Shown here: piece after piece, positions 1 to 64,000 of the stretch | Layout: every line of letters begins with the position of its first letter | Position numbering within the stretch: position 1 is the stretch's first letter | DNA from: Planctomycetota bacterium | GTDB taxonomy: Bacteria; Planctomycetota; UBA1135; UBA2386 | NCBI GenBank assembly: GCA_041398565.1 | Contig: JAWKUN010000002.1 | Span: forward strand, 1,717,376-1,781,375 | Length of the DNA stretch: 64,000 nt | Reading direction: 5' to 3' | Position numbers and translations under genes: made by a program | The notes under the pieces: generated by a model | Told to the model about the DNA's origin: nothing | Database searches by the model: none | The model's input: only the letters and a program-made list of their open reading frames with translations

Positions 1-814
1 TGGCTCGCAGCGCCGGCACCAGCAGCGAGGTGACGCTGAGGGTCAAGACGAAGGCGAGGGCGGCTCGGCGCCGCAGGGGCGGCCGGCCCGACCAGGCGCT
101 CCACAAGAGGACGCAGCCGAGCTCGAGGCCCAGCAAGAGCGTCGTGGCGTGCCAGGTGGCGGCGGCAAGCACGGCCAGGAGGGCGGCGAGCACCGCGCGC
201 GCCGGTGTGCAGCGGTTCATCGCCCACGCGCCGGCACCGAGGTGTGCGGCCAGCCACGGCAAGCTCGTGTCTTCGTTCATGAGCACGAAGCCGATGGTGC
301 GGTAGGCGGCGGGCGTGAGCGCGAAGAGGAGCGCGGCCAACGCGGCCACCTCGGTGCGGCGGGACATGGCGCGGGCCAGGGCGAACACGCCGAGCGCACA
401 CAAGCTCATGCTCGACGCCAGCGCGACCGTGCACAGGCGGTGCAGCGGCACGCCGGGGAAGACAAAGTGCAGCTGCGCCAGCAGCAGCTCGTGTCCGACG
501 GTGAACGTGCTCCAGCAGTCGACGACGGCAGGGTGTTCGACGTGCACGTCGGCGGCAAAGCTGGCGTCGGGCCATCCGCCGCCGGCGATGAAGCGCTGCA
601 ACAAGTACCACAGGGTGCCGGGGTCGGCGCGGACCACGCCTTCGGCGGGACCGTCGAACAGGCCACTCGCGAACGCCGTGTGTACACGCAGCCAGACGCC
701 GAGGCCGACCGCGAGGGCGATGCAGGCGAGGCCGAACCAGGAGCGCACGGCGGCAGGGTAGCGGTGGATTCGGTTCGCGTCGCGTCTGCACTGTGGCCGC
801 GACCGTGCCGTCAC
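1..814 (-). CDS. polytopic integral membrane protein (N-terminal ~271 codons; C-terminus beyond left edge); possibly GT-C-type glycosyltransferase
   Basis: Not in the ORF track because there is no stop in the window. My own minus-strand translation from GTG at 814 stays open to base 1. The product is hydrophobic with multiple helices (SWFGLACIALAVGLGVWL, LAALLAVLAAATW, ALAFVLTLSVTSLLV). The GTG overlaps the stop of the upstream MBOAT gene (GTGA at 811-814). The function call is weak. Confidence 0.5.
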   Translation of the reverse strand, partial: MTARSRPQCRRDANRIHRYPAAVRSWFGLACIALAVGLGVWLRVHTAFASGLFDGPAEGVVRADPGTLWYLLQRFIAGGGWPDASFAADVHVEHPAVVDCWSTFTVGHELLLAQLHFVFPGVPLHRLCTVALASSMSLCALGVFALARAMSRRTEVAALAALLFALTPAAYRTIGFVLMNEDTSLPWLAAHLGAGAWAMNRCTPARAVLAALLAVLAAATWHATTLLLGLELGCVLLWSAWSGRPPLRRRAALAFVLTLSVTSLLVPALRA

Positions 815-1710
815 GCGCCGAGACTCTGCGCGAACCAGGCGAGGACCTGGTCGCGAAAGGCGGCGGGGAAGGCGAGCGGGACCGGCAGCAGCAGGCACGT
901 CCACGTCCACACGCGGCCACGCAGCGCGTGGTCCTGCTCGACCCGGAACGCCAGCGCTTGCACCGCGAAGTACAGCGTCGGCTGTCCGTAGCCGCCGCGC
1001 GCCGGCAGCGTGATGGCGAGTTCGTGCAGGACCCCTGAGAAGAGGAACGCGGCCCAGGTGGCCGGCCCGCGGCCCAACCGGCGTCGCAGTGGCCGGTGGA
1101 CCACCAAGGCGGTGAGCTCGGCGAAGCCCAGGTTCCAGCGGCGTCCCCAGAACTCGGCGAGGTTCGTCGCCCTCCATGGCGCCCGGAAGAGGCGCTCGGC
1201 GGCGAAGCCGAGCCGGCGTAGCAGGGCGGTCGCCCAGGTGAACAGGCCGAAGTGCACGGCCAGCGAGCTACCGGCGAAGACGAGCACGAGCGAGGCGAGG
1301 CGTGGCAGCGGGGCGCGCACGGCGACGGCCACGCAGGCGAGCCCCGAGAGCAGGCCGAGTGCGCCGGCCCGGAAGAGTCGCGCCGCCGGTCGCGCGGCGC
1401 CGCGCTGCGCCAAGCTGCGTGGGTCCATCCCGGGCCAGACGCAGAACCACGCCCAGGCGCTGGCGGCGAGCCGGTCGGTGGCGTGGGCGGCGACGACGCA
1501 CTTCATTCCCACCAGTGTGCTGGCGACGAGCAGCAGCATGCGGGGCATGAACGGTGCGCCGTGGGCCGCGAGCGCGGCGCCGGCGATGGTGGCGCCGGCG
1601 AGGGTCCAGGCCACGGCGACCGTGGGCAGCCGCCCGCGCGCCCGCTGTAGCGCGTAGCCGCAGGTGCCGGCGAGCGGCAGCCCCACCGCCGCGTAGGCGA
1701 GTGCGCTCAC
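811..1710 (-). CDS. MBOAT-family membrane-bound O-acyltransferase (MBOAT_2 / wax-synthase-like)
   Basis: 299-aa multi-TM ORF. It carries the motif NLAEFWGRRWNL and a conserved His in GVLHELA. The GTG start at 1710 overlaps the stop of the upstream ORF (GTGA). Confidence 0.8.
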   Translation of the reverse strand: MSALAYAAVGLPLAGTCGYALQRARGRLPTVAVAWTLAGATIAGAALAAHGAPFMPRMLLLVASTLVGMKCVVAAHATDRLAASAWAWFCVWPGMDPRSLAQRGAARPAARLFRAGALGLLSGLACVAVAVRAPLPRLASLVLVFAGSSLAVHFGLFTWATALLRRLGFAAERLFRAPWRATNLAEFWGRRWNLGFAELTALVVHRPLRRRLGRGPATWAAFLFSGVLHELAITLPARGGYGQPTLYFAVQALAFRVEQDHALRGRVWTWTCLLLPVPLAFPAAFRDQVLAWFAQSLGA

Positions 1711-2108
1711 CCCAGGCCCGCGGCCGCGGCCGCGAACACCAGGGCCACGAAGGCGAACGCCGCCGAGAACGCGATGTCGGCCAGCCGGTAGAACGGCCCC
1801 TGCGGCGCATACCTCCGGTAGGCAACGAACTGCAAGGTCACACGCGCGCCCCAGTAGAGGGCGCCGTAGCCCGACACCGCGCGCGGTAGGGGGCCGGATG
1901 CAAGGAGGCTGTCGGGCAGCAACAACGACGCTATCGCCAGCGCCAGGTTGGTGGCGACGATGTAGCCGGCATAGGTCCAGAAGACGACCCGGGTCAGGGG
2001 CTCGAGCCGGCGGGTCTCCTCGCGCCAGCCGAGCACGGCCGGCACCAGCATGCTGGCCAGGACGATCCCGAGCTGCACCACGCCGGCGATGACCAGGAGT
2101 CCGTGCAT
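1707..2108 (-). CDS. small integral membrane protein (about 4 TM helices)
   Basis: 133-aa hydrophobic ORF with strong G/C third-position bias. ATG at 2108. Its stop is fused to the MBOAT start, so it is the first gene of a three-gene coupled operon. Confidence 0.6.
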   Translation of the reverse strand: MHGLLVIAGVVQLGIVLASMLVPAVLGWREETRRLEPLTRVVFWTYAGYIVATNLALAIASLLLPDSLLASGPLPRAVSGYGALYWGARVTLQFVAYRRYAPQGPFYRLADIAFSAAFAFVALVFAAAAAGLG

Positions 2109-2205
2109 CGTCGGCCCAACGCGGAGGGGAACGGTGGATTTCGCGCCTCGGCCGGCTTTCGGCCCGGTCGCGGCCCCGGGCGGCTACGGCGTTCGCGCCG
2201 GCCGC

Positions 2206-3978
2206 CTACTGCACGACGAAGTTGGCGATGCCGGCGGTCGTCACCTGGGTGGTGTTGTCGAAGGTGCCGACGGCGCTGATCCGCACCACCTTGAGGCCGC
2301 TGGTGAGCTTGCCGTTGAGCGCGGTGACGAAGCTGGAGAAGGTCAGGTGCAGCTCGGTGGCGCGTGCTTGGGTGATGGCGAAGAGGCCGCGGGCAGCCGC
2401 GGGCTCGATCGCCGGCTCGGGCGAGTTCTGCAGCACGACGGGTGCGAAGCCGTCACCCACGGCCTTGATCAGCGCCTGCGACACGTCGAACGACACCGAC
2501 GAACTCGTCGTCGTCGGCGTGACGGCCTGAGCCGGCGCCCATTGGCACAGAAGCACGCGAGCGGCCGCGGTGCGGTCGACGAGCGAGACGGCGGTGAAGT
2601 TGGCGTCGGCCGGCACGCCCACCGCGTTGACGAACCCGATGGCGCGCACGCGCGAGTTGAGGGTGATTCCGGTCGTCACCAGCCCGGTGGTGTCGATGGT
2701 GTAGGCGTCGGGGTCGGCCTCGCTGGTGGCGGCCACGGTGAAGTCGAACACCGATGCGTCGCGCAAGTCGAAGCGGGTGACGTCGAGGGTCAGGGTGTTG
2801 TTGCTGACGCTGCCGTTGGCGATGCCGAACACCGACGTCGGCAACATGCGCGCGACGCCGTTGGCGGCACTGCCGGCGTCCATGGTCGTGCCGGTCATGT
2901 CGCCGAAGACCATGACGATCTGGCCGACGTTGAGGTCGTCGGTGCCGAACGGCGACTCGAGCCCACGCTTGAGCACGAGCGTCTGACCGCGCACCACGTT
3001 GACCGTGTGGCTGGTGTTGAAGCGCCGCGTGGTCGTGCCGACGTCGAGCGACTGGCCGAGCACGGTCAGGGTGGCATCCCCGCCGGCCGCGCCCGTGCGC
3101 GCCGTGACGTGCCCGACGATCCAGTCCTGTCCGTTCCCCGGCACGCCGTAGCCGGTCTCGACGGCGGTGGCCTCGAGCACGCGGTCGGTGGAGTTGATGG
3201 TGCCTTGCACGAAGACACGCGGGCCGAGGTTGGCGCGCGACGCCAGGGCGCCGAGGCCGGCGTCACCGATGCTGACCACGCCGTCGATCTGGAACAGAGT
3301 GGTGGTGCTGGTTCGCACCGTGTAGGGAGCGATCACGGTGTTGCTGGTCGAGAGCTTCTGCACCAGGAAGGTGCGACCCCCCGTGTCCACCGTGCCGAGT
3401 GCGCCCTGGATGCGCGCTGGCTTGGCGTTGGTGAAGTCGACGGTGGCCGCGAGCACCGGCGTGAACGTCACGCGGTTGTTGGCGCTGTCGATGGCCAGCG
3501 ACTGGTCGAGGTCGAGGTCCAGGGTCCAAAGGTGGTTGCGCCTCGCGATGAGCTGCGGGCGCGAGGCACTACCGAAGGTCACCTCGACGTCGATGGCGCC
3601 GGTGATGGGGTTGCCTGACGAGTCCACCACGGTGGCGTGCGAGGACTGATCGTGCAGACAGACGATGGCGTTGGTGAAGTCGAGGGTCAGGGTCAGCCCT
3701 CGGTAGAAGCCTGCCGGAAGAGTGCCGCCGACGATGAGGTCGGAGAGCTGCTCGAGCTCGACGAAGTCGACACGGACCGGCGATGTCAGCGCGCTCACGT
3801 CGGCACCGCCGGCGCGGTGCAGGACCGCACCGGTGACGTCGACCTCGAACACGGCCAGTTCGTCGCTGGCCGCGTCGGTGAGCAGGAGCGAGAACTCTGC
3901 CTGGGCGTTGTCGGACGATTGGCCGCAGCCGAGCGTCAGCGCGCAGAGCAGGAACGGGGCGAAGCGTGGGAGGCGCAT
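2206..3978 (-). CDS. DUF4382-like lipoprotein
   Basis: 590-aa ORF. Signal peptide with lipobox LTLGC. The N-terminal block FSLLLTDAASDEL...VDFVELEQLSDL...LPAGFYRGLTLTLDF resembles the DUF4382 pattern as I remember it. The remainder is Thr/Val-rich and beta-like. Confidence 0.75.
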   Translation of the reverse strand: MRLPRFAPFLLCALTLGCGQSSDNAQAEFSLLLTDAASDELAVFEVDVTGAVLHRAGGADVSALTSPVRVDFVELEQLSDLIVGGTLPAGFYRGLTLTLDFTNAIVCLHDQSSHATVVDSSGNPITGAIDVEVTFGSASRPQLIARRNHLWTLDLDLDQSLAIDSANNRVTFTPVLAATVDFTNAKPARIQGALGTVDTGGRTFLVQKLSTSNTVIAPYTVRTSTTTLFQIDGVVSIGDAGLGALASRANLGPRVFVQGTINSTDRVLEATAVETGYGVPGNGQDWIVGHVTARTGAAGGDATLTVLGQSLDVGTTTRRFNTSHTVNVVRGQTLVLKRGLESPFGTDDLNVGQIVMVFGDMTGTTMDAGSAANGVARMLPTSVFGIANGSVSNNTLTLDVTRFDLRDASVFDFTVAATSEADPDAYTIDTTGLVTTGITLNSRVRAIGFVNAVGVPADANFTAVSLVDRTAAARVLLCQWAPAQAVTPTTTSSSVSFDVSQALIKAVGDGFAPVVLQNSPEPAIEPAAARGLFAITQARATELHLTFSSFVTALNGKLTSGLKVVRISAVGTFDNTTQVTTAGIANFVVQ

Positions 3979-4185
3979 AGCTGGTTCAGGGGATCCGATG
4001 ACAACGGAGCATCGGCGTTCCGATCGGCTCGCCTTGAGACGGTTTCGCCTCGATTGTCAGGATTCGGCACAGCGGGCCGCGGCGAGCGCACGAACGTGAA
4101 GTTGCCGGCGGCGTCCATCTCGGGGACAGGGTCGTCGCCCATCCCCGGCGGAGCGGTCCTGTCGCCTCGCCTCGTGGCCCTGCGC

Positions 4186-5346
4186 TCAGCGTTGAGGCGA
4201 CCGGCGTGCCGCCAGCCACGTGGCCCACTTGGCCGGGTCGGCGCCCGGATCGGTGCCCTCGAGCTTGCCGATCGCGGCGCGGTAGGCCTTGACGATCTCG
4301 ATCCGCTGGGTCACCACGGCGCCGACGCGGACGTCGAGGACCGAGCCGTAGCTGAGGGCGTCGACCTTGGGGTCGGCGATGAACGAGGACTGCGCCACCT
4401 CGACGTCGAAGTCCCTGATGTAGGACTGCTGGGTGATGAACGCGACGTGCGCGCGCTCGCCGATCTCGTTGCCGCTCGCGGCGTACGGCCCAGCGCTGAC
4501 GAGTGCGTCCACGGCCGACGGCTCGCCGAGGGCACCGAGTGCCTCGGCAGCGCGGATGTTCATCTTCGGGTGCTTGTGCACGAGCCACTTGCCGACGTAG
4601 TCGGCCGCGACGCGGGTGATCTCGGCCGCGGTGGCCAGTTCGACGACCCGGCTCCGGACCTCGGGCGCGTTGTCGAACACCGCCGAGCGCAGCACGAAGT
4701 CGCGCCCCTTGTCGTTGCCGTCGCCCTGCCACTGCAGCCAGATCGCCTCGTTGGCGACCAGCCGATGGTCGGTGTCCTGCGCGGCCCGGGCGGTGGTGCG
4801 TAGATCCTTGTCGATGCCGTCGAGGCGGGCGAGCACGTGCGCCGACGCGGCGCGGCGCGCGGGCGAACACTTCGCTGGCATCGCGTGCACGATCTCGCGG
4901 GCCTTGATCGGGCCGACGCTCTTGCGCCACCGTGAGGGCAGCACTTCCGGCTCGAGGGTGCCGAGGAACTCGTCGAGACGTTGGCGCACGTCCGCTGGCA
5001 TGTCCTGGTGTGCGAGAGCTCGGTCGAGGTAGCTCCACATCTCGTCCGGGAGGTTCCAGTCGCGCGCCGTGAAGGCCAGGTGCAGGCAGGAAAACGCCGA
5101 CAGGTGGCCACATCGGGAGGCGAGCCCCAGCAGGTCGGCGCGCAACTCCTTGTTGCCGCGGATCCGGACCACTTCGGAGCGCGGCACCGCGACGTCGCCG
5201 TCGCGGGTGGCGACGATGAGGAGTTGGGCGCGCTCCTCGACGGGGCCGTAGAGCTTGCGGCCGTCCTGGAGGACGACCTCGTCGGCGCGGGCCGTGGTGG
5301 AAAGGGCGAACAGGCTGGCGACGGCCAGCAGGGTGCTCCGCGTCAT
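4186..5346 (-). CDS. secreted HEAT-repeat protein
   Basis: 386-aa ORF. Cleavable signal peptide (FALSTTARADE). HEAT/PBS-lyase-like repeat IRAAEALGALGEPSAVDALV. Confidence 0.7.
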   Translation of the reverse strand: MTRSTLLAVASLFALSTTARADEVVLQDGRKLYGPVEERAQLLIVATRDGDVAVPRSEVVRIRGNKELRADLLGLASRCGHLSAFSCLHLAFTARDWNLPDEMWSYLDRALAHQDMPADVRQRLDEFLGTLEPEVLPSRWRKSVGPIKAREIVHAMPAKCSPARRAASAHVLARLDGIDKDLRTTARAAQDTDHRLVANEAIWLQWQGDGNDKGRDFVLRSAVFDNAPEVRSRVVELATAAEITRVAADYVGKWLVHKHPKMNIRAAEALGALGEPSAVDALVSAGPYAASGNEIGERAHVAFITQQSYIRDFDVEVAQSSFIADPKVDALSYGSVLDVRVGAVVTQRIEIVKAYRAAIGKLEGTDPGADPAKWATWLAARRSPQR

Positions 5347-5452
5347 GGTTCGTGAGGGTTGGGCGGCCGGTACGACTCTTGAACGCTCTGGCTATCCTAC
5401 CCGGATACCTCGCGTGCCGCCGCTGCCTCGGCGGCGCCTGGGAGAGAGCGCA

Positions 5453-6355
5453 ATGACGATGACTTCGAGACGTTCCACGTGGGCGGTTTTTCTCCTGGTC
5501 CCGCTGGCCCCCTTGGCGGCGCAGGATCCCGACGCGCCGCACAAGCCGACGGTGGCCGAACTCGTCTCCCAGCTCCAGCAGCGGGAGAGAGCGGCCAAGA
5601 CCGTCAGCCTGTCGATGCGCAGCCGGTCGGCGGTGCCCGACGGGCCCTCCTTCGAGACGACGGGGACGCTGCGTGTCCTCGGCACGACACACTTCCATGT
5701 CTCGATGCGGATGAAGATCGGGGAGGGCATGGAGGGCGAGCAGGAGGTCGTCCGGACTCCCGGTGGCACCTGGACCCGCGAGGTCGACCCGATGCAGGGC
5801 GAAGTCATCACCAAGATGAGCAAGGAGACCATGGCGGCGCTGGAAGATGCGGCGAAGGTGCTCGGCGACGACGTGCCGGCGGGGGCCGTTCCCGGCCAGA
5901 GCGAGGCGCCGCTGGGGAGCGCCATGCTGGCCAGCCTGGCCAAGCGGTTCCAGCTCGAGGTGGCCAACAAGCTGGTGCGTGACGGCATCGACCACTGGGT
6001 CGTGCGCGGCGATCTGCGCGCGGACGCGCTGTCCGCGGGCGAGGACGACGGGCTGCCGCGCCCCGACCGGGTCGAACTGCTGGTGCGGGCCAGCGCGGAT
6101 GGGCCGCTCGCCGTCGTCAAGATGTCCCAGTTCTCGCAGGGCGTGGAGGTCATGACGGTCGAGATCGACTCGGTCGTGCTGGACGAGCCCATGACGGAGG
6201 CCTCGTTCAAGATCGACGACCGCGGCCGCAAGGTCATCGACGTGATGGAGCACCCGCCGGCGGCGCTGCAGATCCAGGCCGTACTCGACCAGGCCAAGCG
6301 CAAGAAGGAGGGAGCGGCGGCCGGCAAGGACCCGGGGCCGGACCGCGGGCGCTGA
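5453..6355 (+). CDS. hypothetical secreted protein (weak LolA/LolB-like sorting-protein resemblance)
   Basis: The track ORF starts at 5255, but its first 66 codons are Arg/Ser-rich junk. The in-frame ATG at 5453 gives the signal peptide MTMTSRRSTWAVFLLVPLAPLAAQ. It is divergent from the HEAT gene. No catalytic motif was seen. Confidence 0.65.
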   Translation: MTMTSRRSTWAVFLLVPLAPLAAQDPDAPHKPTVAELVSQLQQRERAAKTVSLSMRSRSAVPDGPSFETTGTLRVLGTTHFHVSMRMKIGEGMEGEQEVVRTPGGTWTREVDPMQGEVITKMSKETMAALEDAAKVLGDDVPAGAVPGQSEAPLGSAMLASLAKRFQLEVANKLVRDGIDHWVVRGDLRADALSAGEDDGLPRPDRVELLVRASADGPLAVVKMSQFSQGVEVMTVEIDSVVLDEPMTEASFKIDDRGRKVIDVMEHPPAALQIQAVLDQAKRKKEGAAAGKDPGPDRGR

Positions 6356-6424
6356 GCGAGGCGGGCGGAGCTCGGCGGCGACTCGGGCTGGAGCGCGTGC
6401 CGAGTTCGCGCCGATAGCAGGGGC

Positions 6425-7768
6425 GTGTCCCGACCCCTGTCCCCAGCCGAGCGGAGCGTGCTGGTCGCCGTGATTCTCGCGGTCGCGCTCGTCCTGCGGG
6501 TCGGCTTCGTGCTCGAGACGCACGTCGCCAATCCCATCCGCGCCGACGCCGCGCACTACGTGCAGTACGCGAGCAATCTGCACGAGCGCGGCGTCTTCGG
6601 CCTCGGTGCGGGCGACGACGTGCGACCGGACTCCTTCCGCTCGCCGGGCTATCCCGTGTTCCTGTGGTTGCATCGAGCCGTGTTCGGCGCGGACCGTCTC
6701 TACGTGTCGGCGCGCCTGTCGCAGGCAGTCCTCGACACACTGACTGTGCTGTTCGCGTTCTGGCTGGCGCGGCGTGTGCTGCCCTTCGCCGGCGCGCTCG
6801 TGGCGGCGGCGCTCACCGCGCTCAGTCCGCACCTGGTGGCCAATACCGGCTACCTGCTCACCGAGACCCAGACGACGGCGACGCTCACGGCCGCCCTCGT
6901 CGGCCTGGCGGGATTCGGCGGCGGACGCAGCGGCGTGGCGCGGGCCCTCGCCACCGGCGCCGCCTTCTCCCTGGCGGTTCTCACCAACGAGGCGCTGGCG
7001 CCGGTGCCGTGGCTGCTGGCCGCACTGGTCTACCTGCGCGCCGACAAGCCACGCTGCCCGGCTCTGCGCACCCAGTGTCTGGCGATGCTCGCCGTCTGCG
7101 CCGTGGCGCAGGGCGGCTGGGCGCTGCGCAACGCCGTGTCGGTGGCCGGCGATGCTCCGCGCGGCGCGAGCCGGGCGCTGCAGACGATCAGTCACGGGAC
7201 CTACCCGGACTTCGTGTACAGGGATCCACGCTTCCGCTACATGCCCTACCGCGACGATCCGGAGCAGCCGCGCTACGGCGAGGACCCGGGGCACTTCTGG
7301 CGAGTGTTCACCAGCCGCGTCGCCGAGCGACCCTGGCGCTACGCGAGCTGGTATCTGTTGGAGAAGCCGGTGCACCTCTGGGGCTTCGACGGCCTGCAAG
7401 CCGACCGCGAGATCTACACCTATCCGGCTTCGCAAACCCTGTACGACAAGCACGCTGCCGCCGGCATGACGCTGTCGCTCATGCGCCTCCTGCACTGGCC
7501 GCTGGTGCTGCTCGGTGTGCTGGGAGCGGCCTCGGCTCTGCGGTGGCGCCGCGATCGCGTGCGCACGCCGACCACGCTGCTGGCGTTCGTAGTGTGCATC
7601 GGGTGGATGACGGTGGTCGGCGTGGTGTTCGCGCCGTGGCCTCGCTACGTCATGCCGCTGCGCCCGGCGTTGTTCGTGCTGGCCACCGTCGCGTCGTGGC
7701 GGTTGGTCGCGGCGTTGGCGCGTCGTCGACCGGCGGCGGCAGAAGTCGGGGCTGCGGCAGTTCGCTGA
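6425..7768 (+). CDS. GT39/ArnT-like (PMT_2) membrane glycosyltransferase
   Basis: 447-aa multi-TM ORF with a GTG start. The early-loop motif RADAAHYVQYASNL and the overall layout are typical of dolichyl-phosphate-mannose/ArnT-type GT-C enzymes. Confidence 0.75.
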   Translation: MSRPLSPAERSVLVAVILAVALVLRVGFVLETHVANPIRADAAHYVQYASNLHERGVFGLGAGDDVRPDSFRSPGYPVFLWLHRAVFGADRLYVSARLSQAVLDTLTVLFAFWLARRVLPFAGALVAAALTALSPHLVANTGYLLTETQTTATLTAALVGLAGFGGGRSGVARALATGAAFSLAVLTNEALAPVPWLLAALVYLRADKPRCPALRTQCLAMLAVCAVAQGGWALRNAVSVAGDAPRGASRALQTISHGTYPDFVYRDPRFRYMPYRDDPEQPRYGEDPGHFWRVFTSRVAERPWRYASWYLLEKPVHLWGFDGLQADREIYTYPASQTLYDKHAAAGMTLSLMRLLHWPLVLLGVLGAASALRWRRDRVRTPTTLLAFVVCIGWMTVVGVVFAPWPRYVMPLRPALFVLATVASWRLVAALARRRPAAAEVGAAAVR

Positions 7769-9355
7769 CTACGCCTTGTCCTCTTCGGCCGGCGGCTTGT
7801 CGAGCAGCTGCAGGTCCTTGTAGCGGTCGCGGGCGTAGTTGATCTCGAACTCGCTGTTGAAGAGCGCCACTGGCCGCCCGGTCTCGTCGCGCACCACCAT
7901 CGGCAGCAGGTCGAGCAGGTCGGGCGTCGTCGTCACCATCCAGCGCGCGCGCGTGTAGGGCAAGCGCTGCATCTTGATCGCCACGTTGTATTCGTTCTCG
8001 AGGCGGTGCTGGAACACCTGGAGCTGCAGTTCGCCGACCGCGCCCAGGATCGGCTCGCGCGCGCCGAGGCGCGGCCAGAAGACCTGGACGACGCCCTCTT
8101 CGCCGAGTTGCTCCAGACCCTTGCCGAAGCCCTTGCTCATCGACGGGTCGCTGGCGCGCACTTGCGCGAAGATCTCCGGGGCGAAGCGCGGGAAATTGTG
8201 TGCTTCGAACCGCGGCCCCGAGGTGAGCACGTCGCCGACTCGGAACAGGCCGGGGTTGATGAGGCCGACGACGTCGCCCGGGAACGCTTCGTCGATGACG
8301 ATGCGGTCTTGGCCGAAGAACCGGTAGGGGTGCGACAGGCGCACTTCGCGGTCCATGCGCACGTGCCGCGCGGACATCCCTCGCTCGAAGCGCCCCGACG
8401 TGATGCGCGCGAACGCGACGCGGTCGCGATGCTGCTTGTCCATGTTGGCCGCCACCTTGAACACGAAGGCAGTGAAGTGCTTCGAGTCCGGCGGCACCTC
8501 GCCGTCCAGGGTCGGCAAGGGGCCGGGCGGCGGGCTCATCTCGAGAAAGCGCTGCAGGATGTTCTCGACGCCGAAGTTGACCAGCGCGCTCACGAAGAAC
8601 ACCGGACTGATCTCGCCGCGCAGGAAGCGTTCCTGGTCGAACGGATCGATGCAGGTCTCGACGGTCTGCAGGTCCTCCATCAGCTTGGCGTGCGCGTCCT
8701 CGCCGACTTGTTCGACCAGGAGCGGATCGCCGGGGCCCGACACCTTCACCGGGGCCCGCTGCGCGTTGTGCGCGGTGCGCTCGAACAGGAGCACGCGGCG
8801 CTTGTCGACCTCGTACACGCCTTTCAGCTCGTTGTCGACCTTGATCGGCCAGGTGATCGGCACGCAGGTGATGCCCAGCACCTTCTCGACCTCGTCCATC
8901 AGGTCGTAGGGGCTGCGGGTCGGACGGTCCATCTTGTTGACGATCGTGACGATCGGCAGGCCCCGCGCCTTGCACACCTTGAACAGCTTGATCGTCTGCG
9001 TCTCGACGCCCTTGGCGCCGTCGATCAACATCATGGCGCAGTCGGCCGCCACCAGGGTGCGGTAGGTGTCTTCGGAGAAGTCCTGGTGGCCGGGTGTGTC
9101 GAGCAGGTTGATGCGGTAGCCCTGGTAGTCGAACTGCAGGGCCGAGCTGGTGATCGAGATGCCGCGCTGGCGCTCGAGCTCCATCCAGTCGGAGGTCGTC
9201 TGATGCTGGCCGCGCCGGGCCTTGACCGCGCCGGCCTCGTGGATGGCGCCGCCGTACAGCAGGAGCTTCTCGGTGAGGGTGGTCTTGCCGGCGTCGGGGT
9301 GCGAGATGATCGCAAAGGTGCGGCGCCGGGCGATTTCAGCGGCGAGGTCGGCCAT
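7769..9355 (-). CDS. prfC: peptide chain release factor 3
   Basis: 528 aa. GTPase motifs AIISHPDAGKTT, DTPGHQDF and NKMD are present. The full-length RF3-like sequence includes SDWMELERQRGISI. Confidence 0.97.
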   Translation of the reverse strand: MADLAAEIARRRTFAIISHPDAGKTTLTEKLLLYGGAIHEAGAVKARRGQHQTTSDWMELERQRGISITSSALQFDYQGYRINLLDTPGHQDFSEDTYRTLVAADCAMMLIDGAKGVETQTIKLFKVCKARGLPIVTIVNKMDRPTRSPYDLMDEVEKVLGITCVPITWPIKVDNELKGVYEVDKRRVLLFERTAHNAQRAPVKVSGPGDPLLVEQVGEDAHAKLMEDLQTVETCIDPFDQERFLRGEISPVFFVSALVNFGVENILQRFLEMSPPPGPLPTLDGEVPPDSKHFTAFVFKVAANMDKQHRDRVAFARITSGRFERGMSARHVRMDREVRLSHPYRFFGQDRIVIDEAFPGDVVGLINPGLFRVGDVLTSGPRFEAHNFPRFAPEIFAQVRASDPSMSKGFGKGLEQLGEEGVVQVFWPRLGAREPILGAVGELQLQVFQHRLENEYNVAIKMQRLPYTRARWMVTTTPDLLDLLPMVVRDETGRPVALFNSEFEINYARDRYKDLQLLDKPPAEEDKA

Positions 9356-9454
9356 CGAAAAGGGCGGCGGATGATAGCCGAGGTGCGCGGCAGATCGAGG
9401 CCGCGCACCTGCGGCTTCGAGGCGACCTCTACCGCACGGTGCGCTTCGGCGCGA

Positions 9455-12319
9455 TCACAAGCCCAAGGTCAGGCGCACGCCGTTCGACCAGTCGAACGGC
9501 AGCGCCGTGCCGGGGCCGGACACCGCCTGGGCGGCCAGGCGGGCGCCGGCGAGTTCGAGGCCGGGAGGCACGGAGATCGGGAGGACACCGTTGCCGGGCA
9601 TGGCCAGCCAGACGAACGCCGACGAGTCGACGAACGAGGCGCAGCTGAGGTCGAGCAGCGGCAGGCGCAGGGGGACGACGCGGTTGTGCCCGAGGAACAG
9701 GACGTGCGCCGCGTGGCCGCGTTCGACCCGCGCTTCGATCTGGGCGCCGAGACGCGGCGCGTCGACTCGTAGCCGCAGGCCGTCGCCGCAGCCGAAGCCC
9801 TGGGATTGCGCAGTCGCCCCGACGGCGACGCGCCACAGTTCGATGCCGTGCTCGGAGTCGCTCGCCGAGTACAGCAGGTGGCCGTCGACGCCGAGCAAGG
9901 GAGCCTGCACGTCGCCCGTGCCCAGGAGCCGTGTGCCGGCGGCGGTTCCGTCGGTCACGAAGAGGAACTCCTGCTGCGGCGGCCCGGCCAGGAGGATGTT
10001 CAGGGCCAAGAGTCGGTCGGACACCAGGGTGCCGCGGACGATGCCCCTCGGCAGGGTGAGCGCCAGCGGCTGCGTGCCGGCCGCGGTGCCGTCGGTGCGC
10101 ACGAGGTCGAGGGCCGCACCGGTGTCGCGTGCGACGATCGCCAGGTCACCCATGGCGAACACCGCGACCGGACGCGAGGCCGCGGGCAGGGAGACGACGC
10201 TGGTGGGGGTGCCATCGGTGCTCACGGTCTCGCTGCCGATGCTGAGCACGAGGCGCTCGCCGATGGACGCGGTGCGCAGGTTGGTGAAGACCGTCGAGCC
10301 GCTGCCGGCGGTGCGGTCCTCGAGCAGCTGGGTGCCGGCGATCGAGCCGTCCGTCGTCCACATTTCGAAGCCGTGGACGCCGTCGTCGGCCAGGAAGATC
10401 GCGCGGTCGCCGGCGGTTCCGATGACGCCGGAGAGGATGTTGGGTACCGGGAAGGTGCGCAAAGCGACGGTGCCGGAGGCGCTGCCGTCGCTGAACCAGA
10501 GCGTCGTCTGTGCTGAGCCGGCGGGGACCGCGTGGGTGACGAAGCAGACGCCCCCACGGACGCGTGCGAATCCGGCGCTGGGGATGCGTTGGCCCGGCTC
10601 CAGGTCGACCAGGAGTCTGGTGCCGGCGGCGGTGCCGTCGCTGACGTAGAGCTGCGAGGTCTGCAAACCGTCGTTGCTGGCCACGAACACGGCGCGGCCA
10701 CCGTTGAGCTCGCCGCGCCAGTCGCGGTACGGGAAGAGCAGCGAGTAGTACGAGGTGTCGAGCTGGAGCTGAGCGATCGCCCCAGTTCCGGCCGTGGTGC
10801 CGTCGCTACGCCACAGCGAACCAGTGCCGTCGTCGATGAGCACGGCGTCGTTGAGTTCCGCGACCAACCGGGCCGCTCTCGACATCGGCGCGAGCGCGCG
10901 GGTACCGGCGACCGAGCCGTCGGAGGCGTAGAGGCGCAGACCCTGTCCCGACTCGGCGACCACGAGGGCGCGGCCGCCGATCGCGGCGATGGCCGACGGC
11001 GAGGCGTCGGCCGTAGCGCGTCGAGGGTCGATGTCCGCGGCCAGGGCGGTATTGGCCACGGTTCCGTCGGTGTGCCACAGCTCGATGCCGTGCAGGCTGG
11101 AGAAGCCGCCGAAGTAGGCCGAGCCGTCGGCGAGGCCGACGAAGTTGCCGATGACCTGTGCAGGCAGGGCGCGTGTCCGGGCCGAGGTGCCATCGCTGAC
11201 GAACATGTCCCCACGGGCGTCGACGACGTATGCGGTGCTGCCGGCCGCGGTCAGGTGGTAGCTGGTGGCGCGACCGAGGTCGAAGCCGGCGAGCGTGAAG
11301 GCATGGGTCCCCGGGGCGACGAACGCCAGGTCGACCCGACCCGCATTCACCACCATGGCCAGGCGGCCATCGGCCAGTGCGACGATCTCGCCGCCTGCGT
11401 CGGGGCCCGAGGCCAACTCGACGGTGCCGCCGGCGGTGCCGTCGCTGTAGAACAGCCTGCGGGCGAAGCCAACGGTCGCCGAGAACGCCACGCCGTTGTC
11501 GAACGCGACCAGCTCGCCGGGGTAGGAGTTCGCCGCGCCGGATTGGATGTCGGCCACCAGGCGCACGTTCTGTCCGTCGGTGGCGTAGAGTTCTGCCCCC
11601 GTGGTGCCGTCGTCGCCGGCGAAGAAGAGCTCGCCGCCGGCGGCGACGATGCGCTGCCCGGACGTGCCCGACGCCTCGCCAGGCCTGAGGTCGCGCACCA
11701 AGCGTGTGCCGGCGCTCGTGCCATCACTCACCCAGATCTCGTAGCCGTGGATGGTGTCGTCGACGGCCATGGCCACGCCGTTGCCGAAGGGAGTGATCTT
11801 GGCGAGGACAGGCGAGCCTGCACCGGGCGCCATGTCGGAGAGGCGCTCCGTCCGATTCGAAGAGACGTCGGCGACCCACAGCTCGCGGCCGAAGCCGTTC
11901 GAGTCAGCGAAGAAGAACAGTTTGTCGCCGACCGCGACGAGGTCGCTGGGGTTCGCCCCCGACAGGACCTGGATGCGGCCGAGGGCCGGATCGAACACGT
12001 GCAGCCGCCGCGTGCCTTGCCAGTCTTGGGCGGAGAACGCGATCTTCGCGCCGAACGCGGTGACGTGTTGCGGGTTGGAACTCTGCTGGCCGGCCACGCC
12101 GTCCCAGGCGAGCGAAGCGCGGCCCTGATGGTCGACGAACCATAGCTCGCGTCCGACGAACGGCGCGGTCGCTGCGAAGAAGACGCCGTTCGCGTGGGCC
12201 GCGAAGGAAGCGGGCGACGACGAGGAAGCGAGGCCGGGCTGCTGGTTGAGGTCGAGGACGAGTTGGCCCTGCGCGAACACCGTCGAGACGGTGGCCAGCG
12301 AACTCAAGAGGAACTTCAT
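9455..12319 (-). CDS. secreted ELWxxDGT-repeat protein with shared FG.GC C-terminal module
   Basis: The track ORF runs to 12499. The in-frame ATG at 12319 gives the signal peptide MKFLLSSLATVSTVFAQ. There are more than 12 copies of the ELW..DGT.AGT motif (EIWVSDGTSAGT, ELWHTDGTVANT, EMWTTDGSIAGT and others). The last 116 aa form the shared tail. Confidence 0.85.
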   Translation of the reverse strand: MKFLLSSLATVSTVFAQGQLVLDLNQQPGLASSSSPASFAAHANGVFFAATAPFVGRELWFVDHQGRASLAWDGVAGQQSSNPQHVTAFGAKIAFSAQDWQGTRRLHVFDPALGRIQVLSGANPSDLVAVGDKLFFFADSNGFGRELWVADVSSNRTERLSDMAPGAGSPVLAKITPFGNGVAMAVDDTIHGYEIWVSDGTSAGTRLVRDLRPGEASGTSGQRIVAAGGELFFAGDDGTTGAELYATDGQNVRLVADIQSGAANSYPGELVAFDNGVAFSATVGFARRLFYSDGTAGGTVELASGPDAGGEIVALADGRLAMVVNAGRVDLAFVAPGTHAFTLAGFDLGRATSYHLTAAGSTAYVVDARGDMFVSDGTSARTRALPAQVIGNFVGLADGSAYFGGFSSLHGIELWHTDGTVANTALAADIDPRRATADASPSAIAAIGGRALVVAESGQGLRLYASDGSVAGTRALAPMSRAARLVAELNDAVLIDDGTGSLWRSDGTTAGTGAIAQLQLDTSYYSLLFPYRDWRGELNGGRAVFVASNDGLQTSQLYVSDGTAAGTRLLVDLEPGQRIPSAGFARVRGGVCFVTHAVPAGSAQTTLWFSDGSASGTVALRTFPVPNILSGVIGTAGDRAIFLADDGVHGFEMWTTDGSIAGTQLLEDRTAGSGSTVFTNLRTASIGERLVLSIGSETVSTDGTPTSVVSLPAASRPVAVFAMGDLAIVARDTGAALDLVRTDGTAAGTQPLALTLPRGIVRGTLVSDRLLALNILLAGPPQQEFLFVTDGTAAGTRLLGTGDVQAPLLGVDGHLLYSASDSEHGIELWRVAVGATAQSQGFGCGDGLRLRVDAPRLGAQIEARVERGHAAHVLFLGHNRVVPLRLPLLDLSCASFVDSSAFVWLAMPGNGVLPISVPPGLELAGARLAAQAVSGPGTALPFDWSNGVRLTLGL

Positions 12320-12542
12320 TGTGGATGGAATCCAGGCGGACTGGGGGCGGGCGCAGGCGAGGGCGCGGTTGCAAGTCGAGTGCCAGCAGGCGTCCCCGAC
12401 CACGTGAAGCCGTTGGCCGGGCGACCGGCGCTCTGCGATCGAACCCAGGCCGAACGGTCCTTGGCCGGCATGCGGTGTGCTACCGAGCCGTAGCAACAAG
12501 CCGCCCCTGGCGCGGTCCCGCCGCTGCGCCCGTCGTTCGGGC

Positions 12543-13439
12543 CTACTCGCGCGCGGTCTCGAAGCGGGCGGGGTCCTGGCCGCGCAGCACCGAGTTGCCC
12601 TCGAAGGTCTCGAGCACGCTCTTGCCCGGCGCGTGCTCGAGGTCGCTCTTCTTGAGGCGGCCGCTCTGCGCGAAGAAGTCGATCGGGTTGTGCCAGACCA
12701 GCTTCTCGATCGTCGTCTCGGCGACGTTGGCGCGGCGCAGCAGCGCCACGGTCTTGGGCACCCGCAGCGGATCGCTGACCCCCCAGTCCGCCGCGCTGTT
12801 GATGACCATGTTCTCGACGCCGTGCTCGAGCACGATCTTCACCATGCGCTCGCAGTCCATCTTGGTGTGCGGGTAGATGGAGAAGCCGGACACGCAGCCG
12901 AGGTCGCGCGTGATCTTGATCGTCTCCTCGTTGCCGTGGTCGAGCAGGACGCGCGCCATCGGGAAGGCGAGGTCCTTGAGGATGTCGATGCAGCGCTCGA
13001 AGCCGCGCTTCTTGTCGCGGTGCGGTGTGTGCACGAGGATCGGTAAGTCGTGCTTGCGCGCCAACTCGACCTGCGCGGCGTAGTACTTCTCTTCGGTCTT
13101 GGTCTGATCGTCGAGACCGATCTCGCCGACGCCGAGCACGCTGTCCTTCTCCAGGTAGCGCGGCAGCACTTCCATCACCGCGTCGTTCACCCGTGGGTCG
13201 TTGGCCTCCCGGGGGTTCAACCCCATCGTGCAGAAGTGCCAGACGCCGAACTGCTCCGAGCGGTGGCGCTCCCAGCCGAGCAGCGTGTCGAAGTAGTCGA
13301 CGAAGGTGCCGACCGTGGTCCGCGCCTGGCCCAGCCAGAACGCCGGCTCGAGCACGGCGCGCACGCCGGCCTCGGCCATGCGCTCGTAGTCGTCGGTCAC
13401 CCGACTGAACATGTGGACGTGGGGCTCGAAGATGCGCAT
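12543..13439 (-). CDS. TatD-family metal-dependent hydrolase (EboB-type)
   Basis: N-terminus MRIFEPHVHM, then AFWLGQARTTVGTFVDYFDTLLGWE and LPILVHTPH. This matches my memory of the TatD hydrolases found in ebo clusters. A GTG at 13445 is an alternative start. Confidence 0.85.
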   Translation of the reverse strand: MRIFEPHVHMFSRVTDDYERMAEAGVRAVLEPAFWLGQARTTVGTFVDYFDTLLGWERHRSEQFGVWHFCTMGLNPREANDPRVNDAVMEVLPRYLEKDSVLGVGEIGLDDQTKTEEKYYAAQVELARKHDLPILVHTPHRDKKRGFERCIDILKDLAFPMARVLLDHGNEETIKITRDLGCVSGFSIYPHTKMDCERMVKIVLEHGVENMVINSAADWGVSDPLRVPKTVALLRRANVAETTIEKLVWHNPIDFFAQSGRLKKSDLEHAPGKSVLETFEGNSVLRGQDPARFETARE

Positions 13440-13479
13440 CGACACTCGGGAGAATACGTAGCGAACTAACAGAGTGGAG

Positions 13480-14337
13480 TCAGACTCCAGTTTGTTGTTT
13501 GAGGGCGGCGCGGAGTTGGGGCTTGGGCTCGCGGGGTAGGCGCTCGCGCAGGAAGGGCATGAGGTCCTCGCGGTTCAGGAGGGCGAGGGCGGCGATGGCG
13601 GCGGCGCGGCGGTCGTCGGCGCCGTGCTCGAGGTCGCCGAGCGCTCGCGCGGCGGTGCCGGGGACGGGGGCGCGCGCCATCATCGCCAGGGTGTCCGGCC
13701 AGACCTGGCGCCCGGCGGCCTCGCGTTCGGTGGCGAGGTCTTGCAGCATGCGTGACAGCTCCGGGTTGGCGAGACGCTCGACGCCGAGCATGCGGTGCAT
13801 CGGCAGGCCGAGGAACGCCGCCTTGAGGACGAGCCGACTGGCCTCGGCTTGACCGAAGCCGGCGACCGCACCGCTGGCGCGCGCCAGCAGATCGTTGTCG
13901 CAGACCAACGCCTCGTAGTGCGGCTGCACGTTGCTGCGCTGGACTTCCCCCAGGAGGCTGACCGTCGCCGGCGACAGCGGCCGCGTGCTGGCGGCGCGCA
14001 GCAGCATCGTGCGCTCTTCCATGTCGCCGTGCTTGAACAGATCGAGGATGGCAGCGTCGTCGGCGTCGCGCAGCAGGAGGCGCGCGGCGCCGTCGCAGGC
14101 GCGCCATGCGCGCAGATCGACGCGCGCCGACCCCACCGCGGCGACGTCGCTGCCGAGGGCTCGGCGTCCGATGCGCCGCGGCAGCGCGGGCAGCAGCGAC
14201 GCGATGGCGACGCTGCCCTCGCGCGCGGCCCGAGCCGCACCCTCCTCGAGCCAGGCGCGGTCGGCGGGAGCGACATCGAGGCAGAGCTCCGGAATCGAAT
14301 CGAGCATGGCGGCGAGCCTACCCGAAGCCAGCGCCAT
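13480..14337 (-). CDS. EboA domain-containing protein
   Basis: In-frame ATG at 14337; the track ORF extends to 14562 through Arg-rich sequence that would overlap the lgt start. The blocks LPALPRRIGRRAL, DLFKHGDMEERTMLL, VLKAAFLGLPM and RLANPELSRMLQDLATEREAAGRQVWPD resemble EboA as I recall it. It lies directly upstream of the TatD gene. Confidence 0.6.
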   Translation of the reverse strand: MALASGRLAAMLDSIPELCLDVAPADRAWLEEGAARAAREGSVAIASLLPALPRRIGRRALGSDVAAVGSARVDLRAWRACDGAARLLLRDADDAAILDLFKHGDMEERTMLLRAASTRPLSPATVSLLGEVQRSNVQPHYEALVCDNDLLARASGAVAGFGQAEASRLVLKAAFLGLPMHRMLGVERLANPELSRMLQDLATEREAAGRQVWPDTLAMMARAPVPGTAARALGDLEHGADDRRAAAIAALALLNREDLMPFLRERLPREPKPQLRAALKQQTGV

Positions 14338-14398
14338 CACCTTCGTTCGTGCGCCCGCTCCGTGGCTTCGCCGCGGCGGGGGCGCTACCCTCCAGCCG

Positions 14399-15394
14399 AT
14401 GAACGAGTGGCGGTTCCCGGCCTGGGACCCGGTGATGATCCCTCTCTGGGATCCGATCCATCTGCGCTGGTACGGCTTCATGTTCCTGCTCGCCTTCATG
14501 GTCGGGCAGTGGATCTTGAAGCGGCTGGCGCGCGCCCGGCTCTTGCCGATCGAGGAGGACAAGGTCTACGACCTGATCGTCTGGCTGGTGGTGGGGGTGC
14601 TGGCCGGTGGGCGGCTCGGTTACTCGCTCTTCTACTCGCCCGACCTCTGGCGCGACCCGCTCGAGCTGTTCAAGCTGTGGCGGGGCGGCCTCGCTTTCCA
14701 CGGCGGTCTCGTCGGCGTGTGCGTCGCGTTCCTTCTCTTCGCGCGGCGGTACCGCGTCGACCCATGGCGTCTGGGCGACGGTTGCGCCATGGCCGTGCCG
14801 CCTGGCATCGCCTTCGTGCGCTTCGCCAACTTCGTCAACGGCGAGCTGTACGGCCGCGTTGTCTCTGGGGATGGCCCGCCGTGGGCGATGCGTTTTCCCA
14901 CCGACGACAAGGCTCTCGAGCTGCTGGGTATCGCCGGGTGGGGCAACAAGCGCCTGCAAGAGCTGGCGATCCGCAAGGCCGTGCACGGACCGTGGGAAGG
15001 CATGCCCAAGGAGTTGGAGGCAGTGCCGGCGTGGGACGCCGTGAAGTCACAAGTGCCGTTGCGCCATCCGTCACAGCTCTACGAGCTCTTGGGTGAAGGC
15101 CTCGTCATGGGCCTGCTCCTGTTCGTCGTTTGGCGCCTCACGCGCAGGCGGCCGCTCGGCAGTGGCGTGTACGGCGGGATCTTCCTGCTCGGCTACGGCT
15201 GCGTGCGCTTCGTGCTCGAGTGGTTTCGGCAGCCGGACCGGCAGTTCGAGAAGCACCCGGGCGAACTCGGCACCGTGGCGTTCGGCTTCTCGATGGGGCA
15301 AGTGCTGTGCGCGGCGATGATTCTGGCCGGCGGTCTCATCATCGCGCTGCGCTGGCACGCGCGACGTAGCGTCGAGGTGTCTCCAGGTGCGTGA
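14399..15394 (+). CDS. lgt: prolipoprotein diacylglyceryl transferase
   Basis: In-frame ATG at 14399. IHLRWYGFMFLLAFMVG, RGGLAFHGGLVG and FVNGELYGR are typical Lgt blocks. Confidence 0.93.
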   Translation: MNEWRFPAWDPVMIPLWDPIHLRWYGFMFLLAFMVGQWILKRLARARLLPIEEDKVYDLIVWLVVGVLAGGRLGYSLFYSPDLWRDPLELFKLWRGGLAFHGGLVGVCVAFLLFARRYRVDPWRLGDGCAMAVPPGIAFVRFANFVNGELYGRVVSGDGPPWAMRFPTDDKALELLGIAGWGNKRLQELAIRKAVHGPWEGMPKELEAVPAWDAVKSQVPLRHPSQLYELLGEGLVMGLLLFVVWRLTRRRPLGSGVYGGIFLLGYGCVRFVLEWFRQPDRQFEKHPGELGTVAFGFSMGQVLCAAMILAGGLIIALRWHARRSVEVSPGA

Positions 15395-16712
15395 CCTCCT
15401 CCTGCGTGGCGGGCGTGTCGTCTCGACGACGGGCGTCGAGGCGCTCGACGTCCTCGTGCGCGACGGGACCATCACCGCCATCGGGCCACGGCTCGAGGCT
15501 CCGGTCGACACGCCGGTGGTGGACGCGCACGGGCACCTGGTGTTCGCCGGCCTGATCGACCCGCAGGTGCACTTCCGGGAGCCCGGGTTTCCGGCCAAGG
15601 AGGACCTGGCGTCGGGGTCGCTGGCCGCGATCGCCGGCGGCGTCACCAGCTTCCTGGAGATGCCGAACACCAAGCCTGCTACCACGACCCCCGAGCTCCT
15701 GGCCGACAAGCTGCAGCGCGCGCGTGGCCGGGCACACGCCGACCACGCGTTCTTCCTCGGCGCCACGGCCGAGAACGCGGATCGCCTCGGCGAGTGGGAG
15801 ACGCTCCCGGGTTGCTGCGGCGTCAAGGTGTTCATGGGGTCGTCGACCGGCGACCTGCTGGTACCCGACGACGAGACCCTCGGTCGGGTGCTGCGCTCCG
15901 GCACGCGGCGCGTGGCCGTGCACGCCGAGGACGAGCCGCGTCTCCGCCAGCGCTACGCCGCCGTCGCCGCCGGGTCGCACGTGCGCGAGCATCCCCACGT
16001 GCGCGACGTCGAATGTGCGTTGCGGGCGACGACGCGTCTGCTGGACCTGGCCGAGCGCCATCAGCGCCGGGTGCACGTCCTGCACCTCTCCACTGCCGAG
16101 GAGGTCTCGCTCCTGCGCGCGCGCAAGCTCGGCGACCTCGTGACCTGCGAGGTCACCCCGAACCACCTCTTCCTGGAGGCGCCCGACTGCTATGACCGGC
16201 TCGGCACGCTGGCGCAGATGAACCCGCCCGTGCGCGATCGGCGGCACCGTGACGCGCTGCGCGAGGCGCTCGCCGACGGCACCATCCACTGCATCGGCAG
16301 CGACCACGCTCCCCACACGCTGGCCGAGAAGGCCAAGCCGTACCCGGAGAGTCCTTCCGGCATTCCCGGCGTGCAGACGATCCTCGGCCTCTTGCTCACT
16401 GCCGTGCACGACGGCTGGCTGGGGCTTCCCGACGTGGCGCGCGTTTGCTGTGCCGCGCCGGCGGCGGTGTACGGTCTGCGCCGCAAGGGTCAGGTCGCGC
16501 CCGGTTTCGACGGCGACCTGGTGGTCGTCGACCCGGACGTGCGGGTGCCGCTGCCGCAGGCCTGGTTGCACTCGCGCGCGGGGTACAGCCCGTACGTGGG
16601 CATCGAGCTGGCTGGCTGGCCGCGCCTCACCGTCTTGCGCGGCCGCGTCGTCTACCGCGATGGCGCCCCGACGGGTGGCGCCGACGGGCAGCCGCTGAGC
16701 TTCGCGCCGTAG
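15387..16712 (+). CDS. pyrC: dihydroorotase (class I amidohydrolase)
   Basis: 441 aa. Motifs GLIDPQVHFREPG...KEDLASGSLAAIAGGVTSFLEMPNTKP and IGSDHAPH are present. The GTG start overlaps the lgt stop by 8 nt. Confidence 0.9.
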   Translation: MRDLLLRGGRVVSTTGVEALDVLVRDGTITAIGPRLEAPVDTPVVDAHGHLVFAGLIDPQVHFREPGFPAKEDLASGSLAAIAGGVTSFLEMPNTKPATTTPELLADKLQRARGRAHADHAFFLGATAENADRLGEWETLPGCCGVKVFMGSSTGDLLVPDDETLGRVLRSGTRRVAVHAEDEPRLRQRYAAVAAGSHVREHPHVRDVECALRATTRLLDLAERHQRRVHVLHLSTAEEVSLLRARKLGDLVTCEVTPNHLFLEAPDCYDRLGTLAQMNPPVRDRRHRDALREALADGTIHCIGSDHAPHTLAEKAKPYPESPSGIPGVQTILGLLLTAVHDGWLGLPDVARVCCAAPAAVYGLRRKGQVAPGFDGDLVVVDPDVRVPLPQAWLHSRAGYSPYVGIELAGWPRLTVLRGRVVYRDGAPTGGADGQPLSFAP

Positions 16713-16882
16713 GGCCGAAGTCGTGGCTCAGCGCAGCCGTCGACCGCGACCCAAGGGTTGATGTGGTCGCTGTCGCGTCGACCAGCAAGGGGCCGCCGGC
16801 GCGGGTTGTCCCCTCGGGCGCTCCAACTTCCGCGCGGTGCCGCAAGTTCGCGTGCAACGCGAAGAGATGCGGAAGTGGTAGC

Positions 16883-17962
16883 TCAGCGGAAGCTGACGCT
16901 GGCCCGGTTGGTGAGGTTGCCGGGCAGCGCGAAACTCGCGCCGACCGTGAAGGCCTGGAAGTCGAGGTAGCGGTTGACGAAGCGCGCGCACGGGGTGTTC
17001 GGAGGCACCACGGTGGCGATGCCTTCGCCGGTCGTGCTCAGTGTTCCCGACACGACCTGCACGAAGCCTCCACTCGGGTTGAGGTACAGGGCGCCGTTGG
17101 CGATGCCGCCCAGCGGGACGCCGGGGCATCCCACGTTCGAGCCGAGGAAGAGGGCGAACACGCCGCCTGCGCTCGTCGCGTCGCGCACGCGACAGTCGAT
17201 GCCGTCGTTGCGCGGGCCGGCGCTGCCGGTGCAGTAGGGCCAGAGTCCGCCGGCGCCGAAGCTGCGGTTGTTGAGACCCTGCAGGCAGGTCACGATGGTC
17301 GTCGGATCGACGCTTCCCATGTTGAGCACGGCTGACTGGACCAGGGCATCGACGCGCACCGTCTCCTGGAAGTTGGGCTGCACCGGGGCGCCGCCGAGAC
17401 AGTTCCAGCTGAGGCTGGGGGCGGTCGGCGCGGCCGTGTCGCCCAGAGCGTAGTCGACGATGTGTAGGGACTGGCCGTCGGTCCCAGGGGTCCAGCCAGG
17501 CGCCGCCGGAAACTGCCCGCCCTGGTAGAAGGTGGCGCACAGCGGCATGGCCGTCGACGGTGTGGTGAACGTGAGCGTGATCACCCAGGCGATGGCGCCG
17601 ACGGTGGTGTTTGGCGGCGTGGTCAGGTTGCCCGTGGTGAGCAGGAGGCCGGCGGCTGAGCAGTCGGGGGTGCCGGCGGTGTCGCCGCGCATCACCATGG
17701 AGTAGGTCTCCGGCGTCACGCCGTTCTGGTCCTGCGTGGTGTAGCGGAAGCCGGCCAGGATCGTGCTGCCACCGGTCGGGTCGTGGCCGAGGCCGGAGAA
17801 GTGAGTCGCCGGCACCTGCAGCAGGTACTCGCCCGCGTTCGAGCCGATCGAGCCACGCGAGGTGAAGTTGGTGCAGCCCGAGTAGATCTCGAAGATGTTC
17901 GGGGTTTGGGCGTGGAGGGGAACGCTGGCCGCGGCCAGGGCCGCGAGGAGGAGGAAACGCAT
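16883..17962 (-). CDS. secreted hypothetical protein, paralog 1 of a pair
   Basis: In-frame ATG at 17962 gives the signal peptide MRFLLLAALAAASVPLHAQ. It shares conserved blocks with 19345-20451 (YSGCTN.TSRG, FGAGG.WP, VNRYLDFQAFTVG, LTNRASV). Confidence 0.75.
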   Translation of the reverse strand: MRFLLLAALAAASVPLHAQTPNIFEIYSGCTNFTSRGSIGSNAGEYLLQVPATHFSGLGHDPTGGSTILAGFRYTTQDQNGVTPETYSMVMRGDTAGTPDCSAAGLLLTTGNLTTPPNTTVGAIAWVITLTFTTPSTAMPLCATFYQGGQFPAAPGWTPGTDGQSLHIVDYALGDTAAPTAPSLSWNCLGGAPVQPNFQETVRVDALVQSAVLNMGSVDPTTIVTCLQGLNNRSFGAGGLWPYCTGSAGPRNDGIDCRVRDATSAGGVFALFLGSNVGCPGVPLGGIANGALYLNPSGGFVQVVSGTLSTTGEGIATVVPPNTPCARFVNRYLDFQAFTVGASFALPGNLTNRASVSFR

Positions 17963-18296
17963 TCGGGGTTGTGGACCAGAGAGACGCTGGAGCAGTGACG
18001 CGATGCTAGTTCGAACGAGCGGGCGTGTTGCGGCCTTCGGGCGGGAATCCAGCCGCGGCGGGCACGCCTCCTCAGGCGCGCGGCCTCGCGCTGCGGGGGT
18101 CGTGCCGGTGCCATGGGGATCCGCGCCGAGCGGCGGCCCCGCGGGCCCCGCCGGAGACGACGAAGGAATGTCGCGCGGGGGTGGTTCGGCGCCCCGATTC
18201 GGGAGCTCGACCGACCGAAGGGCCGGAACGACCTTTCCTCTTGCCTGCGGCGGCGCCGCCGGTAGTCTCCTCGGCCCGCTTTCCCGAGCCACATCC

Positions 18297-18617
18297 ATGT
18301 CCCGAGTCTGCCAAGTCACTGGCCGCCGCACCCGTGTCGGCAATACCGTCGCTCGTCGAGGTCTTGCCAAGAAGAAGGGTGGTGTCGGTCGCCGGGTCAC
18401 GGGCCGCGCCAAGCGCAAGTTCAAGCCGAACATCCAGACGGTGCGGGTGCTGACCCGGGAGGGACGTATCCTCCGCCTGAAGGTGTCGACCAAGGTCATC
18501 AAGTCCGGCAAGGTGACGCTGCGCCGCGGCGACAAGGTCGAGACCTTCCCGCTGGTGAAGGCCCTGCGTGGCCGTCACCGTGACGAGTTGGCGGCGCAAG
18601 CTGCGACGAAGGGCTGA
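18297..18617 (+). CDS. rpmB: 50S ribosomal protein L28 (long form, 106 aa)
   Basis: The N-terminus MSRVCQVTGRR..VGN...RKFKPNIQ matches the L28 signature. It contains an internal Lys/Arg/Gly-rich insertion and a C-terminal extension. Confidence 0.9.
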   Translation: MSRVCQVTGRRTRVGNTVARRGLAKKKGGVGRRVTGRAKRKFKPNIQTVRVLTREGRILRLKVSTKVIKSGKVTLRRGDKVETFPLVKALRGRHRDELAAQAATKG

Positions 18618-18714
18618 GGGCGGCAGCGCCGCGCCGCGACGATCTGCACCGTTGGTGTACGGGCCGCAGGCCGTGGGATCTGAATAGTCGCAGCCGGGTC
18701 CCGTAGCCCGCGCC

Positions 18715-18969
18715 ATGCGTTTCGCGGAACTCCTCGTCCTCTGCGGTGTGCTCGTCTGGTTGTCGCACACGCTGCGGCAAGGCGGCCGCTTCGACGTCGC
18801 TTGGCTCACGCTCTTCGTGGGGCTGGGCCTCATGCTGTCGCGCGTCGGGTTCTTCCTGGGCGCGCTCCTGTCGTGTGTCAGCCTCGGCATGCTCACCCTG
18901 CCGCTGGCCCGCCTCGAGTGGTCGCGCCTGCATGGCCAGAGCCCGCGCGATCCTTCGCGCCGTAGCTGA
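18715..18969 (+). CDS. small hypothetical membrane protein
   Basis: 84-aa ORF with 2-3 hydrophobic helices and G/C third-position bias. No homology was recognised. Confidence 0.4.
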   Translation: MRFAELLVLCGVLVWLSHTLRQGGRFDVAWLTLFVGLGLMLSRVGFFLGALLSCVSLGMLTLPLARLEWSRLHGQSPRDPSRRS

Positions 18970-19031
18970 CTCACGCCGAGTCCGGCGCGCGTGCACTCGG
19001 GGGTGCCGGTGGTATCTTGCTGCCCCAACGG

Positions 19032-19108
<77 letters not shown>

Positions 19109-19262
19109 GCGCGGCGCGGAGCGCCGCGCCGGCAAGCCCGGCAAGCGTGTGGCGCAGCGCCGCGGGCGCTTTGGCGCCCGCGGCGCGCGAAGCGACTCCT
19201 TGTCGAGCGACCCCGGTGTTCGCACACCCCTGTGTCGCGCACTCCTGTGCGTCGACGTGTTG

Positions 19263-19309
19263 CCCCAAAACGCAAGTCGGGCTGCACGACTTGCGTCGTG
19301 CAGCCCGAC
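19263..19309 (-). terminator. intrinsic terminator downstream of 19345-20451
   Basis: Perfect 13-bp stem GTCGGGCTGCACG / CGTGCAGCCCGAC (19276-19288 and 19297-19309) with an 8-nt loop. On the minus strand it is followed by TTGCGTTTTGGGG. It starts 36 nt after the stop codon. Confidence 0.55.
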
Positions 19310-19344
19310 TCCACTCACGAACCTCGGTCCGCGAGCGACTCAGA

Positions 19345-20451
19345 TCACGGCAGGTACTGGACGCTGGCGCGGTTGGTCAGCTTGCCAGGCAGCGCGAAGG
19401 TCGGGCCGACCGTGAAGGCCTGGAAGTCCAGGTAACGGTTGACCAGGATGGCCGGGGCAGCGCCCGGGGGCAGCACGGTGCCGTTGGCGGCGCCAGTGGT
19501 GTCGAGGGAACCACCGGCGACCTGAACGAACGCGCCACCTGGGTTCAGGTAGAGCGCGCCGCTGGCGATCGAGCCGAGCGGGATGCCCGGGCAGCCGATG
19601 TTGACGCCGAGGAACACGGCGAAGAGGCCGCTCTGGTTCGGGAAGTCGCCGACGCGGTAGTCGATGCCGTCGACGCGGCCGCCACCGTTCTCGGGCCACA
19701 TGCCACCCGCACCGAACGTGCGCGGATTGCCGGCCGCGTTGAGCAGGGTGGACACGCAGTTCGACGTGTTGCCGATCTGTGTCGGGTCGGTGCCGCCCAT
19801 GTTCAGCACGGCGGCGTCCAACATCAGCTCGTAGCGGATGCAGCGGGCCGAGGGCTGGGTGATGGCCATGGTCGCGCCATCGATGTTCCACGCCAGGTTC
19901 GGCGCGTTCGGGGCGGGGTTGTCAGCCTGCGTCGTGCCGAGCAGGTAGTAGGTGCAGATGTGCGACGACAGGCCGTCGGTGGTCCAGCCGGCGTTGGCGG
20001 CCAGGTTGAGGCCCTGGTAGTAGGTGTTGCACAGCGGCAGGGCGGTCGACGGGGTGGTCAGCGTCGCCGTGATGATCCAGGCGTTGATGCCCGTGCCCGA
20101 GGGGCTCTGCAAGGGCGCGGTCTGCAGCAGGATGCCGCCGGCGCTGGCGTCGGGCTGGCCGGCGTTGTCAGCGCGGATGATGAAGCTGTAGGGCTCGGTG
20201 ACCAGCGAGTTCTGGTCCTGCAGCACGTGACGGAAGCCCGTCAGCACCGTGCCGGCGCCCGTGGCGTCATGGCCGATGCCGGCGTAGTGCGTCGACGGCA
20301 CTTGCATCATGTTGTCGCCGGCGTTGGTGCCGAGGGTGCCGCGCGACGTGTAGTTCGTGCAGCCGGAGTAGACGCCGAAGTAGTTCGGGGACTGGGCGGT
20401 CGCCGTGGCGGCGAGCGCGAGGGAAACCGAAGCGAGGAAGAGGGAACGCAT
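19345..20451 (-). CDS. secreted hypothetical protein, paralog 2 of a pair
   Basis: In-frame ATG at 20451 gives the signal peptide MRSLFLASVSLALAATATAQ, with AGGAG 12 nt upstream. It is colinear with 16883-17962. Confidence 0.75.
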   Translation of the reverse strand: MRSLFLASVSLALAATATAQSPNYFGVYSGCTNYTSRGTLGTNAGDNMMQVPSTHYAGIGHDATGAGTVLTGFRHVLQDQNSLVTEPYSFIIRADNAGQPDASAGGILLQTAPLQSPSGTGINAWIITATLTTPSTALPLCNTYYQGLNLAANAGWTTDGLSSHICTYYLLGTTQADNPAPNAPNLAWNIDGATMAITQPSARCIRYELMLDAAVLNMGGTDPTQIGNTSNCVSTLLNAAGNPRTFGAGGMWPENGGGRVDGIDYRVGDFPNQSGLFAVFLGVNIGCPGIPLGSIASGALYLNPGGAFVQVAGGSLDTTGAANGTVLPPGAAPAILVNRYLDFQAFTVGPTFALPGKLTNRASVQYLP

Positions 20452-20977
20452 CCTTGTGGGGACTCCTGAAGAGAGTGAGTGACAGGGGCGACGACGCCCA
20501 TGGACGCCTCGAACGAGGCGGGGGACAGGCCCATCGTCGGACGAGTCTGGCTCAGTGTACTCGCCCGGCATCAGACGGACGGGACACAGAGCCAGGATCC
20601 GTAAGTGAGAGCTTTTCCTGGCGGTTGTCAAGCCACGCGCGCCCACGGCGACAGCAGAACGCCCTTGCGGTCAGGCGGTTAGGGTTGGCCCCTGCGACCA
20701 TACCCGGCGTCGGGGCTCGAGCTTGCCGCCATGGCAGCGGACGGGCGCAGGCGAAGCGCGTCGCCGACCCCTGCTCTTCGATCGGAGCGTCACCCTTCGT
20801 TCCTCCCTCGCGCGACGTCTCCTTACGATGCACCGCAGGTACAGGCCTCGTGGGAGGAGTCCGGGATCCTTTCGGGAGCCTCGCTCCGTCCTATGCGTGT
20901 CCGCGTCTCGTTGCGCGAAGATGCGGCTCGATCCAGGCGTGCCTCTCGCGCTCCCCTTACACTCCAGGCGAACACGC

Positions 20978-21529
20978 ATGAACTCCAGCCTGCTTCCCTT
21001 CGGACTCGTCGTCTGTGCCGTCGCCGGTGCCGTCCTGTGGTTCTGGCCGACCGACGCCGCAGCCACTCAACCCGCTCCGGCGCCGGCGGCGTCCTCTTCG
21101 ACGACGCCTGAACCACAGGAGGCGCCCGCGCTGAGCGCCCGCTGGACGGCTCCCGCCGCCGTCCAGCATCCGTCCCCGACCGAGCAGAAGCACATGGTGA
21201 AGCTGCCGACCGGAGAGTGGGTCAAAGCGCTCAACGGCGCCGTCGATGCCAGGATCACTTGGCCGTCCGACCGGCCGTTCTCGCCGATCATCGGCGTCGA
21301 GCGTGCGTCCGACGGCAAGGAGTGGTGGGTGCATGCCGACGGGACGAAGTCGACCACCGAGATGGTGTATCGGTCCGATCTCGGCCGCCACGACGGTCTC
21401 GGCCAGATCGCCAACCCAGTCCCGCCGCTGCCGATGGAACCCGAGGGTGGTATCCCGCCGCGCAGCGGCCCCGGCGGCCCCGCTGCACCGGGAGCCGGAT
21501 CCGGCACCGCCGAGGAAAAGAAGAAGTAG
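20978..21529 (+). CDS. hypothetical N-terminally membrane-anchored protein
   Basis: In-frame ATG at 20978 gives MNSSLLPFGLVVCAVAGAVLWFW, then a Pro/Ala linker and a small globular part (KEWWVHADGTKSTTEMVYR). Confidence 0.55.
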   Translation: MNSSLLPFGLVVCAVAGAVLWFWPTDAAATQPAPAPAASSSTTPEPQEAPALSARWTAPAAVQHPSPTEQKHMVKLPTGEWVKALNGAVDARITWPSDRPFSPIIGVERASDGKEWWVHADGTKSTTEMVYRSDLGRHDGLGQIANPVPPLPMEPEGGIPPRSGPGGPAAPGAGSGTAEEKKK

Positions 21530-21780
21530 GGGCAGGCGCGGCCGCCAGGCTGCGGCTTCATTCGGGCAGGGGTCACGAACTGGTCCCCTGGTCGCGTGCC
21601 GCCGCGAGTGTGGCCGGAGCGCGGAAAACAGCCCCGACCCGTGACCTGCCGGCCGGCTTCGCGCTCCCGAGCGCCTGCGCGTCCGCCGGGGCGGCGTCCA
21701 CTGTGGAGTGCCGCCGGCGCGGCCCGTAGCTTGGCGCCGCGCGGCCAGGTTCGCGCACGGATTCGGATGTCGATTGGCTC

Positions 21781-23721
21781 ATGGCGACGCACACAGCGCG
21801 TGACTCTCACCTCTTCCCCGCGGTCCCGGGACGGTGCGCAGCGGCTGGCCGCTCGATCTCCGTCCGCGCGCTCGGACTCGTCGGGATCCTGGTCTCTTTC
21901 GTCGCGCCGGCAGCAGCGCACGGCGGTCGCTACGTCGGCGGCGGCGTGGGGCCGTTGCCCCCCGCCGCTCTGGGGCCCGCGACTCCTGCCCCGGCCGGGC
22001 CGGTGGCGCCGGGGGCGGCGTCCACTTTGGTGGCTGGCAGCCGCGACACCTCGCGCTGGCAGGTGTGGTGGGAGCTCGAGAAGGACTCCTTCCTGCAAGT
22101 GAAGGCGCGGGTCATCGCCACGCGTGATCCGACTTCGCAGCCCACGGTGGCGCAGATCGACCGCGAAGTGGTTCCGCTGCTCTGCAAGTCGTTGGTTCGG
22201 GATCGACAGCCCGACCTCTTGTCGGCTTGCCTGGTTGCGCTCGGCAAGGTCGGGCCTTCCGGCGACGCAGCCGAGGTGCGGGCCGCTTTTCGCAAGGCGC
22301 TCCACGACGGCGTGCAGGAGACGCGTGAGACCGCCGCCCTCGCCCTGGGCATCACGCGCCAGGCGTGGGCCCTCGAGGAACTCCTGGCCCTCGCCGCCGA
22401 CGCCGGGCCGGGCCGTCGGATCGTCGACCGCTCGCGCGTGGACGAGCGCACGCGCGCGTTCGCCGTGTACGGCCTGGGCTTGCTGGCTGAGCACAGCGAT
22501 GACCTCGACTTGCGCGCACGCGTGATCGACCTGCTGGTCAAGCAGCTCGGGCGTGCTCGCCCGCAGGACCTCGATCTGACGTTGTCGGAGGTGTACGGCC
22601 TGCGTCTGGCCTGCCCGCCGGCGAGCAACCGGTCGCTGGCGAGCTGGACGCTGCGCCAAAGGGTGGTCGACGCCCTCTGGACGTACGCTCGTCGGCGGGC
22701 CCGGGTCACCGAGCAGGTGGTGCAGGCCCACGCGCTGCAGAGCGTCGCACGCATTCTCGCCGAGGACGACAGCGGAGTCGCCGCCAAGTTCCTCGACCCG
22801 CTCGTCGCCGAACTGCGCGAGCCGAGCGGCAGCAGCGCCGCGAAGGCGCAGTCGGCGGCGATCGGCCTCGGCTACATGGCTCGTCCGGAAGACGAGGCCG
22901 TGTGCGCGGCGCTGCGCCAGCTCGCGCGCAAGGGCACCGACCGGCACGCGCGTTCGTTCGCGTTGATCGCGCTGGGTCGCATCGGCGGCGAGGCCAACCG
23001 CGGCTTCCTGCTGAAGACGCTGGCGGAGGGGCACAAGGTGACGGTGAAGCCGTGGGCTGGCCTGGCGCTCGGCTTGATGCGCTTCGAGGAGCGCACGCGT
23101 TCTGGCTCGCAGGGCAGCGTCGACACGACGGTCGAGCGTGCCCTGCGGGCCGCGTTGAAAGACGTCAAGGCGGCGGAGGCGCGCGGCGCGTTCGCTCTGG
23201 CACTCGGGTTGGCCCACGCCACCGATGCGGCTCCGGACCTGCGCGCCCTCCTCGACGACAACGATCGGCAGGACGAACTCGCTGGCTACCTGGCGCTGAG
23301 CCTCGCCTTGCTCGAGGACGCCGAGAGCGTGCCACGGCTGCGCGACCTCGCCAAGCGCTCGCTCCGCCGCCCGCAGCTGCTGCGCCAGGTTGCCACCGCA
23401 TCGGGGATGCTCGGCGACCGCGGGGCCGCCCAGCAGCTCCTCGACCTCATGCGCGGCAACGACCTCAGCGTCGCCACGCTCGGTGCCGTCGCGGGTGCTC
23501 TCGGTCAGATCGGAGACGGCGGCGCGTTGGCTTCGTTGCTCGTCATCCTGCGCGACGACGGCGTCCCGGACCTGGCGCGGGCGTTTGCCGCGGCCGCGGT
23601 CGGCGGCATCCTCGACGCCAGTCCGCTGCCGTGGAACGCCAGCTTGGCGACGGGGGTGAACTTCGTCTCCACCCTGCCTTCGCTGACCGATGGCCTCGGC
23701 GGCGTGCTCGACATCCTGTGA
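21781..23721 (+). CDS. secreted HEAT-repeat protein
   Basis: 646 aa. Hydrophobic leader LGLVGILVSFVAPAAAHG. It has an SRWQVWWELEKDSFL block followed by many ALGxxG/ARxxAAxALG HEAT-like repeats. Confidence 0.75.
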   Translation: MATHTARDSHLFPAVPGRCAAAGRSISVRALGLVGILVSFVAPAAAHGGRYVGGGVGPLPPAALGPATPAPAGPVAPGAASTLVAGSRDTSRWQVWWELEKDSFLQVKARVIATRDPTSQPTVAQIDREVVPLLCKSLVRDRQPDLLSACLVALGKVGPSGDAAEVRAAFRKALHDGVQETRETAALALGITRQAWALEELLALAADAGPGRRIVDRSRVDERTRAFAVYGLGLLAEHSDDLDLRARVIDLLVKQLGRARPQDLDLTLSEVYGLRLACPPASNRSLASWTLRQRVVDALWTYARRRARVTEQVVQAHALQSVARILAEDDSGVAAKFLDPLVAELREPSGSSAAKAQSAAIGLGYMARPEDEAVCAALRQLARKGTDRHARSFALIALGRIGGEANRGFLLKTLAEGHKVTVKPWAGLALGLMRFEERTRSGSQGSVDTTVERALRAALKDVKAAEARGAFALALGLAHATDAAPDLRALLDDNDRQDELAGYLALSLALLEDAESVPRLRDLAKRSLRRPQLLRQVATASGMLGDRGAAQQLLDLMRGNDLSVATLGAVAGALGQIGDGGALASLLVILRDDGVPDLARAFAAAAVGGILDASPLPWNASLATGVNFVSTLPSLTDGLGGVLDIL

Positions 23722-23818
23722 CGAGCGCACCCGAAGCACCCGACGCGAGCCGCCCTTCGGCGCTCGGGCGCTTGTGTGGACGCGACGCCTTCGGCTACCG
23801 TGCCGCCGCGCGCCTATA

Positions 23819-23894
23819 GCTCAGTTGGTAGAGCATCGGACTTTTAATCCGGCGGTCGCAGGTTCGAGTCCTGCTGGGCGTACCAGCTCCGTGT
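23819..23894 (+). tRNA. tRNA-Lys (anticodon UUU), CCA encoded
   Basis: Hand-folded: acceptor GCGCCTA/TGGGCGT, anticodon arm TCGGA-CTTTTAA-TCCGG, T arm GCAGG-TTCGAGT-CCTGC. Confidence 0.93.
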
Positions 23895-23979
23895 GCCCGG
23901 CACGAGGCGCGGGGGCTTGCCCGGCCGCCTGGTGCGATCGGCGATTCCTTGCGCCGAGCGGCTGCGGCACGATGCGCGC

Positions 23980-24351
23980 ATGCTCGCGTTGTGGATCGCC
24001 CTCGCCGGCGCGTTCGGTGCTCTCGCCCGCTGGGCCCTGGCCCTCGGTCTGCAAGCCGTCTTCGGCATGGGGGCGCCGCAAGGCGCTTTCGCCGCCAACG
24101 TCCTGGGCTGCGCCGCCTTCGGCCTCGTGATGCAGCTCGCGAACACCGGCATCATCGCCCCGCAGACCAAGCTGGCGCTGCTCGTCGGCTTCCTGGGGGC
24201 CTTCACCACCTTCTCGACCTACGTCGCCGACGTCGTGGCCCTGGCACGCGATGGCCAGCTCGTGGCGGCCGGAGTCTGGGTGCTCGCGCACAACGGTCTG
24301 GGCGTGCTCGCGTTCCTCCTCGGCGCCGGGGTCGGCCGTCAGCTGGTCTGA
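23980..24351 (+). CDS. crcB: fluoride ion channel CrcB/FluC
   Basis: In-frame ATG at 23980. 123 aa with 4 TM helices. It contains GAFGALARW and the hallmark LLVGFLGAFTTFSTY. Confidence 0.9.
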   Translation: MLALWIALAGAFGALARWALALGLQAVFGMGAPQGAFAANVLGCAAFGLVMQLANTGIIAPQTKLALLVGFLGAFTTFSTYVADVVALARDGQLVAAGVWVLAHNGLGVLAFLLGAGVGRQLV

Positions 24352-24460
24352 CCGCGGCCAGCGTTCGGCGGCGGGGCTGGCCCATCCGCTGCAAGGCTGG
24401 CGTCCGCGCTCGCGTTCTTTCGTCGCTCGGCGACGCGCCTTGTTCGCTATCCTCCTCCCC

Positions 24461-26164
24461 GTGCGCGCGCGCGCGATCGCTGGCCTGGTGCTGGTCACCC
24501 TCGTGGTGGCGGCTCTGTCGCTGTGGGTCGTGCGCGGTCAGCCGACCGGCGACGTCCTGCTGCCGCCGCTCGACTCCACGCGGCCGCTGCCGCAGGGAGG
24601 CTTCTGGGTCGGCGGCTGTTCCGAGCCACCGCACCTCAACCCGTTCACCACGACCGACGCCGTCGCCCGCAGCCTGGTGCTGCGCTACACGCACGACACG
24701 CTCCTCGAGCGCGATCCGGTCACCGGCGATGTCGTGCCCGCGATCGCCGAGCTGGTCGAGGCGAACGAAGCGGGAACCGAGCTCTCGGTGCGCCTGCGTC
24801 CGGGCGCGACCTTCTCCGACGGCAGCCCCCTCGCCGTCGACGATCTCGAGTTCGTCTTCCGCGCCGCGCAGGCGCCGGGCATGCAGTTGGGCGCGGTGGC
24901 CGAGGCATTCGGCCTACTGCGCGACTTCACCCGCACGGGCGAGCGCTCCTTCCGTTTGTCGCTCGCGGTGCCGCATTTCAAGGCGCGCGACACCATCGGC
25001 ACCACCTACCCGGTGTTGCAGGCCAGGTTCTGGCGCGCGGCGGTGGCGGCGCAGGCGGCCGAGGCCCGAGTGGACGTGCCCGCAGTCGGCAGCGCGGCGT
25101 TCGCGACGCTCTTGGGGCGCGTGCGGCTGCCTGGTCCCGGAACCGGCGCCTATGCCCTGGCGCACGATCGCACCAGCGGCGAGATCGCCTGGCGGCGGGG
25201 CACCGACCTGGTGTTGGTCCAGAACGCCGCCAGCTGGCGCCGGGCCGCGCAGCCTCGCCGATGGAACCTGATGGGGATGCGCCTGCGCTTCCTTCCCGAT
25301 CCGGCCGCCCGGCTGGCGGAGTTGCGCGCCGGCCGTCTCGATTGGTACGCCGACGAGGACGCCGAGGCGGTGCTGGCCGCGGACCCGCAGCTGCAGGAGC
25401 GGATGCGACTGCTCGAGTACGTGTCGCCCCGCCTGGGACACCAGATGGTGGTGTGGAACACGCGCCGCCCGCCGTTCTCCGACGTACGCGTGCGGCAGGC
25501 GCTGTCGATGCTGTTCGACCGTGCAGCGATCGCGGCCAAGCTCATGCGTGGGCACGGCACGCCGGCGGCTGCTTGGTTTCGGCCTGACGATCCCGAGTAT
25601 CCGGACGACTTGCCGCCGGTCCCTTTCGATCCTGGCGCGGCGCGGGCCCTGCTGGAGGCCGCCGCGGTGACCAGCGACGACGCGCCGTGCACGATCTCGA
25701 TCCTGGTCGCCAACCAGATGGCGCTGCACCGCCGCATCCTCGAGGAGGCGGTGCCCGCGTTCGCCGTCGCCGGGCTCCGACTGGCGATCGAGCAGCGCGA
25801 GTGGGCGGAGGTCGTGTCGCGCTACGAGAGTCGCGACTTCGACGCCGTGCTGATGAACTGGAACCACGAGCCTTGGATCGACCCTTACGCGAACTTTCAC
25901 AGCACGCAGGCGGACCCGCCGGGCAAGAACTACAGCGGGCTGCGCGACGTCGAGGTCGATGCGTTGCTCGAGCGCGGACGCGTGGAGTTCGACGCTGCTG
26001 CCCGCGCGGTGTGCTACCGGCGCCTCGCGCACAGGCTGCGCGACCTCGAGCCGGTCAGTCTGCTGGTGCACCCGCGGCTCACGCTGCTGATCGACCGCAG
26101 GTTCCACGGTGCCGAGCCGGGGCCGCTGGGTATCGTCGCCGACCGGATGTGGGTCGACGCTTGA
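24461..26164 (+). CDS. ABC-transporter substrate-binding protein, family 5 (peptide/nickel type), membrane-anchored
   Basis: SBP_bac_5-like sequence (LNPFTTTDAVARSLVLRYTHDTLLERDP, ATFSDGSPLAVDDLEFVF). The start is approximate: GTG at 24461 precedes the single TM helix. No permease or ATPase genes are adjacent. Confidence 0.8.
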   Translation: MRARAIAGLVLVTLVVAALSLWVVRGQPTGDVLLPPLDSTRPLPQGGFWVGGCSEPPHLNPFTTTDAVARSLVLRYTHDTLLERDPVTGDVVPAIAELVEANEAGTELSVRLRPGATFSDGSPLAVDDLEFVFRAAQAPGMQLGAVAEAFGLLRDFTRTGERSFRLSLAVPHFKARDTIGTTYPVLQARFWRAAVAAQAAEARVDVPAVGSAAFATLLGRVRLPGPGTGAYALAHDRTSGEIAWRRGTDLVLVQNAASWRRAAQPRRWNLMGMRLRFLPDPAARLAELRAGRLDWYADEDAEAVLAADPQLQERMRLLEYVSPRLGHQMVVWNTRRPPFSDVRVRQALSMLFDRAAIAAKLMRGHGTPAAAWFRPDDPEYPDDLPPVPFDPGAARALLEAAAVTSDDAPCTISILVANQMALHRRILEEAVPAFAVAGLRLAIEQREWAEVVSRYESRDFDAVLMNWNHEPWIDPYANFHSTQADPPGKNYSGLRDVEVDALLERGRVEFDAAARAVCYRRLAHRLRDLEPVSLLVHPRLTLLIDRRFHGAEPGPLGIVADRMWVDA

Positions 26165-26299
26165 TGGCGTGCGGGAAGCGTCGGCGGGAGCGTGAGGGCT
26201 TTCTTCCCGAAAAGGAGTGGGATGCGTCGCGCATCCTTCCACACGCCGCCGGTTGCGGGCCGTCGCGGCCCTGCCAATAATCCCGGAGCAGGAGTACCA

Positions 26300-27946
26300 A
26301 TGTCTCGAACGAATCCGTGGTTGGCGGTAGCCCCGCTCCTTCTTGTTGGCCTCGCGGCGGGGCAGCAGCCCACTTTCCAAGGTGGCGTGCACGAGGACCC
26401 GCGCATCGGGATCAAGATCAAGGTGCCCGACAAGTGGACGATGGTCCCCATCGACATCGACGAGAAGTGGATCGTCGCCAAGTACCTGTGCAACCGCGAC
26501 TACGTCGCCAAGACGGCCTACGTCGGGCTCAAGCCGGAGATGCGCATCATCCACTTCACTCCGGAGAAGGCCGAGGTGAAGGAGCGGGTCGAGACGCACG
26601 GCGACACGACCTACTCCACGACCTCCAAGACCTTCCGTAACTACAAGGAGTGGTTCAAGGAGGACATCAAGGGGAGCGCCGGGTTCCACATCGACTCCGA
26701 GAAGGAGGACAAGCTCGGCGACGTGGCGGTGACCAAGATCAGCATCCTCACCGACCAAGGCGCCAACGGCGCCATGCGCTACCTGTGCTGGATCTACGCG
26801 CGACCCGACGGGTCGACGGTGGCCGTGGACTTCGTGCAGCTCGAGGACTACTTCAAGAACGTCGAGGACGACTTCGAGAAGAGCCTGCGCTCGATGCGCT
26901 TCTTCGAGCCGACCGTCAACGCGTCGTCGGCAGGCGACGACGAACTGGAGAACCCGATGTGGACGCGCGACCGCTCCAAGTGGCGCGCGATGCCCAAGAC
27001 CGAGCGCTGGAAGATCCGGCAGTCGATGGACGTGAAGCGCCGCAACAAGGTGCTGGCCAACATCCCCGACGGCTGGACGACGCAGGAATCGCGCAGCAAG
27101 CGTTTCACGGCGCTCACCCACGCCGACAAGAAGTACACCTCGCTGGTGCTCGACACGGCCGACGCTACCTGGGACTGGTTGGACAAGCGGTTCGGCGACC
27201 TCAGCGACGAGTACGTGATGGTCGGCACGATCCGCATCTGCAAGGACGCCGACGAAGCGTCCGCCTACACACGCAAGTCGGCCACCGGCGACTCGTACAG
27301 CGACGACGACCGCGAGATCGTCGACTACAAGGACCGCGACGCCGGCTCGTCGGGTGGTGGCCAGCGCTCCCTGATGCGCGGCTTGCTGCAGGCCTACCTG
27401 TACGACAAGGACTGGTACGCGGGCGCCTACGCACCCGACTGGGCCCTGGTGTCGATGAGCTACTACCTGGCCAGCGGCGAGGTCTCCGGGCGCAAGCTCG
27501 TGTTCAAGTCGGACAACACCGAGCGCATGTACATCCGCGAGGCCGAGCGAGCGGGCGCGCTGCGCACCTTCAGCGAGATCATCTCCACCCCATCCGAAGA
27601 CTGGCCGAAGGAGCGCGATGCCTACCGGGGCTACGTGTTCCAGGTCGCCACCATCGTGCGCTTCCTCGAGAGTCGCGAGGCGTCGCGCTTGAAGTGCCTC
27701 GACAAGTTCATTCCCCGCTACACGCAAGCGGTGATCAAGGCCGGCGAGCAGTGGGCCAAGGACCACCCTGGGCAGAGCCAGGCCAAGTCCGAAGAAGAGG
27801 AAGAGGCGCGGGCCAAGGACCGCTCGAAACAGCGGCGCGAGCGCGCCCAGTTCATCCTCAACACGGTGAACAAGGAGGTGGCCAACTTCTCGCAGAAGGA
27901 GTGGCAGCAGATCGAGGCCACCTGGAAGAAGTGGTTGACGAGGTGA
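26300..27946 (+). CDS. hypothetical secreted protein (Lys/Glu/Asp-rich)
   Basis: ATG at 26300 with GGAG 6 nt upstream. Signal peptide MSRTNPWLAVAPLLLVGLAAGQQ. No motif was recognised. The C-terminal third is a charged helix. Confidence 0.7.
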   Translation: MSRTNPWLAVAPLLLVGLAAGQQPTFQGGVHEDPRIGIKIKVPDKWTMVPIDIDEKWIVAKYLCNRDYVAKTAYVGLKPEMRIIHFTPEKAEVKERVETHGDTTYSTTSKTFRNYKEWFKEDIKGSAGFHIDSEKEDKLGDVAVTKISILTDQGANGAMRYLCWIYARPDGSTVAVDFVQLEDYFKNVEDDFEKSLRSMRFFEPTVNASSAGDDELENPMWTRDRSKWRAMPKTERWKIRQSMDVKRRNKVLANIPDGWTTQESRSKRFTALTHADKKYTSLVLDTADATWDWLDKRFGDLSDEYVMVGTIRICKDADEASAYTRKSATGDSYSDDDREIVDYKDRDAGSSGGGQRSLMRGLLQAYLYDKDWYAGAYAPDWALVSMSYYLASGEVSGRKLVFKSDNTERMYIREAERAGALRTFSEIISTPSEDWPKERDAYRGYVFQVATIVRFLESREASRLKCLDKFIPRYTQAVIKAGEQWAKDHPGQSQAKSEEEEEARAKDRSKQRRERAQFILNTVNKEVANFSQKEWQQIEATWKKWLTR

Positions 27947-27989
27947 GCACGCCGGCTCGCTGGCGGCCAGTCGGCGAGTCCGAGGCGGC

Positions 27990-29252
27990 GTGATCGTTCT
28001 GCTCTGGTGGTGCCTCGCGCTGGCGGGCGTGTTGGCCGCCGCGCCAGCCGGCCTGACCGACGAGCGATCAGTCGATCGTGAGGCGGATCGGGGTGCGGCC
28101 CGTGTCGACATGGCCCGTCGCGGCCATCCGCCTCCGACGGTGTACCTGGAGGTCGACATCCTGCCGGGAGCCGTGCAGGTCGACGTCGTCGGCGAACTGC
28201 AGGTGTGGAACGCCTGGCTGAAGCTCGACGTCTCCGGCGAGTACCTCCTCTCCGACGAGGACCTCGCGCGGATCAAGGCCGGCGCTGGCACGTTCTTCGA
28301 CGAGCAGAACAGGTTCGCCTTCGACGGCACCCGGCAGGCGGTCCGAGTCGCGGAGGTGATCCCGCCGACCGACTTCGTGCCCGGGCGCAACATCCCCAAC
28401 GTGCGGGTGCGCCTGCGCCTGCCCTACGACGACGAGCCGCGCACGCTGGGGATCTTGTGGCAGGAGTTCGAGGCGACCGACCTGTTCGAGCGCAAGGCCG
28501 TGCCGGTCATGGTGCGCTACCGCGGCGACGTCGAGCAGGGCGTGATGACGCCCGCCGAGCCCGAGTACCTCTGGCACACGCGCACGGTGTTGCGCCGGCC
28601 GCCGCAGGTCGACGCGGTGACGTCGGCGCCGGCGATCGGCTGGCGCGTGTCGCTGCCGGCCGTGTTGGTGCTGATGTGCGGGGCGGGGCTGGCCTTCGTT
28701 TCGGGTCGCCGTCGTTGGCCGGTCGGGGCGCGCGTGGTCTTGGGCGCCTGCGTGCTCGCGGCTGCCGCCGGGGCGTGGCCGTACGGGCGCGTGCGTGTGC
28801 CTGGCACGGGCATCGCCGTGCCGGACACCGAGTCGGCGTTGTCGATCTTCCAGCGTCTGCACGCCAACGTGTACCGCGCGTTCGAGGCCGACACCGCCGA
28901 GCACATCTACGACCTCCTGGCGGTCAGCGTGGCGCCCAGCTTGCTCGACCGGACCTACGCCGACGTGTACGAGAGCCTGGTGCTGCGCGGGCAGGGTGGG
29001 GCGGTGTGCACGATCGAGAAGATCGAGATCCTCGAGCAAGAGATGCAGCCGTCACCGCCGCGGGTGGACGGCCGTCCCGCGTTCGCGGTCGTCTGTGCGT
29101 GGCGCGTACACGGTCTGGTCTCGCACTGGGGGCACGAGCACCGGCGCTTGAACCAGTACCGCGCGCGCTACACCATCGCCCACGACGGACGTGCCTGGCG
29201 GATCGAGGCCGTCGACGTGACCGAGCAGAGCCGCGTCGACGACGGCGGGTAG
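27990..29252 (+). CDS. hypothetical membrane protein (exported N-domain, 2 central TM helices, NTF2/Tim44-like C-domain)
   Basis: 420-aa ORF with a GTG start. TM helices are VSLPAVLVLMCGAGLAFV and VVLGACVLAAAAGAW. The domain assignment is by eye only. Confidence 0.65.
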   Translation: MIVLLWWCLALAGVLAAAPAGLTDERSVDREADRGAARVDMARRGHPPPTVYLEVDILPGAVQVDVVGELQVWNAWLKLDVSGEYLLSDEDLARIKAGAGTFFDEQNRFAFDGTRQAVRVAEVIPPTDFVPGRNIPNVRVRLRLPYDDEPRTLGILWQEFEATDLFERKAVPVMVRYRGDVEQGVMTPAEPEYLWHTRTVLRRPPQVDAVTSAPAIGWRVSLPAVLVLMCGAGLAFVSGRRRWPVGARVVLGACVLAAAAGAWPYGRVRVPGTGIAVPDTESALSIFQRLHANVYRAFEADTAEHIYDLLAVSVAPSLLDRTYADVYESLVLRGQGGAVCTIEKIEILEQEMQPSPPRVDGRPAFAVVCAWRVHGLVSHWGHEHRRLNQYRARYTIAHDGRAWRIEAVDVTEQSRVDDGG

Positions 29253-29467
29253 GCGTCGAGGCGCGATCGTGGTCGGGAACTCCTGTACGAAGTGCGCACG
29301 CACGGTCCAGGCACCGTCATCGCGCCACCGGACGAATCCGCGCCTCGGCCCCATCCGCGCAAGGCGCGGGCCTTCCCGGCGTCGGATGGTGCCGGCGAAG
29401 GTGCCCGCGGGGGCGTTGTCCTCGCCCGTGCCCTGCGTTGTAATCCTCGCCTGACCGTATCGAAGAA

Positions 29468-31093
29468 GTGTCCCTCATGCGAACTCACCGCCTCGTGTTG
29501 TTGTTTCTCCCGGTCGCTTGGGCCGGTGGCGCGGTCGGCGCTGCCGCCCAGGACTGTCTGCAGTTGACCGACGGCCGCTTTGTCTCCGGCCCGAAGATGA
29601 CGCGCAAGGCCGACGGCGTCACCATCCACCTCGACTCCGGCGACGTCGTCGTGCCGAAGTCGATGGTCAAGGTCGCGTCGGTCAGTGCTACCGACGCGGG
29701 CGCCGAGGAGGCCGACACGCCCGAGGCGATCAAGAACAAGGAGAAGGGACTCGTCGAGTTCGAGGGCAAGTGGATCCGCCCCGACGCTCGCGACGCGCTG
29801 CTCGCCAAGCGCAACGGCCTCATGCAGGGCCGCATCGCCGAGGCCATGGCGCACAGCGAGTGGCGGAACGCCTACCAGACCGAGAGCAAGTACTTCAAGT
29901 TCGAGTACACGATCGACCCCGAGATCATGAAGTACTGGGCCGACCTCATGGACGGCTACGCCAGCAACTTCATGAGCTTCTGGCGCGTGCGGCAGTCGCC
30001 GACCTTCGGCAAGCTGCACGTGATGTTCCACCACAACCCGGAGAAGTTCTACGAGCTCACCGGGATGCCCGAGGGCGTCGGTGGCTTCTTCCGCTTCGTG
30101 CCGCCGCTCGAACTGCAGTTCTACTTCGACCGCCTCGACACCGACTGGACCATGAACGTCATGTTCCACGAGGCGAACCACTACTTGCTGTGGTTGGTGG
30201 ACCCGCACTTTCGCTACCCGCCGTGGCTCAACGAGGGGCTGGCCGAGTATTACGGCGCGAGCGTCTGGAACGAGAAGAGCAAGAAGCTCGACGTCGGCGG
30301 CCTGCTCGAGGGCCGCGTAGCGCAGGTGCAGCAGGACATCATCGAGGACAAGTGGGTGACGCTGCAGGAGCTCACCACGCAGCCGCATCCGATCGGCGGC
30401 GAGTACTACGGCTGGGCCTGGACCTTCGTGCACTTCATGCTGAACTCGAAGTACAAGGAGGCCTTCCGCAAGTTCGTGATCGGCCTGCCGAAGGATGGCT
30501 CGCTGAAGACGACGCGTGAGAGCTTCGGCGAGTGGTCGATGGAGTTCGCACCCCCGGATCAGGTGCAGAACTCTCTCAAGCGCAACCTGCGCGTCAGCGA
30601 CCTGACCGCCCTCGACAAGGAGTGGCACGGCTACATCAAGAACCTGAAGCCGTCGAGTGGCCGTGGCTACTTCACCTTCGGTCGCACCGCGCTCGGCAAC
30701 GGCATGCCGATCAAGGCCAAGCGCATGTTCGAGATCGCGTTGGAGAAGGGCTACGAGTCGCCTCAGGTGTTCTCGTACTACGCGCGCGCGCTCACTCGCG
30801 TGCCGGCCAAGAACCGCGAAGAGCACGAGAAGAATCTCGAAGAGGCCAAGACGCAGTACGAGAAGGTGCTGGCGATGGACCCCATCAGCCCGCTGGACCG
30901 CGTCGAGTACGCGCGCCTGCTCAACCAGCTGGCCAAGCTGCGACGCAAGGCCGATCCTGAGGTGACCAAGCAGATCGATCTGGCCAAGGCTCTGGGCCGG
31001 TGCGTCGAGGGCGGCATGTGGGACTACGACGTGTTCCTCTCCACGTCCTTGCTGAAGCCGTACGAGGACGGCACCGCGGACGACGGCAAGTGA
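29468..31093 (+). CDS. DUF1570-like putative zinc metallopeptidase with C-terminal TPR-like helices
   Basis: Signal peptide present. HExxH in MFHEANHYL, followed by WLNEGLAEYY (gluzincin-like third ligand). An ATG at 29477 is an alternative start. Confidence 0.75.
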   Translation: MSLMRTHRLVLLFLPVAWAGGAVGAAAQDCLQLTDGRFVSGPKMTRKADGVTIHLDSGDVVVPKSMVKVASVSATDAGAEEADTPEAIKNKEKGLVEFEGKWIRPDARDALLAKRNGLMQGRIAEAMAHSEWRNAYQTESKYFKFEYTIDPEIMKYWADLMDGYASNFMSFWRVRQSPTFGKLHVMFHHNPEKFYELTGMPEGVGGFFRFVPPLELQFYFDRLDTDWTMNVMFHEANHYLLWLVDPHFRYPPWLNEGLAEYYGASVWNEKSKKLDVGGLLEGRVAQVQQDIIEDKWVTLQELTTQPHPIGGEYYGWAWTFVHFMLNSKYKEAFRKFVIGLPKDGSLKTTRESFGEWSMEFAPPDQVQNSLKRNLRVSDLTALDKEWHGYIKNLKPSSGRGYFTFGRTALGNGMPIKAKRMFEIALEKGYESPQVFSYYARALTRVPAKNREEHEKNLEEAKTQYEKVLAMDPISPLDRVEYARLLNQLAKLRRKADPEVTKQIDLAKALGRCVEGGMWDYDVFLSTSLLKPYEDGTADDGK

Positions 31094-31184
31094 GAGCGCC
31101 CGCGGTCGCGTGATCCTCGGGTTCTCGTGATCCCGGTGTCCTGAGGGACTCGCGCGGCCGCACCGATCCGGGCGCCGGCCGGCG

Positions 31185-31622
31185 TCAGCGCACGATCACG
31201 AACTGCGCGAGCTCGCGGGCGCGCTGCGCGCGCCAACCGTCGAGCTGGGTTCCGGCGACCTGGATGCGCCCTTGCAGCTCCTCTTCGACCTCGCGTCGCT
31301 TGCGCGCCAGCGCGCCATCGCTGTCGAGCCCAGCCAGGATCGCCTGCTCCAACTCGCCGCGCACCTGCTCGAGCAGAAGGATGCGGGCGAACGTCGACGC
31401 CGCGTCGGTGGGGGCGGCTGTTCGCTTCCCGGTTTCCGATGTCGGGGCAGCGGGGGTCGGGTCAGCTTGGGTCGGGCCGGCTTGGGCTGCGGCACCCGCT
31501 GCCGGCGAGCCGTGCGAGTCGTACAGCACGTATTCCTTGCCGTAGGCATCGCGGAGGTCACCGCAGGCACCCGCCGTCACGGCCGTCAAGGGCAAGAGGA
31601 GAGCGAGGAGCGCTCGGTGCAT
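31185..31622 (-). CDS. small lipoprotein
   Basis: In-frame ATG at 31622 gives MHRALLALLLPLTAVTAGAC (lipobox). The C-terminus is a helical, charged segment. Confidence 0.55.
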   Translation of the reverse strand: MHRALLALLLPLTAVTAGACGDLRDAYGKEYVLYDSHGSPAAGAAAQAGPTQADPTPAAPTSETGKRTAAPTDAASTFARILLLEQVRGELEQAILAGLDSDGALARKRREVEEELQGRIQVAGTQLDGWRAQRARELAQFVIVR

Positions 31623-31886
31623 CCCCGGATTGTAGGAGCCCACGTGGTGGGATTCATCCGCAGCGAGACCACGCCCTCCTTCCGGCCGCCACGGATCTCC
31701 ACGAGTCGCTCCACCTGCGATGCGTTGCGATCGGTCGGCGGCAGCTCGACGAGTTGCTCGGCTGGCGCCGCGGCCTTCCATGACGCGGAAACGGAACCGT
31801 GACCGTGGGGAGCCGAGTTGGCGAGCAACCGAGTCCGCGAATCGCGCCGGCTCTCGCGTTTCGCCAGGGTCTTCGGGCAACGACGA

Positions 31887-34800
31887 TCAACGTGGCGACT
31901 CGACCCTAGGACGTGGGGCGCGCACGCGGTGACGTCCGGCTTCGAGCCACACCTCGGTGCGACTCCCCGCGCGCGTGCCAGAGCACAGGGCTCCGTCGAC
32001 CTCGACGCCTGGGCCGGGTCCGGGTACGAGCATGCGCGCGCGTGTACCGGGCGGCACCAACAGGTCGTAGACGACGTGCCCTCCGTCGATCCGCCAGTGG
32101 CTCTCCACCACGCCGCGCACAGTCGTGTGTCGACAGCGCACCCAGGACACGCCGGTCACGGGCGCCGGCGCCAGGGTGAACTGGGCGTAGCCCGGGTGCT
32201 CTGGGTCGGCGCGGATCCCGGCGAGCCCGCGCACGAACCAGGCTCCCACCGAAACGAACGAGCTGTGCAGGCGCGAGTGCTCCCCGTCCCATTGCTCCCA
32301 CAACGTGGTCGCGCCCTGGGCGAGCATGTGGCCCCACCCCGGGTAGTCTGTCTGCGCGATCATCGCGAACGCCAGGTCGTCGCGGTCCTCGGTGCTGAGC
32401 TGTTCCAGCAGGTAGGCGGTGCCGTGGATGCCGGCGTCGATGTGGTGTCCCGTCGCGGCGATCGCCGCGGCCAGGCGGGCCACGGTGCCCGCCCGCGCCG
32501 GCGGCGGGCAGAGGCCCGCGCGCAGGACCATCGCCAGGTACGGTTGGGCTTCGGTCACCCAGCCCCGGCGGGCGTCGAAGAAGCGGTCGCGCACCGCCAG
32601 CCGCGCGTGCGCGGCACGCTCGCCATAGGCCCTCGCTTCGTCGTCGTGTCCGAGCGCCTGCACCACGCGCGCCATGGTGGCCAGGGTGTCGATCCAGTAG
32701 CAGTTGTTGAAGAACAGGGTCCACTCGTCGGGGACGCGCGTGCCCGGTTCCTGGCCGTGCCCGGGAGGCACCCAGTCGCCTGCGAACGCCCACGTGGGGT
32801 CGCCGTAGGGCGTCAGCAGCCCGTCTTGCACGTGACCCTGCAAGAACTCGATCCAGCGCCGCATCGGGGTCACGTTGGCGCGCAGGACGTCGAGGTCGCC
32901 GGTCTCGACGAACAACGCCCAGGGCAGCATCACGACGATGCCGCTCCACGCCGGCCCACCGCCGCCCGACAGCGTCGGCGCCGTGGGCGGCAGGTCGCCG
33001 TCGGTGAGCTGCACGTCACGCCAGTCCTGCAGCCACTTGCGGTAGAAGGCCGTCGCCGAGCAGGCGGCGAGCATCGTCGCCATCGTCGCGTGCGCGTCAC
33101 CGCCGTAGCCGAGCCGCTCACGGTGCGGGCAGTCGACCACGTAGCCCCCGAGTGCCAGGTTGCGCAGCGTCCAGATCGCAGTCTGCCACACCTGGTTCAG
33201 CAGGTCGTGGGAACAGGAGAACTCGGTCGACGCCGTCACGTCGCTCGTCACCGGCGAGAAGCGCACGTCTTCGGCACGCAGCGTGGTTGCGCCGGCCACC
33301 GTGAGCCAGCGGCCGGCCACGTAGTTGTGGCGGTGCTGGAACACGCCTCGGCCGTCTCGATCCAGCACCAACTCGCTGCGCTGACCGTAGGTGACGTCGT
33401 CGCCTTCGCGCTCCGACATCGACAGCTCGACGCACGCACCTGGCGCCCCGCGCAGGCGCAATGCGAGCAGCCCCGTGGCGCTGCGGCCGAAGTCGATGCG
33501 CTGGCTACCATCGCGGTCCAGTGCGATCGAGCTCGGCGCAAGTGGGGGCTGCGCGCGGTTGCGCGCGCAGCCGTCGGCAGCGATCTCCAGCCGCAGATCG
33601 GCGGTCGCGGCCGGGAGCCATGCCGCTTCGTCCTCGGATGTCGCGTCGGGACTGCACCATGCCTGCTGCTCGCGCATCGCCTCGACGCGCTCACCACCGA
33701 AGTCGCGGAAGCGCCACGCGCCGAGCAGGGTGCGTGCGCCGGGCTGCCACTGCCATCCCGCTTCGGTCCCGAAGACGGTGTGCGTGCCATCGGCCGAGAA
33801 CACGTCCAGGCGCACGCGTGCCCAACACCGGCCGCCGTGGCCGTAGGGCGCGTACTGCGCCCAGCCACGCCCCAGCTCCAGGCCCAACGTGTTGCCACCG
33901 GCGCGCAGGTGGCCGGTGATGTCGTAGCTGGTGAAGCGAGCTCGCGTGCGTAGATCGCTCACGTGCGGGGCGAGCACGCCTTGGCCGGCAGGCACTCCGT
34001 TCACCCACACGGTGTGGTAGCCCACCGAAGCGACGTGCAGGATCGCCTGCACCGGGACCGCGGTGAGTTCCAGGCGGCGGCGCAGGCGCGGGTCGGGTGC
34101 GCGCATCCGTGAGGCCATCGCGTCGCGCCATTCGTGTTGCGGCTCGACTACGCGAGACGCCCGCCAGGCGCGGTCGTCGAAGTCGACTTCCTGCCACCCA
34201 TCGGCAGCGTCGGCAGCGGAGCGCCAGTCGTCTGCCTGCGGACCGAGCGTGCGGTCACCGTCGGGCCACCGCCCCACGAGCACGAGGGCGAGGCCGGCCG
34301 GGTTGGCACGTGGACCGTCGTTCTCGGCGGCGACAGCGAAGGCGTTGCGTCCGGGCTGGAGGTCGCCGAGCTCGACCGCCAGGGCGCGGTCCCAACGGCC
34401 GCCGCGTGCCACCGCGCGGCCGTTGAGCCACACCCTCGCCCGGTCGTCGGCGTGGACGTAGAGGGTGGCTGCCGGTGGTGGCGCGGTGACGTCGAAGCTG
34501 GCGCGGAAGTAGCGTGTACCCGGCGGCGGCCCTTGGCTGCGATGGGGATCCTGGTGGGGATCCTCGTCGTGCCAGACCCAGGTGGGCGCGAGTTCGTCCC
34601 TCGGAGGTGTTCCGAGCCACGGCCCAGGCCAGTCGCTGGCGTCGCGCGGTCCTTGCACGAACGACGCCGCGGTGCTCCAAGACGACCACTTGCCGTCACC
34701 GTCGCGCACGCGCACGCACCAGGAGACGCGTTCCCCGACGGCTGCGACCAACCCCGCGCATACGACGTGCGGCGTCCAGGCCGCGGTGACGACCCCGCTG

Positions 34801-35117
34801 TCCAGCCCGGGGCCACGAAGCACGGCGGCGTCGCCGCCGGGGGCGTGGCCCAGGTCGGTGGGGGGCCCGGAAGGTAGCGCCGCGGCGCTACGGGCCGCCA
34901 CCAGGCGGTAGGCCGTCTGTCTGCACCGGGTGCCGCCGCCTCCATCGCTCGCTTGCAGGCGCCACGACAGGCGTGGCGCGCGCGCGTCGAGGCCGACCGG
35001 GTCGACCTGGTCTTCGGTGCGCAGGTCGACCGCCAGCAATCGGCTCGGCGCCGACCCCGGGCGGTCGAACTCGGTGGCGCAGGCAGCCAGCAGGACGAGG
35101 GCGGCGAGGCGCACCAT
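31887..35117 (-). CDS. alpha-L-rhamnosidase (GH78), lipoprotein-type leader
   Basis: 1076 aa. The N-terminus LRTEDQVDPVGLDARAPRLSWRL and the later six-hairpin region (DCPHRERLGYGGD, WEQW) are typical of GH78. The leader LVLLAAC has a lipobox. Confidence 0.9.
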   Translation of the reverse strand: MVRLAALVLLAACATEFDRPGSAPSRLLAVDLRTEDQVDPVGLDARAPRLSWRLQASDGGGGTRCRQTAYRLVAARSAAALPSGPPTDLGHAPGGDAAVLRGPGLDSGVVTAAWTPHVVCAGLVAAVGERVSWCVRVRDGDGKWSSWSTAASFVQGPRDASDWPGPWLGTPPRDELAPTWVWHDEDPHQDPHRSQGPPPGTRYFRASFDVTAPPPAATLYVHADDRARVWLNGRAVARGGRWDRALAVELGDLQPGRNAFAVAAENDGPRANPAGLALVLVGRWPDGDRTLGPQADDWRSAADAADGWQEVDFDDRAWRASRVVEPQHEWRDAMASRMRAPDPRLRRRLELTAVPVQAILHVASVGYHTVWVNGVPAGQGVLAPHVSDLRTRARFTSYDITGHLRAGGNTLGLELGRGWAQYAPYGHGGRCWARVRLDVFSADGTHTVFGTEAGWQWQPGARTLLGAWRFRDFGGERVEAMREQQAWCSPDATSEDEAAWLPAATADLRLEIAADGCARNRAQPPLAPSSIALDRDGSQRIDFGRSATGLLALRLRGAPGACVELSMSEREGDDVTYGQRSELVLDRDGRGVFQHRHNYVAGRWLTVAGATTLRAEDVRFSPVTSDVTASTEFSCSHDLLNQVWQTAIWTLRNLALGGYVVDCPHRERLGYGGDAHATMATMLAACSATAFYRKWLQDWRDVQLTDGDLPPTAPTLSGGGGPAWSGIVVMLPWALFVETGDLDVLRANVTPMRRWIEFLQGHVQDGLLTPYGDPTWAFAGDWVPPGHGQEPGTRVPDEWTLFFNNCYWIDTLATMARVVQALGHDDEARAYGERAAHARLAVRDRFFDARRGWVTEAQPYLAMVLRAGLCPPPARAGTVARLAAAIAATGHHIDAGIHGTAYLLEQLSTEDRDDLAFAMIAQTDYPGWGHMLAQGATTLWEQWDGEHSRLHSSFVSVGAWFVRGLAGIRADPEHPGYAQFTLAPAPVTGVSWVRCRHTTVRGVVESHWRIDGGHVVYDLLVPPGTRARMLVPGPGPGVEVDGALCSGTRAGSRTEVWLEAGRHRVRAPRPRVESPR

Positions 35118-35173
35118 GCCCGCATGCTACGGCCGGACGGGTGCTGCGAGCGAACAGGTGAAGCGGACGGCGA

Positions 35174-36646
35174 TCAGGCGTCCCGGCGCGCGGTCAGCTC
35201 CCCGTTCTCCATCTCCAGCTCGATCGTGCCGAGGTCGACGCGCTCGGGCGTGGCGTTGCGCTGCTCCACCTGCGCCACCATGGGTTGCGCCGCGGCGCCG
35301 AGCGTGCGCAGCACTTCGAGGGCGATCTGCCGGACTTGCAGCTCCGGATCGTGCTGCGCGAGCGCGAACACGCCGCGCGCTACGGCGTCGCCGCCGCGGC
35401 CGCGCAGGCCCTCGAGGGCGGTGCAGCGCACCGAGCGTTCCGGATCGCCGATGTGGCGCAGCAGGACCTCGGTCGCTGCCTCCGTCTCGAAGCCTCGCAT
35501 GGCGTGCACGACGCTGAGACGCAGGTCGGGGTCGTCGGCGCGACGCATCAGCGTGGCGAAGGTCTCCGGCGACGGGAAGCGGGCCAGGATGTCGGCGGCC
35601 ACCGAGCAGCTCCACCAGTCCTTGTCGCGCTGCCAGATCTGGGTGACGTGCGGCACGATCGATGGGTGGTTCCAGCGCGCGGCGAGCAGCATCGACGCCA
35701 TGCGCAGGTCGGGATCGGCGTCGAGCATGAGGCGCCCGAGCGGTTGGGTCAGCTTCTCGGAGATGGAGACCAACGCATCGAGAGCGCGTTCGCGCAGCCA
35801 CTGCGCCAATCCGCGGTTGAACTCGAGGAAGCGGCGCAGCACGCCGTCGGCGTCGGGCAGATCGGCGATCAGGCGGGCGGCGGTGGTGCGGGCTTCGGGA
35901 TCCTCGTCGGCCAGCACCGTGAACAGCGGCTCCTCCATCTGCTGGGCGCAGGTCCGGGTGAGCTGGGCCAGTGCGTCGCCGATGACGCGCTGCACGTCCT
36001 TCTTCTCTTGCGGCAGGCGAGCGAACAGCATCTCCACCAGGTCGGGCGACGGGCGCTCGCACAAGGCGACGAGCGCCTCGCCACGCACCGTCTCGTCGTC
36101 ATCGTGCGCCAGGTCCTTGAGCAACAGGTGCACCGTCGGATCGGTGGCGGACCGGCGCAGCTGGCGCACCGCCACGCGGCGCAGCTGTGGGCTGCTCTCC
36201 GGACGCAGCGCCGTCTTGAGCGGGCCGAGGAAGTCGGTGACCGAGGCGCTGTAGCCGATGATCTCGAGCACCACCGGCCGCAGGTCGCGCGTCGGCGTCG
36301 TGCCGGTGAAGGCGCGGCGCAGCGCGTCGACGACGGCTTGCCGGTCGAGCTTCCACAGCATCTGCGCCATTTCGCGCCGGCGCTGCAGCGGCGAGGCGCC
36401 GATCGCCTCGACCATGAGATCGCCGCAGTCGCGACCCGCCACCTGCGAGAGGTAGGCGAAGCCGGCGTCGCGGATCTTGGGGTTGTCGGCCGACAGCATG
36501 AACGCCAGCTTCTTGGGCGTGGCGTCGGGGTGCGTCGTCACCTGCACCAAGACCTCGTCGAAGAGGTCGAAGGAGATGGTGGCCGGGTTCTTCAGCTTGG
36601 CGACGAGGTCGTCGAAGCTCGTGTTCGGGCGGCGGAACAGCGCCAT
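35174..36646 (-). CDS. cytoplasmic HEAT-repeat protein
   Basis: 490 aa with no signal peptide. Repeated D.D..VR..A...L units. The ATG lies 1 nt after the upstream ATPase stop, with GGAGG 7 nt upstream inside that gene. Confidence 0.75.
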   Translation of the reverse strand: MALFRRPNTSFDDLVAKLKNPATISFDLFDEVLVQVTTHPDATPKKLAFMLSADNPKIRDAGFAYLSQVAGRDCGDLMVEAIGASPLQRRREMAQMLWKLDRQAVVDALRRAFTGTTPTRDLRPVVLEIIGYSASVTDFLGPLKTALRPESSPQLRRVAVRQLRRSATDPTVHLLLKDLAHDDDETVRGEALVALCERPSPDLVEMLFARLPQEKKDVQRVIGDALAQLTRTCAQQMEEPLFTVLADEDPEARTTAARLIADLPDADGVLRRFLEFNRGLAQWLRERALDALVSISEKLTQPLGRLMLDADPDLRMASMLLAARWNHPSIVPHVTQIWQRDKDWWSCSVAADILARFPSPETFATLMRRADDPDLRLSVVHAMRGFETEAATEVLLRHIGDPERSVRCTALEGLRGRGGDAVARGVFALAQHDPELQVRQIALEVLRTLGAAAQPMVAQVEQRNATPERVDLGTIELEMENGELTARRDA

Positions 36647-36647
36647 G

Positions 36648-37817
36648 TCACTTCCTCCGGATCGGGCGGTCCATCTGCAGGTCTCCGAGGTCGGAGGTGC
36701 TCTCGCCTCGCTTGTTCTTCAACTGGTCGACGGCACGCCGAACGACGGACTTGTCGGTGCAGTAGGTGAAGGCGGTCTCCTCCGAGATCGCGCCCTCGGC
36801 CAGCAGCCGGGTGATGTGCTGGTCGAAGGTCTGCCAGCCGACGCGGGCGCCGTCGCCGATGAGGTCGTAGAAGGTGCGGTCGGGCTTCTCGCCGAGCTTG
36901 ATCATCTCACGCACCGGCAGGTTGTTGCCCATCACCTCGAGCGCGGCGACGCGTCCGCCCGACTCGCGTGGTAGCAGGCGTTGCGACACCACCATGCGCA
37001 GCGTGTCGGCGAGGCGCCCGCGGATGACCCGCTGCTCGTCGGCCTCGAACATGCCGACGATGCGGTTGACGGTCTGGCCGGCGTCGATCGTGTGCATCGT
37101 GCTGAGCACCAGGTGGCCGGTTTCGGCGGCCTTCAGGGCGATCTCCACCGTGTCGCGGTCACGGATTTCGCCGACGAGGATCACCTTGGGCGCTTGCCGC
37201 AGGGCAGCGCGCAGGCCGGCCGCGAAGCTGGTGAAGTCGCTGCCCAGCTCGCGCTGGTTGACCGTGGCGGTCTTGTGCGGGTGCCGGAACTCGATCGGGT
37301 CCTCGAGCGTGAGCACGTGCACGGCCTTGGTGCGGTTGATGCGGTCGATCACCGCTGCCAGCGTCGTCGACTTGCCCGAGCCGGTGGCGCCGGTGACCAG
37401 CACCAGCCCGTTGGCGAGGCCGGCGATCTCGTCGAGGATCGGTGGCAGCTTGAGCGACTCGAGGGTGGGCACTTCGCTCGGCAGCACCCGCAGCACGACG
37501 CCGAAGTGACCGCACGTCTTGAACACGTTGACGCGGAAGCGCGGGCCGCCGGCGAGTGCGTAGGCGCAGTCGCACGACCCGTTGGCGTGGAGGTCGTCCC
37601 ACAGCCGCTTCTCTTCGCCCAGCAGGGTCGTCACCAGGCGCGTGGTGTCCTCGCCGGTGAGCGGCGCGCGGCCCGGCACCGCGACCAAGCGGCCGTCGGC
37701 CTCCATCTGCGGCGCGCGACCGACCGTCAGGTTGATGTCGGAGACGCGGCCGCGTGCCGACAGCACCTCTCGCAGTAGGCTCTGGACGACATCGGGCTCG
37801 GCGGCGGCGACGGTCAT
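36648..37817 (-). CDS. PilT/PilU-family type IV pilus retraction-type ATPase (divergent paralog)
   Basis: Walker A GATGSGKST, Walker B ILVGEIRD, His box TGHLVLSTMHT. The PilT AIRNLIRE-type motif is degenerate (PVREMIKLGEK). The ATG at 37817 overlaps the pilT stop (ATGA). Confidence 0.9.
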   Translation of the reverse strand: MTVAAAEPDVVQSLLREVLSARGRVSDINLTVGRAPQMEADGRLVAVPGRAPLTGEDTTRLVTTLLGEEKRLWDDLHANGSCDCAYALAGGPRFRVNVFKTCGHFGVVLRVLPSEVPTLESLKLPPILDEIAGLANGLVLVTGATGSGKSTTLAAVIDRINRTKAVHVLTLEDPIEFRHPHKTATVNQRELGSDFTSFAAGLRAALRQAPKVILVGEIRDRDTVEIALKAAETGHLVLSTMHTIDAGQTVNRIVGMFEADEQRVIRGRLADTLRMVVSQRLLPRESGGRVAALEVMGNNLPVREMIKLGEKPDRTFYDLIGDGARVGWQTFDQHITRLLAEGAISEETAFTYCTDKSVVRRAVDQLKNKRGESTSDLGDLQMDRPIRRK

Positions 37818-38992
37818 CGCGTGCCCCCCGGCGCGCCGGAGAGGCGGCGGTCGGTCATGCGGCGCTCGGAGCTCGACTGCGCGTTGCCGGAGCGGGCGCG
37901 CACCTCTTCGAGCATGTCCCGGTACTCCTCGGGCACGGTCGGAAGGCGCTCGATGAAGCGGCGCTTGTCGACGCAACGGTCGAAGGCTTCCTCCGGCGAG
38001 ATCTTGCGCGCGTCCAGCAGCTCGGCGATGGCGTCGTCCATGGTCTGCATGCCGAGACGCTTGCCGGTCTGCAGGGCGTTGATGAGCTGATGGGTCTTGC
38101 CCTCGCGCACCAGGTTGGCGACGGCCGGCGTGTTCACCATGACCTCGAGCGCCGCCACGCGGCCACGGCCGTCGGCGCGGCGGAAGAGGGTCTGCGAGAT
38201 GACGCCCTTGAGCGACTCGGACAGCGTCGTGCGCACCTGCTCCTGTGCGTCGGTGGGGAACACGTCGATGATGCGATCGACGGTCTTCATGGCGCTCGGC
38301 GTGTGCAGGGTGGCGAGCACGAGGTGGCCGGTAGCCGCCGCCTCGAGGGCCAGCTGGATGGTCTCGAGGTCGCGCAGCTCGCCGACCAGGATGATGTCCG
38401 GGTCCTCACGCAGGGCGCCGCGCAAGGCCGCCGCGAACGATTGCGTGTGCTGCCCGACCTCGCGGTGGTTGATCAGGCAGTTGACCCGCGAGTGACGGAA
38501 CTCGATCGGGTCCTCGATGGTGAGGATGTGGTCGCGGCGGTTCTTGTTGGCGTAGTCGACGATGGCGGCCAGCGTCGTCGACTTGCCCGAGCCGGTGGCG
38601 CCGGTGACCAGCACCAGGCCCTTGTCGAGCATTGCGAACTGCCGGGCGATCGGCGGCAGCCCGAGCTGCTCGATCGTCATGATCTTGCTCGGGATCTGGC
38701 GGAACACGGCCCCGGCCCCCGACGCCTGGCGGAAGTAGTTGGCGCGGTAGCGGCCGATCCCTTCGATCTCGTAGGCGAAGTCGATGTCGCCGGTCTCGTC
38801 GAACTGCTTCATCTTCGCTTCGGGCGCGATCTCGCCCAGCAGGGCGAGGAGCTCCTCGTGATGCAGTTCGCGGTACTTGATCGGCTCGAGGTCGCCGTTG
38901 ATGCGCAGGCACGGCTGCGAGCCGGCCGACATGTGCAGGTCGGACGCGCCCTGCGCGTTCATCAACCGGAAGAAGGCGTCGATCTTTGCCAT
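37814..38992 (-). CDS. pilT: type IV pilus twitching-motility ATPase PilT
   Basis: In-frame ATG at 38992. Blocks MAKIDAFFRLMNAQGASDLHM, GATGSGKST, ILVGELRD, TGHLVLATLHT and AVANLVREGKTHQ are present. Confidence 0.93.
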   Translation of the reverse strand: MAKIDAFFRLMNAQGASDLHMSAGSQPCLRINGDLEPIKYRELHHEELLALLGEIAPEAKMKQFDETGDIDFAYEIEGIGRYRANYFRQASGAGAVFRQIPSKIMTIEQLGLPPIARQFAMLDKGLVLVTGATGSGKSTTLAAIVDYANKNRRDHILTIEDPIEFRHSRVNCLINHREVGQHTQSFAAALRGALREDPDIILVGELRDLETIQLALEAAATGHLVLATLHTPSAMKTVDRIIDVFPTDAQEQVRTTLSESLKGVISQTLFRRADGRGRVAALEVMVNTPAVANLVREGKTHQLINALQTGKRLGMQTMDDAIAELLDARKISPEEAFDRCVDKRRFIERLPTVPEEYRDMLEEVRARSGNAQSSSERRMTDRRLSGAPGGTR

Positions 38993-39152
38993 AGCACTCT
39001 CTCGTCCGGTATCGGCGCGGCGGCGGGGTCGACTGTGTCGGCCCCGGGACAATCGACCTCCGGATTTGTCCGGGGTCGGCGGCCGGACGGGCGTGCGACC
39101 CGGTGCCGCTGCGGCCGGCATCCGCTGCCGGCTGGGGGCGCCGAAGCGTTGC

Positions 39153-39944
39153 TCAGCTGGTGCCGCTCCTTGGCTCGGTCTCCGGTCGCGCGAGATCGGG
39201 CTCACCACAGCCGCGGGCGATGAAGGCGCGCGCCTGCCGCAGCGACGCGGCCGCCATCTGCTCCGGCGACCGAGGGCTGGCCTCGGGCTCCGTCGGGTCG
39301 ATCGGCGCACCGACGGCGACCTCGAGCGAGCCGCGCCGCGGCAAGCGGCGCAAGTCTGGCAGCACGTCACGCGTGCCGCGCAAGGCGATGGGTACCACGT
39401 CAGCGCCGGCGTTCGCTGCCGCGACGAACGCGCCGCGGTGGAAGGCGAGCAGGCCGGGAACGTCGCCGAAGGTGCCCTCGGGGAAGAAGAACAGGCTGTC
39501 TCCCTGGCGCAGGCGCGCGATGGCCTGTGCGGTGGCCGACCCGTTCGAATGGCGCGGGTGGCGGTCGACGAAGAGTGTGCCGAGCCGGTGCAGCGGCCAG
39601 CGCAGGAAGGCCGACCGCGCCAGCTCGCTCTTGGCGACGAAGGCGAACCGGAGAGGCAGCGCTGCCAGCAACACGATCGCGTCGAGCTTGCTGGTGTGGT
39701 TGGCGACGAAGACGCAGGGCAGGCGCAAACGGTGCAGGTGGTCGCGGTCGCGAACCTCCAGGCGGAGGCCGGTCATCCCGATCCACAAGCGCGCGCCGGC
39801 GCGCGCCACGCAGTGGGCCCAGCGGGCGCGAGGCGCCAGGACGATGCAGGGCCAGACGAGTGCGCACAGGACGAAGAAGGTGACGCGCGCATACCAGCCC
39901 CAAGCGGTCCTGGAGTGCGGGGACGTCGTCGCGCGCGCGCCCAT
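39153..39944 (-). CDS. plsC: 1-acyl-sn-glycerol-3-phosphate acyltransferase
   Basis: In-frame ATG at 39944. Acyltransferase motifs NHTSKLD (NHxxxxD) and FFPEGT are present. N-terminal TM helix. Confidence 0.85.
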   Translation of the reverse strand: MGARATTSPHSRTAWGWYARVTFFVLCALVWPCIVLAPRARWAHCVARAGARLWIGMTGLRLEVRDRDHLHRLRLPCVFVANHTSKLDAIVLLAALPLRFAFVAKSELARSAFLRWPLHRLGTLFVDRHPRHSNGSATAQAIARLRQGDSLFFFPEGTFGDVPGLLAFHRGAFVAAANAGADVVPIALRGTRDVLPDLRRLPRRGSLEVAVGAPIDPTEPEASPRSPEQMAAASLRQARAFIARGCGEPDLARPETEPRSGTS

Positions 39945-40339
39945 CGTGTCCTCGCCGAACCCCGTCGACGGCCTGAGAGTTTCAGGCCGCACCGCGGGTC
40001 GCGATGGCCGTGTTGCCTCTTGTTCTCCGATGGTCTCGACTCGACGGGCGGCACGTTGCGTTTGCGCCGTGCACGGCGGTTTGTCATCCCTGGCACCGCC
40101 ACTCCGGCCATCGGTGCCGACGGAACCGGTGGGCACCGCCTCTCGCGGAACGCGTCGAGCGACAGGACTTGTTCGGCGGCAGCTCTTCGAGCTGGGCCGG
40201 CCCGGCCGCGGCGCAACGCGAACATGTGTTGGCGCGTCGCCCCTGTTCCTCGCCGAAAACCGTGGCTTGCCGACGGGGTTCCGCGCACCATGCGACTGGC
40301 CCGCCGATCAGTGACGGCGGCCGTGGAGTTGGAGAACCC

Positions 40340-41665
40340 ATGCGAACGAGAGATCTCGTCTTCGCCATCCTTGCCTCCGCCCCGTTCGGGGTCGCTCAGC
40401 TGCCCGTGTGGCAACAGAAGTTCCCGCCGTCGACACCGGGTGGCCTCCTCGCGATGTCCTACGACGATGTCGGGCAGCGCACGCTCGGCATCGACTACGA
40501 CACGTCGAACCGGATCCGCGTCTGGACGTGGAGTGGGACCACTTGGAACGTGCGAGCCACCCAGGGCGGTCCGACCTCGGGGTCCTCGTCGGTGACCGCG
40601 TGCTTCGACAGCCGCAGGGCGGTGCTCGTCATGGTCCGCTTCACGGGCGCCACGATCGAAACGTGGGAGCTCGCCGGGACGGACACGTGGACGCGCACGT
40701 TCCCGACCGGCGCCCCATCGTTGGGCGTGGATCGCATGAGCTTGCACTACTCGCGCGCCGGGGCGGTGAGCATCCTCGTCGGGCAGGCTTCGACGTCGGC
40801 GCCGGTCGCCGTGTACCACTATTCGCCGTCGTCCTGGCAGCTGCGGTCGACGACCGGTGCCCCGACGGCCGGAGCGGGCAACACCGCCTACGACACGCGT
40901 CGCGACCGGATCGTGCTGTTCAGCGGCACCTCGACGGTCGCGGACACGTGGGAGTTCGACGGCGTCAGCTGGACGCGCCAGCAGCCGGCCAACAGTCCTC
41001 CCGCCCGTGTGAGCACGGCCATGGCGTTCGATCCCACGCGTGGCCGCTGCGTGCTGCAGGGTGGCAACGTCGGCAACCCGTTCACGTGGGAGTGGGACGG
41101 CAGCAACTGGCAGATCAACCTGGCAGCGCCGCCGGCGGCGCAGAACGGCCGCATGGCGCACGACGCGCTGCGTGGCCGCATGGTCTTCGTCGGGGTCGGC
41201 GGCCCGCTCGAGACGTGGGAGTATTTCGTTCCCCGTCAGGCAACGCACGTCCCGTTCGGCACGGCATGCGCTGGGTCCGGCGGCCTGCCGACCCTGGCTG
41301 CCAGCGCTGGCAGTCTGCCGTGGCTCGGCGAGACGCTCACGTGCACCCTGACCAACCTGCCGACTTCGCCACTCTCGGTGCCGTTCGGCCTGCTCGGCAG
41401 CTCCACGCAGACGTGGCTCGGCGTGCCGTTGCCCTTCGACATGGGAGTGTTCGGCGCCACCGGTTGCACGCTCTACACCTCGGTCGAGGTCAGCGTCCAG
41501 CTCGCGAACGCCGGCGGCACCGCACAGTGGCAGGTCGCGATCCCGGCCACCGTCGCCTTGCGCGGGGCGTTCTTCTACCAGCAGGCGCTGGTGCTGGATC
41601 CCTCGGCCAATCGGTTCGGCGCCACTCTCACCAACGCAGCACGCGCGGTGATCGGCGACCGCTGA
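40340..41665 (+). CDS. secreted Kelch-like beta-propeller protein with shared FG.GC C-terminal module
   Basis: ATG at 40340 with GGAG upstream. Signal peptide MRTRDLVFAILASAPFGVAQ. Repeated W-rich blades (RVWTWSGTTWN, ETWELAGTDTWT, DTWEFDGVSWT, FTWEWDGSNWQ, ETWEY). The last 136 aa form the shared tail. Confidence 0.75.
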   Translation: MRTRDLVFAILASAPFGVAQLPVWQQKFPPSTPGGLLAMSYDDVGQRTLGIDYDTSNRIRVWTWSGTTWNVRATQGGPTSGSSSVTACFDSRRAVLVMVRFTGATIETWELAGTDTWTRTFPTGAPSLGVDRMSLHYSRAGAVSILVGQASTSAPVAVYHYSPSSWQLRSTTGAPTAGAGNTAYDTRRDRIVLFSGTSTVADTWEFDGVSWTRQQPANSPPARVSTAMAFDPTRGRCVLQGGNVGNPFTWEWDGSNWQINLAAPPAAQNGRMAHDALRGRMVFVGVGGPLETWEYFVPRQATHVPFGTACAGSGGLPTLAASAGSLPWLGETLTCTLTNLPTSPLSVPFGLLGSSTQTWLGVPLPFDMGVFGATGCTLYTSVEVSVQLANAGGTAQWQVAIPATVALRGAFFYQQALVLDPSANRFGATLTNAARAVIGDR

Positions 41666-42307
41666 GCGCTGTCTCCAGTGGTCGTCGGGGCCGTCAGGTG
41701 TCTGGCGGCCGGACGTCGGATCGCTACGTGCGGCTTCCTGCCCGAGGCGCCCCGGCAGCGTGTCAGCGCCAAGTCCGTCGCGCTGTTCGCAGCCCACCGC
41801 TCGCGGCACGGCCAGTTGGAAACCGCCACGTGAACTTGCCAAGCTGACTCGATTCCGGAGCACAAGCGGTACGCGTTGAGTCCGCCAGGAAACGGGAGTA
41901 GCTTCTGCGCCGCGTAACCCGCTGCGGCGCATTCCCCTCAAAGAGTCAGCGCCGTATCCCACCCCCGCGAGCTCGATACTCCGGGGGTCGACTTTCGTAC
42001 GCAGCGCCGCGCTTCCGCGCCACGCTGTCGCGCCGCGAGTCCGAGGAACCAGATCTACGCCTCCGGCACGATCGGAGAACCAGATCCAGGTCACCGCGTC
42101 GTCGGATTGCTCCGGTCGCTCAGCCGGGCTTCGGACCGGACCAGTGTGGCCATCGACAACTCCTTCGGCCCAGCAGAGCGCGGCTGCCTACACGGAGAAC
42201 GAGTCGGCGACTTGGAGCTGCATGGCACCTCGACGTCCGAAGCGATCGATCCCAACGAGTTGTCCGTCGGCAGACACGGCGTCGGCAGGAGCGATCTGAC
42301 GAGATGG

Positions 42308-42748
42308 TCATTCTTCAGGGGCCTTTTTCTTCGTTGCGTGCCGTTCGGCCGAGGTAAGCATCGTGACCCTGCCCTTGGCATCGACACCCGCGACGAACGG
42401 GATCGCGTAGTCGCGCAGCTTCTTGCGAATGCGCGGGTAGGCGCGCGCGAAGGCCTCGGCCGTGGCTGCGCCGCTGAGATTGCCACTCGTGAGTACGAAG
42501 GCCGCTACCCTGGCCGCCAGCAACGCGTCGAATTCTACCCGCCGCCGCCGGATGCGCTGGTCCTTCGTGAGGACGACCCAGCCTCGCCGTCCGACCTCAC
42601 TGAGCCACTCGTGGTCCGGCGTCGAGGCGTCGAAGTGGTCTTGGAGGAGTTCGACTCGGACCTTGTGAGCTCGAAGTGCTGCCGGGACGCTCGTCGAGCC
42701 GAGACACGCGTCGAGGAACAGGACTGGCTCAGGCAGCGGCCGGGCCAA
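42308..42748 (-). CDS. PIN-like (DUF5615/Mut7-C-type) putative toxin
   Basis: 146 aa. The start PVLFLDACLG and the later VVLTKDQRI fit the acidic-residue layout of PIN-like nucleases. It overlaps the upstream DUF433 gene by 20 nt. Confidence 0.6.
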   Translation of the reverse strand: MARPLPEPVLFLDACLGSTSVPAALRAHKVRVELLQDHFDASTPDHEWLSEVGRRGWVVLTKDQRIRRRRVEFDALLAARVAAFVLTSGNLSGAATAEAFARAYPRIRKKLRDYAIPFVAGVDAKGRVTMLTSAERHATKKKAPEE

Positions 42749-43430
42749 ACCACTTCCTCACCAGGTCCTCGATCGTGTCGCGGTCGACGCGGTAGTCGGT
42801 GGCGAGGTGTCGCATCAAGTCTCCGGCCCGGTAGCGATCGAGGATCACGTCGACGGGTACTCGGGTGGACGCGAGTACCGGCTGACCGAACGCGATCTGC
42901 GGATCGATCGACACGAGTCGTGGTTCGTGCGGATCGCGCCGCCATGGAAACATGCGGGCAGCGACTCCCGCGGCGTCGCGCTCGATCCGAGTAAGACCAG
43001 CTTCCATGATTTCGCGCATGGCGAGCTGGCCGTGGCGAGACACATCGACGAGCTTGCCGTAGCGCTCGACGAACAGTCCGACCCCATCGGTGCTGAATTC
43101 CTGCTCGATCAGCGGGCGCTCCTTGCCTAGCTCCTTCGCCACGTAGTCGAGTGCGCGACGGACCTTCTGCAGCGAGATGTCGTGTCGCTTGCGGATAGTT
43201 GCGAGGACGCTGCACTCGACCAGATTCCAGAAGGACAACCCGAACGGATCGATGCTCGCGGGATGCACTACCGGTGACGCACGGCGGGGACCGGATTGGG
43301 TCCGGTAGTTCTGGCCCCGTAACCAGACGCGCAGCGTGTTGGGCACGAGCCCGAGCCAGCGCGCTGACTCGGCCAGCGTGTAGTTCGGCAGGTCGCGCGG
43401 GTCGGGGAGTGGCTGGGAACGCTTCGTCAC
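42729..43430 (-). CDS. HTH + DUF433 domain protein (putative antitoxin)
   Basis: GTG at 43430 preceded by AAGAG. N-terminal HTH-like segment YTLAESARWLGLVPNTLRVWL. C-terminal DUF433-like segment IDPQIAFGQPVLASTRVPVDVILDRYRAGDLMRHLATDY. Confidence 0.7.
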   Translation of the reverse strand: MTKRSQPLPDPRDLPNYTLAESARWLGLVPNTLRVWLRGQNYRTQSGPRRASPVVHPASIDPFGLSFWNLVECSVLATIRKRHDISLQKVRRALDYVAKELGKERPLIEQEFSTDGVGLFVERYGKLVDVSRHGQLAMREIMEAGLTRIERDAAGVAARMFPWRRDPHEPRLVSIDPQIAFGQPVLASTRVPVDVILDRYRAGDLMRHLATDYRVDRDTIEDLVRKWFGPAAA

Positions 43431-43904
43431 GGCTGACTCTTTGGCAACAGCGATCACAACTCTACCACTGACGATCACGCGTGCGATCCTTGGTAGCACG
43501 GCGCCGCTGGGGTGCCGAATCCAGTTCCAGGCGTTCCTTCGCCTCGCTCTCGCCCAGATCCATCTGCCAGCGCTGCCGCTCGTCACGCAGGCTTCGGATG
43601 CGGAGCAGCGTCGACGTCGCGTTCGACCTCCTCGAGGATGCCACGCAGATCCCAGACGGTGTAGGCAGCCATTGCCGGACGTCCGATTGCCTCGACCGAC
43701 GCTCTCGGTGTTCCGTCCCAGGGTGCGGAGTGGCAGGCGCGGTCCCTGCGGCCAAACGTGCGGGTTGAGCGCCCATCGGCCTCCTGATCCAAAATCACGC
43801 CCGCAGTGCAGACACGAAGGGGAGTCGCCCCGAGCGGATCGCGGCGGAGCCGTGCACGGCTCGCCAGACCCTCTCCTCGACACCACCTCTCGCGCAGCGA
43901 GAGG

Positions 43905-43980
43905 TGGTGGAGAGTAGGGGAGTCGAACCCCTGACCTCGACAATGCCATTGTCGCGCTCTACCAACTGAGCTAACTCCCC
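43905..43980 (-). tRNA. tRNA-Ala (anticodon GGC), CCA encoded
   Basis: Reverse complement folds as acceptor GGGGAGT/ACTCTCC with the G3:U70 Ala identity pair. Anticodon arm CGACA-ATGGCAT-TGTCG, T arm AGGGG-TTCGACT-CCCCT. Confidence 0.93.
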
Positions 43981-44225
43981 ACCGGGAGCCGGGCGCTGGA
44001 TCGGAGCGCCACAGGGGCGGCCGACGCTAGCGAGAACGGGCGCGGGTGCAAGCACGGCTAGGCGCATTTTTCGCGTCGGTTCACCGTCGACCCATCTGGC
44101 GTGGCCAGAGCCTCGGCGCTACTTTCTCCCCCGCGCATCGTGGTCAGCGGTGTGCTCCGCGCGAGCGGAAACTTCTGAACAGATTTCAAGGCGGTCCGAG
44201 TCCTCGTGCTCGGGCGGAGGCAACC

Positions 44226-45290
44226 GTGGTCAAGAAGACTTCGCTGTTGGACAAGTTGGTTGGGCGCTGGCGCACGTCAGCGGGGGTCGAGGTGCACGAG
44301 GGGTCGCGCGCGACTTCAGGGTCGAGTTCGACCACCAGCCGGATCTCGGGGCAGCAGCCCTCATCGAAGGCCCAGACGGGGCTGCCGGCGCAGCCCAAGG
44401 CCCAGGCTCGTCCGGTCGAGCCGGAAGTGGCGGAAGTGTTGGCGCAACCCATGCTCGACCGAGCCAGCGGGCGCAAACTCAGCGTCAAGGAAGAGGCGCT
44501 CCTGACGATGGACGGCGGGCTCAAGGAACTCGCCAGCCTGATGCGTGGCGTGCAGGTGCGACTCGATGCCGAGGGTGCCCAAGTCGGGGCCTTGGCCGAG
44601 GACATCAAGCTGCTGCCGGCGCTCGGTCAGGCGCAGCTCGAGGCCCTGCGCGCGGTGGCGGCGCAGCTCGAGCAGCAGGGGTTGACCAACGAGAGGCTCG
44701 TGCAGTCGGTGGCCGACCTGCCCGCCGCGCTGACCGGTCTGCGCGCAACGCTCGACCGCGTCGTCGCGACGGACGAGCGCACTGCGAGCACGCTCTCGGA
44801 GTTCCGCACGGCGATGGACAGCATCCACTCGGCGATGCGCGAGACGGTCGAGCACGCGCGCGCGCAGGGTGAACGCAGCGACAGTGCGCTGCGCGCTCAG
44901 GACGCCCGCGCCGAACGTGTCGTCGAGTCGCTGCAGCAGGTGGTGCGCGGCCAACAGGACCGCACCGAGCGCCTGGCGAGTTCGGTCGAGCAGCTGGCCA
45001 GCGGCCAGCAGGGGCAGGCCGATCGGCTGGCCCGCTCCGTCGACGCGGCGATCACGTCGGCCGTGCAGGGTGTCAACCGCGACGGCGGCGAGTTGCGCGA
45101 CGCAGTGAAGGGGCTGCAGCGCAGCCACGAGGACTCGAGCAAGGCACTGCGTCTGGCGCACGAGGATCAGGCCACGCGCTTGCAGCGCATCGTCGAGGAC
45201 GGGCAGCGCGGCAACCGCAACACGTTGGTCGTGCTGGTGCTCATCTTCGTGGCGATCCTGGCGGCGGCCGGCCTTCTCCTGTTCCGGTGA
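44226..45290 (+). CDS. coiled-coil protein with C-terminal TM anchor
   Basis: GTG at 44226 with GGAGG 5 nt upstream. Long Gln/Ala/Arg/Glu-rich heptad-like sequence, ending LVVLVLIFVAILAAAGLLLFR. Confidence 0.6.
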   Translation: MVKKTSLLDKLVGRWRTSAGVEVHEGSRATSGSSSTTSRISGQQPSSKAQTGLPAQPKAQARPVEPEVAEVLAQPMLDRASGRKLSVKEEALLTMDGGLKELASLMRGVQVRLDAEGAQVGALAEDIKLLPALGQAQLEALRAVAAQLEQQGLTNERLVQSVADLPAALTGLRATLDRVVATDERTASTLSEFRTAMDSIHSAMRETVEHARAQGERSDSALRAQDARAERVVESLQQVVRGQQDRTERLASSVEQLASGQQGQADRLARSVDAAITSAVQGVNRDGGELRDAVKGLQRSHEDSSKALRLAHEDQATRLQRIVEDGQRGNRNTLVVLVLIFVAILAAAGLLLFR

Positions 45291-45434
45291 GGGCGCGCCG
45301 GGGCGCGTCGAGCCAGAGCCTGTTCGCTTCTGTGGCGACGTCGCGGTCGAGCCAAGAGGTGCGCCGCGTGCGCGGACCGGTGCGGTCCGCGAGCCGGGCG
45401 TTCTCGGTACGGCGAGGATGAGTGGCCCGCAGCC

Positions 45435-46061
45435 ATGATCCGTGCTTCGCGTCTCGGCCTCGTGCACCTGGTTCGCCACGGTGAGACCGTCGGCGAGTCG
45501 GCCGTGCGCTACTGGGGGCGAACCGATCTGGCACTGTCCGAGGTCGGACGGGCGCAGGTGCGTGGACTCGCCGCCGCCTTGCCGGCGCCGCGCGTCGACG
45601 TGGTCGTGCACTCCCCGCTGCGGCGTGCGGTCGAGTCGGCGCAGATCCTGATCGAGCACTGGCAGCTCGGGCAGGCCGCCGTCCGCGTCGAACCCGGCTT
45701 CGGCGAGGTCGATTTCGGTGACTTCGAGGGGCTCACTCGCGACGAGATCGCGGCGCGAGACCCGGCTTGGTTCGCGACCTGGGAACGCGGAGAGCACGTA
45801 GGCTTCCCGGGCGGCGACACCCTGGCTGCTTTCTCGGCGCGCGTCGGTGCCGCGTTCGAACGAGTCCAGACCGAGCTGGCCGGCGACCTGTTGGTCGTGG
45901 TGCATCGCGGTGTGATCCGACAGATCGCCAACGCGCTGGTGCCCGGCGCGGGCGACCAGCCGACGCACTTGGCCAGTCTGTCGACCCTCGACGTGCCGGA
46001 CGCGCGCGTCGTCAGGTGGAACGAGCGCGGCGACGAGAACGCAGACCCGCGACCACGTTGA
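45435..46061 (+). CDS. histidine phosphatase family protein (phosphoglycerate-mutase-like)
   Basis: The LVRHGET catalytic motif is near the N-terminus, with a later VVVHRGVIR block. 208 aa. Confidence 0.85.
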   Translation: MIRASRLGLVHLVRHGETVGESAVRYWGRTDLALSEVGRAQVRGLAAALPAPRVDVVVHSPLRRAVESAQILIEHWQLGQAAVRVEPGFGEVDFGDFEGLTRDEIAARDPAWFATWERGEHVGFPGGDTLAAFSARVGAAFERVQTELAGDLLVVVHRGVIRQIANALVPGAGDQPTHLASLSTLDVPDARVVRWNERGDENADPRPR

Positions 46062-46188
46062 CCGGTGCGCCGGGTGGTGTGGCATCGGCCCGGCCCGAGG
46101 CTGCGACGCGGCCCGGCGGAGTATGCCGACTTGGCTGTGGCCGGCGGACTCGTGCTCTCGAGGGCGGGCAGCAATGGGGTTTGAAGCA

Positions 46189-46255
46189 GTCCGACACAAA
46201 TTGTTGTCGGTCTCTTGACGCTCCGGACGCGTTCCGACAGTATTTGTTGTCGGTC
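46189..46255. promoter_or_regulatory. two tandem inverted-repeat operator-like sites (CCGACA-N8-TGTCGG) bracketing a promoter-like TTGACG
   Basis: Site 1 is GTCCGACACAAATTGTTGTCGGTC (46189-46212). Site 2 is GTTCCGACAGTATTTGTTGTCGGTC (46231-46255). The 12-mer TTGTTGTCGGTC is repeated exactly, with centres about 43 bp apart. TTGACG lies at 46215-46220. The sites are 19 nt upstream of the SRPBCC-ArsR operon. Confidence 0.45.
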
Positions 46256-46273
46256 AACACCGAGCCCAAGATC

Positions 46274-47191
46274 ATGTCCGAATCTCCTTCCCCGTCCCCG
46301 TCCCCGACATCGCGCTCGCCGCAACCCGATCGCACCGTAGCGGCTCCCTCTGCTCCGTCGCTGTCGGCCCCTGGTCCGACCCCGCGCCAGTTCGCCTTCG
46401 ACCTCGACATCGACGCCCCCCGCGACGCGGTGTGGCGCGCCTTGGTCGACCCGCGCGAGATCGAGCGCTGGTTCGCACCCGATGCCACCGTCGAGCCGCG
46501 CCTGGGCGGGCGTCTGACGTGGCGTTGGCGCGACTTGCACACCTGGGTGTGCACCATCGAAACCTGGCAGCCGGGCGAGCACCTGCGCCTGCGCTACGAC
46601 TCCGCCGTCGACGACGGCGCCGGCAGCAAGAAGCCGCTCATGATGGACTTCGTGTTGGCGGCACGCGGCAGCATCACGACCCTGCGCCTCGTGCACGCGG
46701 GCTTCGGACCGGAGGCCGACTTCCGCCAGGAGTACGACGGCATCTCGCGCGGTTGGCCGGTGGAGCTGCACAGCTTGAAGCTCTACCTCGAACGTCACCG
46801 CGGCCAAAACCGCGTCGCCACCTGGTTCACCCAGCCGACGCACCTGGCACCCGACGCCTCGTGGGCGCGTCTGGTCGGGCCGCAGGGTCTGGCCGGAGCT
46901 GCCGGCATCGAGGTGCTGCGTCCGGGGGCGCCGTTCGCCCTGCGCACGCCCGACGGCGACGAGTTCCGCGGCACCGCGCTCGTGTGCAGCGCGCGCGAGT
47001 TCACCGGCGTGGTCGACAACCTCCACGGTGCTTGGCTGCGCGTGTCGGTGGAGACGTTCACCGGTGCCAGCGTGCTGTGGTTCTGGCTCGCGACCTACGG
47101 CGAAGATCCGGCGCTGACGCGCGCGCGCGAAGGACGCCTGCGCCGCTTCCTCGCCGACTTGTTCCCTGCGACAGGCGGCGTCGCGCGATGA
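46274..47191 (+). CDS. SRPBCC/AHSA1-family protein with Ser/Pro-rich N-terminus
   Basis: In-frame ATG at 46274. The block IDAPRDAVWRALVDPREIERWF is typical of Aha1/START-like SRPBCC domains. Confidence 0.8.
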   Translation: MSESPSPSPSPTSRSPQPDRTVAAPSAPSLSAPGPTPRQFAFDLDIDAPRDAVWRALVDPREIERWFAPDATVEPRLGGRLTWRWRDLHTWVCTIETWQPGEHLRLRYDSAVDDGAGSKKPLMMDFVLAARGSITTLRLVHAGFGPEADFRQEYDGISRGWPVELHSLKLYLERHRGQNRVATWFTQPTHLAPDASWARLVGPQGLAGAAGIEVLRPGAPFALRTPDGDEFRGTALVCSAREFTGVVDNLHGAWLRVSVETFTGASVLWFWLATYGEDPALTRAREGRLRRFLADLFPATGGVAR

Positions 47192-47772
47192 CAGCCACCA
47201 TCGACGTGGTCGCCGACGCCGAGCGCGCCGTCGTGCTCTTCGACCGCACGCGACTCGAGCTGTTGCGGGCGCTCGACGAGCCGCGCTCGGCGGCGGCGCT
47301 CGGCCGCGCCCTCGACTTGCCGCGGCAACGGGTGAACTACCATCTGCGCGAGCTCGAGCGCGAGCGCCTGGTCGAGTGCGTCGCCGAGCGTGCCCGCGGC
47401 AGCGTCGTCGAGCGCGTGTACCGGCGCAGCGGCCAGCGCTACGTGGTGTCGGGCGCGGCGCTCGGCGCCTTGAGCGCCCGACCGGACGCCGTCGCCGATC
47501 GCTTCTCCAGCGACTACCAGATGGCGTTGGCGTCGCGCGCGGTGGAGGAGCTCGGCGCGCTGCAGGCCGGCGCCGCTGCCGCCGGCCAGGCTCTCCCCAC
47601 CCTGTCCTTGTCGGTCGAAGTGGCGTTCGCCACGCCCGGCGAGCGCAGTGCCTTCGCCGAGGAGCTGGCCGACTCCGTGGCGACTCTCGTGCAGAAGTAC
47701 CACGCCGGAAACGACGCCGGCGCTCGCACCTACCGCCTGTATCTCGGCGCCTACCCCAAGCCGCGCGGCTGA
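47188..47772 (+). CDS. ArsR-family winged-helix transcriptional regulator
   Basis: The ATG overlaps the upstream stop (ATGA). TRLELLRALDEPRSAAALGRALDLPRQRVNYHLRELERERLV is a classic ArsR/SmtB HTH. Confidence 0.8.
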   Translation: MTATIDVVADAERAVVLFDRTRLELLRALDEPRSAAALGRALDLPRQRVNYHLRELERERLVECVAERARGSVVERVYRRSGQRYVVSGAALGALSARPDAVADRFSSDYQMALASRAVEELGALQAGAAAAGQALPTLSLSVEVAFATPGERSAFAEELADSVATLVQKYHAGNDAGARTYRLYLGAYPKPRG

Positions 47773-47900
47773 GCCCGACGGATTTCGCCGCCGATCGCCA
47801 GTGCGGGCTTTGCAGGCGCCGGCGCGTCGCGAAGATGCTCGATCCGCTGCCGCTCGCTCCCTGCGATCCGCCGCTTCGCGACGACCCTCCGATCGACACG

Positions 47901-49460
47901 ATGGACACTCCGCGCCTGCGCTTCGCGCCTTCGCCCACGGGCCCGCTGCACCTCGGCGGTGCGCGCACCGCCATCTACAACTGGGCCGTCGCCCGCGCGC
48001 TCGGTGGTCGCTTCCTCCTGCGCATCGAGGACACCGACACGGCGCGCAACACCGAGGACGCGCTGCGCATCATCCTCGAGGGGCTGCGCTGGATCGGCGT
48101 CGACTGGGACGAGGGACCCGAGGTGGGGGGGACGCACGGGCCCTACTTCCAGAGCGAGCGTCTCGCGCTGTACGCGCGCTACGCCGAAGTCCTGCTCGCG
48201 GCCGGCCACGCCTACAAGTGCTACGCCACGCCCGAGGAGGTCGAGGCCGGGCGCGCCCGGCTGCTGGCCGAGGGCAAGAAGGGCATGTACGACCGCCGCG
48301 ACCGCGACCTCACGGCGGAGCAGCGCGCGCGCCACGAGGCCGAGGGGCGGGCCCCTTCGCTGCGCTACCGCATGCCGCTCGAGGGCAAGTTCGTGCTGCA
48401 GGACGCGATCCGCGGCACGGTCGAGGTCGACGTGGCCGAACTCGACGATTGGGTGATGGTGCGTCCCGACGGCATGCCGACCTACAACTTCGCGTGCGTG
48501 GTCGACGACAGCGAGATGAAGATCACGCACGTGGTGCGCGGCGAGGAGCACCTGATGAACGCCTTCAAGCAGGCGATCATGTTCGAGGCACTCGATCTGG
48601 AGCTGCCGCGCTACGCGCACGTGCCGCTCATCCTCGGCAAGGACGGCAAGAAGCTCAGCAAGCGCGACGTGTCGACGAACATTCTCGACTACCGCGACAA
48701 GGGCTATCCGCCGGACGCGGTGTTCAACTACATCGCGCTGCTCGGGTGGTCGTTCTCCGGCGACCGCGACGTGTTCTCCAGGGAGGAGATGCTGGCGCGC
48801 TTCAGGATGGAGGACATCCACGCGGCCGGCGCCAAGTTCGACGAGGAGAAGCTGCTGGCGATGTGCGGCCACTACATCCGCCAGATGGGGCGGGCCGACC
48901 TCGTCGCCGCCGTGCGCCCGTGGCTGGTGCGCGATGGCGCGGTCCCCGAGGCGGCGTTCGCCTCGCATCCCGGCCTCATCGAGAACGCGGTGGCCTGCTA
49001 CCAGGAGCGCATCGACCGCTACGGCGACCTGCCGGGCAAGCTCGGCTGGGTCCTGGTCGATCCCGAACTCGACGACGGCGCCAAGAAGGGACTCGCCAAG
49101 CACGCCGACGCGCCGCAGTGGTTGCGTGCCTACGCCGATCTACTGGAGGCGACGCCGCTGCCGCCGTCGTTCCCGGCCGACCGCGAGCGATGCGACCGCG
49201 CGGTCGCGCTGCCGGTGCCGAAGGATGCGGTCTTCCCGGCCGCAGACCAGCTCGGCTTCTTTGCCCCCCCGCACATCGAGGCGCAGATGCGCGCCTTCGC
49301 CGAGGAGCGCGGTATCAAGTTCGGACACCTGGTGCAGCCGGTCCGCGCGGCGCTCACCGGCACCGACAAGGGGCCGGGCCTGTTCGACGTGGTCTTCTTG
49401 CTGGGCAAGGAGGCGTGCGTGCGTCGGCTGCGGCGCCACGCCACGTCTGCCCGCAGCTGA
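47901..49460 (+). CDS. gltX: glutamate--tRNA ligase
   Basis: RFAPSPTGPLHLGGARTA (HIGH region) and KLSKRD (KMSKS) are present, with a full-length GluRS layout. An ATG at 47835 is an alternative start. Confidence 0.95.
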   Translation: MDTPRLRFAPSPTGPLHLGGARTAIYNWAVARALGGRFLLRIEDTDTARNTEDALRIILEGLRWIGVDWDEGPEVGGTHGPYFQSERLALYARYAEVLLAAGHAYKCYATPEEVEAGRARLLAEGKKGMYDRRDRDLTAEQRARHEAEGRAPSLRYRMPLEGKFVLQDAIRGTVEVDVAELDDWVMVRPDGMPTYNFACVVDDSEMKITHVVRGEEHLMNAFKQAIMFEALDLELPRYAHVPLILGKDGKKLSKRDVSTNILDYRDKGYPPDAVFNYIALLGWSFSGDRDVFSREEMLARFRMEDIHAAGAKFDEEKLLAMCGHYIRQMGRADLVAAVRPWLVRDGAVPEAAFASHPGLIENAVACYQERIDRYGDLPGKLGWVLVDPELDDGAKKGLAKHADAPQWLRAYADLLEATPLPPSFPADRERCDRAVALPVPKDAVFPAADQLGFFAPPHIEAQMRAFAEERGIKFGHLVQPVRAALTGTDKGPGLFDVVFLLGKEACVRRLRRHATSARS

Positions 49461-49562
49461 CGCACCGCAAGCCGTTGCCGCAGCCGACGCGTCGGTAGGC
49501 GCGCCCCGGATGTGACTTGTCGCCGGTTGCCTGGCGCGATGCCAGGGGGTACGCGTGTCGGC

Positions 49563-51533
49563 ATGCCTCGGTCGCGCGTACCTCTCTCCCTGGCCAGTCT
49601 CGTGCTGCTGAGCGGTGTCGCGATCGCCCAGCGTGTCAGCGATCGCCGGGCGACGCCGGCCGACAGCGGGTTGCTCGACAACCCCGACTCGCGCTCGCGC
49701 GTCGTCTGGTCGATGACGCTCGCCGGGAAGGGGGACAGCTGGCAGCGCGTCGAGCTCGGAGCCTGCGCGCTGCCGCCGGGGAGCATGCTCGTGGTGGGAC
49801 TGGCGGATCGCTCCGCCGTGCAACACCTCGACGCGAACAGTCTGCGTGCCTACGGCTCGCGCTCGTGCTTCTTCGACGGTGGCGATCTGCGCCTCGACCT
49901 GGTGGCGGGGCCGCGGACCGTCGGCAACCGGGTGGTGGTCGTCGCCGTCGAACACGGTCTGGAGCTGGCGCCGCAGACGCTGTGCGGCAGCGATGATCGC
50001 GTGCTGAGCTCGGATCCCCGGGTCGGCCGCACCTGGCCGACGCGCTGCACCGGCTTCTTGATCCTGCCGGATCTCGGTGTCACCGCCGGCCACTGCGTGA
50101 ACGCCAACGACGTCATCGAGTGGAACGTGCCGCTGTCCGACCCCAACGGCACTCCGCGCCAAGCCGCGCCGCGCGACCAGTATCCCATCCAATGGGTGGC
50201 GTCGCGCTACGCCGGCAGCGGTAGCTCCAACGACTGGGCGGTGTTCCGCATCGGCATCAACAGCGAGACCGGCAAGCTGCCCAACCACGACCGCGGCTTC
50301 ACCTGGTTCCAACTCGGCTCGCCGTCCCTGGTGCAGCCCTTCGATGCGGTCTCGATCACCGGATACGGCGAGGTGGCGCCACCGGTCGACCCGCGCTGGA
50401 ACTCGGTTCAGAAGCGCCACGCCGGGGCGGTGATGCAGAACCTGATGCAGCCGCCCGACCCGACCGTCCTGTTCACGGCGGTCGACACCAGCGGCGGCAA
50501 CTCGGGCAGCCCGGTCGTGCTCGACCGTTCGGGCCGGGTCGTGGCCGTGCACACGAACGGCTTCTGCGACCCCACCGCGCCGGAGCTGATGGCGTTCGCC
50601 TTCACGCGCGGCGTGGAAGGGTGGGGACCGGCCGGGCTCGTGCAGTGGGAGGCGACGGGCGGCGCTCCCGATGGCCACGTGTCGATGGCCTGCCCGATCT
50701 ACATCAACCACCCGTTCGGCAACATGGCGGCGTGGCTCGGCCACGACCTGGTGTTCGACGCCAGGTTCGAGGGCTTCGGCGCCAGCGACATCCTGCAGGT
50801 GAAGCTGAACGCGAGCAGCGACGCTGCCGAGGCGCAGGTGACGCAAACCGGCGGCGACGACCTCGGCGGTGGTTGGCGCCGCTATCGGATCCCGCTGGTG
50901 CCCTCGGCGTGGACGACCTCGACGTCGCTGGCCAATGTGCTCACCACGCTCGTCGATCTCACCTTCGACCCGTCGCTGTGCCCGGGCAGCGCCCGCCTGC
51001 ACCTCGACAACGTGGCGTTCCAGCCGTGGGACGCCGGTTGGTCGCGTCCGGCGGGCAACATGGCGACGCGCGTCGACCGCCCGGAGTTCGCCGCGGTGCT
51101 CACCGCCGAGCTGGCGACCGGCGTCCTGCCGCGGGTCAGCACCTTCGGGGCAGGTTGCCCGCACAGCAGCGGTCTGGCAACGCTGGCGCCGCAGGGGGTG
51201 GCGCGGGTCGGCGGCCAGGCGCGGGCGACGGTCACCGGCCTGCCGGCGACCAGTGCGGTCGGTCTGTTCCTCATCGGCTTCTCGCGCAACGAATGGGGCG
51301 CGCTGCCGCTGCCGCTGCCCCTCGCCTTCCTGGGCCGGGCCGACTGTCGGTTGTCGGTGAGTCTCGACATCGTGCTCGACGTCGGGATCACCGGCGGCGT
51401 CGCCAGCTCGACGCTCGGCTTGCCGGCCGCCGCCAACGTCCTCGGGCTCGCCTTGTTCGAGCAGTTCTTGCTGGTCGAGACGAGCAGCGCCGTGGCCCTG
51501 ACCCAGGCGGCCCAGTTCCTGGTGGGCAGCTGA
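49563..51533 (+). CDS. secreted S1-family (glutamyl-endopeptidase-like) serine protease with extra beta domain and shared FG.GC C-terminal module
   Basis: ATG at 49563 gives the signal peptide MPRSRVPLSLASLVLLSGVAIAQ. Catalytic triad contexts are VTAGHC, NDWAVFRI and GGNSGSPV. The last 129 aa form the shared tail. Confidence 0.8.
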   Translation: MPRSRVPLSLASLVLLSGVAIAQRVSDRRATPADSGLLDNPDSRSRVVWSMTLAGKGDSWQRVELGACALPPGSMLVVGLADRSAVQHLDANSLRAYGSRSCFFDGGDLRLDLVAGPRTVGNRVVVVAVEHGLELAPQTLCGSDDRVLSSDPRVGRTWPTRCTGFLILPDLGVTAGHCVNANDVIEWNVPLSDPNGTPRQAAPRDQYPIQWVASRYAGSGSSNDWAVFRIGINSETGKLPNHDRGFTWFQLGSPSLVQPFDAVSITGYGEVAPPVDPRWNSVQKRHAGAVMQNLMQPPDPTVLFTAVDTSGGNSGSPVVLDRSGRVVAVHTNGFCDPTAPELMAFAFTRGVEGWGPAGLVQWEATGGAPDGHVSMACPIYINHPFGNMAAWLGHDLVFDARFEGFGASDILQVKLNASSDAAEAQVTQTGGDDLGGGWRRYRIPLVPSAWTTSTSLANVLTTLVDLTFDPSLCPGSARLHLDNVAFQPWDAGWSRPAGNMATRVDRPEFAAVLTAELATGVLPRVSTFGAGCPHSSGLATLAPQGVARVGGQARATVTGLPATSAVGLFLIGFSRNEWGALPLPLPLAFLGRADCRLSVSLDIVLDVGITGGVASSTLGLPAAANVLGLALFEQFLLVETSSAVALTQAAQFLVGS

Positions 51534-51732
51534 CCTTTCCGGCCGGTGTCGCAGTCGGCGTGCGGCGCGCGGGCGGCGAGCCAGGAGCGGGTTCGATCAC
51601 GGCATGACCTCGAGCAGGAGATCCGCCGACTCGAGGCCATGCCATCCGACCCTGGCCGCGCCAAGGCGATTAGGATGTTGCGACGGCGCCTCGATGGCGC
51701 CTGACCAGTCAGTTCAGGTTCAGGAGGCTTCC

Positions 51733-52659
51733 ATGACCGTGATTCGACCCCTGCCGGCGCTCTTGCTCGTGTGCGTCGGCCTGTCCGCGCAGGAGGGACA
51801 GACGAGAGAGAAGGACGAGACCGCGCGCATCGACAGCGTCGGCGCCGCCCTCGATACGGCCTTGGCCAAAGCGCGCACGCACGCCAAGCGCGTGTTGGTC
51901 GTGTGGACCGACGGCGGTGCCGCCGGCGAGGCCCTGGCCAAGGCGATGAAGGCGCGCGCGCTGTCGCACCTGCTGCAGTACGAGTACGCGGTGGCGACCG
52001 TGTCCGCAATCGATGGCGCGGCCCTCGCCAAGCAGCTCGGCTGCGAACGCTTGGTCCTCGAGCCGCCTGCGGCCGCTGTGCTCGACGCCGAGCGGCGCGT
52101 GCTCGCTCGGCTCGGTCACGCCGACCTGTTCGAGGGCGACGCGGTCGCCGCCAAGGCCCTCACCGAGAAGCTGGGCGAGCTGAAGGCCGAGCCGCTCGAC
52201 GGCGACGCCGTGCTGGCGGCGGGCCTGGCTCGAGCCAAGAAGCTCGACTTGCGCGTGTTCGTGCGCTTCGACGCGCCCTGGTGAGGGTGGTGCAAAGTGC
52301 TCGAGGAGTTCCTCGAGCGACCGAAGGTGGCACCGCTGCTGGCCAAGGACTGGGTCGACGTCATGATCGACACCGAGCGCATGACGCACGGGCAGGCGAT
52401 CATGGATCGCCTCAAGGGCAAGCGGCAGGGTGGCCTGCCCTGGATGATCGTGCTCGATGCCGACGGCAAGGAGCTGATCACCTCGAACAAGGAGGACGGC
52501 GGCGGCAACATCGGCGGACCGGTGCAGCCCGAAGAGATCGCGCATTTCATACAGATGCTGCGACGCACGAAGCAGCACATGAGCGACGAGGACGTGGCGA
52601 CGGTGGAGGGTGAGCTGAACGAGTACGCCAAGCCCTTCCAGAGACCGCAGCGCCGGTAG
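51733..52659 (+). CDS. exported tandem thioredoxin-fold protein, candidate selenoprotein (UGA at 52282-52284 read as Sec in a U-G-W-C redox motif)
   Basis: ATG at 51733 with AGGAGG 6 nt upstream, and a signal peptide. The frame reads ...VFVRFDAPW-TGA-GWCKVLEEFLERP... and continues to TAG at 52659. The track shows it as two same-frame ORFs (51604-52284 and 52297-52659). A SECIS-like hairpin follows. If it is not recoded, the alternative is a truncated or pseudogenised Trx-like gene. Confidence 0.6.
52299..52318 (+). promoter_or_regulatory. SECIS-like stem-loop
   Basis: GCTCGAGG-AGTT-CCTCGAGC is a perfect 8-bp stem with a 4-nt loop that has G at its second position. It starts 14 nt after the UGA, and the loop is 22 nt after it. 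A possible lower stem is GGTGC (52289-52293) / GCACC (52330-52334). Confidence 0.5.
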
Positions 52660-52892
52660 GTGTCATCTCGCTGCGCTGGCGAGTCGCGCGCCGTTGCGCG
52701 GACTCGCCGAGCGCGGCGGCCCACGTCGCTCCGGTCGGACCGCATTGCGGCGCCGGCTGCGTCGCGGCCGGCCGCACCTGCGCCTTCCGGCCACGCGCCA
52801 CGTGTTGCGACGGTCCCCACTCGACCTCGTCCGTTGCCGCCGGATCGCTCCCATCCAGATCTTCTGCACTTTTGGAAAGTATCTGGATCTAG

Positions 52893-55751
<2,859 letters not shown>

Positions 55752-55760
55752 GCCGTGCGG

Positions 55761-55786
55761 CTGGCGATCGCGCCTGCGATCGCCAG
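55761..55786 (+). terminator. GC-rich hairpin after katG (possible terminator, no U tract)
   Basis: CTGGCGATCGC-GCCT-GCGATCGCCAG is an 11-bp perfect stem starting 10 nt after the katG stop. It lies in a convergent gap with the rhomboid gene. Confidence 0.4.
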
Positions 55787-55892
55787 CGACATCGAGCTAG
55801 CAGCGACATCGAGCAAGGAAGCCGGCGAAGCTGTCATCCTCGGCAGCCGCATCGGTTCCCGGCGCGGCCGGCGTCGGGCTGCCCGCCCGCAA

Positions 55893-56732
55893 TCAGCGCC
55901 GGACGACGCGCTGCCACTGCGCCGGCGCGACGTCGCGCACGCGCTCGGTCTCCGGCACCAGCATCAGGGCCCGCACGTACGGAAGGCGTGCGTCGGCGTC
56001 GGGGGCGCTGAGGAACTTGCGCACCAGGTAGTCGGCGCGGGCCGTCGGGAAGCACGTGTACAGCGTGCTGGTCGCCAGCAGGGTCGCCCACCCGGCGCGG
56101 GCCCACGCCGAGACCCGGTCTTGCATGCGGCCCCGCTCCAGGAAGCAGAACGTCAGCACGAAGCCGGCGAGCATGCCGCCGAGGTGGGCGGCGTTGCTCA
56201 CGTAGGGGATGATCCAGCCCAGTACCAGGTTGGCGACGATGGTGCCGAGGAAGGACCGCGCGCCGGAGTGGTCGAGGAAGTCGAGCAGGTGGCGGCCGCC
56301 GCGCATGTTCAGGGCGAGGATGGCGCCCATCATCGCGAACAGGGCACCCGAGCCGCCGACCAGGGGCGTCTGCGCCGAGTGCCAGAACACGCCGGCGACG
56401 CTGCCGCCGAGGGCGCCGACCAGATAGAGGACAGCGAAGCGGGCGCTACCGAGCCAGCGCTCGAGGGTGGGGCCGAGCGCCAGCAGCGATGCGGCGTTCA
56501 CCAGCACGTGCAGGAGGTTGCCGTGCACGAATGCGTAGGTGAGCAGGCGCCACGATTCGCCGTCTTGGATCTCGTCGCCGATCGCGCTCAAGGTCGTGCG
56601 GGCCCAATCGCCCAGTGACAGCTCGGAGCCGGGCCGACGTCCGGGATACATGAACACCGCGTAGGCGAGGAGCACCACGTAGGTGAGCGGCGTGTCCTGC
56701 GGCTGGCTCCGCCGCGTGCCGGCAGCGCTCAT
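55893..56732 (-). CDS. rhomboid-family intramembrane serine protease
   Basis: WRLLTYAFVHGNLLHVLVN, GGSGALFAMMG (GxSG) and NAAHLGGMLAGF are present. The ATG at 56732 overlaps the upstream TPR gene stop (ATGA); the track start at 56750 is less likely. Confidence 0.88.
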   Translation of the reverse strand: MSAAGTRRSQPQDTPLTYVVLLAYAVFMYPGRRPGSELSLGDWARTTLSAIGDEIQDGESWRLLTYAFVHGNLLHVLVNAASLLALGPTLERWLGSARFAVLYLVGALGGSVAGVFWHSAQTPLVGGSGALFAMMGAILALNMRGGRHLLDFLDHSGARSFLGTIVANLVLGWIIPYVSNAAHLGGMLAGFVLTFCFLERGRMQDRVSAWARAGWATLLATSTLYTCFPTARADYLVRKFLSAPDADARLPYVRALMLVPETERVRDVAPAQWQRVVRR

Positions 56733-57517
56733 CGGTAGCCTCCCAACCACAGCGCGACGCGGGCGCGCGCGCGGGCGTTCTGCTCCTCCAAGGACAACTG
56801 GCGACCGTCGGTGGGTGGTGCCGCGGCTTCCGCCAGCAGCATCCGACTCTCGTCGCGCTGGCCCAGGCCGGCGAGCGCGCGCGCGTGCAGCACGAGCGCG
56901 ACGCGCGGGTCGCCGTGCAGGCTACGGAACCGGCGCAGCACGAAGTCGGCCTCGTGGTGCAGGCGCGCCTGCTCGAGGATGGCCGCCAGGTCGAGGAACG
57001 GCTGCCCCGACGCGAGCTGGGTGTCGGCCGCCAGCACCCGCTGCAGTCCGTCGACCGCACCCTGCAGGTCGCCGGCGTCGCGCCGCGCCAGCGCCAGCTG
57101 GTAGCGCGCGCCGGTATGCGAGCCATCCAGATGCACCGCCTGTTCCAGGTGCTTGACGGCGGCTGCGGCTTGGCCGCGCTCGCGCAGGAAGCGACCGACC
57201 GCGAAGTGGTCGTTCACGGTCTCGAGCTGAGCGAGGCGCGCGTACGCGTCGCGGACCGGCTTGTCGGAGGTGGCCATGCGCATCCAGGCGCGGCGCACGC
57301 GCAGCCGCAAGCTGGGCACGAACGGCGGGTACAGAAGGACCGCGACGGCACCCGCCACCAGCACGCCCCACGCCAGCCAGCCCGAGCCGCGCGTCACCCA
57401 CTGCGCCGCGGACACGCCCGCCGTCGGCTGTGCCGCTCCCAGCGCCAGCAACGCCAACGGCCACAGGGCGACGAGCCAGAGCAAGGAGACGGCGAGGACG
57501 CGCGGTGAGCGGAACAC
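56729..57517 (-). CDS. membrane-anchored TPR-repeat protein
   Basis: Two N-terminal TM helices, then TPR-like helices (AVKHLEQAVHLDGSHTGARYQLALARRDAGDLQGAV). The start is uncertain: GTG at 57517 is chosen, and ATG at 57640 is possible. Confidence 0.65.
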   Translation of the reverse strand: MFRSPRVLAVSLLWLVALWPLALLALGAAQPTAGVSAAQWVTRGSGWLAWGVLVAGAVAVLLYPPFVPSLRLRVRRAWMRMATSDKPVRDAYARLAQLETVNDHFAVGRFLRERGQAAAAVKHLEQAVHLDGSHTGARYQLALARRDAGDLQGAVDGLQRVLAADTQLASGQPFLDLAAILEQARLHHEADFVLRRFRSLHGDPRVALVLHARALAGLGQRDESRMLLAEAAAPPTDGRQLSLEEQNARARARVALWLGGYR

Positions 57518-57638
57518 GGGAGCAGGTCGGCGACGGCCCGGTGGTACCGCCGGGTGGGTCGGCCAGTGTAGCGAACGTGGACACGCGGTCGATCTTCCGC
57601 TGGCGGCCGGTTCCGGCTGGCCGCGACCTCGACGGCGC

Positions 57639-59786
57639 ATGAGCTTCTCTGGCGATCTCAAGGGCATCGGACTCCCCGACGTGCTGCAGAACCTGCAGGC
57701 CAACCGCCTGACGGGCACGCTGCGTGTCGAGGGGCGTCCTGGCGCACGTTACGTGGAGATCACCCAGGGGGCCATCACGGGTTTCTCGCTGGGGCCCAAC
57801 AAGGGCTTGCCGCTCAACGAGCACCTCGTGCACCGTCGCTTCGTCACGCGCGACCAGCTGAAGGCGGCGTTGGACAAGCGCCGTGGCAGCCGCAAGCCGC
57901 TGCGGGTGGTGCTGGCCCAGGGCGGCGTGCTCGACGAAGACGGCTTCAGACTCGCTCTGCGCGAAGTCATGTGCGAGCAGCTGTGCGACCTGCTCGGCTG
58001 GAGCGAGGCGACGTTCGCCTTCACCGACGGGCCGGCGCCGGCGCGCGTGTTCGACAGCGAGCAGCGCAGTGCGGAGATGCGGCTGGAGATCGGCCCGGTG
58101 CTGATGGAGAGCGCGCGGCGCATCGACGAGCTGCAACGCATCGGCAACGTGATCGGCTCCGACTGCGACGTCTTCGTGCGCCTGGACGTCGAGGCGACCG
58201 ACGATCTCGACGAGGTCGCCGCGGCCGTCCTCGACGAGATCGACGGGCGCAGCGATGTCGGCACGCTGGTGCGGCGCGTGCCCTATCTGCGCTTCGACGT
58301 GCTCAAGGCGCTCGCCCAGCTGGTGAGCGACGGGCTGGTGCGACCGTGCGGCGGCGTCGAGATCGAGGCGATGGCGGCGCGCGCGCTGGCCGACGGTGAC
58401 GACGAGGGCGCGGTGGTGTTGCTGGGGCGTGCCCTCGATCGCGAGCGCAACAACCAGAGTCTGCGGCAGCGCTTGGTGGAAGTGCTGTTGCGTTTGGGGC
58501 GCAACGTCGAAGCGGCGAACGAGCTGGCGCTGCTCGGCTACGCCGCCAGCAAGGGCGACGACCCGGTTGACGCCGTCGACTACTACGCGCGTGCCAGCGA
58601 GCTGGCGCCCGACGACGTCACCCTCGCCGAACGCTACGTCGAGGCACTCGAAGCGCACGGCGAGCCCGAGGACCACGGCGTGGCGGCGCAGGCGCTTGCC
58701 GACCGCTTGTTGGCGGCGGGGCTCGCCGAGCGCGCGGCCGCCGTGCTGACCCGTGCCTGTGGCCGGCCCGAGCTGCGCGCCGACCTGACCCTGCTCGGGC
58801 GCCTGGCGGAGACCGAGGAACAGCTCGGACACACGCAGCGTGCAGCAGAGCTGTGGCGTGGCGCTGCCGACCTCGGTCGCGACGACGTTCCCGGCGCGCT
58901 GCAGATGCTGCGGCGCGCGGCCCGCCTGCAGCCGGGCGACCATGCGCTCGCCCGCCGGATCGTCCAGCTCGAGACCGGTTACGCCGCGCGTGCGCGTCGG
59001 CGGCGCCGCCGCCTCCTGTCGCTGGCGGCGGCGGCGTGTTGCAGTGGCGTGCTGGCCACCGCCGGGATCACCGAGTTCTTGGCGGCGCGTGCGGTGATCG
59101 CCACCTTCGAGAGCAACCTCGACGAGGTTGCGCGCGGCGTGCCGGCAGCGGCGGTCGTCGGCTTGGAGAACGTCCGTTCGGGCTTCGCCTGGACCGGGAC
59201 CGGCCGCACCGCCGAGCGTCTCGTGGCACGCCTGGTCGAACTGCAGGTCCGCGCCGCCCAGGATGCGCTGGCCGCCGACGATCCGGCCGCGGCCATCTCG
59301 GGCCTCGAACGCCTGCAGAGCAACACCGACCGTCGCGACCAACAGCGGCGGCTGGAGGCTTTGTTGCACCAGGCGCACTTGGAGCGCCACGCGCAGGAGC
59401 TGCTGGCCGCAGCCACGGCAGTGCCGCCGCTCGCCAGCGCCGCCGGCGAGTTGGCCCGCCTCGTCGACCCCGAGCTGTTGACCTTCCACCTGCGCCACGT
59501 CGAGCGCGTGCGCGGCGAAGCGCGGACGGCCCTGTTGAAGGCGCTGCGTGCGCTCGACGACCCACGCGCGGTGCCTGCCGCAGCGCGCCTGTACGTGGCC
59601 GGCGACGGCGATGTCGCGCAGACCGAGCTGGTGCGTGGGATCTTGCAGGCTGCGGGCAAGCGCCGCAGTACGGAGTCGCTCGAGCTGTGGGGGCCGACGC
59701 TCACCGAGTTGCAGCACCGGGCACGCGATGCCGACGCCACCGCCGAGCGCGCGCGGCAGGTGCTCGACTGGCTCCTGGGGATGTGA
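57639..59786 (+). CDS. DUF4388 (PatA-like N-terminal) domain protein with TPR region and one internal TM helix
   Basis: In-frame ATG at 57639. FSGDLKGIGLPDVLQNLQANRLTGTLRV is the DUF4388 signature. TPR-like helices follow. Confidence 0.75.
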   Translation: MSFSGDLKGIGLPDVLQNLQANRLTGTLRVEGRPGARYVEITQGAITGFSLGPNKGLPLNEHLVHRRFVTRDQLKAALDKRRGSRKPLRVVLAQGGVLDEDGFRLALREVMCEQLCDLLGWSEATFAFTDGPAPARVFDSEQRSAEMRLEIGPVLMESARRIDELQRIGNVIGSDCDVFVRLDVEATDDLDEVAAAVLDEIDGRSDVGTLVRRVPYLRFDVLKALAQLVSDGLVRPCGGVEIEAMAARALADGDDEGAVVLLGRALDRERNNQSLRQRLVEVLLRLGRNVEAANELALLGYAASKGDDPVDAVDYYARASELAPDDVTLAERYVEALEAHGEPEDHGVAAQALADRLLAAGLAERAAAVLTRACGRPELRADLTLLGRLAETEEQLGHTQRAAELWRGAADLGRDDVPGALQMLRRAARLQPGDHALARRIVQLETGYAARARRRRRRLLSLAAAACCSGVLATAGITEFLAARAVIATFESNLDEVARGVPAAAVVGLENVRSGFAWTGTGRTAERLVARLVELQVRAAQDALAADDPAAAISGLERLQSNTDRRDQQRRLEALLHQAHLERHAQELLAAATAVPPLASAAGELARLVDPELLTFHLRHVERVRGEARTALLKALRALDDPRAVPAAARLYVAGDGDVAQTELVRGILQAAGKRRSTESLELWGPTLTELQHRARDADATAERARQVLDWLLGM

Positions 59787-59824
59787 GCCTCCGGGGGTTC
59801 CCACCTCGGCGGGAGTGGCGCACG

Positions 59825-61081
59825 ATGCATGCGCGTCCTCGCCCACACATGCTCGAGCGATCCCAGAACTGGTGCCGGCTGTCCGCCGGGTTCCTCTGCT
59901 TCGTCGTCGCGTCGAACAGCGATGTCGCCGCCCAGGCTCCCTTGCCTGGCAGGCATGCGGTCAGTGAGGCTGATTGGACTGCCGGGGAGCTGTTCGAAGC
60001 GGTCGTCCAGGCGATCGGCACGTCGTACCACGACCGTGACTTCAGGCAGCAGACGTGGCCGGAGCTGGCATCGCGCTACGCCGAGGCCGCCCGCACGGCG
60101 AACTCGCGCGACGAAGAGCGCGCCGTGGTCGACGCGCTGCTCGGCTCGATTCCGAACAGCCACGTGGCGCTGTATTCGAAGCCGACCTACGACCATCTGC
60201 TCGCGGAGTTGAGCGCCCGGGACGCACCGACGTTCGGCCTCGAGTTGGAGCAGCGGGCGGGGCGGTTCTTCGCCACCGGGGTGCTCGAGGGGGGGCCGGC
60301 CGAGCGTGCGGGCGTGCGCCGCGGCGATCGCGTGCTCGCCATCGATGGCGTGGTGGCCGGCGCCAGTCCCCGTCTCGATCGTCGTTCCGACGACGCGCAC
60401 CTGCCCGACCCGCCGCGCCATGGTCTGCTGGGTGAGGTCGACGACACGGTCGAGCTGACGCTGCAGGACGCGCCCGACGCCACGCCGCGGACGGTGACGG
60501 TCCGCTGCCAGGAGTACTCGGCCTGGCGGGCGGCGCAGGCCAGCGTCGCCACGTGCGAGGTCGACGGCCGGCGGGTCGGCTACGTCCACTACTGGTTCGT
60601 GCATCTCGGTGGGGTGCACGGTCACTTCCGGGAGCTGCTGCGCGGTGCGTTCGCGGACTGTGACGCCTGCGTGCTCGATCTGCGCGGGCGCGGGGGCGAT
60701 GCCGCCGCCGTGGCGCCGCTGCTGGCGGCGGTGCGGGCGGCGGGCCGGCCGATCGTGGCGCTGGTCGACGCCGGGACGCGCAGCGCCAAGGAGGTCATCG
60801 CCTATCGACTGCAACGAGAGGGGTTGGCGACGCTGGTCGGCGAGCACACGGCGCGGGCGGTGATCCCGGCGACGTTCCGCCGCGTCGGTGCCGCGGACGT
60901 GCTGATGTTCCCGACCTTCACCCTCGGCGAGTTCACCACGGCGATCGAGGGGATCGGCGTCGCTCCCGACGTCGAGCAGGTCGACCGTCTGGTCTATGCG
61001 CACGGCGACGACCCGATCCTCGGCGCCGGTCTTCGTGTCGCGGCGAACTCGGTGCGGCGCGGCGCGCAGCGCGCCCGGTGA
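59825..61081 (+). CDS. S41-family peptidase with PDZ domain
   Basis: PDZ-like segment GGPAERAGVRRGDRVLAIDG. S41-like segment LDLRGRGGD...VDAGTRSAKEVIA. N-terminal hydrophobic leader. Confidence 0.8.
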   Translation: MHARPRPHMLERSQNWCRLSAGFLCFVVASNSDVAAQAPLPGRHAVSEADWTAGELFEAVVQAIGTSYHDRDFRQQTWPELASRYAEAARTANSRDEERAVVDALLGSIPNSHVALYSKPTYDHLLAELSARDAPTFGLELEQRAGRFFATGVLEGGPAERAGVRRGDRVLAIDGVVAGASPRLDRRSDDAHLPDPPRHGLLGEVDDTVELTLQDAPDATPRTVTVRCQEYSAWRAAQASVATCEVDGRRVGYVHYWFVHLGGVHGHFRELLRGAFADCDACVLDLRGRGGDAAAVAPLLAAVRAAGRPIVALVDAGTRSAKEVIAYRLQREGLATLVGEHTARAVIPATFRRVGAADVLMFPTFTLGEFTTAIEGIGVAPDVEQVDRLVYAHGDDPILGAGLRVAANSVRRGAQRAR

Positions 61082-61120
61082 AGCGCAGCGTCACGCCCCG
61101 AATCCGGGGTACGGGTCGCG

Positions 61121-62035
61121 TCAATCGGGGCCGAGGCGGCGCAGCCGGGCGGCAGCCTCGGCGGGCGGGACCGAGTTGATGTACATGTCGCCGCCCAGCT
61201 CGAGCCCGGCGAGGTTGCCGGTGCGCGGCTGCAGTTCGAAGTGCCACGGCAGACGCCGGTCCCGGTCGCGCAGCAGGTAGGCGTTGAACGGCGGCGCGTC
61301 GAGGCCGGCATCGAGTGCGACGAAGGCAGCGTGCAGAGCCTCTGCCAGCGCCAGGTCGTCGACCGGCGCCAGGAAGTCGTCACCCGGATCGCGCGGCGAC
61401 AGCCAGGTCTCGAACGGCAGCTTGGGTACCCGCGGGCAGTGCACCACGTACCGGGCGTTGTGGAACACGACGCGTCCCTCGGCTTCGGCACGGGCCACGT
61501 CCTCGGCGAGGGGGCAGGGCCGGCGGCCGCTGAGGCGGGCGAGTGCCTGAGCCAGGCGTGGTGTCGGGGCGTCGAGGCCGAGGAGCTGGGTGTGGTTGTG
61601 GGCGATCGACGCACCGGCGCGGTAGCCGACGTTCTTGAACAAGAACGCGCATGCGACGCGCGCCTCCATGGCGGCGATGCGCCGGCGGTAGAGCGCGAGC
61701 GCATCGCGCCACAAGCCGACGTCGAGGGCTGCCGGCCGCGTGGCGTGCGTGTCCCCCTCGGCGATCACCTCGTGCGCCGCCGCCGCAGGGTAGAGGTTGC
61801 CGAAGGCGCGCACCACCCAGCCCGGGCCCGGCGGGAGCGCGTCGCCGTGGCGCACGGAGTCGACCTCAGGCGGGGTCATGGCCTCGTTGCCCGGGCAGAA
61901 CGGACAGGGGCCGCCGCCGTTGTCGTCGAGGGTCTGCATCGGGCGCAGCCGGCGCCCGGGCGCCACCAGCACCGGCCTGCCGGTGAAAGGATCGACCTGC
62001 GTCGTCGGGACGGGCTGGCGCGGCGTCGTCGTCAC
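61121..62035 (-). CDS. galT: galactose-1-phosphate uridylyltransferase-family (HIT/GalT) nucleotidyltransferase
   Basis: VDPFTGRPVLVAPGRRLRP, the zinc knuckle CPFCPGNE, and the HxHxQ active site SIAHNHTQLLG are present. GTG at 62035 is the chosen start. Confidence 0.75.
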   Translation of the reverse strand: MTTTPRQPVPTTQVDPFTGRPVLVAPGRRLRPMQTLDDNGGGPCPFCPGNEAMTPPEVDSVRHGDALPPGPGWVVRAFGNLYPAAAAHEVIAEGDTHATRPAALDVGLWRDALALYRRRIAAMEARVACAFLFKNVGYRAGASIAHNHTQLLGLDAPTPRLAQALARLSGRRPCPLAEDVARAEAEGRVVFHNARYVVHCPRVPKLPFETWLSPRDPGDDFLAPVDDLALAEALHAAFVALDAGLDAPPFNAYLLRDRDRRLPWHFELQPRTGNLAGLELGGDMYINSVPPAEAAARLRRLGPD

Positions 62036-62040
62036 GCGGG

Positions 62041-62469
62041 TCAGGGCTGCGACTGGTCGACGAAGCGCACACTGCGCGCTCCAGGGAACAGGTCGGTTCC
62101 CGCGGGCACGGTCAGGTCGGCTTCGTCGCCGTGCGCCCACCGCTGCATGCGGCAGCGCAGGTCGGCGCGCTCGCAGTCCGAGGGCAGCAAGAGGATGCGG
62201 CGGCCGCGTTCGAAGCGCTCGCCGCGTGGCGGCGGTTCGACCACCAGTTCCAGCACCGTGAGGTCCTCACCGGAGGCCGGCACTTCGATGGCGCGCGGCG
62301 CACCGGCGGCGAAGTCGTATTCGGCGTGCACCGACTCGACCACGGACGGCGGCTTGCTGGCGGCGGGGAAGACCGAGCAGCCGGCGGTCGCGCACAGCGC
62401 TGCGTTCTGGAGCAGCTTGCGAAGGTCCGAGGGCATCGTCGCAGGGAGCAGGAGGACGGCCGAAGTCAT
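62041..62469 (-). CDS. small lipoprotein
   Basis: In-frame ATG at 62469 (or 62436) gives a leader ending LCATAGC (lipobox). Its stop lies 5 nt before the galT-like start. Confidence 0.55.
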   Translation of the reverse strand: MTSAVLLLPATMPSDLRKLLQNAALCATAGCSVFPAASKPPSVVESVHAEYDFAAGAPRAIEVPASGEDLTVLELVVEPPPRGERFERGRRILLLPSDCERADLRCRMQRWAHGDEADLTVPAGTDLFPGARSVRFVDQSQP

Positions 62470-62734
62470 ACCAGAGGACAGGCAGGCGCGCCCGGGCAAG
62501 TCTCGCCTTCCGGCAGACCTGGAGTCCGCGTCACGGGATTCAGCCGCGTCGGAGCCGCGCCTGTTCGCCCAGCTTGGCGCGTCCGAGTCTCCACAGGTCG
62601 CCCAACCTGGCGGGCGATTCCGGCCGCACCGACCTGAACGAACATCCACGACTCGGCCGCGGCGCCTCCCGTGACGCGGACTCCTGCGGACGGTTCGAGG
62701 ACTCGACCGCGGGCGTCGCTATCGTGCGCGCCAC

Positions 62735-63610
62735 GTGTTCGGCGGCATCGCGATCCTGCGCAACCTGCTGTGCGTGGCGCACGGCGAGGCCCACGGCCAG
62801 GTGTTCCTGGTCGATCTCGACGAGCGGCGGGTGATCTCGCGCATCGTCGTGCACGATCAGGAGCACCAGTTCACCGACGCCGAGGCGGTGGCGGTGGACG
62901 GCAGCTGCAGCGTCTACGTCGCCGACACCCGCAACGACGTGGTCCGGCGCTACACGGCGTTCGGGCGCCAGGTCGCTCGCTACGGTACGCGTGTCGAGCG
63001 CGGGCCGGGCACGGTCGAGCGCGACCGGGTGGGTGTCCTCGACCGACCGCGCGCGCTGGCCGTCCACAGGAACGTGCTGTGGGTGGCGAGCGGCGAGCGC
63101 AAGCTGGTGCGCGGCGTGCAGGCGTTCGACCTGCAGACCGGCGAAGCGATCGGGTTCCTGCGCGCGTTCGGCGAGGTCGACCGGCGCTTCGGTGCACCGC
63201 GCGGGCTCTTCGTGGACGCCACCGGCGTGCTCGTCGCCGACACCCTGCACGGAGTGATCCAGCGCTTCGTGCACGACGGCCGCTACGTGGGCGAGATCCC
63301 GCTGCGCCGCGACGCCGACATCGCGAGCCGACCGATCGCCGTGCTGCGCCTGCCCGGCGGGGACGTGCTGGTGGTCGACGCCGGCGACCGCGGTGGGCTG
63401 GCGCGCGTGTCGCTGTCGGGGGTGCGGCAGCCGCTGCCCGACCTGCCCGAGGGCACGTTCGTCGAACCCTCGGCGCTGGCCACCGACGCCGCCGGGCGTG
63501 TGTACGTGCTCGACCGCCATGGCGAGCGGGTGCAGCGCCTGAGTCCGGACCTGACGTACGAGGGCGTGGTGGTCGATCTGCAGGAGGTCCTCGGGCGCAT
63601 GGAGGAATGA
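62735..63610 (+). CDS. NHL-repeat beta-propeller protein
   Basis: Repeated NHL-like blades (VYVADTRNDVVRRY, VLVADTLHGVIQRF, VLVVDAGDRGGLARV, VYVLDRHGERVQRL). GTG start. Confidence 0.75.
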   Translation: MFGGIAILRNLLCVAHGEAHGQVFLVDLDERRVISRIVVHDQEHQFTDAEAVAVDGSCSVYVADTRNDVVRRYTAFGRQVARYGTRVERGPGTVERDRVGVLDRPRALAVHRNVLWVASGERKLVRGVQAFDLQTGEAIGFLRAFGEVDRRFGAPRGLFVDATGVLVADTLHGVIQRFVHDGRYVGEIPLRRDADIASRPIAVLRLPGGDVLVVDAGDRGGLARVSLSGVRQPLPDLPEGTFVEPSALATDAAGRVYVLDRHGERVQRLSPDLTYEGVVVDLQEVLGRMEE

Positions 63611-63721
63611 CGGCAGCCGTCGGCGGCGTGCGTCGCCGATCGGTCACCGGTGGCCGGGGACCGGCCTTCCCCGCGGCTTTTCGGTAGGCAAGAACCGCAC
63701 CCCTCGTCAAGCTTGCGCGCG

Positions 63722-64000
63722 ATGACCGCGCCGACCGCGCCCAAGCTGACCGCCTTCGACATCGGCTGCGTCGTGGTGAGCGGCATCGTCGGCGTCGGCA
63801 TCTTCTTCACTCCGCAGCGCGTGGCAGCGGCGGTGGACGGTCCGCTGCAGATGGTGACGGCGTGGGGGATCGGCGGCGTGATCGCGCTGTGCGGGGCGCT
63901 GGTGTTCGCCGAGTTGAGTCGGCTGGTGCCGGGCTACGGCGGCACGTTCGTGTACATCGAGCGGGCGTTCGGACCTCTGCCCGCGTTCCTCTACGGCTGG
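63722..64000 (+). CDS. APC-family amino acid permease (N-terminal 93 codons; continues beyond right edge)
   Basis: Not in the track because there is no stop. ATG at 63722. LTAFDIGCVVVSGIVGVGIFFTP...ALCGALVFAELS...GGTFVY is a typical APC transporter N-terminus. Confidence 0.8.
   Translation, partial: MTAPTAPKLTAFDIGCVVVSGIVGVGIFFTPQRVAAAVDGPLQMVTAWGIGGVIALCGALVFAELSRLVPGYGGTFVYIERAFGPLPAFLYGW

Follow-up and report, generated by a model that had tools for sequence, protein, structure and literature searches.

Does the in-frame TGA at positions 52282–52284 of the window (the whole 64-kb stretch of planctomycetal DNA that was analysed) end one gene and precede another, or is it translated within a single gene? 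In GenBank, the region holds two entries, R3F56_06440 and R3F56_06445, each a "hypothetical protein" (183 aa and 120 aa), and the GenBank, JGI and Logan gene callers make the same two ORFs from the gene, with this split recurring in independent assemblies. The two entries bear out the original prediction that gene callers would divide a selenoprotein gene here. The evidence below gives high confidence that 51733–52662 is one gene, encoding a predicted exported, two-domain thioredoxin-like oxidoreductase in which the catalytic Cys of the second-domain WCGWC motif is written as UGA and read as selenocysteine by means of a SECIS element. All features described lie on the + strand.

Reading Frame and Coding Selection

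Read directly, the sequence has a Shine–Dalgarno-like AGGAGG (51722–51727) and, 5 nt downstream, an ATG at 51733, which is the start in both the GenBank and the Logan gene calls. The frame opens with MTVIRPLPALLLVCVGLSAQ, runs to FVRFDAPW, meets the TGA at 52282–52284, and continues as GWCKVLEEFLERPKVAPLL to a TAG at 52660–52662. Joined through the TGA, it reads APW-U-GWCK, and the complete gene (51733–52662) has 309 codons, including the UGA, taken as selenocysteine, at codon 184. The earlier description of the ORF, its TGA, the DAPW-U-GWCK junction and the AGGAGG was thereby confirmed to the base.

The first residues, MTVIRPLPALLLVCVGLSAQ (51733–51792), form a predicted N-terminal export signal, with a basic residue, a hydrophobic core and the sequence SAQ/E. 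Equivalent leaders are present in the orthologues, and lipobox-like L-x-G-C leaders in a clade of single-domain forms. To judge from the appearance of these sequences, the thioredoxin-like protein would be exported.

Selection on the frame does not stop at the TGA: downstream of it, dN/dS is 0.19–0.36 in the frame of the gene, while pN/pS exceeds 1 in the other two frames. The two flanks have GC3 values of 0.95 and 0.93, and no other in-frame TGA in the 64-kb window has coding-type GC3 both before and after it. When all locus flanks were scanned for further in-frame TGA codons in a redox-like context, only noise emerged. A general reassignment of UGA in these genomes is contradicted by the many orthologues whose own stop codon is an ordinary TGA.

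The UGA Codon and the Redox Motif

The UGA (52282–52284) occupies the first position of W-U-G-W-C. In about 100 full-length homologues of the Cys form, the residue aligned with it is the first Cys of WCGWC, which is invariant. At this codon, the eight Cys-form loci have TGC or TGT, and the TGA-form sequences have TGA in 55 of 55 cases, with a conserved frame downstream; the 54 besides the window gene are counted as 35 species-representative genomes and 19 contigs from metagenomes or read sets. Either Cys or TGA at this exact column was what the original prediction had proposed to look for in homologues. The TGA-form set comprises 35 of 35 loci from GTDB species representatives, three read-set contigs (L001–L003, of which the last two are one sequence recovered in separate runs), and 17 metagenome contigs; identity in the C-terminal part falls to 32–39% in its most distant members. 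One design is thus shared by over 50 genomes and metagenome contigs of Planctomycetota.

Between the UGA and the GTG start chosen by the callers (52297), UGC at 52291–52293 encodes the Cys that completes UxxC as its resolving residue. This Cys is invariant, and its codon varies only between TGC and TGT. The first domain differs between the two forms: its CxxC is present in the Cys homologues and absent from every two-domain TGA form. This loss may reflect a shift, in an extracytoplasmic enzyme, from two dithiol centres to a single selenenylsulfide centre.

Domains and Fold

When the joined protein is searched with U replaced by C, PF13899 (Thioredoxin_7) matches residues 161–243 at 41.9 bits (cutoff 27; E = 1.1e-10) and PF03190 (Thioredox_DsbH) scores 33.5 bits, also above a cutoff of 27; these are the only thioredoxin-type Pfam families above threshold in the window protein. 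The Thioredoxin_7 match covers residue 184, the TGA. This C-terminal, DsbD-gamma/DsbH-like domain therefore spans the UGA, extending over 52213–52461 by Pfam and, as a fold, to about 52575. Searched separately, the N fragment has no Pfam match and the C fragment scores 18.6 bits, under the cutoff. Since neither half passes the threshold and the joined protein does, the view that neither is a complete domain holds.

The N-terminal half (approximately 51835–52182) aligns with the first Trx7 domain of the Cys homologues, where their WGANWCGWC corresponds to WTDG--GAAGE in the window protein. It had been described as a degenerate thioredoxin fold without CxxC, and this alignment, the Pfam null on the N fragment and a homologue model all agree with that description. 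The model is of a Cys homologue, P0002, standing in for the window protein; it has a pLDDT of 93.6 and shows tandem thioredoxin folds, with the CxxC of domain 2 between beta-1 and alpha-1. The solved folds closest to it are 3fk8 (TM 0.82, 26% identity), DsbD-gamma (about 0.65–0.70) and also DsbH 2ju5, and 3fk8 is the best full-domain sequence match (E = 1.4e-6). In the GGLPW loop, Pro236 (CCC, 52438–52440) is an invariant alignment column that precedes strand 255–259 of the homologue model; by analogy with the general thioredoxin fold, it would be the cis-proline.

The SECIS-Like Hairpin

The bSECISearch consensus for bacterial SECIS elements places the apical loop 16–37 nt from the UGA, and requires this loop to be small and to have a G in its first two positions. 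Just past the UGA in the window lies a hairpin (52298–52319) with a core of CUCGAGG (52300–52306) and CCUCGAG (52311–52317) around an AGUU loop (52307–52310). Its stem, GCUCGAGG (52299–52306) with CCUCGAGC (52311–52318), is a perfect 8 bp, extended by a U.G pair (52298/52319), so that the window hairpin adds a G-C and a U.G pair to the conserved core. The stem begins 14 nt and the loop 22 nt after the UGA, and the second loop base is G. With a stem of 7–9 bp, the AGUU loop and the 22-nt distance, the element agrees with the consensus, and the stem, loop, spacing and loop G are exactly as first reported. A perfect 8-bp hairpin starting 8–30 nt after a given TGA has a chance of about 1.4% against the window background, and the 71-nt hairpin region folds with z = -3.2.

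The hairpin goes with the UGA. In a metagenome scan whose search patterns did not include the hairpin peptide, it was found (6–7 of 7 pairs, AGUU loop) at 17 of 17 TGA loci and at none of the eight Cys loci. Its absence from TGA-containing orthologues, which would have told against a selenoprotein, is therefore not observed; it is the Cys forms that lack it. All 55 TGA forms conserve the element, with an invariant AGUU loop, and pairing holds in 96% of the stem cells, as against 33–65% when the partners are slid.

Conservation of the hairpin is at the level of the RNA. The codons for L-E-E-F-L within it have an entropy of about 0 (one variant codon in 180), whereas equally conserved degenerate codons elsewhere in the gene have 0.45–1.9 bits. 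In one sequence, L063, a distant JGI metagenome contig, compensatory changes (G-C to U-A and G-C to A-U) preserve the stem, the loop and the offset, even though the peptide is LDKFIE in place of LEEFLE. Compensatory covariation is known from this sequence, the stem being otherwise invariant.

Rfam searches, at the gathering threshold over the whole window and at E <= 10 over 52230–52400, returned no match to a SECIS family; what they did match were three tRNAs and, by chance, one snoRNA. Two other structures were considered. A longer-range pairing around the hairpin in the minimum-free-energy fold of the window is kept in the closest relatives only and was therefore left out of the element. 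At 52394 there is another perfect 8-bp hairpin; L001 does not share it, and it was put down to chance.

Three protein architectures and several orders share the core, CUCGAGG/CCUCG(A/G)G with AGUU. It is possible, though we would put it no higher than a tentative proposal, that the family defines a sequence-frozen, Planctomycetota-wide SECIS type, with this stem, an invariant AGUU and a fixed 22-nt offset.

Proposed Decoding of the UGA

The UGA almost certainly encodes selenocysteine. The Cys/TGA column, the co-occurrence of UGA and hairpin, and the conservation of the frame support this reading, which was also that of the original prediction. In the proposed mechanism, the hairpin 14 nt past the UGA (7–8 bp, AGUU tetraloop, loop at 22 nt) would act as a bacterial SECIS, bringing SelB.GTP.Sec-tRNA(Sec) to the ribosome and allowing the insertion of selenocysteine where translation would otherwise end. 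The W-U-G-W-C product would then carry a selenenylsulfide/selenol-thiol redox centre. Outside the cytoplasm, the mature protein would serve as a thiol-disulfide oxidoreductase of the Thioredoxin_7/DsbD-gamma/DsbH type, working as a reductase or as an oxidase, while its N-terminal thioredoxin-like domain, having lost its own CxxC, would presumably be structural or bind the substrate.

Stop-codon read-through can be stimulated by downstream RNA structures in other systems. A first alternative is accordingly that the hairpin stimulates recoding of the UGA to a standard amino acid such as Trp or Cys, by a near-cognate or suppressor tRNA and without selenocysteine. The machinery searches are in keeping with it: ARAGORN found no tRNA-Sec in the window and 37 related loci, and tblastn with E. 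coli SelA, SelB and SelD found no selA, selB or selD in 632 kb (the 64-kb window and related loci). The one weak SelB-like GTPase match, at 7772–9355, is prfC by NCBIfam. Against this alternative, planctomycetes with complete selenocysteine machinery are documented (PMC4807772), and the UGA stands exactly at the catalytic Cys of CxxC, which is the classic site of Cys/Sec exchange in many UxxC families (PMC13188914). With Trp at this position the enzyme would be inactive, and for Cys a plain UGC, as in the homologues, would suffice. The spacing and the loop G also fit the bacterial SECIS consensus. Furthermore, the loop of L063 is still AGUU despite the changes in its stem, which suggests that the loop is recognised by its sequence and is more than a roadblock. 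Recoding to a standard amino acid is therefore improbable.

Still less likely is a genuine split, with termination at UGA 52282, a restart at GTG 52297, and 183-aa and 120-aa products that act separately or assemble non-covalently. The gene callers yield just these two ORFs, and, since the GTG ORF shares the frame of the gene, purifying selection downstream would be expected under this reading too and does not by itself decide the matter. The position of the break, however, argues for a single gene. It falls within the CxxC, the N fragment ending in APW and the C fragment beginning past both redox residues, so that neither would carry an active-site Cys; in particular, the resolving Cys at 52291–52293 would be left untranslated. 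The 12 nt that separate UGA from GTG (GGN UGG UGY AAR, for GWCK) are nevertheless kept in the 55 sequences, varying mostly at synonymous third positions, and the GTG itself is replaced in L059 (AGG) and L063 (CGA). A split would also have to accommodate two fragments that miss the Pfam threshold and a stop codon aligned with Cys in about 100 homologues, and it offers no role for the synonymous-site conservation of the hairpin.

The TGA could also be viewed as a premature stop in a gene of the thioredoxin family that is otherwise of the ordinary Cys type, whether as a pseudogene or as a sequencing or assembly error. This would need only a single TGC-to-TGA change in what is a metagenome-assembled genome, but it is effectively refuted by the comparative data: two read sets, assembled independently, both contain the TGA, as do 54 other sequences with tail identities down to 32%, purifying selection continues beyond it, and both the loss of the N-domain motif and the hairpin are clade-wide.

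Gene Neighbourhood

In the window, the selenoprotein gene is followed by a FUR-family gene and a KatG-type peroxidase gene. This furA-katG adjacency, correctly noted at the outset, had led to the idea of an extracytoplasmic redox-defence locus. It is confined to the window genome, being found at none of about 60 related loci; a rhomboid gene directly follows in the closest relatives (three loci in all). A conserved operon partner was sought across the same loci, and the neighbours proved not to be conserved; for that reason the idea of a defence locus was dropped.

Significance

The immediate consequence is the correction of an annotation error, in which one redox enzyme appears as two "hypothetical proteins" in at least 35 species-level Planctomycetota genomes. 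The bacterial selenoproteome gains a predicted extracytoplasmic UxxC family of the Thioredoxin_7 type, and a dependence on selenium is implied for many environmental Planctomycetota. The contrast between forms with UGA and hairpin and forms with Cys and no hairpin provides a natural data set on Cys/Sec exchange and on the co-evolution of a SECIS with the coding sequence that contains it. If AGUU at 22 nt were indeed the planctomycetal SelB code, it would offer a search key to the largely uncharted selenoproteome of the phylum. The concept of selenoprotein function itself is unchanged by the new family.

Comparison with Known Systems

Selenoproteins that combine UxxC in a thioredoxin fold with a SECIS downstream are well known, and what is described here is a new, unannotated family of them. 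Previous examples include a Sec-thioredoxin (PF00085) and a "thiol:disulfide interchange protein" family (PF13098), with members in Geobacter and Syntrophus (Zhang et al. 2006, PMC1794560; 2026 inventory, PMC13188914). As in these, selenocysteine stands in a thioredoxin fold where CxxC would have its N-terminal Cys, homologues with Cys are in the majority, the coding region itself holds the SECIS hairpin, directly past the UGA, and gene callers truncate or split the gene. Going by the published descriptions, the window protein is set apart by its family, Thioredoxin_7/Thioredox_DsbH; although it has the UxxC motif, PF13098 gives 18.5 bits on it against a cutoff of 27, and 51.4 bits, above that cutoff, on the Cys homologue P0002. 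It also differs from the UxxC examples of Deltaproteobacteria in being planctomycetal, in its W-U-G-W-C motif, and in its tandem arrangement with a degenerate first domain.

The only Thioredoxin_7-type entry in the 2026 inventory is the Trx7/PDZ selenoprotein NF041199 (PMC13188914), likewise a selenoprotein with selenocysteine in a redox motif. Its motif, however, is CxxU, with selenocysteine in the C-terminal position, as opposed to UxxC here; it has a PDZ domain, for which Pfam finds no counterpart in the window protein, and it does not match that protein at E <= 1. None of the NCBIfam selenoprotein models reaches its cutoff on the window protein. TsoB (NF045694, a rhodanese/DsbD fusion with UxxxxU) gives 20.6 bits against a cutoff of 805, in its DsbD-like part only, and the window protein has no rhodanese domain.

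With DsbD-gamma, DsbH and the Xylella "disulphide isomerase" 3fk8, the window protein shares the fold, the predicted export and the position of CxxC at the start of helix alpha-1. All three are periplasmic reductases that use Cys, and DsbD-gamma is fused to a membrane domain. The DsbD model NF001419 scores 18.9 against a cutoff of 330 and the DsbH model NF043050 scores 19.5 against 190; in terms of the homologue model, the likeness to DsbD or DsbH proper is at the level of the fold only.

The hairpin resembles the E. coli fdhF SECIS in lying within the ORF immediately past the UGA, with a small apical loop that contains G-U, and in falling within the 16–37 nt range. The fdhF element, which is recognised by SelB, has a bulged U in its upper stem, a GGUC loop, and a stem starting 11 nt after the UGA. 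By contrast, the window hairpin has no bulged U, its loop is AGUU, and its stem starts 14–15 nt after the UGA.

A further parallel in host and annotation, judged from the published description alone, is with the planctomycete P1, which has the full selenocysteine machinery. Kim et al. (2016, PMC4807772, Table S9) reported from it split "thiol-disulfide isomerase-like thioredoxin" selenoprotein candidates, again entered as pairs of neighbouring genes. The closest Cys homologue of those candidates is in the Isosphaeraceae (Singulisphaera), a family that is also the source of two Cys homologues of the window family (P0032 and P0066). For the P1 candidates, bSECISearch gave no SECIS (PMC4807772), whereas in the window family the hairpin is very clear.

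The gene and its in-frame UGA

A Shine-Dalgarno-like AGGAGG (51722-27, + strand), read directly, precedes the ATG at 51733 of an ORF that extends on the same strand to a TAG at 52660-62. The ORF opens MTVIRPLPALLLVCVGLSAQ...FVRFDAPW, meets a TGA (52282-84, +) and continues in the same frame as GWCKVLEEFLERPKVAPLL...; a SECIS-like hairpin follows (52299-52318, +), with the arms GCUCGAGG (52299-06) and CCUCGAGC (52311-18) and the loop AGUU (52307-10). On re-reading, the original prediction proved exact in its description of these elements. GC3 is 0.95 and 0.93 on the two sides of the TGA, and no other in-frame TGA of the 64-kb window has coding-type composition both before and after it. Gene callers do split the gene, as anticipated: GenBank holds the pieces as R3F56_06440 and R3F56_06445, each a "hypothetical protein" (Planctomycetota MAG, 2.3 Mb contig), and the same two-piece call occurs in two independent read-set assemblies. 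The gene very probably encodes a selenoprotein, with UGA read as selenocysteine (Sec); this central claim was borne out by the Cys-aligned UGA, the co-occurrence of TGA and hairpin, a freeze of synonymous sites and purifying selection downstream.

Domains and homologues

With U written as C, the joined protein matches Pfam Thioredoxin_7 (residues 161-243, 41.9 bits against a cutoff of 27) and Thioredox_DsbH (33.5 bits), and the UGA position, residue 184, falls inside both matches. Neither half is a complete domain, as had been proposed: the N fragment alone has no Pfam match, and the C fragment by itself scores 18.6 bits, below the cutoff of 27. Around 100 full-length homologues (310-350 aa, almost all from Planctomycetota) each contain two Trx7 stretches and two WCGWC motifs, and their alignment places the window TGA at the first Cys of the second WCGWC. 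The window's N-terminal domain aligns with the first Trx7 domain, WTDG--GAAGE replacing WGANWCGWC, which agrees with the predicted degenerate thioredoxin fold lacking CxxC.

An AlphaFold model of P0002, the closest full-length Cys homologue (41% identity), is a tandem pair of thioredoxin folds (pLDDT 93.6, pTM 0.85) with the second CxxC between beta-1 and alpha-1. Of the solved structures, the nearest are the "disulphide isomerase" 3fk8 from Xylella (TM 0.82), which is also the top full-domain sequence match, DsbD-gamma (~0.65-0.70) and DsbH. The N-domain CxxC is absent in all two-domain TGA forms (the window and the related loci L001-L025, L027 and L038), unlike nearly all Cys homologues, which keep both motifs; a Sec-bearing second domain thus accompanies a first domain that has lost its redox centre.

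TGA forms, Cys forms and the hairpin

Two diverged orthologues (N-fragment identity 57% and 46%) share the junction ...FVRFDAPW-TGA-GWCKVLEEFL. Scanning GTDB with a single genome for each species yielded 35 loci, with TGA at this column in 35/35 and C-terminal identity as low as 37-39%. They show three architectures: two-domain like the window, single-domain with a lipoprotein-like leader (Pirellulaceae), and long fusions. Since WCKVLEEF was among the search patterns, the search was repeated in metagenomes with patterns from the tail only. The hairpin was then present in 17/17 TGA loci (6-7 of 7 pairs, AGUU loop); the eight Cys loci (TGC or TGT) had 1-5 of 7 pairs and other loops, and in place of the hairpin peptide they carry CH[RK]L[ED].W[ML]. 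TGA or Cys at the exact column with conserved downstream sequence, and a hairpin in the TGA-containing orthologues, are thus found, as the original prediction led one to expect.

In the window, the stem begins 14 nt and the loop 22 nt after the UGA, the second loop base is G, and a U.G pair (52298/52319) extends the hairpin. RNAfold recovers it, the 71-nt region having -36.3 kcal/mol (z = -3.2). Because the window (70.4% GC) contains 39 perfect 8-bp hairpins with 3-8 nt loops, the background probability of one beginning 8-30 nt past a given TGA is ~1.4%; by itself, the hairpin is therefore suggestive and not decisive.

The case for constraint at the RNA level rests mainly on the freeze of synonymous sites and on the exceptionless pairing of TGA with the hairpin. 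When 36 TGA forms are aligned by codon, L-E-E-F-L in the hairpin has 1/180 variant, a CTC -> CTT that preserves a U.G pair; at all other equally conserved degenerate codons of the gene, the entropy is 0.45-1.9 bits, and Glu codons elsewhere are GAG:GAA 21:13 and 27:9. This freeze is not an ascertainment artefact, since the patterns used for searching allowed for codon degeneracy in the DNA. Among 55 TGA sequences, the AGUU loop is invariant (55/55), and 96.1% of cells in the 7-bp stem are paired, versus 33-65% with slid partners. Compensatory changes occur at two stem pairs, both in L063 alone, so the covariation is real but thin. L063 (single-domain, JGI metagenome contig, 2962-3003; tail identity 32%, peptide GWCHRLDKFIE) has the hairpin CUCGAUA-AGUU-UAUCGAG at an identical offset from the TGA.

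L063 forms a distant Sec/Cys pair with L064 (941), a Cys form also encoding a single-domain protein on a JGI metagenome contig, which reads CGWCKRLDAFLD and has no hairpin; L063 may represent an independent Cys-to-Sec conversion that arrived at an identical loop and spacing. The window gene contains another perfect 8-bp hairpin, AGGCGATC-ATG-GATCGCCT (52394-52412, +), 112 nt past the TGA; it is probably due to chance since it is not conserved in L001, the closest orthologue.

In two Planctomycetales MAGs (L035, 8022-9134 and beyond; L036, 9995-11107 and beyond), the N-terminal part of the protein is the Sec-Trx7 domain, and the ORF has 369 codons up to a second in-frame TGA, preceded by ...GKVVFLVFWGFW. 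Past it come GPCKGEIPHEK... and ~115 further codons of a TlpA/redoxin-like UxxC domain, with a small hairpin, GGGA-GAGA-UCCC, 14 nt past this TGA. The arrangement suggests a fusion protein that carries two selenocysteines, the second site having a different SECIS loop. The Planctomycetota-type gene also occurs on contigs labelled "Luminiphilus sp." (a gammaproteobacterium) and "candidatus Brocadiaceae" (L022, JBERSB010000203.1; L008; L010); the first of these labels seems to reflect contamination during binning.

Read-through or two genes

The callers' alternative is a first gene ending at the TGA and a second starting at a GTG 12 nt later. These 12 nt encode G-W-C-K, with mostly synonymous third-position variation (GGN, TGY, AAR) and few conservative replacements. 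The resolving Cys sits in this stretch, so neither product would have an active-site residue; moreover, the GTG is missing in L059 and L063. Past the TGA, dN/dS is 0.19-0.36 in the gene's frame, and pN/pS exceeds 1 in the two other frames. UGA is not reassigned throughout these genomes, since many orthologues terminate at an ordinary TGA stop.

A search of the window and of 632 kb from related loci found no tRNA-Sec, selA, selB or selD. The window's only SelB-like GTPase match (7772-9355, -) was rejected as SelB, being prfC, peptide chain release factor 3 (NF001964, 691 bits). Complete Sec machinery is known from some Planctomycetes, namely two Porphyra isolates (one a Rhodopirellula), Gemmata and Isosphaera, and in one of these, selenoprotein candidates of the "thiol-disulfide isomerase-like thioredoxin" type are split (PMC4807772).

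Genomic neighbourhood

Directly upstream lie a gene for a 673-aa trypsin-like peptidase (49512-51533, +; Trypsin_2 domain, hydrophobic N-terminal stretch) and a 52-aa ORF without a family match (51546-51704, +), neither of which is kept beside the gene in other genomes. Downstream, genes for a FUR-family regulator and a KatG-type catalase-peroxidase (52918-55751, +) separate it from a convergent rhomboid gene (55893-56750, -). The described adjacency to furA-katG thus holds in the window, but the suggested redox-defence locus is not conserved: Fur/KatG adjoin the gene in 0/~60 related loci, and in the nearest relatives (L001, L002) the next gene is the rhomboid gene. The pair is therefore a genome-specific neighbour outside any conserved redox locus, and it has the look of an insertion unique to this genome. 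Among the neighbours in the ~60 loci there was no conserved partner gene. The KatG N-terminus (53379-53480, +), judged by eye, has an RRR motif, a hydrophobic stretch and a lipobox-like L-I-S-A-C, which suggests a Tat-type and/or lipoprotein leader, unusual for KatG. The selenoprotein candidate is itself presumably exported, given its own leader and the lipobox-like ones in the single-domain clade.

Relation to known selenoproteins

No database source calls any member of this family a selenoprotein, and no NCBIfam selenoprotein model matches the window protein at cutoff (best TsoB, 20.6 versus 805 bits). The family is widespread in Planctomycetota and systematically mis-annotated. Among bacterial selenoproteins, the commonest kind is the UxxC Trx-fold protein with its SECIS inside the gene, examples being Sec-thioredoxin, glutaredoxin, DsbA-like, DsbG-like, "thiol:disulfide interchange protein" and TlpA-like proteins (PMC1794560, PMC13188914). 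The 2026 inventory contains no PF13899 UxxC family, its sole Trx7 entry being the CxxU Trx7/PDZ NF041199 (PMC13188914), whereas the window protein is UxxC and does not match NF041199. The proposed mechanism is the usual bacterial one, a Sec-recoding unit within a Trx-fold oxidoreductase, and, for this reason, the gene represents a new family within a known kind of selenoprotein, the UxxC Trx-fold proteins.
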